From: Ascidiella aspersa | Taxonomy: Eukaryota | Direction: 5' to 3' | DNA: 64,000 nt | NCBI GenBank assembly: GCA_963924565.1 | Contig: OZ004608.1 | Location: forward strand, 5,332,001 to 5,396,000 | Shown here: positions 1-64,000 of the stretch, one piece after another | Numbering within the stretch: the first letter of the stretch is position 1 | How the letters are laid out: each line of letters opens with the position of its first letter | Notes under the pieces: model-generated | What the model saw: the letters and a program-made list of their open reading frames with translations, nothing else | What the model was told of the DNA's origin: nothing | The model's database searches: none | Position numbers and translations under genes: made by a program

Positions 1-1016
1 GGGCCACGGTTGAGAAACCCTGGTCTAAGGGTTATTTTTAGAGACTACAGTCGCTGATTTTTTAAACCTTGTCGGGCTTAAGTACCACCCTTGTGTTTTT
101 TATCTGCGCCTTATTTCTGACCATCTATAGCCAAGGCCTTCATACTTGCTCCTTTTGGGTGTGGCAATTTTTGTTTTAAATGACTAGGTCTAGGATAACG
201 AAAATAAAAGCATAGTTACGTTTAAAAAGTGTAGCCCTACCAAGTACACGACTAAACCCACTAAACGTATTACATTATAGTCTTAAATTTAGTATTTATC
301 AAAACACATTAATTAAATACTATTTACAACCTCAGGGTGTGGTTGAATGAGTAGTTGTACAGTCCACTTGTATTTCAGACTAATGTTCGTCGAAATAGAA
401 AACACTTTCCACGATGATGTTGATGCTACCAGTTTTTATATTTACTTCATTTTCCTTTTCTGTAAAGAATCAGTAACGATTCAAGGACTAAGTTAAAATA
501 GCTTACATCAATCACAACCTTGTAATAAACTGTGGTTAGACAAGCTATTCAGACATGACTTGTTTTTCAACAATGCTGTTTAACTTTCTAATTTATTAAC
601 GTCGGTTCAGTTTCCCATGCTCTACATAACGTAATCTCACGCTCGCTTAAAGTCGTGACTTAACGCTTTTAATAAACATTCCAAAGTAGCTATATAGTAG
701 GGCCTGCATTAACATAAACAAGAACCGACACCAATTTTTAGCCTCAAAAACTAAGAATTCGTGTGACATTCTTCTTAAAATAACGCTGATTTTCAGCTGC
801 CACAAACAACCTACTACCCACTGGTCTTAAATTCAATTTGAACTTCATATTGCACTCCAAACTGCAAAATTTCCTGCAAGTATTGAAACCCTGTCGTTTT
901 TCGCCTGCACAGCAACAGATGGTGATTCGCTCCAGTTCAGTAGCCTATAGTTTCCTGCCTAAGTTCTAAAAGGGGCGGAAATATCAGCCGTGGCACATAT
1001 CTGAGCGCGCCGCCTG

Positions 1017-1520
1017 CCATTGTCAGTTGGAAAACTCCGCAACAAAATCGCGATTTTCGCAAATTTAACTATTGGTTTCAATAAAGGCTTCAGTTCATCT
1101 ACACAGCTGTAAAAAAATTCCATGTACAAGTCATAAGTTGCCAAAGTCAAGGCAAAGCTATTTCCATCACAAGCCAAATCCAAGTAATACAATTTTATAC
1201 AAACGAATGTCGGATTTACAAAATCGGTAAACACGTTCTATTTCTGAATTATATTGTTGCCATTGTCAGTTGATAAAAAGCAAAACCATCGGTTTCAATG
1301 GGCTTCAGTTCATTTTCGCAGTTGAAAAATCAGTCATTTTGAAACGTAGCAAAACAACTTCAGTTAGAGCAATTTTCAACAAATATCAATTCCAAGTACA
1401 AGTCATATGTTGCCAATGTCAAGTTAAAGTTATTGCCACCAAAAGTCAAATCAAAGTTATTTACTTTTCATCCAAAACAAATGTCGTATTTACAAATCGG
1501 TGAACACGTTCTATTCTGAT
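1017..1520. repeat. Degenerate tandem duplication, two units of about 245 bp
   Basis: Both units start ccattgtcagttg (about 1017 and 1260), share ggcttcagttcat and tacaagtcata.gttgccaa.gtcaag, and end aacacgttctatt. Confidence 0.7.
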
Positions 1521-1629
1521 CAATATTTAGCCCGTCAAACATCAAAACAAAACATACATCAAAGTAAGATTTTTACATTAAATTATGTAAATTACTTATT
1601 TTACTGAAATAAATTTAATTAAAGCACTT

Positions 1630-1870
1630 ATGTTCAATTCAAGTCATTTGTCCGATTGACTAAGGTCAATTAAGTTCATTTTGGACGAAACAATTAAGTC
1701 AAGTCAAGGTATTAAAAAAGGTTCCTTGAGTAAACTTAAGGCAAGTTATTTAGGTAACTTAAGTAAAAGTCAGTCAATAATTCAATTAACTTATGTCAAG
1801 TCCCTTATTAACATGACTCAAGTTAAGTCCCTTAATCAGTCGATTCAAGTCAAGTTTGCCTCGAAGCTTA
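1630..1870. repeat. Degenerate (t)taagtc/caagtc minisatellite
   Basis: Recurrent ttaagtc, caagtc and caagtt words. This explains the K/S/Q/V-rich spurious ORF 1681-1983. Confidence 0.5.
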
Positions 1871-2519
1871 ACTTATTGAAATTTTCGAAAATTAAGGAAC
1901 GTGTTCCGCCAATTGTTATTGATTTTTTTGGCGTCACACGTACTAAAAACATTTTGAGACCGCTGTGCCTACAAAAGCTCTAATTTTTTTAAGACTGTCT
2001 TTCGAAATCGTATAGTAGATGCGCATGGTGTGGGGTGGGGGCCTGTGGAAACGGCATTGACAGCTTTAATACGAAACTCTTATACACTTGTTTCGCACTA
2101 AGCTACTTGGAGACCTACAAATCTAAAATCCCCTTATGTGATTCCTGACCAAACGCTGAGTTCATCAAATTACAACAAGTTATATTTTGTACTAGCTACC
2201 GCATTTTTTTCGTGATTTTGAAAAAATGACGCCGGTTGTAAAACACAAACGTTGACTGGATACATCCAGCGTGTTTTACAAGCAAACCAACCCTAATCTC
2301 CAAGTATGAAGGACATATGATTTCAGATGTACATTCACACGTGTTCGACCGAGAACATTTTTTTGTGACGTCACGTTACGACGTAAACTTACGACGTCAC
2401 TCCTTAAATTTAAAGTGACCTGAAAACAAATCCACCAGCTCATGGTTGCTGCTCCTTCAAAAGTGCACTCTCTGAAGTGCTCGGTCAGCAGAAACGTAAA
2501 AACAAACTTTTTTTTCGTT

Positions 2520-3857
2520 AAAGTTTTTTATTTGATAAATATCACCGGCGTGACGAAACATAGAAATCATACGACGGCGCGAGAACGCAGAACAATCGCT
2601 CTCGTCGCCAATTCGTCAAAAGGATGACGTTTCGGGCGGTCCCGGGCAAACGTGACGTCACTATGTACAACGTAACCGTTTCATAGCAACCGGGTTTCAT
2701 TTATAACCACATTATGTGTGTCGGTGTTTTTTCCGTGGTGTTAAAAAGTTATAAAAATAGCCTCGTTTAAAATCGGGATACTTTCGAGCGAAAGGTTTCG
2801 AACAATCAACAGAGAAGAGAAAGGATAGATCAATGACGTAACAAACTCTTCCCTAACTGCCTTGTGACGTCAGAAGGGTGTGACGTCACTAATACTAAAA
2901 CAAACGACAAAGGCTGACTGACTAAGCACGAATAGGAAATAAAACAGCAGAGTGACCCCGAGTTTTTGACGCCGCTAGTGTAATGACCAACTAAGTCGAT
3001 AAAAAAACAGTGAAATTCAATAAAAAAGACCCAAAAAACGCGGATAAAAATAATAAAGTCGAAAAAAAAAAAGTTTTTCATCCGCAGTTTCCCGAGAATT
3101 TCACCAGCGCCATAAAAACATTAAAATCCAACGAGGACGGAAAAAGAAAAAAGGGAACCGTCGCCGAGAAACGAAACAATCGGTCTGTATGACGTCACGC
3201 GACAATGGGCGCGGGTTCCGACCGAGCGGAGTTCACACGCTTGTGACATCACACAATCGATTGTGACGCGACAAACAGGGCGCCGAGACGAGGGCGGCCA
3301 GCGCCGGTCATCCGTGGCGAAGTAAATTAAAAGTCGAATTTGGTCCGGAATCGATTTAGAATGAAACGGGTTGAAACATTTTGTTTTTCGCGAGCGAGAG
3401 AGAGCGAGGACGGAAACGTGTAAAATCTCAGCGGCCTTGAGGTCAAACAAGCGCGTGGTAGAGGTCAAATATTCGGGGCCAAACGGACAAACTGAGCGCG
3501 CGAGTAAAAACAAAGCGACCGAAAAAAAAACAAGGAAAAACAAGAAAAAACGCGCGCTTTGCTCCTTTAAAAAAACGAGTAAAAATAATAATCGGAAAGA
3601 AAGAGTGAAATATAAATACGCGGATTTGGCACGAAGTCGTTGCGTCACGTGACGCGGGGCGTGCTTCAAAGTTTATAGATGACGTCATTAGAACTGACGT
3701 CATCGCTCGAGTTCTCCCGTCGCCGACCTTTGTCACCAACCACCGTGGGCGACGACGTCGTTGCGCCATCTTCGACATTGTGACGTCATACTTGAGGGTG
3801 ACGTAGTTTTGGTAACGTCATACTTGCGGGTGACGTATTTTTATGACGTCACGACAC
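2520..3857 (-). other. Probable cdc25 3' UTR, U-rich and TGACGTCA-rich
   Basis: Follows the stop codon. Minus-strand AATAAA at 2527-2532, several TTTTTAT CPE-like elements (e.g. 2751-2757), and TGTACATA (Pumilio-like) at 2662-2669. The 3' end is inferred. Confidence 0.5.
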
Positions 3858-6800
3858 TCAGAGGCGCTTGAGCCGGTTGAGGAGGTTGTGCTTGGTGCGC
3901 TCGCCGGCCCAGGTCTTGCTCTTGACGCGGCACATGCGAAGCTCCTTCCTGTAGTCGTCGTGCGCCATCGGGCGGTAGGAACGCGGCTCGCAGTACGTCT
4001 GCAAGAGGGCGGTAAAGGGTTAATGTTGGGCTCGACAAAAGTAAATTGGATCTTTACTTTACTTTGAAAAATAAATACAAATAGGAACGTTGATAGTCAA
4101 GTAATCTAATTATTTTAAAACTAGGAATTGGAAAAATCTCGTATGTATTAAACAAAAAACGTGCAAAAACGGTATTCGTTCGAATTTTTAACTAAACCAA
4201 CTTAGTTTCCGCATCTTGTATAATATACACACCTCGTTATTAGGGTCGGAGAAGAAGTTCTTGTATCCGTCCTTAAGAACGTAAACCTCGGGGTAGTGCA
4301 GGTGGGGGTAGCGGTTCAGTTCACGATCCTTGCACCTGAGGGCTCGAGCCATTCGGGGTCCGCGTTCTGAGCTGAATTCGCAGTAGAACACCAGCACTGG
4401 CGGTTTGTAGCTACCGCTCTTCTGACAGGCCCACAGAGGCTTGGAAGTCTGGAAGAATCTGGCGAAAGAAACGTAAGGGTTAAAATTTGGGTCAGGTTTT
4501 AAAAAATGGCAAAAATTTCAAAAAAATTAGAATGTTTTTTTGTGGGGGTATTTTTATTTTTTAAGGGTAAGTTTGGTCAAAACGTTTTTTTGATTTTAGT
4601 TTTTTTTTTGATTTGATTTATTTGTAGTTTTTCTTCTCGTGATTTTTGATAGCACATTGGTCGCAAGTACTTAATCAGTTCATTACACCTTCAAAAAAGC
4701 ATGCCACAATGGGATTCAATTAGGGCCCATTTTACCTAATAAAAGGCTGATTTTCGACAAAAAAAAGCTCAAAAACGGATCTGGAGGGTTCCTCACCTTT
4801 TGTGGAGTTGTTCCTCCTGCCATACGTGTTCGGCACCGACCACATGACCACCCTCGTACTCGTAAGGGTAGCGGCAGTCGATCACCTCGAAACAACAGTC
4901 GTGCTCGTTGTTCACCAGCGAGATGAGCTACAGAAGAAAAAAGACGTTTAAACATTTGCTCGAGGATAACTTTTTTAAGTCAAAAGTTAATGAAACACTT
5001 GTAAAAATGTAGGCAAAAAGGTCTTTAAATTTGTACGAAAATGAAGGATACTTTGTTACAAGAAAAAAAAAACAGGTGATTTTTAGCTAAAAATTTCGAA
5101 ACAAAAGTAATAACATTTAAACACGATAAATAAATTCACACAAAATTCCCGGTTCACAATTGCTATAAAATGTATTTATATAATCGTTTCAATTTCTTCG
5201 GATCTAATCAACTCACCGTTTCGGGCGAGATGTACTTCAGGTCCTGGTGCTTGCCACTGACGGTCGGTAGAGAGCAGACCCGACTAAAGTCGCCCACAAG
5301 GTTGGGATCGCTACATCCCAAGTCGACTGCCTTCATCACGTCAAGCTCGTTGAAGGATCGGGATCTGGAGGAAGATTAAGAAGAGTGAGTGAAGGAGGAG
5401 GTTTAAGAAGAGGACTGATCGCACTGCTACACGATTAAATTACTCTTTTACGCAATTTACCCGTTTTAGATATTGCCCGGTTTGTTACTGTTTAAGGGAG
5501 GAAAACTGGAATGCAAACTCTTTTACAGCAAAATTTAAAAACACAGAAATTATTCGAATTCTTTGTGTATAGATCACATAATATTTAAACCTGAGATTGA
5601 TGGTAATTTCACATAAAAACTGTTAAATCTATTTTTCAAACAACATCTTGTGGTTTTCTAAGCCGTCGGAAGAGTGTAATTTCAAATAAAATAAAACATT
5701 TTTCGCCGTATTTTTTCTTAACCACTTGCACCTGATGCCAAAAAATCTGCTTACCTATTAAGCAAGGCTGAGTTATCTTCCTCGCCGTCGCATGACGTCA
5801 CTTGTCGGCATGGTGACGTCACTTCAGGCACGGGTTCACGCAGAACTGCGCTGCGCGATCGGGCGACACCAAGCGGCGTGTCCGACTCGCACTGCTGTGA
5901 CCGCTTGAGGGACAAGAGAGCGCGGCGCGATGCAACCACTGGGGGCGCTGAAGGGGATCGGAAGAGCTCACGAGGTTTGGGCTGAAAGAAAAAAAAAATC
6001 GTAAAAATTTGAAGTGAAAAAAATGTAAAAATTTTAAAAGAAAAAATTGTAAAAATTTCAAGAGAAAAAAAAAATGTTAAAATTTTAAGGATTGTTTGAA
6101 AAGCCGCTTGGTATTTTTCTAGTTGAATGACTAGTTTTTAAACTGATTTTTTGGTTTACTACTACAATTTTTTTGAGATTTTTTTACCTACTTAAATGTT
6201 CGACTCGAGCTAAAATATAGAAAAAAGTTCACCCCAAAATTAAAATTTAATATTTTGAGACATTTTTTATTTTTTTTAATTAGTTTTAAAAAAAGGCTAA
6301 TTTATTTAAACTCACCAGTCGCTCGGACATGGAGGCATCCGACTCTTTCGAGAAGCACGAGTCGTTCATGGGGGGGATCATAAGGGGGGCGCTGATCAGG
6401 CCGTCCAGACCCGACGGGAATTCCCCGGCGCCGGCGCCCGATCCGCCAGTGACGTCACGCATTTGATCGCGAGCGTTTTCGTGCAGCATGGCCTCGAGCA
6501 GACGCTCGTCGGCATCGCTGCGCTCGTGGTCTGACGTCATCATCATGACGTCATCGTCGCCTTCGTCATCGGAGTCGTTGGTGCTGCAGAGGCGCGACTG
6601 GGTGAGGGGGGCGTCGTCGTTGGCGAAACAGAGCTGGAAGGGTAGAGGGGAATAATGGTTATTTGGGGTTAAATTTAAAAATGTTGGATTTAGTTTCCGT
6701 TAAATGGGTAAACAAAGTATTACTTTCATAAATGAAAAATATTTTGAACTTAAAAATTGGTATTGTTTGTTCAAATGAAATATTTAACAAAAAGTCTTAC

Positions 6801-9800
6801 AAAAATTGAAAAAAACACAAAAAAAATCTAACTCACCATTTGCGCGGGCGCCGAAATCGGCCTGAAGCTCGCTTTAAGCGAGGCGATGGGCGAAGAGCAC
6901 ATGAAGGCAGCATCAGCCGACTTGGTCTTGCGCTCTTTGCCGCCGAACGCCATCTTGCGGCGGGTAGATCTCGGCTCGATCATCGAATCACTGCACTTGA
7001 CACGCTTGGATGCGCCAGCCAATGAGGAGCCGGCATTGCTAGAGTCCAAGCTCCTCTTGTTGGCTCTGACAAGGATTTGCTCGTCGAAGTAGCAGGGGGA
7101 GGATTTGGCGCGGTAGAAGGGGACGGATGAGGAGGGTCGGGGGGCCAGGACGCCCCGGGCGCTCAGGGACGCGATGCTGCCTGGAACCTGGGACTTTTCG
7201 GGCGTTGAGGCGCCGTCCCGGGGGCTAACTCTCAGCTCCTTTTCTTGTTCTTCTTCTTCCTCTTTGAGAACCGCGCTGAAGGCCGACGATGAGCTGGCGG
7301 CAAAGTGCGGCACCACGGGCGATGACGTCATGCTGGGTGACGTTAGCAGACCAGAGGGGCGTCGGCGCGACAGGAAGGGGGCGGGGCTGGTTGCCATGGG
7401 CGACAAGGGCGTGTCGTTACTGCCTCGGCGATGTTGCTGCAAAACGGGGCTGTTCTCTTTGCCGGCGATTGCGTGAAGTCGAAAGCGAGACTGCGACTAA
7501 AAATACCAAAAAAATGTTTGTTATTTTTTTTTAATTTTGATAAAATCAAAAAAAAAAAGTTTTCTTTAATTTAATAAATTTCTAATTTTAGGCATAATTT
7601 TTTTTTTTTTTTTAGTTAAGAAATGAAACTTTGGAAAAAAACGAGTCTGACGTTATTGTTTTTGTTTATTCATGTACCTTGGACATGGGCATCGACTTGA
7701 ATCTGCGTAGACTTTTGCTTCCGCTAGGCGGCGCCTCGCACACATTGTCGTCCTTATCTTGGAGGGCAAGTCGACCTCGGATGAGGGGAGATTCGGGGAA
7801 ACACCCTTCTGCGAGAGAAAACGACTTCATTTACAAACACGTAATTTTTTTGAGTTGCTAAATTTTACTGAAAATACGATGGTTTTAGTATTTAAACCAA
7901 GTAAAGAGTTGGCTGTTTATATTAACAAAAAATAGGTGTTTAAAACCCTGAGTTTTAGGCTTACAGGGCACATTTTCTCAGATAAAGTCGTTTAACATGG
8001 GTCAATAAACTGTTTGCGGTTAAAATTTGGGTCGCTAAAGATTAAAAGGCCGAAAATGGCCGCTTAAGATCTGAATAATCCCGTTTGCACAACGATAACA
8101 GATAAAAGGCGAACCACACAACTGGTCTAAGGACAAGGACGACTGAAATCCTCTGCGCAAACTATTCACTCTAAAACAAACCGCTTAACAAACAAATAAG
8201 ACTAGACAAAACCTCGCCGAAAATCTTCTTCGTCGTCAGCTGTCTGACCACCACTGTGACGTAACAATGGCTCGACCTCCATGTGACATTGTGAAGTTGC
8301 CATGGTTGGCTGGTCATCGACTGCGAGCGATCTAATTGGTCGAAAGGTCTGCCTGCCGCAAGCGGACTGCTGCCTTCTTATGCTGAAGATGGGACGGACT
8401 ACTGTGCTTTGAGCCTCTGAGCTGAAACCTGTTCATTTTTTGACTCTTTTGAACTCTTTTTGACTAATTTACTATTTTCTAAGTTGCTAGTTATAGCACT
8501 GAGCTCGCTCTGTGACAGTTTTTAACCTACCTGAAACTTTTACCTTTAAACTAAACAATTGGTTTAAACTAGGTTAAATATCTTCATCTTGGTAAGAAAG
8601 TTAAAAAAGACCTCTTTTCTAGAATAAATCTGATTTCGTTGTTTTTAAACGAAAAAACTTATTCTTTCGTTCGGTGCATTCTTTTCGTTTTGGCAGGAAA
8701 CTATAAATATCAAATCTGCAATACAACAAAAAGGCTAGTTTTCTGAACAAGACTTCAACTTACACTTTTAGCAAAAAAAAAATCGTGAGAAAAAAATATG
8801 ATTTTTTGTGCTATTTTTATGCCCTAAGGACCACCGCAATCACATAGTCTAAAACCCTCAGACGCGTAATTAAGGTCGCTGTTACCGTTTCAAATCTCAT
8901 GCGTCCGATCGCCAACATCGATCGACCGATATACGAAAAATCGGCTACAGCTCGCGCAAGGCACACAGACGCGCCGCAGAGAGGGCGCACGTAAACGCAC
9001 ACACACCTATAAAGGGAGACCAGGTAAGTCCAGGTCCAGCTGGGAAGCCAGGGCGGGATATTTGATGGCATTGGTTGCCGCTGCCTGGAAAGAGCTTTCG
9101 GGAACACCAAGTCTACCTATACGCCCCTTGTACAACACAGTTGGTTAATAAATGACCGCTGTGACGTCATCCTAAAATCAAGGTTAGTGGAATTCAGAAA
9201 ACTGGAAAAATTTAGCCGCAAATTCAAGTATTTCGGGTATGTCAACAGAATTGAAATGAATGAAGGAATTTAACTTGAAATAAATGAAGGAATTTCACTC
9301 AATTGAATCACGATACTTGTCAAGGTCATTTATGCTTCAAAGGCGAAGAAAACAAAAAAGCGAAATGACGTCATTACCGAGCTAGGTCGCTTTTTGGACC
9401 CGGAAGCGATCGCGCTCGTTTCCGCTTTCCCACGTCGTGGGCGCTCGCAACCTTTGTGATGTCATAATAGCGGGCGGCGGCGAATAGACTTTGACAATGG
9501 ACGCGATGCGAAAAGGTGCAATTAAACGTGAAGGCGGGGGGTAATTGCCCTCCCCCCTCACTGAGTGGTCGGATGCATTACTGCCGGACTTACGCGGAAC
9601 TGGGAGAGGTGTAATTAGGCGCGGAAGTGGAAAATATTTTCCACGAAAATGCACAGAGGGTTGTAATTATTGTGATTGCGGGGAGCTTTCAATTTGCACT
9701 TGACCGAAGCTACGGAAGCAATTAAAAAAACAATTATTGTTTGGAAACTATGTAGTATTTGCCACGGTATTCTAAAGTACAACCTTTTTTTGTCATCAAA

Positions 9801-12800
9801 TGTTGACTTTTTACGTCACTGAATTTTGATCTTTTTGCTCGTTATCTGAATTTTACTTTTTTATTGCCTTTTATACTACTTGTCCAATTTGACTTTTTTA
9901 TAGTGCGTTTTTTACGACGCTAATCAAGATTTTACCGACTGCCGTTTCCCATCCAAAGCGCGTCGCGGCCGAATCGCAAGTTTCGGAACCGAACGGTGAC
10001 GTTGCGCATCGCTAATGACGTCACGTGCGGTGACGTTGTGCGCGGCGAGTCGAAACGGTCTTTGATCAGCGCGGGGTCGTAAACTTTACGGAACGATTCT
10101 AAACGGTGCTCGCGAACGGGAGACGTTATGGTTTATAGTTGACGACGATGTGAACTAGATTCGTCACGCTCTTAGTAAAAAAGACTAAACTTTGGGAAAA
10201 TATAATTGTTAGGATTTAGCAATTTTTACGAATTTGCGCCAAAGTTGAAGTTTTTTTTTTAATTGTAACAATGAGATTAAAAGGAGTGAAAATGTTGACA
10301 AATTTACGCCCAACGTTTTTCCTAATTGGAAAAAAATGAGTTTATTCAGAAAATGTAACAATGCGATCGTCAGGGGGTGAAAATTTTTCACAAATTTGCG
10401 CTCAACGTTTTCTTTTGTCGCAAAAAAATAATCTCCTTTGAAACTGTAACAAAGCGGGAGCAGGCATTTCAAAGCGATCGCTATTAAAACACGTTTAACT
10501 TCCACACAAAGAGAGCCGATCAAAAAATAATAGTAGTGAGATCAAAACTACGGCGGGTTTGGCCAAATGGCGTCGTTCAAACGCTGCAAAGTTTACTCAA
10601 CGACTCTGGCTTGTAGCGCGCATAGAGCAGCTGCTATTGGTCTTTGCCCCGCTGTTGATTTAGCGCCCAAGCGACGACGCTTCGCTCATAGTAATGATTT
10701 GAAATCGCGAACGACTCTAACGGTTTCTCAATCACCGCTGGCGACGCTAATAGAATGGCCGGCTGTATAGGACCACACAAAGCTTCAACGGACAGGATTT
10801 TGGTGTAAGCCGATACCCTGTAGCCATTATGAATCGCCCTGTATCAACTGTGTGAAGCGATTGGTCGGTTAGAATGGGCTGGGTTGGCGTTGTTGGGTTT
10901 TATAAGAAAAGACAGAGCGGCTGGGATTCTAACGTTAAACGTTTCGCGTCTAACTACGTTTAAATTAAGTCTGCTCAAACCTTTTATAGTGCTAAAGCTG
11001 TGGAACACATGTAACGCCTTTGTGTTGACTGATTTCATAGCAAAGGTTGTTGATGTTTTCTCGTTTAATTATTAACCCTGAAGAGGTCAGCAAAAATCTG
11101 CTGTCTAAACTTTCGCTTATAACATATTTTACCTCATAGAAGAAATGTGTATCAGTTAATGTGTTGTCTAGTGGCGCTAATTCACACAGTTGTTCACATA
11201 TTCAAAAAACTTTACGGGGCATCTGTTCAGGGTGTAACTGGATCCGACAATTTCCTCCCAATAGATCGAATTCGGGTCGACGTCATAATTTAGCGAACGA
11301 GCGGCCAGTCGACAATAAACACTGCAATAATCGCCACCCCGGGTGCTTAAATACACACAATTAGGCCCGAACTATGGCAATAAAAACTGGATTTTCTGTC
11401 GCGAAAGGACAACGTCATATTGAATCTAGGATTTATGGTCATCGGGCAACGTCAAGACAATTCAACGTCACAACGGGTGTTTGTTGCGATGGTGTCGTAA
11501 TAAAGCGAGTGATTTTTGTTGCGTGTATCTGTGGCATTGTGACGACACAATGCGGCAAATGGAGCGGGTTATTTGTCTCGTTTAGGCAAAGACAACGAAA
11601 GGGCAATTAACACATTAGGCCTTCATTGAATTGACGAAGCGATAAAGAATAGCTAGCTGAGGAGTTTGGGACACAATGCATTCCCATTTCAATAAAATAT
11701 AAAACCAGAACGTTTAATAACGTTGGAATGGGTTATTTAATAACCTATTGGGCATTAAAAAGCAATTTAATGGTAAATCACGTTTTATTTCGGAGATGGT
11801 GCATTTGTAGGGCGTAAATAATGTAACTTGAACCTGGGATGCCAGTAGCGTAGAAATATCGCGGCAAGCTTATGATTCATGGCCTAATACTTTAGCGCGA
11901 CTAGTTCAATATTTGACGTTGACATATTTGAGGCTCTTGCGTGAAAAAACGCGCCCAAACAGGCAAGTTCAATACGAGGTCGTAGTGATTTACGAGCGCG
12001 GATTTTAACAACTGGAAATGGGTTTTGCTTAAAATAAACCTAAAACACAAAATACTTAAAACATTATGTCATTGCCTGCTATAGTTTAACAGGAATGCGC
12101 CCAATTACTACCATATTATAGGCTTGAAAGGCTGCGCAGGTCTTCGATACACCGAACCAGTCGCCTACGCAAAGAAACAGTGAACAAAAGCGGCCTTAAA
12201 AGAGAGAGAAGAGATCGGAATTTCCGCCGCACCCGCCCGTTTTGTGAATGGCGGTTTCGAGCAGCGCGGTCGGTCGCCAAGACGCGGCGTCACGCTCTGG
12301 TGCGCCGACCAATCGCAGCGCGCCGCTCGATTTGAGCAAATACTGATTATTGAGCGGCGCGAAATACGAATTTTTCGCATCGGTTTGCGCCCAAATTGAC
12401 CGAGAAAAAGGCCTAAAGACTGGGAAGGCGGGTGTTTTAGCCTCTAGTGTAATATAATCGACATTTTTAAGGTGTTTAAACCAATTTTATGTTGCCTTAT
12501 TTACACGATACCCATCACTAAGCTGTCAAAATTAACGCTTATTCTAATTTTACGTTAAAACGATATAAAACATCGCAAAAAAACTCTTATATCTTGTAAA
12601 CGCTCTAAAATGTCAAAAAATATTGACGAAACTGTATATTCAGGGCGATTCTGCGCAAGACTTAGTCTGCTGGTTTATGGTTAGTTTGTTTAAGCGCGGG
12701 TCGCCGACGCTACTTTGCCAGTCCGGACAAGTAGCATAAGTCACGCTATCGTGCCCGGGCCGAGCGCCCCTTTATGACGTGCTGGGGCGCTTGTGACGTC

Positions 12801-15800
12801 ACACGTGGCTGGAGCGGCGACGCTGATTGGTCGGATTCGGTTGGACGCGAAACTTTGAAAATCGGGATTTGGGCAAATTTACTCCAAAAGACCGCAAACT
12901 GTTGTTGTAGTTAAAATCTTTCACAGCAACACAAAAGACCTTAAAACGCTAATAAATCAAAACTAATACCTAAGTAAATTGAAATATTATGATTTCATCG
13001 GGCAGTTGAGCATTTGTAATAAATTTCTACAATGTTAATAGTAAGATACAGTGTTGCTAAAAGCTTACAGGCGCATTTAACAGGGATTCAACGGTACTGT
13101 ACGATTATCCCACTTGTTGTACGTGGTATTTGGTCGCGACAGCGTTCGTTGTTTGCTTTTGCGATGTCGTGTCGACTTGCTAGTTGCAGCAAGTTCGCAC
13201 AGGAGCTAGGCCAACAAGCTTGCGCGGCTCTAAGCGTACTTGACCGCCAGCGAAAGTGCTTGGTCCAAGTCGAAAACTGATTGACCGCCTTTCGGGCAAG
13301 CCGATCTGGCGAAAGCGCAAGCTAATCACTTTAAGTCGCTCTCAATCGCATCTGAGACTATTTTAAAACGCGTTTCCGACAAGCTTTATTTGATACACGG
13401 CTGAAATGTTGCTTGTACGCGGATTCGCGCCATTGTTTCTCGCGAATCAATTTGACGGCGATTAGCGACTTTTGCGAGAACGTGTTTGTGATTATGCACG
13501 GTTTTTAGCTTCCGAAACTCGGAACCCCTGGCTTTGCTCAAGAGAACACATCCACATAATTAGCAATTGTGTACAATGACCGCATCTACAGGGATTTAAA
13601 GGCTCCATTCTACATAAAGCAGCCCGTAGTGTTAAAATCTTCGTCGTCGCTGTGAAACGCCGAGTTTCTATTGCTGATGTACAGACCGCAGAATTAAAAC
13701 CGGCGTTGCAAATCGCTGGATTTTCTGTTGCTGGTGTATTGGGGGTGACGCATTACACATTGGCCAGCAAATTGTGTCTCTGAAACAACCACGGGCCCCG
13801 CGGCGCTGTTATTTACACGTGTTTGCGGCAACATAAACAGCAGGCCTTGCTTACAGCGCGATTGCATAAACAAACGAGGGCAGATGACAAGCGGACGGCA
13901 CAAGTGTGTATTTCCTCGACTTTTAGAAGGGCCAGGATCCGACTGAGAGCCAATAACCACTTGAGGTTTACGATTTTGCACAAATTATTGTAAAATCTGG
14001 GTAAATAATTCGTTGAAATCTTTTAAATGGCGTATATAGGCACACACACTTAAGTTAATGATTTAACGCAACTTATTCTAAAATTTGAGTAACTAATTGG
14101 TTTAAACCCATTACAACGAGTTTATACCCTTTTAAAACGACTACAACTCTCAAAATTACCCAAGAGACTTGGCTGTTTCGTTTGAACACCCATCCAAGCT
14201 ACATAGCTTGACTGTGCGCTAATTTGCAAAACCATAGACAGGTGCAAGTCTAAATTGCACAATAACGCATCGATTAGAAACGGCAGCCACATGCCAATAG
14301 CCATTGGTCACAGGGGAATCGAAAACTCGGGCTCATGTTGCCCAACTGTCAGTGCCAGGCCGCGAAACAGCTGTCGCGCAATTTAACGGCCGCGCATTTT
14401 CACGCACCATTAAGCCCGCGCGCTTGTAACGAAAATGTTGCGCCTCGAATATTATCGAATTGGGCTCGATACATTCGTTTTCTGATCGCTTTTATCATAT
14501 TTCGTGCATGAATGGACGCGCGATTAGCGGCACGATTATCCGGCTGACGCGCATTTTCACGCGTCGCGCGTTATTATTGGGGTCTTGTGAGAATTTTACA
14601 CGCAATGTTTTTTTAATTAAATAAGGAATGTCCCCTTGTCCCGTTTAACGTGGGTTTTGCCGTACGTATCCAAAAATACCAACTTTAACTTGAAAAAAAT
14701 CGACATATGGTGGAACTGTGGACAACATATTGCGCTTACAAATCGTTCATGCGCTTCAATTAACCTGTGGCGGCGGCAATTTTAAAACCAGTAGTAGTAG
14801 CACTTTACAACGTCTGGCCAACTGCTGTTACAAGGCTACAGGCTGCCCACTGTTGGCGTCCCCTGACACGTGCAGCAGAAGGTGCGAATTAGCTTAATTA
14901 CTGCACAGGGCAGCCTTGGAGCACCTTGTATGCTGTCTGTGCCCAGCAACACCTGGCTTTTAGCACCATTGTTAGGCACAATAGCGGCAAGCTGTTATCC
15001 TAGCTTCCTTTGGTGGAAGCAAGCCCAATGGTTCACCAAATCTACTGGGGTTTGTTCTAATTTGTCAAAAGGTTCTTAATAAAGTAAACTTGCCACGCTA
15101 GTATGGGAAACTCTACATTTAGGCTTTGGCTACAATATACAATTGCTATCTGCTAGAATTAAAAGCTCGATCTGGTGAACACAATTTTTAAACTTTGTTG
15201 TATACAATGCTAACTGATATACATTTGGGCTTTGTCTATGATATGCTGCCTTCTGCTATCACAAAAATTTATTTTGAAAAGTTTTCAAGGTTAGACTTAC
15301 ACAATGCTAAATTGATTTACCCAAAAGCTTGTGCAATGTAAAGTACATGCCTTACTGTCCACCAAAAAAAATTGACAGTCCAAACTTACTAATAAGCCTA
15401 ATTTTTTGCCAAAACATACCGTCATATTGACTTCCAGAAACCAATGGAGAGTTTAGGCTTGACGCAAACGATAGAGCCCCAGCGGGTGATGGGTGACCCA
15501 TGCTGCTTGCCAGGGGTGAATCGACACTGGACACACTGGAAAGGGACAATCGCTTGCGTGGTGTGTCAGAGGTCTCTTGACTGTAATGCACAAAACGGGG
15601 GCTCGGAACACAGTCGATTTGGGGATGAATGAGTTTATGGCATGTCAAGAAATGAAAAAACGGATGCACATAGACATGCAAACCTTTACTTGTAACTGAA
15701 TTATAATACAAACTTGGAAAGAAAAGATTACAAACTAGTACAATCTTGGTTAACAGCTATTAATTCTTGTCTTAGTGAAGTACTGCAAAACAAGTGGCAC

Positions 15801-16604
15801 TATAGACCAATTATATTTCAGATTTGAACAGTAGAAGTACAAGCATCCTTCTCATGCAAACATCTTTGGAATATACAAAAGTTATACCTAAATTTAACCT
15901 CATGAATAAATGAAAGAAGTATTTTGCACTTATCACATTTTGCAAACCGTACACCACCGAACATGCGACACTTAAAATTACCAAAAGTGATCAAAGGCCT
16001 CCAACCTAGTGTTCAGGTCACGAAAGTCAAAAGCCAAGCTTGACATGGGTGACATCTCCTTGGGTGAGTACATTCCCGGGGAATACCCGCCATGGTTGCG
16101 ACCGTACAACAATCTAAGAGAAAATATTGCCAAATTAGACTTATGTACACAAATTCTACAAACAAATGATTTTAAAACTAATGAAAACAGGTTTTCTTAA
16201 CCAAAAAGTTACAGTTACAACAGTAAATGGTGAAAACTACTGGTAATAATGAGTAATAATTGGTAAAACTACCATGATTACTTATTCTAAATAAACAACT
16301 GAGCTATAACTAGCTCTGCAGGACATGCTCACAATTCTTTAGATTTACATATTATAATTAGAAAATTTTTCACCAAAGAGTTTGGCATTCACCTGTTTGG
16401 AATGACCGGTCGTCCACCTGATGAGTTGAAACAAGTTGGTTTGGGCAGAGCACTCAGGCCACCGGTGGACGACGGGTGGGTTTCTTTCTCATTTCCACAC
16501 CCCTCCACCGAAGGGGGCCTTATGAAGGGGTTAAGCAGCGAAGGCTTCACCAGCGAGGGTACAGACCGGCTCGAAGCCGCAGAGGAAAATCCAGAATCAG
16601 TCAT
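3858..16604 (-). CDS. cdc25: Cdc25 / M-phase inducer phosphatase, about 820 aa (about 892 aa with optional exon 8213-8428)
   Basis: Phase-consistent GT-AG exons, 5' to 3': 16393-16604, 16006-16113, 15420-15580, [8213-8428], 7678-7808, 6837-7496, 6316-6633, 5755-5981, 5217-5364, 4797-4927, 4233-4458, 3858-3998 (TGA). Catalytic-domain motifs: [74 protein letters not shown]. Regulatory motifs: [40 protein letters not shown]. An in-frame TGA lies just upstream of ATG 16604. Confidence 0.95.
8213..8428 (-). CDS. cdc25: cdc25 alternative exon: symmetric phase-1 cassette, or alternative first coding exon from ATG 8303 ([30 protein letters not shown])
   Basis: Open in frame and ends at a phase-1 GT donor compatible with exon 7678-7808. 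ATG is in accATGg context. The acceptor at 8429-8430 has a poor pyrimidine tract, which favours first-exon use. Confidence 0.6.
12220..12870. promoter_or_regulatory. Intronic cell-cycle regulatory module (E2F, CCAAT, CRE/E-box, CDE/CHR-like)
   Basis: CpG-rich. GGCGCGAAA (E2F) at 12356-12364. CCAAT boxes in opposite orientation at about 12309 and 12826. TGACGTCACACGTG at about 12794. CGCG-aaac-TTTGAA at 12846-12859. Confidence 0.5.
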
Positions 16605-19600
16605 GATTCAGTGGAAAGTTCCTTAGTTGCAGATAAAAAGTCCCTGTAGATTGGTCACTTTTGCAGGGTACTGGCTGTCATAAAAGCTAGGGGATTCTTT
16701 TGTGAGATTCAATTTATAAAATATATCTGCCAAAAAGTTGAAAATCGCATTAGACAAACGAAACTTCCACTCTGCAGTCGGATTTGGAACTAATCCCCAT
16801 CTCTTAAGCAGAAAAGTTTGTGACCTAATTTGTCTGCATGCCGTACAGTACACTTACCAGCTAGACTGGCAATACAACTGCTGTCCGTCTGCAGAGGGCA
16901 TTACGCGCAAAACCAAACAGATGGAGCGAGCTATTGCTGTCGCCTTTCTGCACTGGGCATCTGTCGCGCTATGTTAAGAGCCATTCCACATTCCTAAAAC
17001 CAGCACTTCAAAATCCTTTCAGCCTTTGTGAGCCGCCAATGCCAAATCAGCACTAATCGCACAGAAAGCGCTAATTCCGCTCAACTCAATGTAGGAAACT
17101 CTATGTTGTACATTATCCGAAGCGCTGTGGTCTCGACTGTTTTTAGCGGTACAATAATATGGCGCCACGATAACGATACATGCAGCAACTGGCTGTATTA
17201 TGCTGAGGAAATGGATGCTGTACCGTACCACACAATGTCTATTAATGACTGAATGCTAAACGCAACACCACTAGATGTTTATACTGCAGACACTAAGGGC
17301 AGTTAGCAGTGCATTGCACGCTGCGTATGACTGATTAAAACTTCCCCTGTGTGGATATCTTCCGCACAACACTGTCAGCGCAACCAACTGTGTGTGGAAT
17401 TAGCACACCTTTCCTTCTACCAAAAAGCCTAAGCCGGTCTGCTTGCTCCTTTGTGGCAGCGATCGTAAAACAAACTAGACTCCTTGTCCCAGTTGGACTG
17501 AAAAACTGCTGGAGACACGAAAGTGGTCGCGGCCTCTTACCTGAGAATTAAGTTGGTACTACACTGGGACACTCCAATAGCGGCCTTTTAGCTTGAGAGC
17601 TTTTGCTCTGAAAAGGAAACTCACGCTATGCAGCGGCGGTGTGCGTGTCCCACACAAATCGGTTCTGTCAACAATTACCTGTCCGCCGACAGCCTTATGA
17701 CATCACAGAGAGAAAAAAAAGGCGCTTCGCGCTCGAGCAAGACGATTGTTTCGTCCGCTCGAGAGGCTTCAATGAAAATTTGCCGATATCGAAAAAATGA
17801 ATACCCTTACACTAAAAATATGACTTTATATATTTGAGTTGGCGATCGCGGATATTAAAATTGCCTGTCGAAGTTTCAAATTATTCCTCCTGTGGTAGAG
17901 TTTTGAATTAAATATACAACGAATTGTAGTTTCGCGTAGTTTAACGTGTTGACTAACATTACTGAGCGAAAACATAAGGCTACTGGAGTGGGCTTTTTAA
18001 CTTAAGTTACCGTACATAAATCATTCGAATTGCTGTTGCGAGTACTCAAACCATTAACATTTACTAGGAAGCACGATTGTTTAGTTCAGCCAAGCTGGCC
18101 AACTCTAATACGATATGCTCAACTCTAAAGCCACCCTTGGTAGGTATAACCAACGTGCTGCCTTGCATTCCCAAACTAATCTCAACTTACTCCCCAAAGT
18201 TGGACTAAAGAGCTCCTTTTGCTTTCGATGCAAGTTATAGACTGAAGTCTGTAGGCGAAACACCTTGACTCCTAAGTCAAGTCTACAGGTGTGCTGTGTG
18301 CACTTGCAAGAAATCGCTCAGCCAACAGGTGATTGTTGCCAAACAAAGGACACCATGTGCACTTGACTGCTGGTGACTGAATGCTGGTGCAGTGAGCATG
18401 CTGACTGCATTATATCGCCCGCTGTCTTTCTTTCTGTGACGCGACAGTTGCAATGTTTTCGTAGCGAAGCCGATAAGGCCCACTGCTGCGATAGTGCGTC
18501 GGCCTTTTTTTTCGCGATAACGTCTCCGTCTACCGTTAACCGACGCTTTCTGGGCGAAGATATCGCTTATCAAAACTCGAGCGCTCGACCAGCCCGCACA
18601 ATGGCGAAAGTTGAATTCCTTGTTACGTACCAGATGTCCCTTTGTTGACAAATAACGGCTCCGTTTTCGGAGAAAGTAACCTTACCTCAACAGTAAACTA
18701 AAGACCGATCGCAATCACCAAAGCTAGACTTTACCTACAGTTGTCAAACTAAACAATTTTGCATGCTCGGTTCAAAACGTGCTGAACATATGCTGCCTGA
18801 CCTCGGCAGAAACCGCGACACCCTACTTTTAGCTCTACCAGTTGGCGAAGTACAGCGCTAAGATGGTGGGAATGCTGTTAATTGAATTTTAACGGTTCTG
18901 CTTCGATCGAAGGGTGGGAAAGGGGCTATTTTACTCTCACAGGCAATAAAACGTTGCCGTACAGTACACATAAGGTTGCCACTGTTTGGCCTTTATGCAT
19001 TGATTGTCATCTAAATCTGAATTATATGCTCAATAGGCGTTTGATAAACTGTGGAAGACTGTTTTATTACAAACTGTTTGTGAGTTTGACTGTGGCTGTA
19101 TTTATATCCGAAAAAAAAAGAAAAGCCAAAAACGCTTGGCAAATTTACATTTGACACCGCCCAATCCATCAGCGATCAAATAAAGCTAAATTAAGTTTAT
19201 AGCCAGACGCCAAACGTCAGCGAGGCCTGCCCATGCGGGATATAGCCAGACGGACGGGGCTTTCGGCTGTCAAACTCCGCATAATTTACGCCGTTGTTCC
19301 AACTGGGAATGCCTTGGCATTTTCCGGTCAAAATCCCTGAACCAAACGCCCAAACCGGCATGGCTACAGTGTTACAGAGTCCGGTATAACAGTCAACAAC
19401 ACCACTGTAAACCTTATCGTTCAATTTGGTGGTTTAAACCACGTGGCAACAACTCGCAAAACATCCTGTGTCCTATAGGTGCATAGAGCAAACTTGAACG
19501 TAGATAGTAGCGAGTTGCGCGACTTGTTTATTTGTTTCTCACTTTCACCTGGTTGCATTTTGAGCGGAAGGTGCAACCGTTCAGATTTAGAAGGCAAAGC

Positions 19601-22479
19601 ACCTTGGCACCAGCACTTGTTTGCACTGACTATACCGTTGGAGTTTTGGCACTCGCAAACGTGGAGAGGTGTTGGGAGGTGAAATGTTGACTTTCGATGT
19701 AGATTTTGTCAGCACGTTAGATCTTTTAGGCGAATTTCACACATTGCACTTTACAAACCAGCAACGTTCTTGATTCGATATAACATTGTATACGTCTAAC
19801 AGAAATTATTTTTTTAAACGACCAGGTTTGAGGCGACACAGCTAAAGAAATACCTACGAATAACCTATGTAGTCTAACCCAAATTACAACCCCATGTTTT
19901 AATCCAAACATTTATATCATCATTATGATTGCCCAGTTTAAAATCAAGATAATTTGCAACGGACTAAGAAACTTGTCGTTTTGTTGTAGTGTGGGCCTAG
20001 AAAGCCTATCATCATTATTAGATCTTTTAGTTAAAACCTAATTTCCCAAGCTCCCTGGACAAATCCTTATTATCAATGCAGTTCAGCTATTAAAACAAAG
20101 CACAGCAAGCTTGCCTATGGGATGTAGTCCCGACGCTCATAACCCACTGGGCATAGAATTAGCTCACCTTTGCAATTTTCAAAAGGCTCGCATTAAGTAA
20201 ACCAGTTCCCGCTCGCCTTGTTCGTCCTTGCTGGACAAACCTTAGAAAGTTTCTGTGAAGGAACAGCACGATATCGTCCAGGTAATTCGCCGTACAAAAC
20301 TGGCTTCCTTCTCGACATCAATTCCGTGAGATTAAAACTCGGCTGTGTGTGTTTTGCTTGGCGGGTAGTTTTGTAAAAATAATTTGAGTTTGGATTTTGC
20401 GGCGGCATTTGTTTTTCAAGAAACGGTAAGCAAAGTAACTTCTGCAAAGGTTGCGAAATACCATTGTCCCAAAATCAATTATTTCCAGTTTTGGACCTCG
20501 AGAGTTTTATTTCGTCAGCTAATATACCTTATATCAATAGGGATTTAACATGGTCAGATTGGCGATGTTTTTAATGCTGTTTCATGTACCGAAGCGTTCT
20601 CTTAAATTTATGGTAAGGTAGATTAAAACATTGGCTACTTCTATAACTACATCAGGAAATGACCAGTTTGTACTAGGTCAGTTGCGTTCCCCTGAAATTT
20701 CTTAGAGGACACTGCAGGCAAACCTTAAAAAATCATGTCGATGGGTATAAATTACAAAAGTATTATGTCGCAATGAAATGACATCTTGATCTAATCCTTA
20801 TTTAATGAATGTCAAATGCGGATGCCCGGTTACAAAGACATCCGAAGCAAGCCAGAGGGATGTGGTCCAAATTCACAATCCAAATCCAACTGACAAAGCC
20901 CCCAAACAATTGGAATATAGCGCACCGGAATGTTTAGCGACATTGCTGTAATAGCAGGTGCAGGTCGCATTGCTGACAGGGGAGGGATAATTATGACGTC
21001 ATGACCACAGGACGCCCGTCAGGTGTCCCCTTGCAAAAGGACGGGGGAGTGGTGTCCTAAAGACCCCGGTTTGGTTCCGTCCAACTTAGAACCGGGATTA
21101 AGTCGAATTAAACTTTTGTTCGCTTCCACTAAGACCCGGATTAAGCGGAGAAAACGAGCGCCTAAAACAATATATCCTCGACCGCAGAATGTCCATCGCT
21201 CCGCCCGAGTTTGCGGCCAGGATACAATGGAAACGCGATGCCCCTTTGTTTGCACTTGGGCCTGATTGATAGGTCATTAACGTGGTTGTAAATCTTGCAG
21301 AGCAATGTCAAATCTATTTAATGTTCAAATTTTAATTTTGTTAAATTATATGGGGGATATTTTGACATTGCATTTCGCGTGATAATGTAATTTAAATGAA
21401 ATACGCGAATACTAACAGTAACAGTTTAACTCAAAACAAGCCAAAATGGATTTAGGTCAGTGGTTCTTAAACTTTTTTAACGCGCATCCCTAATTTTTTA
21501 GCTTTACGTTGACCACAGTAGACAATAGTTAAGAGATGACGTTATAAATAGATGTATACTTTTATAATCTGCTGGTTTCGTTCAACAGCATTCGAAAGAA
21601 AAATGTGGTCTAAATACATTGAGTGCAAACACGTTTTTTTTTAATTTAAACAGTTTCTTTTCAAACATATGCTCTATGGTTTCGGTATTAAAATTTCAAC
21701 AGACATAATGTTATGTTTGAAGAACAATTTTATTGTGGGATTCATTTCATCATTTCAGTCAAATTGTAAGTGATACCAATACTGATTCTGTGAACAGCGC
21801 TTTGAGGGAACGTTCGTAACATGTTCAACCAAACATCTCTTCTAAACAGGCGCCGCGATGCAGATTTGTCATTGCACCCGACGTCGCGACGCTGCTCGCG
21901 CGCCCCGCGAAAAGGCGACGCGCGTCTCGACGCGGACCCTTGTGACGTAATAAATATCGAGATTATGACGTCGTAAAACTCGGACATAAGTTGTAATCCG
22001 ACGCCCCTGGGGTAAAGCATACGCGAAAAAGTGAGGATTTGGCGGAGAAGTTAGAACGGCGATAGAGGGTGGCCGATTGACAGAAGGATATTAGAGATTG
22101 ATTAAAATTGCACCTGCCTTGTTATATCCAACTGCCCACGTTTAAATATGATTGATAATCTGATTTTTTCGATTTAAAATAATCGGTTTTGGATAGAGTT
22201 TAATTTGAAGGGCGTTTCTATCCTCTCATGGCTAGTTACACGTTTTGTCTTGTAAAATGAACATGTGTTGTAAGAATTGTTATAGAATATTGTATGTGCA
22301 TGTCTGTCGGGCAGTTCTTTCTGATAGCAATTTCCTTAAAGATCTCACTATAAAACTGTAAAAAAAATTATAAAATTTTGTAACTGCACAGATAATAATA
22401 CCTAGAAAATCAAGGTATTTGGCACTGGCAAACTGCATTGTGTGCGTCGAAATGTTTACGTCAAATTTAGCCGGTGATT

Positions 22480-25400
22480 AGCTATTTCGCCAGGTCTAAT
22501 TTTCACCAGGCGATTAATTATTTAGTCGAACCCCACAATTCAAGTCTTACACGAATAATCGCCGACTGAAAATCAAGTGCAAGCTGATCATTATCAAAAC
22601 AAAGATTCGAGCGGCCACAAAGCCTTGGTTAGATAAGTCGCGCTTGAAACGAACGCCAACAAAAGCAAACATCGATCACATGAATAAAACTCGTAGATCG
22701 TCCCTTATTAGCGATCGCATTGTTCTGTGCACCACAAGACTGCCAAGTGCCAACGTTCAACCAAGCAAGTAGCCAACAATAGACATCTTGAACATCTGCT
22801 GCTATGCAACTTTCCGCGAAGTTAGCTCGAACCTCGCTAATCCAAGTAATTAAGATTGAATTGAGTTCGCAGAACTTTCGAGCAAAAGTTAATTAAACTT
22901 TAAAAATAGTTGCAGCCTAGTTTCGTTGATTGTCATTCCTTTAACAATTTACTTCGTCTTTAAATTTTTAAACATCAATTTTTTAACAAAAACGTGTTGG
23001 AAAAATATATGTAAGTGTGACATTTAAAAGGTAATTTCAGAATAATTTTGTTTTAATTCCTCCGATTTGGTTTTGTTTCGATGCACACACATATAGAAAT
23101 AAAGTGTTATCGTAGTTGATTTCAAGTGTTAGCGATTTACGGAGAATCTTTATCGCCGCATAGCGGATAGCGAATTACCCAACAATAATATTTACGCAAT
23201 TATTTATTGTGTTTCAACGTTCATAACTAAACTATGCGTTTTTTGCAGAAAAGTTATATTAGAAATGCGTTTTGTTGACCGAACATAAAATAATAGTATT
23301 GACCCATTGACTTCCGATTAAAACATCTCAGTTGGCGAAACATAAATCGTTGTTTGTCTTTAGATCAAGCTTAACCTTAAATGGAGACATCTCTTAAATC
23401 AATCAACCCAGTCATGCGTACATCGAATTAACAGCGTCATAAAACATAAGCGTCATATTGTATGCGTAGATAAACAAAGCCATTGACTTGAAAAGGTTAA
23501 ATTAATCGAACAACAATTTATAGATTTCGAACTGATCTATTGTCAACAATACGATATCAAACGGCGATAACAAAGACTGGGAACAATTAACAAAACAGTG
23601 ATTCTAGATTAGTAATGATTGTTATCAGTTTGTTGTTTTATGTCTAATTTTTTGAACAAAAGAACGACAGTTGAAGGCTTAAGCAGATCTTTTTGCATTG
23701 TCAGCATCAAAACAATAGAAATGTTTGTGTTTTGTCATTTTAACTTTTCATGAAGTGGAAATTTAAGAAGATTGAAGAAAATGTATTTGTTTGAGTTGTT
23801 TAGTTTTAATTAAAATATAGTTTTTAAACCATGATTTCATAAGTAGGATGTTCAGTATTTCTCAATTCTTTTTAAATTTTGCGTTAAATTCTCATATTTT
23901 ACATAATTGCTATCCAGTGATTCACTATTTACTCCAACTACAATCCAAGTCTTACACGAATAATCGCCGACTGAAAATCAAGTGCAAGCTGATCATTATC
24001 AAAACAAAGATTCGAGCGACCACAAAGCCTTGGTTAGATAAGTCGCGCTTGAAACGAACGCCAACAAAAGCAAACATCGATCACATGAATAAAACTCGTA
24101 GATCGTCCCTTATTAGCGACCGCATTGTTCTGTGCACCACAAGACTGTCAAGTGCCAACGTTCAACCCAACAAGTCGACAACAATAGACATCTTAAACAT
24201 CTGCTGCTATGCAACTTTCTGCGTAGTTCCCTCGAACCTCGCTAATCCAAGTAATTAAGATTGAATTGAGTTCGCAGAACTTTCGAGCAAAAGTTAATTA
24301 AGTTTTAAAAATAGTTGCAGCCTAGTTTCAGTGATTGTCACTCCTTTAACAATTTACTTCGTCTTTAAATTTTTAAACATCAATTTTTTAACAAAAACGT
24401 GTTGGAAAAATATATGCAAGTGTGACATTTGAAAGGTAATTTCAGAATAATTTTTTTTATTTCCCCGATTTGGTTTTGTTTAGCTGCACACACATATAGA
24501 AATAAAATGTTATCGTAGTTGATTTCAAGTGACGGAGAATCTTTTTCGCCACATAGCGGATAGGGAATTCCCCAGCAATAATGTTTACGCAATTATTTAT
24601 TGTGTTTCAACGTTCATAACTAAACTATGCGTTTTACAGAAAAGTTATATTAGAAATGCGTTTTGTTGACCGAACATAAAATAATAGTATTGACCCATTG
24701 ACTTCCGATTAAAACATCTCAGTTGGCGAAACATAAATCGTTGTTTGTCTTTAGATCAAGCTCAACCTTAAATGAAGACATCTCTTAAATCAATCAACCC
24801 AGTCATGCGTACATCGAATCAACAGCGTCATAAAACATAAGCGTCATATTGTATGCGTAGATAAACAAAGCCATTGACTTGAAAAGGTTAAATCAATCAA
24901 ACTACAATTGATAAGATTTAGAACTGATCTATTGTCAACAATACAATATCAAACGGCGATAACAAAGACTGGGAACAATTAACAAAACAATGATTCTAGA
25001 TTAATAATGATTGTTATCAGTTTGTTGTTTAAGAACTGTTTATTTGAACAAAATTTTTAACTTTTCATGAAGTGGAAATTTAAGAAGAGATTGAAGAAAA
25101 TGTATTTGTTTGAGTTATTTAGTTTTAATTAAAATATAGTTTTTTAAACCATGATTTCGTAAGTAGGATGTTCAGTATTTCTCAATTCTTTTTAAATTTT
25201 GCGTTAAATTCTCATATTTTACATAATTGCTATTCAGTGATTCACTATTTACTCCAACTACAATCCAAGTCTTACACGAATAATCGCCGACTGAAAATCA
25301 AGTGCAAGCTGACCATTAGCTAAACAAAGATACGAGCGACCACAAAGCCTTAGTTAGATAAGTCGCGCTTGAAACGAACGCCAACAAAAGCAAACATCGA

Positions 25401-27780
25401 TCCCATGAATAAAACTAGTAGATCGTCCCTTATTAGCGATTGCATTGTTCTGTGCACCACAAGACTGCCAAGTGCCATCGTTCAACCAAGCAAGTCGCCA
25501 ACAATAGACATCTTAAACATCTGCTGCTATGCAACTTTCCGCGAAGTTAGGTCGAACCTCGCTAATCCAAGTAATTAAGATTGAATTGAGTTCGAAGAAG
25601 TTTTGAGCGATAGCTAATTATAGTTTCAAAAATAGTTGTAGCCTAGTTTAAGTGACTGTCATTTGTTTAACAATTCTTTCGTCTGCAAATTTTGTAACCA
25701 CATAAGGCATATTTATAAATTTTATCTTAAAAACGCGTTAGTCCAATACATGCTTTAGAAATGCTTTAATTTAATTAATTTATTCAAGCCAATGGATTTA
25801 TTTAGATAAATACGCGTTTAAATGAAAATAATATATTCACGTTTTGCCTCGTTTAATTCACAGTTTTTGCAATTTACAGAACCTCTTTATCGCCACATAG
25901 CGGTTAGCAAATTATAAGACAATAAAGTTTTTCGCAACTTTCTGTCGTGTTTGAAGGTTCATGATTAAACTTATCTTTCGCGGAAAGTTAGCCTAAAAAT
26001 GCATTTTGTTGATCGAAAGACAAATAATATTAACGTGTCACTAACCGCCGGTTTAAACATCCCAGTGGGAATCACATAAAAGGTTATTTGTCCTTAGATC
26101 AAGCTCAACCTTTAATGGAGACATCTCTTAAATTAATCAACCCAGCCATGCGTACATCGAATTAACAGCGTCATAAAACATAAGCGTCATATTGTATGTG
26201 TAGATAAACAAAGCAACCGACTTGAAAAGGTTAAATCAATCGAGAAACAATTGATAAGATTTAGAACTGATCTATTGTCAACAATGCGATATCAAACGGA
26301 GATAACAAAGACTGGGAACAATTACCAAAACAATGATTCTAGATTACTACTGATTGTTATCAGTTTGTTGTTTTATGCTTGAGCATTTGAACCAAAGGAC
26401 GAAAATATTGAAGCCTTAACCGGATTAGTTGTACTATCAGTATCGGTTATTTGTTTGTTCTCCTACCTGATGTCTTAGAAAAGTTGTCATTTAAGACATG
26501 AATAGAAATAAATGATATGTTTAATCCTTAAATGTTACTTTAAAATATATTAGTCAAAATAGTCAATTCATAGATAGATTTATTGAAGTTACATAAACAT
26601 TATTGTTAAAATTCCACATTAATCTTTCCCCTTTTAGCCGGTGATTATCAATTTGGCCGGGATTCCCAATCCAAGTCTTACACGAATAATCGCCGACTGA
26701 AAATCAAGTGCAAGCTGATCATTATCAAAACAAAGATACAAGCGACCACAAAGCCTTGGTTAGATAAGTCGCGCTTGAAACGAACGCCAACAAAAGCAAA
26801 CATCGATCACATGAACAAAACTCGTAGATCGTCCCTTATTAGCGGTCGCATTGTTCTGTTCACCACAAGTCTGCCAAGTGCCAACGTTCAACCAAGCAAG
26901 TCACTAACAATAGACAACTTAAACATCTGCTGCTATGCAACTTTTCGCGAAGTTAGCTCGAACCTCGCTAATCCAAGTAATTAAGATTGAATTGAGTTCG
27001 CAGAACTTTCGAGCGATTGTTAATTACAGTTTCAAAAATAGTTGTAGCCTAATTTTAGTTAATGGCATTTGTATAACATTCAGATCTTCTGCAAATTTTT
27101 AAACCTCACATTTGTTAAAGTATTATCTATTTCTGCTAAATCGTGTTCGTCCAATGCTTTTAAAATCTTAAAAGCGTTTTAATTGAAGTAATTTCGTCAA
27201 GCCGTTTGGTTTTATATGAAAATAAAACATTCGAATTTTGTCCTTGTTTTATTTTACAGCGTAAAAGCGATGTAACGAACCTCTTTGTCGCCCCATAGCG
27301 GTTCGTGAATTATACGTCAATAAGGTTTAACGCAATTATTTATCGTATTTGAAAGTTAATGATTAAACTGTGCGTTTTGCGGAAAATCTATGTTAGAAAT
27401 GATTTTGCTAACCGAAAATCAAATAATATGACCGCCGATTAACACGGACCGCCGATTAAAACATCTCAGTGGCAACACATAAAGTTTTATTTGTCTTTAG
27501 ATAAAGCTCAAATTTTTATGAAGACATCTCTCAAATTAATCAGCCCATGCATGCGTGCATCGAATTAACAGCTCCATAAAACATAAGCGTTATATTCTAT
27601 GTGTATATTAACAAAACAATTGACATGAGAAGGTTAAATCAATCGAACAGCAATTGATAAGATTTAGAACTGATCTATTGTCAACAATACGATATCAAAC
27701 GGCGAAAACAAAGACTGGGAACAATTAACAAAATAACGACTCTAGATTACTACTGATTGTTATCAATTTATTTGTTTGAC
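22480..27780. repeat. Tandem array of four ~1.3-1.4-kb units with two conserved blocks per unit
   Basis: The core starting caagtcttacacgaataatcgccg occurs at 22541, 23946, 25266 and 26672 (periods 1405, 1320, 1406). The second conserved block (tagatcaagc...ttctagatt) is at about 23360, 24750, 26095 and 27497, with further core-less copies at about 28200 and 34616. Confidence 0.95.
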
Positions 27781-28778
27781 TACATAAAATTATAATCCTT
27801 ATGTTATTAACGCACATCATTTTAGTGCACAAACGTGATAGTCCAATGCATGTAAGTGTGTTTATATAATGAAAGGGTCTTAACTTAATTGATTTCTTCA
27901 ATCCTATTGGTTTTATTTAGATGAATAATAGTTAATAAATAAAAATAAAATATTTAAGTTCTGTCTTTGTTTGATTTCACATTGTTATTGATTTACTGGA
28001 AACTCTTTGTCGCCGCATAGCGGATCTTTGGCAGAAACTTTATATTGGAAAAGCATTTTCATGGATTAGCAGACGTCATGTATTAATAACACTCCACTGA
28101 TTGCCGATTAAGTCATCTCAGTTGGTGACACATGAAGGTTCATGATCAAACTGTGTCTTTAACGAAAATATTTTTAAAAGAATTGTATTTTGTTAAAAGT
28201 GTCATGTTGTGTCGGTATAATAACAAAACCACTGACTTCAAAATGTAAAATGAATTGAGGAACAGTAGCAATAATTGTACAACTGACCTATTGTTAGCAA
28301 TACGATATCAAGCTTTGGTTTAACGAAAGAGAACAATTAACCAAACAATGGTTCTAGATTATTACTGATTGTTCTTACTTCGTACGTTTAGGTCTGTATC
28401 ATTGATGTTTAATTTCAAATTCTATTTGAAAGCCAAGTTCTAAAATCTAAAAAGGCGTCAACGGTAGAAAAAATACCTCAATCCTTGAGACTTTCGTTTA
28501 ATTTTTAAAACAGTGCCTGTAAAACAAGATGTTGAAAATCAATACAGAGATATTCGAAGCGTTAAAATTCTACCTTCTGTATGGGCTTTGATATTCTTAG
28601 TACGTCTTAATATAACCTCCAACCATTATGCTGCAAAGTGCGTAAAAAGAGTGGGTAAATTATTTAAACTGTAGCATACTGCTGTCTACAAACCAATCAA
28701 GCAGCTATATGGTTATCTGTTGGTTTTCTAAGTTCGCTTTACTAATTATATTTTTAAAATTAAACGATAAGCCATTCA

Positions 28779-29160
28779 TTAAATCGACCACCCATATGAT
28801 ACAAGTGATGCTATTGTAACAGACAGAGTCATATTCTTGTTAAAGGTAGCATCGGCACCGTATGCTTACCGTATGCTTAGATATCCGACATTTTAGGTCC
28901 ATTGCAGAGTTCTGTATTGCAGCATTTCGCTTTGCACGATCTGAAAAAAATATAGGCAGTGAACCAAGTCTATGTGTTTAAAGCTTGATGGGTCAGGTAA
29001 TTCATAACAAATAAGCCAATTTTTATCTGATAAATTGTGCTAATTGTTCGTACATCTGTAATTTGTTTTTTAATTACGTTATATTGACGATTGTTGATGT
29101 GTAATTTAGGTAGGAGCATGCGTCGTCCAATGTGCTGCATGTGCATTCCACACATTTAAG
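28779..29160 (-). pseudogene. Inverted, decayed Ly6/three-finger paralog (last two exons), copy A
   Basis: Exon-like VECTCSTLDDACSYLNYTSTIVNI ending at donor 29077, then acceptor tttttttcag and SCKAKCCNTELCNGPKMSDI* (premature stop 28877-28879 next to an 11-bp duplication). The downstream ADATFNKNMTLC still aligns with the intact genes. No signal-peptide exon was found. Confidence 0.8.
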
Positions 29161-31049
29161 GCAAAATACGCGAATTAGTTCAAACCAGGAAAATTTCGAA
29201 AATTATAACAAAACAGTGTGTATTTTGAAATATACTTATGATGTTAGTATTCTGCAGCAGGAAGAGTCGCCGAAGAGAATAAAATGAGGTGCTTTTTATG
29301 CTTTATATTTGTTTGTGTACAGAGGTTTTGTTTTTAATATTTGCCTGTGTAAAAATATTAGGAGATGAAAAAACATTACTTTTTATACAACTTCGACCTT
29401 TTGGTAGGAACAACATTTCCTTGAACAGTTAACAACGAAGAAAATATAATTTTAACATGGTAATCTCGAATAGACGACAAAAGCGAAAACTTTGCGAATG
29501 GTTTTTCCAAGAAAAGAAGTCAACAATTAACACGATTCTTGCTCCTGTGGATTTAGGCAATCATACAGCAAATTATTTCTCGTTGACTTTACGCCCAATT
29601 GTTAGCTGAGTCAATTATATGTCAAGTGTTTTCAATGCGTTAGCTGCCAATTGATTGACGTGTTGGTTCGTCATTCGTTTTTGTCAATCAACGTGGAAAG
29701 ACGTCGAATTGGCTAATCCTGCATTGGTGTATAGGATTTAACTACATGATTTTTTTTACAGATTATAGCAGGGAGTCGAATGTAACCTGAACCGAAACTT
29801 TATGAACCGTTATGTACAATTTTTACTTGTACCAATTTGGTTACAATATTTCCCAAACCGTTACTGAACTTAAACGTTTTTTTGTAAGATTGTAAATAGT
29901 CGAAACAGAACTGAACCGAATCTTTTGTATTAACTTAAAACTTACCTCAAATCAACCTGTCAAAAGAACCGTATAACCCATTATTACGCCACAACTTTTA
30001 TTTTACAGAGTAAAAAAGAAAAAAAAAATTTAACAAACAAAACAAAATGATGCTTTTTTATTTTTTACATATTTTAATACTGCTTTTTTAATTTGTCACG
30101 AAAATCAGATTAAATGCGCACTAGAATTCCATAATTATTCTCTACATTATTGAATCACATTTTTAGGTTTAAATCACTCATGCAGTATCCGAACAGCAAC
30201 TTTAAAAGTCGGTTTAAAAATAATTAATCGAAAAGGAGCTGAACAGTAAGGTTGGTTTTGCTCTGAACCGAATTTCGAAGTAAAATCATTGAACAACCTG
30301 AACCGGAAAACTTAAACAATTTGACTCTGTTATTAAAAAAGTGAAGAATAGTTGCCGTTTTAAAATTAAAACCTTAGAAAACACTGCTTTAAATGAAAAA
30401 ATATCTTATCAAATCTAACTGACTTTCAATTTGGGTTGTCACAACACTGCTATAAACATTGGTTGAACGGCATTCCATTGTTTGTACAACCCTGAAAAGT
30501 AACAAAAAGGGCATTAAATATTAGGTGGTTACACGTGCCTTGCACTCAAATATTTGACCAGTAATAAATCGAGGGGATTCACAAGTGTCTGGTTCATGAT
30601 CATTGGGGGTAACTACACCGTCCTGGATGAATATGAACACTCTCCAACGTTTTGCAATATCTAACGTTCAAAATAGGCTAAATTACCCATTGCCTTTGAC
30701 AAGCTTGTCTTAAGTTAAAACATGACTTTTAACGAAATTTCTGTTTTGAAAATGTTCAAGTCAAAAACATAGGGTTCACCCTTAACAAGGCCATCGAATA
30801 AGTTGCTGACACGTTGATAACATAATTAGAAGTAGAGCTAACTTGTGACTAAGCTATGCTTGGTAACAACAGTTTATATACAATATAAATGCTTCGAAAA
30901 CTGTTTTTTATTAAAGTTTGTTGCCCCAACTTTTAACGAGTTTTATCGGAAAGTTTTTTAACCCATTTGTTATGAAACAATCTTTTGACAAACACGACTT
31001 CTCAACTACAATGCACAACAAATTCTTCTGTATTTTCTAATTCTTCTGT

Positions 31050-31270
31050 ACGTTGTAAATCGTTAGCGGGTTAAACATTTATTCTTGGTGCTTGCAGCGC
31101 CCCAACAGCCTATTGGGCTTGGCCAATTAAGAAATCAGAACACGCAAATATTTGCAAGATGGGTTTTCCCGTAAATAACGGGGTCCACTATATAAGGCAA
31201 CTCACCACAACGTGCAACTAAATCAAGGATTTGTAGCAAATGCGCCTCGGTATATTGTCAGGTCAACAAC
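31050..31270 (+). promoter_or_regulatory. Promoter of Ly6 gene A: CCAAT, Fox-like palindrome, overlapping kappaB/STAT-like site, TATA
   Basis: ATTGG 31112, CCAAT 31123, GCAAATATTTGC 31144, GGGTTTTCCCGTAAAT 31161-31176, TATATAAG 31189. The block is more conserved between units A and B than its flanks. Confidence 0.65.
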
Positions 31271-31966
31271 AGGTGATTTAACAAAGTGTAGAGTTAAGCT
31301 TATCCCATCTCCTTCGGGAAGCTCAATTTGAGAAAACAGACAGTTTCCGGTAGTTCAGTGCGGGATTGGAAAACTATAAAAAGAACTGAAAAAAAACGCA
31401 CCGAATTTGGCGTTAGGTACTTTCTTTTAAAATATTATAAAACATATTTTCCAAATATGTTAAAGAACATCAAAACGTAATGATATAGTACCAGATTTTG
31501 CTAAAAGTTGCAATAAGACACTGCTGTTAAAAGCATGTAAAAATGCAATCCTTACAGCATGGGGCTCCTTCCAAAATTAGTTTCAACATTCGTTCGAATT
31601 ATATTCTTTGTAACTGAAATTAAACTAAAGTCTCATTCTTAACCAAGGTAAACAAAAGTTTAACGTCCCTGGTGTATAGATCTAGGGGACCTTAAACTAT
31701 TCGTAGCCTATAGTAGTTACCAGCAAAGAATTAGTTGACAGTGAAATATGATGCTACCTTTGGCCGCTTGCTTATAATAAAACAATAACCAGCCTTTGAG
31801 TAGTTTGCTATTTTAATAAAAGTTTGAATGCGAATAAATACGCCCTTTTGTTTGACAATAAGTTGCATGTCTTAGTTTGCATTTTGTTTGATATAACTGA
31901 AGTCCGTAATTTTTTTTCAGGAGTAACGAGATTAAAGCGTTTAAGAAACACCACACACTTGTCGAT

Positions 31967-34094
31967 ATGTTGTATAAAGTTTTTATCAGTTTTTTATTGC
32001 TTGGCTTCACAGCTGGACTTGAATGCTATGTGGGAGGTCTCGACAATCACAATGAATTTGAACCTCAAGAAACTATGACTTTACCCAACTATTACGCTTG
32101 TATTCGGTACGATATGGTCTTAGGCCCACAAGGTAACCTATAATTTAGTAATACCCAAGTAACAATATCTAAATAGAGCAATACAATAGTATTGAGACCA
32201 ACGACATTGAAAACCATAAACCCCGCTGTTTTGTCACTGGGACATTGAACTTCGTTTGGCGTTAGGTGTGTAATAGGTGTGGTTAGAATTTGTTTTATGG
32301 TTAAAATAAAAAACCTAATGATGAAGTTAGTGGATTGGATTTTGGATTCGTTAAATCCTTCTTTACCATTTAGAACTGTGTTTTATTCTAACATTGTTTT
32401 CATTTCGACTGTGTTTCATTCTGACGTTCATGTTATTCTAATTTTGGTCTTATAGCCGGAGTTACTTTTATACCCAATTTTATTTGTTTGTTGATTAGTC
32501 GTATTTGAGTAGCAAGGCGATTTGAAACAACAATAAGTTTTCTTCTGTAACAGCTAGACAAATATAAAAAAAAATATGTTGTTTTAAGCCCTGTTTTTAA
32601 ACAATTAAAATGTTTGCCTTTAGTAAATATATTTTTTATTAGGTGGTTCATCTGCAACAACAGAGTTTTCTGGACTGCGTTTTACATTGGGATGTACGTG
32701 CGACAAACTGGACGACGCATGTTCCTATCTGGCCAAAGAAAATTTGCCAGCTGGCTCTTCCGACATAATGTAAATACTTATAAGTATTATTTCGTGAACC
32801 TTTTCCAACAAAATATAAAATTGTTTTAAGTTTTTGTAAAGTGGATAAAAATCAAGGTCAAAGAAACTGTGATTAAACATGATCTTTACATTAAGGGTTT
32901 CTAAGAAATTGGTGTCCTTTAGAAAGTCTGTTCAAAATTAACTTTACCACGCAGGATTTTATTTGTCAGCCTGGAAAGAACACTTCTTCGCGTATACAAA
33001 CCAGAAAGATTTTTTTTTGACAGCAATCGAACCGATTTTTATTGATATCCTATGGACTTTCCAAAGAAGTCAGCGTCAAACCGTATATATGTGCTACAGA
33101 TTTTGAATAACACTGCTTTAGATGACTCACGCAGGAAAGTTACGACTTAATCATCCAATGGTTACATAAAAGGCTGGGTGCGATGTGCAAAAAAAAAAAA
33201 ATAAAAAAATAACAGTAGTGCGAGAAATAAAAAAGTTAAGCTTAATTTTTTCAACTTTTATTTGAAATAAATTGACCCCCTATTTTTTCAACCTTATAAA
33301 ACACTGAGAAACGTCATTTAATGAAAAAAAAATGTTTATACAGTAACCGGTAGTTGAGAATGATAAAAAGATATAAATACAACATACAATAAACACGATA
33401 GTACATTAATTAGTTATCACATATTCAGTTAATGTGTTGGTTGAGCCTGTTTTTGCTTTGACAATTCCTAATTGCTGGTTTAAGATAACTTTAATCGTAT
33501 TTATTTCTTTTTTAGCAAAAAATCATTTTTTTTTTTAATTTTTTTATGGCCCTCTAGGGGGCCATGACCCACAGGTTGGGAACCCCTCTTTTATTGTGTG
33601 CCTAACATTTTTTGTTAGACTTTAGGTAAACCTAGGATTTTTGTTGAGGGGAATAACATTTTTATATATGACGTCACAAATTACTATAGCGAAAAAGTTT
33701 TGCATTAGGGTTGTTTAAGTTAGCAAAAAATATAGTTTGAGAAAGCGTGGGATTGCACAGCTTTGATTTGATCTAGTTAAAAATCAGTTTACGACCATCA
33801 TATGAATTCCCAACGAACCAACTAAACAATGTCCATAATCTTGCTTTAACAAAGTTACGTTGCATTGGATTTCACAGCGCATTGTACCTCTTGCTCAGTT
33901 TTTCTTTTCTAACACGATTGTTTAACCTTTTACGCAGATCTTGCAAGGCTAAATGCTGCAACACCGATCGTTGTAACGGAGCGAAGCTGTCAGACATCAA
34001 ACATTACAACAGGGCGGACGTTATGTTTACCAACAAAACAATCATCTGTGTCGCACTGGCGGCCTTAGCGTCTTTCCTCGTTGGCCAATATTAA
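31967..34094 (+). CDS. Ly6/uPAR (three-finger) protein A, secreted and probably GPI-anchored, 149 aa
   Basis: Exons 31967-32132, 32643-32769, 33938-34094, phase-consistent. Signal peptide MLYKVFISFLLLGFTAG, then LECY...ACIRY...LGCTC...DAC...SCKAKCCNTDRCN, and a hydrophobic C-terminus IICVALAALASFLVGQY*. Confidence 0.88.
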
Positions 34095-34868
34095 TTTAAA
34101 AACGCTCATGTCGCCTTGGGACGTTTTATTTGCCCTGTGAAATAAACAGCCAGCTTAATCACGAAAGGGCCATGCACACCAAGCTACCTTAATGTTAAAC
34201 CTTGGCATTGCAAAACCAAGTTTAAAAATGACTTTTTTGCATCGGTAATAATTGGTATTTGAAATAAATCGTCTGAAAAAAATAAACCCAATACACCATT
34301 GTGCTCTGAAATTAGCGTCGCAATAATAATAATTTTGTTGTGTAATTTGTGTTCATTTGTTTTGTCTTTGTTTGATTTAACAGTGTGAGCGATTTCTTCA
34401 GCCTCTTTATCGCCGCATAGCGGTTAGAATTATTATCGGTCAGTAAAGTTTTACGCAACTCTCTGTCGTCTTTAAAAGTTCATGATCAAACTGAATCTTT
34501 TGCGAAAAATGTATGTAAATAATTGTATTTAGTTAAACAGAAATCAAATAATATTAACAGCCCACTGACACCCGATTAAAACATGTCAGTGGCAATACAT
34601 AACACGGTATTTGTCTTTAGACAAAGCTCAACTGTTAAATGAAGGAATCTCTTAAATCAATCAGTCAAGTCACGCGTGCATCGAATTAACAGCGCCATAA
34701 AACATAAGCGTTATATTGTGTCGGTATAATAACAAAACCACTGACTTCAAAAGGTTAAATGAATTGAAGAACAGTAGCAAAAAATGTACAACTGACCTAT
34801 TGTTAGAAATACGATATTAAGCTTTGGTTTAACGAAAGAGAACAATTAACCAAACAATGGTTCTAGAT

Positions 34869-35172
34869 CAGGGTGGTCCAAAAACTTATTTTGATCGCGG
34901 CCAAAAACAAGGTTTATTTTATCTTGCGGGCCAATGTTTTTAAATTGCGATTCTTAGGCTTATTGCTGGCAAATTATACATAGTCTATGACATATATACT
35001 AACTTTATGGAATGTATACCTTGGTTCAGTTACGGTAGTTATGAAATAATTTTAACAACAAACAATTAAAAAAACAAAAATTGAAGTGATATTGCCAGAT
35101 TGAAGCTAAGCTGACTATCAGTTCGCGGGCAAAAAAGCTGAACTCGCGAGGGCCTGCAGCTGGACCATGCCG
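34869..35172. mobile_element. hAT-type MITE, present in unit B only
   Basis: Imperfect TIRs cagggtggtcca / tggaccatgccg and an 8-bp TSD ttctagat / ttctaaat. The empty site ggttctagattattactg is visible in unit A at about 28350. Confidence 0.8.
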
Positions 35173-35589
35173 TTCTAAATTATTACTGATTGTTCTCGCT
35201 TCGAACGTTTAGGTCCGTATCATTGATGTTTAATGTCAAATTCTATTTGAAAGCCAAGTTCTAAAATCTAAAAATGAGTCAAGGGTAGAGATTTTCGTTT
35301 AATTTTTAAAACAGTGCCTGTAAAACAAAATGTTGAAAATCAATACAGAGATATTCGAAGCGTTAAAATTCTACCTTCTGTATGGGCTTTGATATTCTTA
35401 GTACGTCTTAATATAACCTCCAACCATTATGTTGCAAAATGCGTAAAAAGAGTGGGTAAATTAATTAAACAGCAGCATACTGCTGTCTATGTCGTGACAA
35501 ACCAATCAAGTAGATTATGCAGCTATATGGTTATCTGTTGATTTTCTAAGTTCGCTTTACTGATTGTATTTTTAAAATTAAACGATAAG

Positions 35590-35890
35590 TCGGCCCTGCC
35601 GTATGCTTTGATATCCGACATTTTAGCTCCATTGCAGAGTTCTGTATTGCAGCATTTCGCTTTGCACGATCTGAAAAAAATATGGGCAGTGAACCAAGTC
35701 TATGTGTTTTAAAGCTTAATAGGTCAGTTATTTCATAACAAATAAGCCAATTTTTATCTGATAAATTGTGCTAATTATTCGTATATCTGTAATTTGTTTT
35801 TTAATTACGTTATATTGACGATTGTTGATGTGTAATTTAGGTAGGAGCATGCGTCGTCCAATGTGTTGCATGTGCATTCCACACATTTAA
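35590..35890 (-). pseudogene. Inverted, decayed Ly6/three-finger paralog, copy B
   Basis: ECTCNTLDDACSYL exon remnant, then acceptor at 35671-35672 and SCKAKCCNTELCNGAKMSDIKAYGRAD. The GPI-signal segment is deleted relative to copy A. Confidence 0.78.
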
Positions 35891-38399
35891 GGCAAAATAC
35901 GCGAATTAGTTCAAACCAGGAAAATTTTGAAAATTATAACAAAACAGTGTGTATTTTGAAATATACTCATGATGTTTTTTATGCTTTTATATTTGTTTAT
36001 GAACAGAGGTTTTGTTTTTAATATTGTACAAATATTAGGAGATGAAAAAACATTCCTTTTTAAACAGCCTCAACCATGGTAGGAACAACTTTTCCTTAAA
36101 CAGTTAACAACGATGAAAAGATAATTTTAACATGGTAATCTCGAATAGACGACAAAAAACGAAAACTTTGCGAATGGTTTAAGTCAACCATTAACACGAT
36201 TCTTGCTCCTGTGGATTTAGGCAATCATAGAGCAAAGAATTTCTCGTTGACTTTACGCCCAATTGTTGGCTGAGACAATTATCTTTCAAGTGTTTTTAAG
36301 GCGTTATTTACCAATTTAGGGACGTGTTAAGACCTTATTGATTTGCCACGCTAGCGTCAATCAACGTGACATGACTTCTAATTGGTTGATCCCGCATTTG
36401 TGTAAGTTTTAAATACATAACATTATATACATATTTTAGCAGGAAGTCGAACCGACACATTATAAACTGTTTGTACCAATTTTTTCGATGTACCAATCTT
36501 GTTACAAATTTTTTTCCGTACTTTAACCGAAACTGAACCGTTTTTGTAATATTTTAAGAGTCGAAACGGAACTAAACCGAATGTTTCGTAATAACCCAAA
36601 CCTTCTCCCAACCCTAGACCTTCAAAAGAACCTTTTCACACCGTCATGACGTTAAATAAAAGTAATAAGTTATGAAATAAAACGTTGCTTTTTTATTTTT
36701 CAGATATTTTAATACTGTTTTTTTTATTTCGTCAGGAAACTTAGAATAAATGCTGCGTTAAAATTTACTAATTATTCTCTATATTAATTAGTGACCTTAA
36801 GGTTTAACGCAAGTCATATTGTATTCGAACCTTAATTTAACAAACTGGGTTTAAAAATAAATTATCAAACAAAAAAAATGAAAAGTAATTTATCAAACAG
36901 GTGATAAACAGAACTAAGTTGCTCTGAGCCGGATTTCAAATCAAATCCTTGAACTTAAATCGAACATTAATCGGAAAAGTCAAACGATTCGACTTCTTGG
37001 ATTCTATTATGCAAAAGAATAAAACATATGCCGATAAAAATCTGAGTTTTTCATCTATTTGAATTATGTGAAAAATTTAAACAAGCCTCCCGGCACTATA
37101 CGTGGTGTTCCTCAAAATTTTGTGTACCTTTCATGGTTTCGGAATATATGATACAAAAAAAGGACTTGGCGTTTTGATTTAAAAATTTTGAAATTACTGT
37201 TTTCAATATAATAGCGAAAATGCCTGAAAAAATATCTTATCGAATCTAACTGATTTTTTTAATTTGGTCATTACAACACTGCTATAAACATTGGTTGAAC
37301 GGCATGCACTTGTATGCGCAACCTTGAATAGCAACAAAACAGGCATTAAATGTTAATAGGTTACGCGTGCCTTGCACCAAATATTTGATTAGAAATAAAT
37401 AAACGGGAATCACAAGTGGCTGCTTCATGATTGATTATGGCTAAATGCAAGGTCCTGGGTAATAATGAGCACTCTTTATTTTTTAAGTACAAGCTTTGCA
37501 ATAATTCAATGGGGTCGCTGGCTTGGCAGTAAAATGTTATACATGTTTCAAATATAACGCTTATTTTGTTTAAATGTATATTTTGTTTTGTATATTTTGT
37601 TTGTCATGTATTTACTACGAATTATTTTTAAATGTATCTTGTTTCGCCTTTTTTCTTTTAAAATTGCTTAAACCGAATTAGATAACAGCCAGGGGCAGCT
37701 GACTAAATGACTTACAAGTCTTTCGCGGCCCTGGGATCCACGGACGCTTCTTTTATTTCTATTTTTTGCATGTGTATACCATTGTTCCGAAATAAATTTA
37801 AATCTATCTATCTATCAAGTTTAACACTAGAAATTACCATTGCGGTCATTTTGATCGTTTTTGATTTTCAATCGTTTATATCTCTGCTTAGGGAACTGTT
37901 CAGTATTGAAATTTCCTGACTTTTTCTAAGTCTAGTTTCCCATTTGGTATGTAAATTTTTTGTTTATTAGGATAACCACAGTATGAGTTAGGAATTGATT
38001 TACCTTAAATAACCGCCAAATGGTCATTTTGATTGTAAAGCAAATTCTAATTTCTCCAAGAGGCTAAATGGCAAAAGTCAGCAAAGTGCAATGTTGAGAG
38101 AAGGATGGTTTGGTTGAGAGAAGGATGGTTTGGTTCAATAAGTCAAAAAAAGGGTTAACCCTGAAGAACGTAACCTAAATGTGTCGCCGAAAAATTGGTT
38201 AACAACTAAAATTGAAAGTAGAGCTAATTTGTGACTAATATTATGCCTAGTAGCAACATTTGATTTAAATTTTTGAAAATTTAATTTCATTAGAGTTTAT
38301 TTGACCTACTTTCAGATTAGGTTTATCGGGAATTTTTAACCTATTTGTTATGAAACAATCTTTGACAAATACGACTTCTCAACTACAAAGCAGAAACAA

Positions 38400-38640
38400 A
38401 TTCTTTTGTACGTTGTTAATCGTTAGCGGGTTGAACATGTATTCTTGGTGCTCGCAGCGCCCCAGCAGCCTATTGGGCTTGGCCAATTAAGAAATCAGAA
38501 CACGCAAATATTTGCAAGTTGGTTTTCCCGTAAATGACGGGGCCCACTATATAAGGCAACTCACCACCACGTGCAACTAAATCACGGATCCGTTGCAAAA
38601 GCGCCTATAGGTAGATTGTCAGGTCAACTACAGGTGTTTT
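38400..38640 (+). promoter_or_regulatory. Promoter of Ly6 gene B
   Basis: Paralogous to 31050-31270. GGTTTTCCCGTAAAT at 38521 and TATATAAG at 38548. Confidence 0.6.
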
Positions 38641-39483
38641 AACAAGATACAGAGTTAAGCTTATCCAATCTCCTTCGGAAAGCTTAACTTCAGATAAACG
38701 AAAGTTTGCAGTAGCTCAGCGCGAGATTAAAAAACTTTTTAGGAAAAATTTTGAGAATTTTTTTCGAAAAAAAAATCCATTTGGATTTGGCGCTATCTAC
38801 TCTCTTCTAAAATATTATAAAATATATTTAAAAAAAAATCCAAAGAATATTGAATCGTAATTTTGAAAATTGAGAAATGTTACCAAATTCCTCTAAATAT
38901 TTGCAATAAGGCCCTGTTGCTAAAAGCATGTAAAAGTACAATCCTTACAGCATGGGGCTTCTGCAAAAATCGTTTTAAAACCATACAATTTTTAGCTTTG
39001 TTAACTTAACTGAAATTAAATCGTCTCACTAAATTTCAACCAAGAATAATATTATTTGTAGAGAAGATGCAGTTTAGTAATAATATTAACATGTAAATCA
39101 ATATATGACCCGCTTGTGTATTTTATTGATAAAAGTCTCATTCTTGACCCAGCAGGCAATAAAAAACGTTTACCGTCCCTGGTCTAAGTTTAGGTGACCT
39201 TAAACTATTGGTAGCCTAGTATACTTAGTAATTACCAGCAAGGAAGTAGTTGACAGTAAAATATGATTCTACCTTTGTCCGCTTGCTAATAATAAAACAA
39301 GAACCAGCCTTTGAATTGTTTGCTATTTTAATAAAAGTTTGAATGCGAATAATTACGCCGTTATGTTTGACAAGAGCTTGCATGTCTGAGTTTGCTCTTG
39401 TTAAATGATATAACTGAAGTTCGGGACTTTTTTTCAGGGGTAACGAGAATAAAAAGTCCAAGAAACACCACACACTTGTCGAT

Positions 39484-41041
39484 ATGTTGTCTCAAGTTTT
39501 TATCAGTTTGTTATTGATTGGCTTCACAGCTGGACTTAAATGTTATGTGGGAGGTCTTGACAATCACAATGAATTTGAACCTCAAGATACTATCACTGTA
39601 CCCAACTTATTCGCTTGTATTCGGTACGATTATGTCTTAGGCCCACAAGGTAACCTATAATTTAGTAATACCCAAGTAACAATATCTAAATAGAGCAATA
39701 CAATAGTATTGAGACCAACGACATTGAAAACCATAAACCCCGCTGTTTTTGCACTGGGACATTGAACTTCGTTTGGCGTTAGGTGTGTAATAGGTGTGGT
39801 TAGAATTTGTTTTATGATTAAAATAAAAAACCTGATGATGAAGTTAGTGGATTGGGTATTGGATTCGTTCAATCCTACCATTTCGAACTGTGTTTTATTC
39901 TAACATTTTCTTAATTTTGAACTGTGTTTTATTCTGACGTTCATGTTATTTTAATTTTGGTCTTATAGCCGGAGTTACTTTTATACCCAATTTTATTTGT
40001 TTGTTGATTAGTCGTATTGGAGTAGCAAGGCGATTTGAAACAACAATAAGTTTTCTTCTGTAATACAGCTAGACAAATAATAAAAAAATCTAAAAACTAT
40101 GTTGTTTTAAGCCCTGCTTTTAAACGATTAAAATGTTTGCCTTTAGTAAATATATTTTTGTTTAGGTAATTCATCTGCAACAACAGAGTTTTCTGGACTG
40201 AGTTATACATTGGGATGTACGTGCGACAAACTGGACGACGCATGTTCCTATCTGGCTAACGAAAATTTGCCAGATAGCTCTCTCGACATACTGTAAATAT
40301 ACTTAAGTATTATTTCATGCACATTTTGCAAGAAAATATAAAATTGTCCAACTTTTGTAAAATGGATAAAAATTAAGGTCAAAGAAACTGTGATTAAACA
40401 TGATTTTTTTTTTTAATTTTTTTTGAAATAATTGACCCCCTATTTTTTCGACCTTATAAAAAGCTGAGAAACGTCATTTTAATAAAAAAAAATGTTTATA
40501 CAGTAACTGGTAGTTTAAAATGATAAAAAGATATAAAAAAACAAACAATAAACACGATAGTACATTAATTAGTTATCACATATTCAGTTAATGTGATGGT
40601 TGAGCATGTTTTTGCTTTGTCAAGTCCCAATTGCTGGTTTAAGATAACTTTAATTGCATTTATTTCTTTTTTAGCAAAAAATCATTATATTTTAAATTTT
40701 TTTTATGGCCCTCTAGGAGGCCATGACCCACAGGTTGGAAACCCCTGTTCTATTGTGATTTTTTGTTGGACTTGTCCATAATCTTGCTTTAACAAAGTTA
40801 CGTTGCATTGGCTTTCACAGTGCATTTTTCCCTTTTGCTCAGTTTTTCTTTTCTAACACGATTGTTTAACGTATTTCGCAGATCTTGCGAGGCAAAATGC
40901 TGCAACACCGATCGTTGTAACGGAGCGAAGCTGTCAGACATCAAACATTACAACGGGGCGGCCGACGTTATGTTTACCAAGAAAACAACTATCTGTGTCG
41001 CACTGGCGGCCTTAGCGTCTTTCCTCGTTGGTCAATATTAA
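39484..41041 (+). CDS. Ly6/uPAR (three-finger) protein B, probably GPI-anchored, 150 aa
   Basis: Exons 39484-39649, 40166-40292, 40882-41041. MLSQVFISLLLIGFTAG-LKCY...ACIRY...LGCTC...SCEAKCCNTDRCN followed by a hydrophobic tail. Confidence 0.88.
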
Positions 41042-41625
41042 TTGAAAACCGCCAACTTAGGACGTTTTATTTGCCCTGTGAAATAAACAGCTAGCTTAAT
41101 CACGAAAGGGCCATGCACACAAGCTACCTTAATGTTAAACCTTGGCGTTGCAAAACCAAGTTTAAAAATGACTTTTTGCATCGGTAATAATTGGTATGTA
41201 TTGGAAATGAATCGTCTGAAAAAATAAACCCAATACACCGCTGTGCTCTGACATTAGCGCCGCAATAAAAATAATTGTGTTGTGTATTTTGTGTTCATTT
41301 TATTTGAAACAATTAAACGTAGGTTACACTATAATCAATGCAAAAAAATTGTTGTAATAAAAAAGATAATGTTACGGATGCCTTTTCTATCGCATCGTTA
41401 TTTGAAATAATTATTTGAATTAAATTGTTGGACAATAAATATATACCCAACACACCCGTGTGCTGTTGACTTATAGCGCTGCAATTCAAATTATTGTGTT
41501 GTGCATTTTATTTGACCATTTTGAAATCTTGGGTTTATAGAAAGAGCCAACTCTAAACTTACCTTCTTTGTTAATGGCCGCCTTTTCCTGACTATTTATG
41601 TATAGTATACCTTTAAGTATTTATA

Positions 41626-41799
41626 ATAGGGTAGGCCTAATCAGGTGACGCTAGATAAAGACAAATTGTATTAAATTCTCGTTTCCGCACAACCGTGCTT
41701 CATCAGTTTTATACTTTGACCTGATCAAGCACGGTTGTGCGAAAACTTGTCGAGAATTCAAACAATTTGTCTTTATATAGTTCCACCTGATTACCCTAT
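41626..41799. mobile_element. Palindromic MITE, same family as 59959-60189
   Basis: Ends tagggta..atcaggtg / cacctgattaccta and inner inverted gcacaaccgtgc / gcacggttgtgc. Confidence 0.7.
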
Positions 41800-43810
41800 C
41801 TACACATACAGGTTCAGTTGGAATAAACCACACTGCAGAAACTTACTATTATAGTAATTGTTAGCCGTTATATTTAATCGATTTGCAACTTTTTTAAAAG
41901 GTATAAAAAAAAGTTGGATGAACATGCCTTTATAATGGTAAGAAAAAATATCCTTAACAAAAATGGCATTCCCTGTTACAAGCCACCCTGTTTGTTGTTT
42001 GAAATACACTTATTTCCGCTGGAGTTCGCTGCTGAGCCTGCGAAAGAAAATCTACCGGTAGATGGCGTGTTACACCACATATTTGCTTAAATGAAGTGTT
42101 GGAAACAATTACACATAGGTTATAATGATAATCAAATAAGGAAAAAATGCGGTTGCTTTTTGTAGAAATACAAAAAGGCACACAAATACTTCGAACAATT
42201 ATTTACTTACTGTAACTAAGAACAACACTTTATGTATGTTGTTTTGTTATTTTCGGTTTAGCCTTTAAAGATTTAGCTTTATGGGGCAAAAACCAAACCA
42301 ATACCGTGGTAAGACATTAATGGGCGTAACCATTAAATACGAAATGTTGTTAGCCAAGTCGTATTAAATACACGCTGACGTTATACATTGCTAGAAAATC
42401 GACTTTTTCCCAATTATATTGTCTCATTGAAGCGAGACCTTGATTATAAGTTGTTTTGAAAATATTGCCCATCCTTGAGTCTTATTAGGACAAATTACCA
42501 ACTTAAAGGTATACTATTCATAGTATGTGTATTACATGCCAATTTGAAAAGTATGATATTTGCCGAAAAAAAAAAAACGAACTTGAATTTAGTAATTTAA
42601 ACTATATTTGTTCGACTTTCATTAAAAAAGAATAAAGAGTTTTTATAGCAATAAAAAACTCAAAAGGTTTTATTCCAATGAACCTTTAAATAAGGTTGCT
42701 TTGTCATTTCCATTTCCAGGCAGCTGTTCTAAGCAAACCGTTTCTAAAGGATTTTGCCAATATACGTTCTGAAAGTGGCTTTGTCAATAGACCAATGAAG
42801 CTAGCCTCAAGTGGTTTTAGACGTGATTTGCTTAATACTTACTTGTGGAACCAATATGGAGTACTTATCTTTTCGACAGAATATTCGTTAAAGGATTAAT
42901 TTTTCATATGTCAAAAAAACATTGTAAAAAAGCTTACAAAAAGGGTAAAGTTTGCATTTCCTAAAAAAAACTGTTTGAATTTAAGAGGTGTGTAATCAAA
43001 CATAATAGTTAAAATGTACAGTAATGGTGTCAAGTTATCAAAAAGTTCTCAAATATATTGGAAAATTTGTTCTAGTTCAACAGCAGTAGAGATAGAGTGC
43101 TATAAAATCGCGTCAGTCCAGGCAGAAATCTCGATATTTGGCCTGAAATATATCCAGCAGTAAATATAGCAATAAAAGTAAGGTTTATTGTCCGCGGTTG
43201 GTTAAATATTGGGTTAAAGAACGTGACTTCTAAAAGACTTCTATTAAGCTTTACTCGGTTAGGTTGCAGGTTAGATGGGGTGATCCTAGCTGAAGCAGCT
43301 TTACCTAAGGTAAGGCAAAATATTGTTCAAAATGATCTGGCCTCATATCAAAGTCAGTCATTTAAATTGATGTAAAAAATAAAACATTTTATAACATTTA
43401 TTTTCTTCTTATAGCCTGGGGCTATACTTAATTTTGCAAAAAAATTAATGTACTCGACAAAGTTTGCTACGGTTTACCGCATTCGTAACTTGAACAGCTA
43501 TTTGCCTTCGTCAAGTGTTTAGTTGGTTCACAAAGAAACAATATTGCTGGTTTGTATTCGCTACGGGCATTGGATACGTTGTGCCAAGCTAATAGAATCC
43601 TAGAGACCTTGTTAAAATAAGCGTGTGGCTGTTACACCGGTAGACACATAGCAGAAGTTTAGATTTTACTTAAAGAAAAGATGAGTTTATTTAAAGAAAG
43701 ATGTGCCAAAATTCAGGAATATTTTAGCAAAACTAAACTCTTTTTTACAAATTGATATTTTGTAACTTTTTGTACATATCAAACTTTACATTCAAGATCG
43801 TATTAGCTCG

Positions 43811-45234
43811 ATGTTCAACTTACTTTTAATTAGTTTATTACTGATTGAAAGAACATCAGGTCTTGGTTGTTATTTTGGCAACCTCCATCGCCACAGCGAA
43901 GTTAGTGGATTTCAGATATTCAACCAAACAGTGCCTGCACATTTTGCTTGCATCCGGTATGACACAGTCTTTAACTACACAGGTATAGTGTAAAATTTAA
44001 AAGAATTATTTGGTCTTTTCAAAGTTTTCGAAATAAATATATTTTGGTAAATAAACTGTAGTACACTAGCATAGAATTGCTGATTGTGCGTATGCTTTAC
44101 AGCAAATCTTACTATTAATATCAAATCTATTTGTATCTAGATGAAATTTGACTTAGTTTTAAATTATGATAAATGTAACACTTAAATGAACAATTATAAT
44201 AAATATTTTATATTATTGAGGTATTTTAAACCAAAAACGATTCTGCGTTTTGAACGAGGGGCGGATTTAGGATTTTTGTTTGGGACTTACTGCAGTCTTT
44301 CTTAATCAGGTGAATGGTTCACCCCAGGGTGAATAAATTTTTGCAGGTCATTTTGTGCTGTTATTTATAGACGAGATAGTTTTACCATATCATGAGACAA
44401 GGGTGAATAAAATCTGGAGATAAATACTGGGGGTGAACAGAACTAAAAAAGTTTAAGAATCACTGCTCCACGGTGTTATTCTATTAATAACAATCGGCCG
44501 ATTCCTTATTTTCGGTTAGGTGCTGGTGAACGCGTGGAGTCCAGTCTAGGAGCGATCGCCGAATGCACGCCCGAAAAACTGGACGAAGTCTGTCGCTATT
44601 TAACTAAGGGCTCGACTTCGGCGTTCAGGGAAGTGAAGTGAGTAAACTGTTGTTATTCAAAATTGTAACAAAGCGCATTAAATCCGTCACGCATTTTCGA
44701 AGGTCGTGCGAAGCCAAATGCTGCATCACTGACCTTTGCAACGGGAACATACTGCCAGATATCGAAGCTTACCTGGTACAGACTGCCACAGACAGCAGCA
44801 CGAGAAGTTTATCCTATACACAATCTGCAAACGATGATGTCATAATCAGCACTGTCACGGAATTGTCGTCAAGGCAAACCACTAATGGTGACGTAACAAT
44901 GGTGACAACTGACAAGAAGCCGTTTACGCAATCTACTAGCAGTGACAACACAATCAACACCAACACACATATTACTTCAAAACAAACAGCCAGCTGTGAC
45001 GTAACAACCAGAACAGCTCTTTATCCGAAACAACCTACCAGCAATGACGTCACAATGGGAACGAAGACATTCTTGTCAGAAACAATCAGCGATGTGGCAG
45101 TCAAAAAGCCTGCCCATAAGTCTAGTATCATAGTTGTATTTGCGATTATCGCATCCATTTTGATACTCATTTCAGTTTGCCTTATTTGCGTACGTCATTT
45201 ATTACGTCATAACCCGCAACGGATTCGCCACTGA
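43811..45234 (+). CDS. Type I membrane protein C: Ly6/three-finger domain, Ser/Thr mucin-like stalk, TM helix, short basic tail, 273 aa
   Basis: Exons 43811-43982, 44520-44637, 44703-45234 have the same phases as genes A and B. LGCYF..ACIRY..ECTPEKLDEVC..SCEAKCCITDLCN. TM segment IIVVFAIIASILILISVCLICV; tail RHLLRHNPQRIRH*. Confidence 0.88.
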
Positions 45235-47558
45235 TCGTAATTATTAGATATTTTCCAGGGTAAAACTGTGACGTGTTGTATATGTTTAAACTGTTTCATG
45301 CAATATGCAAAGATAAACCTGTACACATTCAAAATAAACGCTATAAAGGCAACTAAAACGCAGACAAATATGCTTCTAAATAAGGTGGCGTGCATCAGTT
45401 ATCGATAGGAGGCCAAATTCGAATATGAAATGTAAAGCGGCTCACTTTGGTTCCAAAAGCAATAAATACAGTCAAAATACATTGCAACTGAACATTTTAT
45501 GTGCAGCACAAAATCATTGGTAAAGGGCGTCGTGTGTGTGGCCATACAGACAATATTTCTTATTAATACAGCAAACCAAATGGCAGAATGCATCGAGTAT
45601 TAAAACGGGGCAAATGTGTTCACAAGCAACCAAACGTAAACGATTTACACGCGCTAACGAAATATTCGTTTTGTAAGGAACTGGCAGCCATCTATACGCT
45701 ACCACAAACACATTACTTAATATTGAGAAACGGCTGGATATGACCGATACTTGGTATCGTATTCCGAAAACCGATATTTAGGGCAATAAGTATCGCTATT
45801 GGATCCAATACCAAACAGCTTTATTACTGGGAATAAACAAGCAAATTAGATGGAATCTGTGAAGGCAGTGTTTTACGTTGGTAGGCCACAAATATGTTTT
45901 GCGTTATTAGGAAGCCTTTTATCTTCGATTTTTAAAGGGCTATTTACTAATACAACAACAGTATCAGACAAGTACCAATGATACCATCTGGCATCGGGAA
46001 TCGGCCGTGATAAGACATCATCAGACATCCATAAAAACGACTATCAAATGTTAGTCATGTATCTTACGGTGACACGGTCACATAAGATACAACTTGTTTT
46101 ACAGGGAGGTGTCTCACGCCACATTTAACGCAATTGTACAACACTCTACCTTATTATTGCAAGACCCGACCGTAAAACTTGGCCGCCAACTGTTATTGTT
46201 TTTATTGAACGCCTATTTCAAACAATTTTAACGGCTGCAAGCAATTTTCTGTATACTTATAGTTAACATGGCAGACCAATGTATTCACATTTAACATCAA
46301 AGGCATTGGAAGGTTTACATTATCCGGTATGCGGACAGATTTTTACTCCCACGTTTTGCGTTTTAGTGTAAAGCAGCGCCCGAAACATATTATAAAATGA
46401 TTAGAGATTCATATTAAGCTACACAACGCAAAAGTAGAGAAAACGAAATGTTAGCGTGAGGAGACGAGAAGAAAATAAGGCACAAATATGGTGCAGCATT
46501 ATAAAGCTTTGTTTTTCAGTGTTGGTGCACTTACTACGATTTCGATTTTTGTAATACAGAAAGATACAGTTACACTGAAGATTACACTCAAAGCATTTCC
46601 TAACATAATTAAAGTAAGGTCAGGTGAAACGTATTTGTACAGAAACGATAGTGAAAGTCAAATAACATTACAGGAAAGATGTTTAACATCATTGATGTAA
46701 AATAAAAGTAAAAATTGCTTTTATTCTTTTTAAAGGCTTTTCATCTGTTGTAAGTAAGAAGTATTATTTATACATGGGTATATTATGCTTCAATGCTAAA
46801 TAATAAATCTAATTCAAAAATTGGTAGCCAAAAAAATTGATTCATTTATTGTTGTAAATAAAATATTGCCTTTTTATTTTTGTCATATATTTATTCGGTT
46901 TTCGTTGGTTTGAACGGACCGAAGCCAAGCTGTGTATATAAATATGAATGGTGCTGAGCTAAAAAACGTCAAAATATAGCAATACTTTTACTTTTAAGGC
47001 AGAAAAGGAAAGATGCCATTTGACATGACTGGTTTAACAAAGTCTTACATGATGGATGATGGTGGATTGTAACAAAGCTTGCCAGAGGAAAAGGCCTTTC
47101 AAAAGCCAACAAACGGCAATAAACATTTCATGGCAACACCACATTTTCGTTCGTTAAGTTTCAAAAGACACTTCATTAAACTAGACTTTTATTTGGGTTT
47201 TAAAACATGAAACACAAGAGCTTTACTATTTTTCGTGGGTCGGAGGGTACCGTCGCTTTATTTAGTGACAATTAACTTAGGCAGCACTGAACGCTTCAAC
47301 CCCGAATTTATTTTACGGTTCTTTCTTTTTCAGAATTTGAAAGTGTATAGTTAGTAATGTGTTGCTAAGAAATAAAATTTTTTGTTATTTTGTTCTCATC
47401 TTTAAAGTACAAATTCCGTTGTGCCAATTAAAATGTCATTTTGTGCTTTGCGCAACGCCTCTTCCTGAAATTTCCGCATAATTTTTTGAGGGGTCTGTAA
47501 GGTTGCAGGGCTCGCTACTAAACGGGAAATTAAGACAGTTTCCCATGGACCAGCGCCC

Positions 47559-50500
47559 TCAAACGGCCACAACGTTGCTCCAGTTCCGAACGACTTTTGT
47601 GTCGAACAAGTGTGACCACTTGTCTGCGCGTGGATCGTAAACTTCGACGGATTTCTCGTCGTACCTTAAGCACACATCAAAATGTGTTTAACGTTTATGT
47701 AAAAAATCGAAGATTTTGTTAAAAGTATATTTTAACCAGTTAAAATAGATCTTTAGTGAGTTCAGGTGGTGGAAAAGTATAAGTATTACTAAAATAAGTT
47801 ACCTCAGATTTGCAATTAGTTAAAATTCATGCCCCTCTTAATAAATGTGTTGTGTAACAATCCTGTGACCACAGGACAGTAGAATAGCTTTTATCTACTG
47901 TTTGTCTTAAAAAAAACGAAATAAATAAGATTTTAAACCAATTTGTCGGATCGGTTGTTTTCCGTTGGCTTTTACAAAAACAGCACCTGGAAAACAAGTA
48001 AATTTCGCAAAATATAAATCTCACCCTCCGACAACGTAAATTTTGTCATCCAAAACACAAGCTCCATGGTCGTAACGTCCAACGTTCATGGATTGAACCG
48101 GGGACCACTTGCTTGTTCTAGGATCGTAGCGTTCAACGCTGGATTCGTTCGGGGTTCCTTACGAAAAATGTCTTTTTAATTCGGAAGCGAACAATTACAA
48201 CAAGATACAAAGCAAAATAGAAAATTTAGCATGGTAATAAAAAATGGTGGGCTTTCAAGATAAATAAGTTGTCCTATTGCTACTAACAAATCGTCAAAAA
48301 AGACGTTTTTAAATGTTTACGGTTTTTTAAATTTTGTTGTAAGGCAATAGACCATCTTGCTAACATATGTTCCAAATCTTTTATTTTGAATAACAAGTTA
48401 ATATAGATAGTCGACTCGGCTAAACACAAGTTTTTGTTATTTCCATAACTTAATTGTTCAGATTAAAAATGTGCAATATTTCATATTGGTAAAGCAAATA
48501 TGTTTGGATTTTAATAAGTTACTGATATACGATTCAGAATAGGTTGCAACTAAAATGTGTAAAATTGTTATACTATAAGATACTTCAGGTGCATTTGTAG
48601 TACACCTACAGTTTGTTATTTTGAGTAAATCGCATCGTAGCGTTGTTTGTTTAACAGCCTACCTCCCAAAGCGTAAATGCAATCTTTAAGGGCGACAGCA
48701 GCCAGCGCTTGCCTCCCTTTGAGCATCGGGGCAGCTTCCGTCCACTGATCCTCCTCGTAAACCTCACAGGAAGTCATCTCCGACTTGCCATCCCAACCTC
48801 CGATGGAGTAGACTTTTCCTGGAGTCAGAAAAAGAAGCAGTTGTGGTATGCCAAGGAAAAGATAGCTTAAAATTAGTTCGAAGTAGCATATTTGTTTGAA
48901 ATGCTCACACGGTGCTAGGAATTTAGTAGTTTATTTTGAACTAGAAGCATTTATTTATTGCTTAAATATCAACATAAGGTTTTAAGAAGTGTCTAAAAGA
49001 ACACAATTTTTTTAATCGAGAATGAGAAATTGTAGACACAGGGATGCTCAATGCTTTGTAGTTTATTCCAAAAGGGACACCAAACATTTTAGCCAAAGGG
49101 CACGTCTGTCCGAATTGCTAGTAACTATAACTTTATTACTACGTTCTAATAACAAAAACTCACAAAATTGAAACATGCAAAGAGAATTATTTTCAGGATA
49201 TTATGCCATAACTTGCTTTGGCGCTAAAAGCTTAGTTTCTTTCGATAGTTAATTTACATTGTTGTGGGAAATGTAATGACGTCATTTGGTATTCTGTTTG
49301 GTCTAAATATCGCATTTCAGTTTTGGAATGAAATACAAAGAGTCGGACGTAGTATATTAACGGTAACTTTTTAACGTTTAGTAATTATAAGATAAATGTT
49401 CGTAAACTGGTCGACTCACCTCCTAACGACGCCATCGCGTGGCTCGATCTCGCCAGAATCATGTCGCTCGTCTTTGACCAGGAATCCTTCGTGACGTTAT
49501 AGAGGAAACACGTGGAAAGACGTCGGTTCTGTCGGTCAAATCCGCCGGAGAGGAAAATTAGTTCTGAAAGTCGAAGTTACAGTACAATTGCAGTGTAGTA
49601 GTTATTTTTTACAAGGATCTTGTAAACGCGTTTTTAAATATTTTTACTTGCCTGAATTGTTTTAATATTCGAATGGTGAATTTTGCGCGCAATTCTTCTT
49701 TAAATATTCGAAATTATTTTTCTTTAAATATTGATGCAGGAATAAATTGTGTCTTTAAATGCTTCTGCGGGATTGATTTCTTTAAATCTTTATGAAGAAA
49801 TACACTAAGTTTTACCCCATTAAGACAGGAATCGCATATACCTGTTGATTCCCACACACCAATATTTTTTTTTTCTTCCCATTCAGACGAGTCACACCCA
49901 ATACATTCAGCCCTCTATCGTAAAGTAAGTTTTAAACTCCCAGTGAAACAAACGTTAAACATCTGTTGTAGAAAATGGTTGCAGGTTGTAGTTAGACGTA
50001 GTAAAATACCAAAGCCCATGCAGAAATAGGTAGCATTTTGAATATTTCGTAATATCTCCTAAAAACGGACAAAGAGAGCCGAAAGTAAAAAAAAAAAAAT
50101 GCTACCTAATTCTGTTTGGGCTTTGATATTCTAACTATAGCTGTTGTACAGTTTTACAGTAACAGATTTTTATCTTTTTTTACAAGCAGTCATACTTTTT
50201 CTGCATTATCTCTAAGTTAATAAAAAAAATAAAAAAATAAAAATAATAAAAAAAAAATAAAAAAAATACAATTGAAAATAATAATTATAGTTATAGCGTG
50301 TCGGGCAATGCACACTTCGTGGCGTATACCCCATGGGTCGGCCACATCCTAAATTAAGAGCTTACTAACCTTCGCAAACGGCCGACGCGGCCGACATCCT
50401 TGCCCCCGGCATCTTGGCCACTGGGCTCCACTCGGTTCCGGCGGCCACGTCGATAATCTCCCCGCTTTTGAGGGGCGCCAGGTCCCCCTCTCCCCCGAAA

Positions 50501-53500
50501 ATGAGCACAAAATTACCGGTGGTCACTGACGTAGCCAGGATGCGGCCTTCGTTGAGATTCTGTTAAGAGGGCGAATTTTATTGTTATAAAAAGACGCGGA
50601 ATCAACTTTATATAACAGTAGACAAATATTACACAATGAGATACGGCCTTTATTGAATGTTATGATTTTATCCGTCTCAATTCACTTAAGCTAACCCTGT
50701 AAAAACACTAACTTGTTTATAGGTCACACTTTAACGAATAATATTGCAAATAGGTTAACGTTTGTAGAAATAACTTATCCACTTTGTATAAGGCGTCACC
50801 CAAATTATGCAACAGTAAAAAAAAAACTACGCCTGGATTTCTCTAATTTGAATTCTTTAAATTAGGTGGCATTGTTAAACGGCAAATTCTATTGAAATGC
50901 TGACTAGCCTTTGTAGAACCGTACTTTATCAGGTCGAAGTAAAAATGCAGTCTGCGTTCAAAAACATCCTCTTATATGCACGACTGTTTAGTTATGTAGC
51001 CCTTCTAAAATCGTGCCGACCAATTATAAAGGAGTAGTTTCCTTGGCAGTAAAAATATAACAAAAAATATACAACAAACAGACAATAGGTGATCACAGAA
51101 AAACATGTCATCCCCGTATTGCAATACATATAAAAACTATGTAGCTGTTCCCTTCTCGAAAAAAAATCCTGTAAACACCATACAAAACCGACGTTTTTTT
51201 TCCTGTCGAAAATTGAAAACAATAAATCACGAGTTACCGGCATTTCCGTAATCGCGCCAGTAGTGACGTCATACTTTGCGCAGTGACGTTCAGAACCGAG
51301 TCCTCCAATCTGAAAGAGGCTCGTCCAACCTGAAGTGTATAGTTAAATATGAATATGATTTTTTATTTATTATATAAAACCATTGTAAAGTAAAGAACGT
51401 TGTCTGTACTTTTTAAATCGGCTGAGTCTCATTGAAATACTGCAAAAAAACTTTCGCTTAATATTATCGGTTTCGAACAGGATAATAAGTTTTTTAAGTT
51501 TATTCTCCGTCTTACTATAACCTATAGAGTCTTTATATACATTATAAAGAACACTAAGAACAGTGGTTGCAGTGCAAAAAAGAAAAACGTAACTGTGATA
51601 AACAACAAAGTTCATAAACAGACTAAATTATAGTCCTTCTAATAATTTGGTGTATTTTTAGCACGTGCTATTTCCAGCTGTATTTCACATCGGATAGTTG
51701 AATTGTTCTGAGTGCTTTTTGTAGTTTTATCCACAAGGAGTTGGAAGAACGAAAAGGAAAATAACAAGAACTAACCTTCTGGGGAAGATGGAGTGATCGG
51801 TCTGACCATCTCCCACTCTGGTGATAAAACAACTTCATTGAAGGAAACAATTTTATCCAAAAAATCGTTGAAAGATTTTATCTAAACGACCGTATTACCA
51901 AGAGCCGAATAATCAGATCTTCGAACCTATAGGGCCAGCGAAACTTTTTTGAGGACCATTTTATTGAAAAGTACTTGTACGTGTACGGCTTAAATGCAAA
52001 TATATGCATAACCGCCCAATTGATGCTGAATAAAACTTCTTCCTTAAGTGTACTGTTTCTTTTATTATACGCCAAAAGTGCTTTTAGCTATTTACTACTA
52101 CAGCTTATATTATTTTTTTATCATTCAGCAAAGTTGAATAATAAATAATTTGGCATTAATATAGCGGCTCAAAAGCTTACACTTTTAAAGGGTTTAAAAT
52201 CTCGACTTATTAATCAATATATTATTTTGAAAAGCGAGCAATCGAGTTTGAATATCGGTCAAAGGAGTACGCGGGATAAAAAAGGTTGAGACTGGGTTAT
52301 CGGTGCCGGAATCAAATAAAAGTAGCGGACATCGTTAGACTTGACTGACCAGGTGCTGAAGGTGGGGAAGCTGGTGAAGGTGTCGTTTCTGGAGTTCCTG
52401 TTCTTCTGCTGGTGCCGAAGTTCAGTTTCTGCCAAGCTGTAAAACAAGCAGCAAGTAGCGAGTAGCAATTTCGGACGCCGGTCTACAATCCTACCACGTT
52501 TTTCTTAGATATAGAGTAAAGAAACCAGTCGTCAAAATTGAAATACAAACTGAGAGAATAGATATAACAGCACTTCGCCAACCCGAACCCAAAAGTAAAT
52601 TTAATATATGACCAATTCGGAACCGTTAAAACTTGTAGTCATCCTCTGCATGGCTATGACCCCAGTTTTTGAGGTTATGGCGCGATGTAGCGTTAATAGG
52701 TATTTGTTTTAGGACACCACTGCTCAAACAACATTTATTCTTTATATGTGAAACTATCTTATGCCAGGGTTTTATAAAAGTGTTAATCATTAACTTGTGA
52801 GGTGAATGGCTGCTAATGCCTTGAGCTTTAAAATTTTATGCAGTTGTTTTACAGCGAAACACTCACCTCGCGATAATATAGAGTGTCTCCTGTTTGATTC
52901 GTCGACCGGGGTAGCTGTTGACACAAGTCGTAACATTTGGTTACCAAGTCATGTAGTTTATTGTAAGGTATACACTCAACCGCTGTTAAAGACAATATAA
53001 ATGTAAACAACTTGGCTTACCGAAAAAAGTGAAATTTCATTTAACGTTTTTGGAAGCAAATTACTTGTGGAGCCAATAACATTGCTTAAACTCAACTAAG
53101 GGATAAATCTAGAAGATTCGTTATTATTAAATTCAATTAAAATAAGAAAATTAATTTAACAATTCAAGACACCTTGTTTTTTTCAAAATGGTTATGATTC
53201 AACAATAAGTTGACGAACGATTCATGCAAAATTATAATTGACTGAAATCGAGCCTATTTAGTCCTATATACGACCATAGAAAAAAAACACTTACGTGGGC
53301 TCGGTGACCTTGGCTTTGCAGTGTCTTCCTGTGGAGCTAAATAGAAACAAATATTTCCCCGTGTAAAAAATTTGAGGCAACACTGTAGATTTTCAATAAA
53401 AATATTGCAAACTTTCTATTTTCAGACATTTTGAAAATGACTTATGGTATCATTAGTTTAAAAATGAATTTACGATGAATCGATAAAAACACACACACGA

Positions 53501-56500
53501 AAAACAGAGAGTAACTAGATAGGAGTATATAGCTGTAGAGAACTAAAACGATAACGTCCCACTTTTTTTTTTAAATCTGAATTAATCAGATTGAAACAAA
53601 TTGATCAGAATTTTAAAATGTTTTATGTTGATTTCACAAAATTGCTTTACGAATCGAAATTTTCTGTTGATATGCCACCTTGTTGAAAGAAACTCTACAT
53701 GTGGAAAACATTTATTTAGATAGCAAACCATGACCTAAAAGGTAAAATAATTTCGGCACCGATACCCGCCTAGTTTCAGACGAGTACCGATACTACCACC
53801 TGGCATCGGGTTTCGGCTCTGATCCGATATTATCGCCTATCGGTCATCCCCAAACTTTTATTTTAGTTTTACCGATTTCTTCCGGTTCATCGGGAACGGG
53901 AGGAAGTGACGCAAACATGAAGCTTACGGAGAACATTGAGAGGTTGGTCCGTTGGCCTGAAGCTTTTTGTACTCGCCTCAACAACCTGGACAGTTCTCGC
54001 TTCTCAACCTCCAAATCAGTGCGCCGCCCGTTGCCCGAGTTCTCCAGCTTTTTTGCCACTGGAAGCAAAACATGTTTTCAAATTTACTTGGACTTGTGTT
54101 TCGGTTGATTTAAGGGCCGTTGAAAGTAAAAAGTTTGTTTTCCAAATGTGTAACGTTGAACAGTTCGCTTTGAGTGGAAAATAATGCGAAAATGACTTAT
54201 CGATTTTCACAGATTTTAAAATTTTTTGACATTGAATACGGAAAAGTGTTATTTTATGTTCGTTGAATTTGACGAAATTTTATTATTAAACAAGTTGAAT
54301 TGTACATGTGATACTCTAAAAATGAATTAAACCTTAAAATATTAATTTATTTTTAAATCGAATTTAATTAGTCGTAAGTGACTTAACTTGAAACTTCGAA
54401 AAATGACTTCGTGCGCACCGATTACAGTGTGTAACAGACAAAACTATTTTGTTTGCTTCTGGGTTTGAAACAATTTCTCCGATCGCCTTTCAACAAAAAG
54501 CCTAAAATTCACAACTTCGCTTTTATGGTTGAGGAATGAAGTATAGTTAAAGTAGGATTTCTTTGAAATTCAAGATGTTGACTATCGAACAAAAAATATC
54601 ATGACCAATGGTGGGTTATGAATAACACGCATAAGTTTAAAATTCACACGCTTTTCTTTTTGAAATTTCGCTTTTTTGATTGTGTAGTTAAGTACTTTAA
54701 TTATGTGTTCTCTTGGAAATTCCAGTAAAGTGTCACCTCTCGATCGGACATTTCTTCTGACCAATGTAGGATTTATAAACACTACGCATAAGTTTAAAAT
54801 TCACACACTTTTCTTTTTGAAATTTCGCTTTTATGGTTAAGAAGTAGTGTAAAGTAATTTACGAGATCCCTTCGGAATTCCTAAAGATGTTGAATCTCCA
54901 ACAGAAATTTCTGCGGAACAATGTTTAGGTTTATACACAACAAGCGAGTACACCGAAAGCCATCGCAGACTCACCAAATCTGTCGATCAATGATACAAGC
55001 AAGGCAGGCTAGAAAAAATATCTAGCCTGCAGTGAGGTTCGAACTCACGATCTTCGGTCATACCGGGATCGTCGGTCCACCACCTGAGCAACACAGACTC
55101 AGAGAGAAGCGAGTCGAGAAATAACTATACATCAATGCTTGCTACTTCTGTTAGTACAAGCAACTTCATATTTAAGTGGATCTGCAGTACCATATCATTC
55201 AATAAAAGATCCACGCAAATATGTGTTTAACAAATGTTATCCCTTCTGAAGCTGCTTTTTGACCAACGATTACGGCTTCCGTATAATTAGTACACCGAAA
55301 GCCATCGCAGACTAATCAAATATGTCGAGAAATTATAGTACAAGCAACTTCACAAAAAAAAGTTGTTGAACACATGTATGTGTTTTTCTTTCATTGAATG
55401 ATCATATGGTACAGGTGACCAATGCTGGGTTTATAAATAGCACGCATTTACAATTTATCACCTTTGAGGGTGGTCGGTCTGGCTTTCGGGTCCTTGTTCC
55501 AGCACTTCTTCATTAACTCGGTCAGTAGGGTGAAAATCTTTCGGTCAGCCTCGTTGGTCAGGGCCGCCTTGACCTGCTTGACCTTGGCGGAGTCCGGTCG
55601 GGTTCCGGCTAGGATGAGTGTGCGAAGCACGTCTTTTCGGACGGTGGCGCCTTCGTAAACACGACCTCGGGTCACAAGCTCGTACAGAACCATGGCAAGG
55701 CTTGGGAAGGAAAGTTTGGAGTTAAGTGGCTTAAACCGGGGTTATGTCGAGTCGGTTTGAAACAGGGCTGCACAGTCGGTTAAAAAACAACCCAAAAAAT
55801 CTGTCGTCGGTCAAAAGAATGAACCCAAGTTCGACTCCAGCTAAAAAATTCAACCCAAGTCAAACTCCGGTGAAAAAAAGAACCCAAATACGTCTCCGGT
55901 CAAAAAAGATGAACCCCAAACCGACTCCAGGCAAAATAATGAACCCGAGTCCGAGTCCCGAGTCCCTAGTTCGACACTGGTCAATGTGAGTCCCGTGTCC
56001 AATTCCAACTCTACAGCCTGTATTTAACCCGATTACGCAACTAAAGTAAGGTGGATATTCATTCGGCAATCACTCAAAGGTGTGCCATATATTTTGATGG
56101 TTGGCAAATATTCTGCCAATACCTATCCGTCTTTACGATTTACAGTTTTCGGTCTTATCAGTTTAAAAAATGTTATTGCACATGTGCACGTCGGACAGCA
56201 TATACACATTGCAGACAATCTTAGCCAATACTTGAACATTTAGACCTTCAAAGATCTTTTGTGTCCATAACCTACATTAACAATATATTATATTCAGTAA
56301 ATAATTCACTATAGGTATTGATATGGACATGTCTATACCTAACCGAGTGTTGCTCATCCAGCAGCATTATGTAATCACTCGACGTTTCGACGTCCTATAC
56401 AGAACGTCTTCATTAGGATACTGACATATCATGTAAAACAGATTCCTTATAATGATATGCCAGTATCCTGATGAAGACTTTCTGAATAGGACGTCGAAAC

Positions 56501-59500
56501 GTCGATTGATTATATATACTGCTGGATGAGCAACACTTGGTTATATATTATGCCTGGCAGCAATAGCTTATTTCATGTCTGTACATTTTACCCACCACAG
56601 TCTTCAACCAACCAACATACCTGTACATGTCAGCAAGTCGACTGATCTCTTTGCCTTCCAGTACCTCTGGTGCGGCGTAGCGGGCAGTGTGCTGACCAGT
56701 GGGCGCGATGTCCAGTGAGGTGGTGTCGCACTGGGACGCCCTGACGATGTTGACCGCCCCGAAGTCGGCCAACTTGACGTTCAAGTGTCGGTCGAGGAGG
56801 ATGTTTTCGGGCTTGATGTCGCCGTGGAAGAAGAACTTATTGTCCGAAAAGTTGTGAAGGTAGTAAAGAGCCGAGTTGACTTGACCGAACAGGTCCTGTC
56901 TAAAATTGTGCGATGTTTTGATTTATTCAATGAAACATGCACACAAATATGTGTGTTACTAACTGAGATCTAGCGCTTATGAAGCTGCTTTGTGACCAAC
57001 GATTACAGCTACTGCGTTTATTTACTGTTTGATTAATGCATCCAGAAGTAGATTTTTTAATCTGTTGCTTAAATAACAATAACAATATAAAGCAAAAAAA
57101 CACCTTTTCGACTGTAAAAAAGTAATTTCGTAAATGATATGAACAAACGGCCTGCCCAAGAACTTTGGTATCAGAGTTATAAAGTACCAACCAAGTCATT
57201 TGCAATAAATAAAATTCATTTTTTCAAGTTATTGTGTAACTCGAAATTTGGTCCGGGGCCAAAACTGATCCCCCGGTCGGATCAATTTTGGCGTTGGAAC
57301 AGCCGCTAAAACAGGTCCGGCTAGGCCAAAACTGGTCCGGCCTAATCCTAACCCTAGCCAGACCTGTTTTAGCGGCTATTCCAACGCCAACATCGATCCG
57401 ACCGGACCAGTTTTGGCGCTTGATTACGACCAAAATCGATCCGGCCGGACCGATTTTGGCCGGACCAATTTTGGCGTTACAATTGCCATAATAAGTCATT
57501 TTGATTCAAGTCCTTGGAAACAAAACTAAATGTTAAACTACTAAAATTAGCAAATTCACTCCAATCCTAGCAATTAATCGCATAGAAAACAGATAGATCA
57601 AGCGAAACAAAAGCAGAGTTGTACAATTAAAGTAAATTATGCATTATTTACCAATAATGTGTTCGATTAAAACAAAGACAAAGACAAGTCAACTAATTGC
57701 AAGACATTGACTTAAGCGCACTCATGCCAAGTCATAGTCATTACAACACTACAGGGTGGGCCAGAAGTAGGCTTACAGTTATTCCACAGCGTTGGCTTGG
57801 AAAAAGAGATAGCATTGAATGGCCGCCACGCTCAACTGATCTGACAACAATGGATTTCTATTTTGGGGGGTGTTGTAAAGAATAAAGTATATGAGAAGAA
57901 CCCCAAAACAATAAATTTACTTTTAGACCCAAAACCTACTTTTTATAACTGTAAGCCAGTGGTGTCCAACTCAAACATGCCGGCGTGCCACTTTTTATGC
58001 TATAACTTCTTCCCGTGCCAAAGTTTAGTAATATAATTCTTTCTAATAATAAAAGCGTTTTTTTACAAATAATAAAACTTAGCAGGCTGACTTTTGCTTT
58101 TTGTTTCTTCACACCAAACTTTATAGTTATGTGAATGCTAGCCTCCACTACAATATAATGTTATACTATTAGAAGTAATTGTTAGTTGTTGCCATTGCAG
58201 CGATTTACTGTATAAAAATTAGGCATTTTTTTACAGTTGGCTAAATAGCATTTAAGCAATTTAGGGACACTTGCGTGCCATTTTTTATTTGGTCGCGTGC
58301 CACATTTGGCACGCGTGCCGCTTGTTGGACACCCCTGCTGTAAGCCTACCTTTGGCCCACTCTGTATATCAGGTGCTAATTTCCTAACACGTGTCTTACC
58401 TGAGTTCCCAGCTCAATTCGTGCTGTGAGCTGATGAGTCCGTCCAGGCTTCCACACTCGACGTATTCCAGCACAATGGCCACTTTGTTGCCGTCCCAGTT
58501 GGAGAAGCCGTGGATTTTGACGATGTTCGGGTGCTCCATGCGAGCCAGTACCTCCGCCTCTCGTTTCACACTGCAAGGAGATGCGGTTTTGTGACGCAAA
58601 ATTTTCTGACGAGCCATTTCTTGGACTCAAAAGTATGGTTCACAAATTGAAGTGCCGTTTTTAATGCTTTAGGGTGCTCAGTTGTGTTTGAGTATCTTTA
58701 ATATGATTTTTGCTCGTTGTTAATCCCCTTGATACAGCTCTTTTTTGCACAGTTAAAGTGCAATAAACTAAATGATAATTTCCTAATATATGTAGAGAAT
58801 TGAATGTGTTGTTCCAGTCCCGTTTATAGTGACATTAACTGGGGACCAGTGGTTCTTAACCGAAGGGGGGCAACCAATTTTTAGGGGGTGCGAGCTGCAC
58901 TTTAATATCTAGCATTTTTAAATGATTTTATTGGTTACATATTGTGTTAAATCTGCTTTCATGTTGTCCTAAGCTTTACATCAAAATTACACATGTGTAG
59001 GCTATATACGTAACTGAAGAAAAAAAAAGCGAAATAATTTTCGACGTGCTATACAGAACGTCTTTATCAAGATACTGACGTTTCGGTGGATGCTGTAAGC
59101 CATACATACAATGTTGGTAACCACTGAACCATATCTAAATAGGTGTACCAGTAGAGGAATTTGTGCACATTAGTCAGGTACCTGACCTAACCCGCAATGT
59201 CACATTTTTTTTATAACATATACTTTTTATGATTATCTATAGTGGTATGGAGGGATGCTTTTAAGCAGCGGGAAAGAGCGAGGTTTGCAAGTAACTTGAA
59301 GAGCTTTGCAGGTAATTTAAAGCCCATGAAAGGCACTTTAGCACCTGTAAACTTCAAATATTGTCAACTCGGTCCAGTATTTCAACATAGATGTCATCTT
59401 ACCGAGTCTGAGTATTTTGGGCGGACTTGTTGAATAGCTACTGTGTGTCCGGTTAGCATTGCTCCTAAATTCAAAGAATCCTTGCGCCATAAGGTCTCAG

Positions 59501-60671
59501 GAAACACACGCTGTTAATATTTAACTATAAACTGGCTTCGCGAGGCCCAATAAAGAAAAGGTTCACAGTTTGAGATACTCGACTATACTTTGTGTTGGCA
59601 ACCTTTTCAAGAGTGAATTTGTGTTATTATACTAAAAGATAAAACGGTTATGTATAATAAAATTACAGTGCTTTAAACAGGGGTGGATCAGGCTGGGGTG
59701 CATGCCCCCCAAACTATAAATTTCGCCAACTATTGCCATGTAAATAGAACAGCTTGTTTCATTTCGATAATTGTGAACAAGTTCGCTCGAAAACAGCGGG
59801 TGTTTTACGATCAGTTTACATGACGTCACGTTATGACGTAATTTCATGACATCGTCTTTAAAAATTTTCATGGACCTCCCTCCCCCCAAAAAAATCCTGG
59901 ATCTGCCCACGGCTTTAAATCAATCTTCTTTGTAAATGGCCATATTTGTTTAATTCTAAATAGGGTAATCAGGTGGCACTATAAAAGACAAATTGTATTG
60001 TATTCTCAACAAACTTTTGCACAACCGTGCTTTATGAGATCAAAGTAGAAGACCTACTACTGACATTTTTCTAGAAAACCCACCACTTAAAATTTCTACT
60101 TTGACCTTATGAAGCACGGTTGTGCGAAAGCTAGTCGAGAATTCAATACAATTATAGTCGGTTTGATATTGCCACCTGATTACCCTATTTAGCCTTAAAT
60201 CAGACTTTCATCAAGAGAGTGGAAAATTGACTTACTCGTTAATGTGCTTTTCAATGTTTTCCTTCGTTCCTGTGATAGTGAAGCATTTCGCCACAACCTC
60301 GCCCTTTATCGGGTGGCGGCAAAACCGAACAGATGCGAAACCGCCACAGCCGAGGTAGTCAGTTTCGTCTGCACTCGTCAAAAGCTCAGTCGCACTTATG
60401 TCCTCGAGCTTGTTGGAGAACTTGATCTGTATAAAGAATAGGATTTTATTCGTACGATGAAATAAATGTTAAAGCAAAATCAAACTTTCCAATCCCACTG
60501 CTCAAATGGGTATAGTGACGTCATAGAGACATCGCGCGGCGTCGTGGCAGGCCCACAGCGTCCGCGATCGCTTCCTGTATTGCGCAACAAGTGGTGGGTA
60601 TTGCGCAAGATGCAGAGCCCGTAGGAAGCCAGGTTGGAATAAGGCTGCTGGCTTTCCGGAGTTGGCGACAT
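47559..60671 (-). CDS. RIP-kinase-like (TKL) non-RD Ser/Thr kinase fused to a C-terminal six-repeat Kelch beta-propeller, about 763 aa
   Basis: 16 phase-consistent exons: 60486-60671, 60236-60426, 58400-58570, 56621-56899, 55462-55700, 53873-54058, 53295-53336, 52867-52914, 52350-52436, 51776-51817, 51238-51329, 50370-50559, 49420-49563, 48663-48818, 48025-48157, 47559-47664 (TGA). Kinase motifs: LGCGGFASV, VAK, REAEVL, HPNIV, HGDIKPENILL, VKLADFG, YAAPE, DMYS, CW...RP. Kelch motifs: IGG..YD, FGG..W, SGG..YN..W, YSIGGWDG..W, ERYDPRTSKW, IYVVGG..VEVYDPRADKW. The first exon is the least certain. Confidence 0.9.
55021..55099 (-). mobile_element. tRNA-derived SINE head (Pol III A/B boxes) in a kinase-gene intron
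   Basis: The minus strand reads agtctgtgttgctcaggtggtgg...cgtgagttcgaacctcactgcaggcta, with an A box and a GTTCGAACC B box but a degenerate cloverleaf. It is flanked by duplicated tacaccgaaagccatcgcagact (about 54948 and 55291). Confidence 0.65.
55763..56020. repeat. MITE-like element with an internal ~30-bp minisatellite (aaaaatgaacccaagtccgactcc)
   Basis: About 6 degenerate units between cagggctgcacagt and actctacagcctg. This explains ORF 55744-55989. Confidence 0.6.
56340..56543. mobile_element. Long inverted repeat (~92-bp arms) made of two Penelope-type minimal hammerhead-ribozyme-like motifs
   Basis: Arms 56340-56432 and 56452-56543. Plus strand: CTGATGA (56468) - a - gac...gtc - GAAAC - GTC (56503). 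Minus strand: CTAATGA - a - gacgttct gtat aggacgtc - GAAAC - GTC. Confidence 0.65.
57235..57481. mobile_element. Palindromic MITE with ggacc/ggtcc subrepeats
   Basis: tgtaac...gttaca ends; repeated ccggacc.attttggc and aaaactggtccgg words. Confidence 0.65.
57752..58364 (+). mobile_element. Internally deleted Tc1/mariner-superfamily element
   Basis: TA-flanked TIRs cagggtgggccagaagtaggcttacag / ctgtaagcctacctttggcccactctg. Transposase remnant RWLGKRDSIEWPPRSTDLTTMDFYF matches the WPPRSPDL motif. Confidence 0.85.
57957..58337. mobile_element. hAT-type MITE nested in the right TIR of the mariner element
   Basis: TIRs cagtggtgtccaac / gttggacacccctg and a perfect 8-bp TSD ctgtaagc (57949-57956 and 58338-58345). 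Confidence 0.88.
59678..59912. mobile_element. MITE with CAGGGGYGGATC-type ends; related copy at about 61510-61905
   Basis: caggggtggatcagg...cctggatctgcccacg ends. The internal tgacgtcacgtt/gatgacatc segment recurs inverted at about 61550-61660 and 62760-62830. Confidence 0.55.
59959..60189. mobile_element. Palindromic MITE, same family as 41626-41799
   Basis: TIRs aatagggtaatcaggtggca / tgccacctgattaccctatt and inner gcacaaccgtgc / gcacggttgtgc. Confidence 0.75.
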
Positions 60672-63600
60672 AAAGAGCCTTGGGTTTGGGTTCGAACCAA
60701 ATATATTAGGTAACGTTGCGTGAGCGATTTAACTTATCGAAAGCGTTTTTAGTTAAAATAAAGTATTCAATTGTTTTCAGCATTGAAATCAAAGATTGTG
60801 TCTGAAGATTCTTTATAATCAGAGCTGAGCAAAGTTCTACTGAATTTCACTGTTGTAATGACTGATAAAGAGCCTTTATAATGACTGATGAAGTGCACAG
60901 TCATTTCAAAATGATTTGTTTATAACCCTGCTGAACTTATATGTGGAGGATTTTGCAAAACGTTGGCTTTTATGCAAATACATCGCCCGATATTAAAAAT
61001 CGAATGGTTCACATAATGTTTCGAACCATGGTATGAGCTTCGATATGAAAATCCTCTTACAATAGACAAGGAAGGATGGTATAAAAATATGTTTATATTA
61101 CTACAACGTGAGCCTACAAATTTCGAAACTAGAGTGTCTAGGCATACCGAAACCAGCATGTTTATGTTCAAGCCAGGAAAAGTCAACATCTTAATCGTGT
61201 CTTTGGGTCTTTTCGGTTTGAGGGCAATTTGTAGATTTATGTCAAACATTTAAGAAAATTTCCCAGTAAAAATCAGGGCCAAAAAATACAAACCTTGGCC
61301 GTATCCTCCATATTTGCTTACACTCTGCTTCTAACACCACTTCATATCGCTTAGGTTTCCACAGTTCAGGCGAAAATTATTAGGCAGTGCATTTCTTTGC
61401 ATTCCGTTTAGCAAGCGGGAAAACACCTAAAAAGATGTAAAAACTTATAATAAGTAGCTAAAAGTATACTTATCTTATAAAACAAGTTTATCACAGTAAT
61501 TAGAAAGCGCAGAAACAGGATTTTTGTTTGGGGAAGGCCTTAAAAAAATTCAAAGATGACATCACAAAGTTACGTCCGAACGTGACGTCACAAATTTGCA
61601 TCTAAATTAACTTAGAGATGACATCAAAACGTTGCGTCCGAACGTTACGTCACAAATTTCAGGTTGGATAGGTGTTAACTGCAATACAATAGCTGCATTA
61701 CAAAGATGTTATCCATTCGCGCAAAGCGAAAAAAACTCCTTTTAACGTTTAATTTGAATTTAAGCCGAAAACGATTTTAGCAAAATGGGATAAGACATAA
61801 AAGAAACCCAAGTGAGAAATTTGTGTTAACGTAAATAATTAGGCAAAAAGTACAGTTTGTGGTGGAACATAGCCATGTGCATATGCCCCTTGGACCCGCC
61901 CCTAGTAATAAGGCATGTTTAACGGCTGCACTTCGATTCCTAAAGTGTGTTTACGGCCAGTCCCTTTAAGTTGCGCAACTGTGCAAATGCGCTGCACCGC
62001 AACAGCACTTCAGCAGCAAAATAAACTTCTAGCGACTTGCCGAATCAGCTATTTATCAGGAAGGTAATAAACCTTAACAAAGTGTACAAACATTGACACA
62101 AAAGCAAGAAGCTATGTGAATTCATTCTGAATTTTGTTCACATTTTGGTCAAACTATATACCTACTCTCAATGTATTTAGTGTTTATTTACCTATTCTCC
62201 ATAGTTTTTAATTCACCTAGGACTCTGCCAACTCCTCCCTAAATCGCCTAAAATATCCATTTTTACTTAAAAATACTTATGCTCAATGCGAATCTTTCCT
62301 TGAGGAATCACTACTTAAAGGCAAACAGCAATGTCGACCGCTTTAACCGCTTGACTTTCAGTGAAAACCGCACTGCTGGTTCATATACAACATTAAACAG
62401 CCTTCGCCAAAGTGTGCTCGTAAAGCTACCTAGCCAAGGAGCGACGTTTAAGCACAGAGTCAACAAGAAGTTAATACAACATAGCACGAGAAACGATCAC
62501 AGCACAGCAATCCAGTGGTCTAGCCTTGTTTGAGGTCTGCTGATCATCACATGAAACCTTGTGTCAATTATATGTGGTCCTGGATTAATGTGCTATTAGT
62601 CAGCATAAATGTCTAAAATAAAACGCAAAATATCAGGGCTGTTTTTAACAGCGAAAGCGAAAAACCTGTAAAAGTAATAAGAGGACGTTTGTGACGTAAC
62701 AGTGCACGCCAATTGGGCGAGCGTAGTATAACTGTGATACTAGTTAACTTTTTTCAAACGTGACGTTACAAAGTTACGTCATAACTGATGGCGCAAAACT
62801 ACGTCAAAAATTGACGTCAAAAAGTCACATCTAAACGTGATGCCATAAAGATGAAGCCTTAAGAACACAACACAGTTCGTTTATTTTGTAAGTTTTAAAT
62901 TGGATAGGTGTTACTTTTAGTGCCAAAAGCTACATTATAAATATGTTATCGATTCGCGCAAAGCGAAAAAGGCTTTTATATCGTTTAATTTGCCAACACA
63001 TTCACACCACATAACGGATACAACTGAACGCTTAGCCATATTGTACTGAAAGCAAATAACAGTCATTAACAAAATATCTAAAAGATTTAGGGTTTCCGTA
63101 TCACATACCGTCTGTAGCAAGCAATAATCCTTTTAACTAAACAAGCCAAGTGTAGGCCTATCGTCATTAAGCTGCAAAAATGCGCCTTAAATAGGAAAAA
63201 ACATCGAAAGTCTAGTCTATCAAAGAATCTATCAAAATTGGGGTCGTCAAAGAATATCTCCAAAAATATGTCTATAGGTTCTACCGAAAGGAACCCTAAA
63301 CTTAGCTAACAGTAGCCTAACACAATCAATCTTAGTTAGTAGTCGTATTTCTAAATATTTGGTGGCACAGTTGAACGACAAACTCTACTGCAGTGTCATG
63401 TTCCTACTATATTACATTCTAATTTAGACCTTATTAAGCGCGATTGTGCTGTTGTAATACTAACTCTCGTTAACCATTGCCACCTAATTGCAACAACCTA
63501 TAAAGCAATATAATCTAAACTCTGAAACAGCCTACTTCCCTTTAGTTTCGTTGCATGTTACAGTGTACGGTTTACCTAGCCCAAGCCACTACACAAAGTG

Positions 63601-64000
63601 CTAGAAACTAAGCAGACGCGAGACGCGCTCACCGGAACGCTAATCCACAAAAGCACAGTTTCAGCTCGCAGCTCTACCCAGCTCACCAAGCGCTACCCTT
63701 GACCCGACAACTGCCGTCTGTAGGTGGGGAATTTCCAGGCGTTTTCGAGCACCAAAGAACACGGCCGCTTTGAAAACGGCCAGCCCACTTCATAGGATTT
63801 ATTTTGAGCCCTTCAACCAGCAAATGTGCAAAAAGAGACCAAGATAAAGCATAAAATACTAGTAGGCTACTTCTGAAGTGAAATATAACCCTCAAAAGGG
63901 TAGAAATTGATTTAAAATTTGATTTCACTTTAGAGTCGATCGGTTTGCTTTTTCAGGCGTATTTTAACACCACAACACCTGGCCGCTTTATAATCCTTAT

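Follow-up and report, generated by a model that had tools for sequence, protein, structure and literature searches.

In a 64,000 nt window of the Ascidiella aspersa genome (contig OZ004608.1; positions below are window coordinates), exons for a protein kinase lie ahead of exons for a Kelch propeller. Do the two belong to one gene, and what might a kinase that carries a propeller do? We find that the kinase and the six-bladed Kelch propeller are parts of one expressed gene on the minus strand, whose product is predicted to be a soluble protein of about 710-760 residues.

A single expressed kinase-Kelch gene

In order, the gene comprises four kinase exons (60426-55462), the helical exon X6, four small linker exons and six Kelch exons, the last of which closes with a stop codon at 47559 (Table 1). 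From the phase-0 acceptor of E2 at 60426, the exon lengths total 2121 nt, that is 707 codons, and the GT-AG sites and phases across the exons yield a single open frame. The E2 acceptor, which follows CAG, is kept in the paralogs. Upstream of it lies a candidate first coding exon, whose only phase-0 donors (60531 and 60486) are both weak; it shows no Pfam match and no conservation with the paralogs. A tblastx comparison of the 2.5 kb upstream of E2 with the upstream regions of ten paralogs found no similarity, and in mRNA space an X3 contig reaches beyond E2 by at least 394 nt on the upstream side. Between 47000 and 61500, Rfam at the gathering threshold and a tRNA scan were both empty. All searches were made with single exons rather than with the joined spliced protein.

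Table 1. Exons of the kinase-Kelch gene in window coordinates
Feature	Position	Strand	Evidence
Candidate first coding exon (ATG 60671 of the preliminary description)	60486..60671	-	ORF from ATG
E2, Gly-rich loop LGCGGFASV and VVAK lysine	60236..60426	-	Translation, splice phase, paralogs
E3, alphaC Glu (REAEVL) and hinge	58400..58570	-	Pfam Pkinase, splice phases, paralogs
E4, HGDIKPEN (non-RD), DFG, activation segment, APE	56621..56899	-	Pfam Pkinase E 3.9e-19
E5, C-lobe, CWNKDPKARP	55462..55700	-	Pfam; X3 contig; donor 55462 spliced to 54058
X6, conserved charged helical extension after the kinase	53873..54058	-	RNA splices on both sides; paralogs
Linker exon X7, 42 nt, phase 1-1	53295..53336	-	Joints 53873>53336 and 53295>52914; canonical AG/GT
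Linker exon X8, 48 nt, phase 1-1	52867..52914	-	Joints 53295>52914 and 52867>52436 (X3 contig); AG/GT
Linker exon L9, Pro/Ser/Thr-rich, several S/T-P sites	52350..52436	-	Acceptor 52436 spliced; donor GTCAGT predicted
Linker exon L10, 57 nt, phase 1-1, predicted	51776..51832	-	AG/GT sites and phase
Kelch exon K1, blade 1	51238..51329	-	X3 contig; paralogs
Kelch exon K2	50370..50559	-	Pfam Kelch_6 E 2.7e-5; spliced to K1
Kelch exon K3	49420..49563	-	Pfam Kelch_3 E 2.5e-9; phases
Kelch exon K4	48663..48818	-	Pfam Kelch_1 E 1.5e-10; phases
Kelch exon K5	48025..48157	-	Pfam Kelch_1 E 4e-14
Kelch exon K6 and stop codon (47559-47561)	47559..47664	-	Translation, phases, paralogs

The X3 contigs support the minus-strand GT..AG joints 55462>54058, 53873>53336, 53295>52914, 52867>52436 and 51238>50559. 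Joints 55462>54058 and 53873>53336 are present also in the raw RNA reads of run X4, whose thin coverage (97 reads, from about 6% of the run) falls on exon-bearing bins and on a single strand only. One X3 contig spans 55462-55702 and continues for 1035 nt into upstream exons; in another, 51238-51331 is joined to 50370-50559, followed by 435 nt further downstream. The spliced X3 contigs are of similar depth (36-75). With this transcript chain, there is no room for extra exons between E5 and L9. The splices 52350>51832 and 51776>51329 are predicted from AG/GT sites and phases, and X4 reads are present in the bin of L10. Meanwhile, the X1 and X2 DNA contigs skip 51643-52113 at about half depth, so that L10 is missing from one DNA haplotype.

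The same exon series recurs elsewhere in this genome. Fifteen loci pair this kinase with K5 on the same strand, 4-15 kb apart; ten of them were examined exon by exon, and all ten keep E2-E5, X6 and K1-K6 collinear on one strand. In these ten paralogs, E2 is 56-63% and X6 39-50% identical to the window copy, and the paralog identities are 55-64% for K1 and 66-84% for K6. E4 finds 86 matches in the genome. The window gene is one diverged member of a family that is duplicating in tandem. Together with the RNA joints and the 707 open codons, this collinearity bears out the single spliced frame that the preliminary description had proposed.

The two halves might instead be adjacent genes, with the joined frame a product of chance or a read-through artefact. 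The predicted L9>L10>K1 splices would allow this, as would the unspliced X3 contigs across 51302-52379 and the lack of K2 reads in the raw-read run. We consider it very improbable, since the splice chain connects E5 with L9 and K1 with K2, all phases are compatible, no in-frame start or stop signal lies between the halves, the ten paralogs are collinear, and the relatives include single-ORF versions such as the intronless P0123 (721 aa in 2166 nt).

The kinase half and its relatives

Exon-by-exon Pfam searches place Pkinase at 58399-58626 (E 2e-8), 56551-56922 (E 3.9e-19) and 55451-55741 (E 5e-4). The translations read LGCGGFASV, VVAKC, REAEVL, HGDIKPEN, DFG and AAPE, and contain every kinase motif listed earlier for this locus. 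All residues for catalytic competence are in place, namely the Gly-rich loop, beta3 Lys, alphaC Glu, catalytic Asp and Asn, DFG and APE. The kinase is therefore predicted to be active, with a catalytic loop that looks to be of the Ser/Thr type. HGD occurs in the window gene and in all paralogs, in agreement with the non-RD class assigned before, and HGD-L-K is invariant across seven kinase-Kelch relatives. RIPK1, RIPK2 and IRAK1 likewise have non-RD catalytic loops.

The kinase had also been called RIP-like. It looks TKL-like, in the neighbourhood of IRAK, RIPK and plant receptor kinases, and it is non-RD. A closer tie to RIPK finds partial support at most, as the scores are equal against RIPK, IRAK, TAK1 and plant receptor kinases. 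Within the clade of this genome, RIPK cannot be told apart by score from IRAK4, TAK1, BRI1 or lectin receptor kinases. Against solved structures, the profile of the gene's own clade gives 63-82 bits for a JAK-like kinase, a lectin receptor kinase, SNF1, RIPK2 and RIPK1 alike, E4 alone ranks SNF1/AMPK above RIPK3, E5 alone has no match, and the scores of the Phallusia relative P0077 are flat across TKL. The own-clade profile and the closest full-length named relative score equally for plant receptor kinases, RIPK2, TAK1, IRAK4 and RIPK1. The Clavelina relative P0047 scores best against RIPK3 (105 bits), RIPK2 and RIPK4, the next non-RIPK kinase reaching 77 bits. Automatic annotation calls two ascidian kinases, which are among the closest matches of the window's kinase exon, 'RIPK1-like' and 'RIPK2-like', and a word-indexed protein search with a Clavelina kinase region returned family members and plant receptor kinases only, with no RIPK or IRAK references. 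RIPK1-4 and IRAK/Pelle share with the window gene the order of a TKL Ser/Thr kinase followed by a C-terminal protein-interaction module, but the death domain, CARD, RHIM or ankyrin repeats that define the RIPK C terminus are missing from it. A survey of RIPKs found LRR, DEATH, SH3, ZU5 and Zalpha as partners in amphioxus, and not Kelch; tunicates were not sampled (PMC9573974).

The architecture had been thought lineage-specific, which is not supported in that form. A kinase placed first, HGD and a Kelch propeller occur in one polypeptide in Ciona intestinalis (XP_078489399.1, 647 aa) and Clavelina lepadiformis (656 aa), both annotated 'uncharacterized'. The architecture is also found in metagenome ORFs without introns and in the clusters of an automatic atlas, most of them from sponges. 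Like the window gene, the two ascidian proteins have an N-terminal HGD Pkinase, a linker and a C-terminal KLHL-type Kelch domain with no transmembrane stretch. However, they are only about 40% identical to it in the kinase exons, have a shorter linker, and fall into a different subclade of the partial kinase tree. Domain order is the same, and HGDLK invariant, in the ENA/JGI kinase-TM-Kelch proteins and in the Pkinase+Kelch clusters of the ESM Atlas, which automatic taxon labels assign mostly to Porifera. Unlike the window gene, the metagenome proteins are intronless and carry a transmembrane-like stretch between kinase and propeller, and they form a separate starred clade in the kinase tree. 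That tree (153 columns from E3 and E4, carried as separate rows) has a weak backbone and places the Kelch-bearers in three subclades among kinases with other or no C-terminal modules.

Given these relatives, the window gene could be read as encoding a receptor that spans the membrane, with its N-terminal kinase in the cytoplasm and its propeller outside the cell. In eight ENA/JGI kinase-Kelch proteins and in Clavelina P0131 (kinase-Sushi) and P0155 (kinase-CUB), a stretch between the kinase and the C-terminal module reaches a 19-residue Kyte-Doolittle mean of 1.7-3.1. The best such stretch of the window gene, in X6, reaches 0.94, against 1.7-2.6 in the kinase-TM-Kelch subgroup. Neither X6 nor the linker contains a hydrophobic stretch, the transcript-defined linker exons are hydrophilic, the homologous exon of the paralogs is charged and helical, and the Ciona and Clavelina proteins also lack such a stretch. 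On hydropathy and the hydrophilic linker, we rejected a transmembrane topology for the window gene and regard it as highly unlikely.

A literature search for an animal kinase-Kelch family found none described, although the architecture is already present, unnamed, in the public annotation of Ciona and Clavelina. It returned Kelch phosphatases and two cases in which one protein combines a kinase with Kelch repeats, the Entamoeba histolytica kinases (PMC2939887) and the choanoflagellate Eph-like receptors (PMC6993872). These cases differ from the window gene in kinase class, domain order and topology, and we see no sign of shared descent.

The Kelch propeller and its loops

Pfam Kelch matches cover 50368-50562, 49388-49576, 48619-48930, 48024-48158 (Kelch_1, E 4e-14) and 47562-47687. 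Six GG doublets and six Y/W blade motifs were counted, in line with the six blades described before, and the best natural PDB matches of K5 are KLHL20, KLHL17, KLHL12 and KEAP1. The sequence thus predicts a six-bladed propeller of KLHL type. The KLHL substrate adaptors of CUL3 (KEAP1, KLHL3, KLHL12, KLHL20) have the same sequence type of propeller, but they carry N-terminal BTB and BACK domains and their propeller is tethered to a ubiquitin-ligase scaffold, whereas here it is tethered to a kinase. Pfam found no BTB or BACK in any exon or upstream ORF, and C-terminal to the kinase it found only Kelch, with no death domain, CARD, RHIM or ankyrin; the absence of all these modules, noted earlier, is upheld. 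Pfam matched neither X6 nor the Pro/Ser linker, nor K1 taken alone, nor any of three upstream ORFs.

We examined loop variation in eight paralogs of the C2 2.4-2.8 Mb cluster; the window gene, a diverged copy, is not among them. Columns with at least three residue states make up 38 of 75 in the predicted BC and DA loops, against 7 of 172 elsewhere (Fisher 5e-17). Pooled pN/pS, counted from non-independent pairs and not a codon-model test, is 1.34 in the predicted loops and 0.48 in the core, and the loop value exceeds 1 in 26 of 28 paralog pairs; values for the kinase half are 0.26-0.90. We notice that dS is also higher in loops than in the core (0.19 vs 0.08), which may come from misalignment or gene conversion. 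In any propeller, moreover, constraint is weakest in the loops. The substrate pocket of KEAP1 and other KLHL proteins is built from the DA and BC loops, and strand B ends with the GG doublet (PMC4668279, PMC3597819). The loop-focused variation would fit a variable recognition module, and the propeller may act as a sensor or adaptor, as had been suggested.

We also considered recent duplication followed by drift towards pseudogenes under relaxed constraint, either for the window gene or for a large part of the family. The Kelch-half dN/dS of 0.76-1.58 among recent paralogs, being near 1, could reflect such decay. In the paralog pair pB/pE, an in-frame stop interrupts K2, and decay may therefore affect some copies; a near-identical tandem copy shows no detectable Kelch exons past a 200-N assembly gap. 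As a general account, decay is improbable: the window gene is open over 707 codons, spliced and expressed, purifying selection acts on the codons of the beta-strand core (pooled 0.48), and deeper comparisons give about 0.14-0.18 for both halves. Decay would also spread variation evenly, whereas it is confined to the loops. In the paralogs C3, C4 and C8, which lack Kelch, a search for other C-terminal modules gave ORFs with no Pfam match.

A possible route from recognition to phosphorylation

We favor, as somewhat the better bet, a soluble protein of kinase, helix, linker and propeller, in which the loops bind a partner, the kinase phosphorylates, and a tandem family has diversified its recognition. 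The BC loops that follow each GG doublet, together with the DA loops that surround each conserved Arg, would make up the top face of the propeller, and this face would bind a short motif on a partner protein. Binding would bring the partner to the tethered kinase, or cluster kinase molecules on a multivalent target, and the kinase would phosphorylate the partner or its own S/T-P-rich linker. Different copies probably recognize different partners, because the binding loops change fastest in the closer paralogs. The likeliest setting may be innate immunity or another form of self/non-self recognition, as judged only from a kinase of the non-RD class, a family expanded in tandem and the variable loops. 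A bolder version appears doubtful to us: the ascidian cytosolic kinase-Kelch proteins would be germline recognition receptors with loops under diversifying selection, related by descent to the membrane-spanning kinase-Kelch proteins of sponges, and used in innate immunity or allorecognition with a direct connection to a non-RD kinase.

To our knowledge, KLHL-type propellers have hardly been described in animals other than as the substrate-selecting end of CUL3 ubiquitin ligases. The known partners of TKL kinases in the IRAK/RIPK neighbourhood are death-fold, RHIM or ankyrin modules. Here the same kind of propeller is connected to a kinase in a chordate invertebrate, and in this family, which is duplicating in tandem, variation is greatest at the sites by which KLHL proteins hold their substrates. 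Should the propellers bind distinct partners, the protein would be a compact device leading from recognition to phosphorylation, and would add to the lineage-expanded receptor families of animals without adaptive immunity.

The propeller might instead regulate its own protein, either by holding the kinase off, docked on it or on the phosphorylated Pro/Ser linker, or by driving oligomerization. We think this unlikely, though several features speak for it. Non-RD kinases are commonly controlled otherwise than by activation-loop phosphorylation. The linker between kinase and propeller, made of small phase 1-1 exons, is Pro/Ser/Thr-rich, long and flexible with many S/T-P sites, and in the window copy X6 ends with an acidic PDEPEE stretch. 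KLHL3 is known to bind an acidic degron containing PXXP (PMC9022995). However, the acidic stretch shows no conservation among the paralogs, and fast change of the top-face loops is unexpected for a surface that binds a conserved part of the same protein. The presence of the linker exons also varies between copies and haplotypes.

Exon structure and expression of the kinase-Kelch gene

On the minus strand, stop-free open reading frames between 47.5 and 60.5 kb of the window carry four kinase and six Kelch pieces. The exon borders are canonical AG/GT sites with matching phases, and from the phase-0 acceptor of E2 onward the exon lengths total 2121 nt, or 707 codons. Pfam was scanned one exon at a time, and searches and alignment rows were also built from single exons. 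Pkinase matches lie at 58399-58626 (E 2e-8), 56551-56922 (E 3.9e-19) and 55451-55741 (E 5e-4). Kelch-family matches lie at 50368-50562, 49388-49576, 48619-48930 and 47562-47687, together with a Kelch_1 match at 48024-48158 (E 4e-14).

Exons of the window gene (E, kinase; X6, helical; X7, X8, L9 and L10, linker; K, Kelch)
Exon	Window position	Strand	Borders	Remark
E2	60426-60236	-	AG/GT, phase	phase-0 acceptor
E3	58570-58400	-	AG/GT, phase	
E4	56899-56621	-	AG/GT, phase	
E5	55700-55462	-	AG/GT, phase	
X6	54058-53873	-	AG/GT, phase	
X7	53336-53295	-	AG/GT, phase	
X8	52914-52867	-	AG/GT, phase	
L9	52436-52350	-	AG/GT, phase	
L10	51832-51776	-	AG/GT, phase 1-1	predicted linker exon
K1	51329-51238	-	AG/GT, phase	
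K2	50559-50370	-	AG/GT, phase	
K3	49563-49420	-	AG/GT, phase	
K4	48818-48663	-	AG/GT, phase	
K5	48157-48025	-	AG/GT, phase	
K6	47664-47559	-	AG/GT, phase	stop included

The kinase motifs claimed in the preliminary description (LGCGGFASV, VVAK, REAEVL, HGDIKPEN, DFG and AAPE) can all be read in the translations, and its six-bladed propeller is borne out by six GG doublets, every one of them accompanied by a Y...W blade motif. Also in line with that description, Pfam gave no match to BTB, BACK, death domain, CARD, ankyrin or RHIM in the exons, linker or upstream ORFs of the gene. K5 matches the solved structures of KLHL20, KLHL17, KLHL12 and KEAP1, and the propeller of a Clavelina relative matches those of KLHL12, KLHL2 and KEAP1; the propeller of the window gene is KLHL-type. 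X6 is a conserved charged segment immediately C-terminal to the kinase, with no Pfam match and no transmembrane character (highest 19-residue hydropathy, 0.94). At its end (53873-53900), the proline-flanked acidic PPVPDEPEE may recall the acidic PXXP degron bound by KLHL3; the stretch is not conserved in the paralogs.

The length of 763 residues proposed earlier implies a candidate first exon of about 57 codons from an ATG at 60671. Only weak phase-0 donors lie behind this exon, no conservation 5' of E2 was found among the paralogs, and Ciona and Clavelina relatives start only a few residues ahead of the start point of E2.

Transcripts were examined over 50300-56000, using raw RNA reads of run X4 and contigs of runs X1, X2 and X3. 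X3 is recorded without a kind; introns bounded by GT..AG are missing from its contigs, so it is RNA-derived. X1 and X2 have the character of DNA. The splice 55462>54058 is present in an X3 contig and one X4 read, 53873>53336 in X3 and two X4 reads, and both 53295>52914 and 52867>52436 in X3. An X3 contig contains 51238>50559 and extends 435 nt into downstream exons, and the contig bearing E5 extends 1035 nt upstream, which is 394 nt beyond E4, E3 and E2 together. On exon-bearing bins, the first mate of X4 reads lies only on the plus strand, which is the pattern that a stranded library would give for minus-strand RNA. The kinase-Kelch architecture and the expression of the window gene are close to certain.

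No L9>L10 or L10>K1 splice is among the joints listed for 50300-56000, and X3 also has unspliced contigs in the L9-K1 stretch. At about half the local depth, X1 and X2 DNA contigs skip 51643-52113 and carry 46 other letters instead; therefore, one haplotype lacks the predicted exon L10. The reading frame is kept in its absence because L10 is phase 1-1.

Very high-copy repeats occupy 54884-55456 and 53738-53928, in and around the E5-X6 intron. In the DNA runs, contig depth there sums to 1e4-1e5, and loose ends and internal joints are numerous. No Rfam family reaches the gathering threshold within 47000-61500.

Paralogs in the Ascidiella genome and relatives elsewhere

Searching the 308.6 Mb genome with E4 gave 86 matches, about thirty of them at 55-64% identity. 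K5-like copies (56-78% identity), searched alongside a Pfam Kelch_1 scan, share the strand of the kinase and lie 4-15 kb downstream of it. Fifteen such kinase/K5 pairs exist, the window gene included, mostly clustered at 2.40-2.83 Mb of its own contig (C2, on which the window is 5332001-5396000), with further pairs at C2 1.71 and 7.05 Mb, C7 13.9 Mb and C8 20.2 Mb. In all ten loci fetched, E2, E3, E4, E5, X6 and K1-K6 are collinear and share one strand; the linker exons are too short and low-complexity for detection by paralog comparison. The kinase-Kelch fusion is a family trait. Near the kinase paralogs of the C3 34.4-35.1 Mb cluster, C4 2.81 Mb and C8 4.92 Mb, no K5-like exon was found, and a look for other C-terminal modules in their ORFs gave no Pfam match.

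Two paralogs at C2 2.65 and 2.43 Mb (pC and pF; L019/L020 and L025/L026) have identical kinase and X6 exons, and their Kelch exons differ by 8%, at synonymous and non-synonymous sites alike, a mosaic pattern suggestive of gene conversion or recombination between the copies. In two identical paralogs at C2 2.63 and 2.78 Mb (L017/L018 and L023/L024), K2 is interrupted by an in-frame stop; the family may therefore include pseudogenes.

About 36 kb past the window gene lies a tandem copy (C2:5413000-5432000; L011, L012), whose E2-E5, X6 and X7 are 98-100% identical in amino acids. It has lost X8 and L10 by deletion; L9 was also not found, and neither were Kelch exons below a 200-N assembly gap (C2:5419415-5419614), where homology ends. 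Either the duplicate is truncated or the assembly has produced an artefact. Window 56340-56543, in the E4-E5 intron, matches itself in reverse in this copy. Elsewhere, some forty Kelch exons are packed closely into C5:31.2-32.5 Mb, with about 45-55% identity to K5 and no match to the window kinase nearby; they are a separate expanded Kelch family.

Among 1.84 billion representative proteins, no relative of E4 closer than about 55% identity was found. Pkinase and Kelch occur together in four of the best 150 matches, including Ciona intestinalis XP_078489399.1 (‘uncharacterized protein’). Word-indexed searches added one kinase-Kelch protein of Clavelina lepadiformis and six more on ENA/JGI metagenome contigs, and revealed that this kinase is also greatly expanded in Clavelina, where it is joined to TPR, Sushi, CUB or no recognisable module. 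On their contigs (0.6-0.9 Mb), the two ENA members that were checked are intronless single ORFs. The ESM Atlas holds four Pkinase+Kelch clusters of 50-91 members, three mostly labelled Porifera by automatic labels that serve as leads only.

The window gene has no transmembrane-like stretch, whereas a hydrophobic stretch (19-residue hydropathy, 1.7-3.1) separates the kinase from the C-terminal module in 8/8 scanned ENA/JGI kinase-Kelch proteins (P0157, P0115, P0123, P0127, P0213, P0215-P0217) and in Clavelina kinase-Sushi (P0131) and kinase-CUB (P0155) relatives. The sequences of these proteins suggest receptor kinases with an N-terminal kinase and a C-terminal ectodomain.

Earlier papers note the pairing of Kelch with a kinase in Entamoeba kinases (PMC2939887) and choanoflagellate Eph-like proteins (PMC6993872). 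A published RIPK survey lists no Kelch partner and did not sample tunicates (PMC9573974), and our literature search found no published account of an animal kinase-Kelch family. Public protein sets already contain the architecture without a name for it, and other examples thus precede the window gene; what is new is its description as a biological entity, a TKL kinase with a KLHL-type propeller.

Class of the kinase

HGDIKPEN is a Ser/Thr-type catalytic loop and, in agreement with the earlier reading, non-RD; HGDLK is invariant in seven kinase-Kelch relatives, and HGD occurs in every paralog read. Rankings against solved structures disagree. E4 alone places SNF1/AMPK (2e-11) above RIPK3 (2e-8). 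An E3+E4 profile built from paralogs of this genome matches JAK-like, lectin receptor kinase, SNF1, RIPK2, RIPK1 and PDK1 structures at 63-82 bits. The Phallusia protein P0077 matches lectin receptor kinase, BRI1, RIPK2, TAK1, IRAK4 and RIPK1 at 65-70 bits, and Clavelina P0047 matches RIPK3 at 105 bits, then RIPK2, RIPK4 and RIPK1, with the first non-RIPK at 77 bits.

A tree computed from 153 columns of the E3+E4 region had E3 and E4 of the window gene as separate rows. Both fall within a starred clade, together with other kinases of this genome and P0077. Kelch-bearers from Ciona and Clavelina and those from ENA/JGI fall in two other groups, mixed with kinases bearing other C-terminal modules. 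P0077, annotated ‘RIPK1-like’, is the nearest full-length named relative and shares a 99/99 clade with the window exons. Given this placement and the disagreeing rankings, we call the kinase TKL-like by sequence, in the IRAK/RIPK/receptor-kinase neighbourhood; the RIP-like label given earlier is partly supported, and we make no assignment to the RIPK family. Where the window gene has its KLHL-type propeller, the modules of RIPK and IRAK kinases are of the death-fold, RHIM or ankyrin kind.

Loop variation and a proposed role of the propeller

Loops vary in any propeller. In the Kelch half of eight paralogs of the C2-type cluster, residue variation is concentrated at two kinds of site: the stretch of eight residues that follows a GG doublet, and the neighbourhood of the conserved Arg of each blade motif. 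At least three residue states occur in 38/75 of these loop columns vs 7/172 elsewhere (Fisher 5e-17). The pooled pN/pS (Nei-Gojobori) is 1.34 in loops vs 0.48 in the core, with dS also raised in loops, and the loop value exceeds 1 in 26/28 paralog pairs, which are not independent. In KEAP1, strand B ends at the GG doublet, and the BC and DA loops form the substrate pocket (PMC4668279, PMC3597819); the variable positions are therefore predicted binding loops, mapped by motif and not from a model of the window protein.

We propose that the propeller would serve as a variable recognition module, bringing partners to a tethered, constitutively competent kinase. As a whole, this statement is somewhat favoured; for the mechanism alone, the chances are roughly even. 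In the kinase half, the ratio is 0.26-0.90 among paralogs, and at greater depth both halves fall at about 0.14-0.18.
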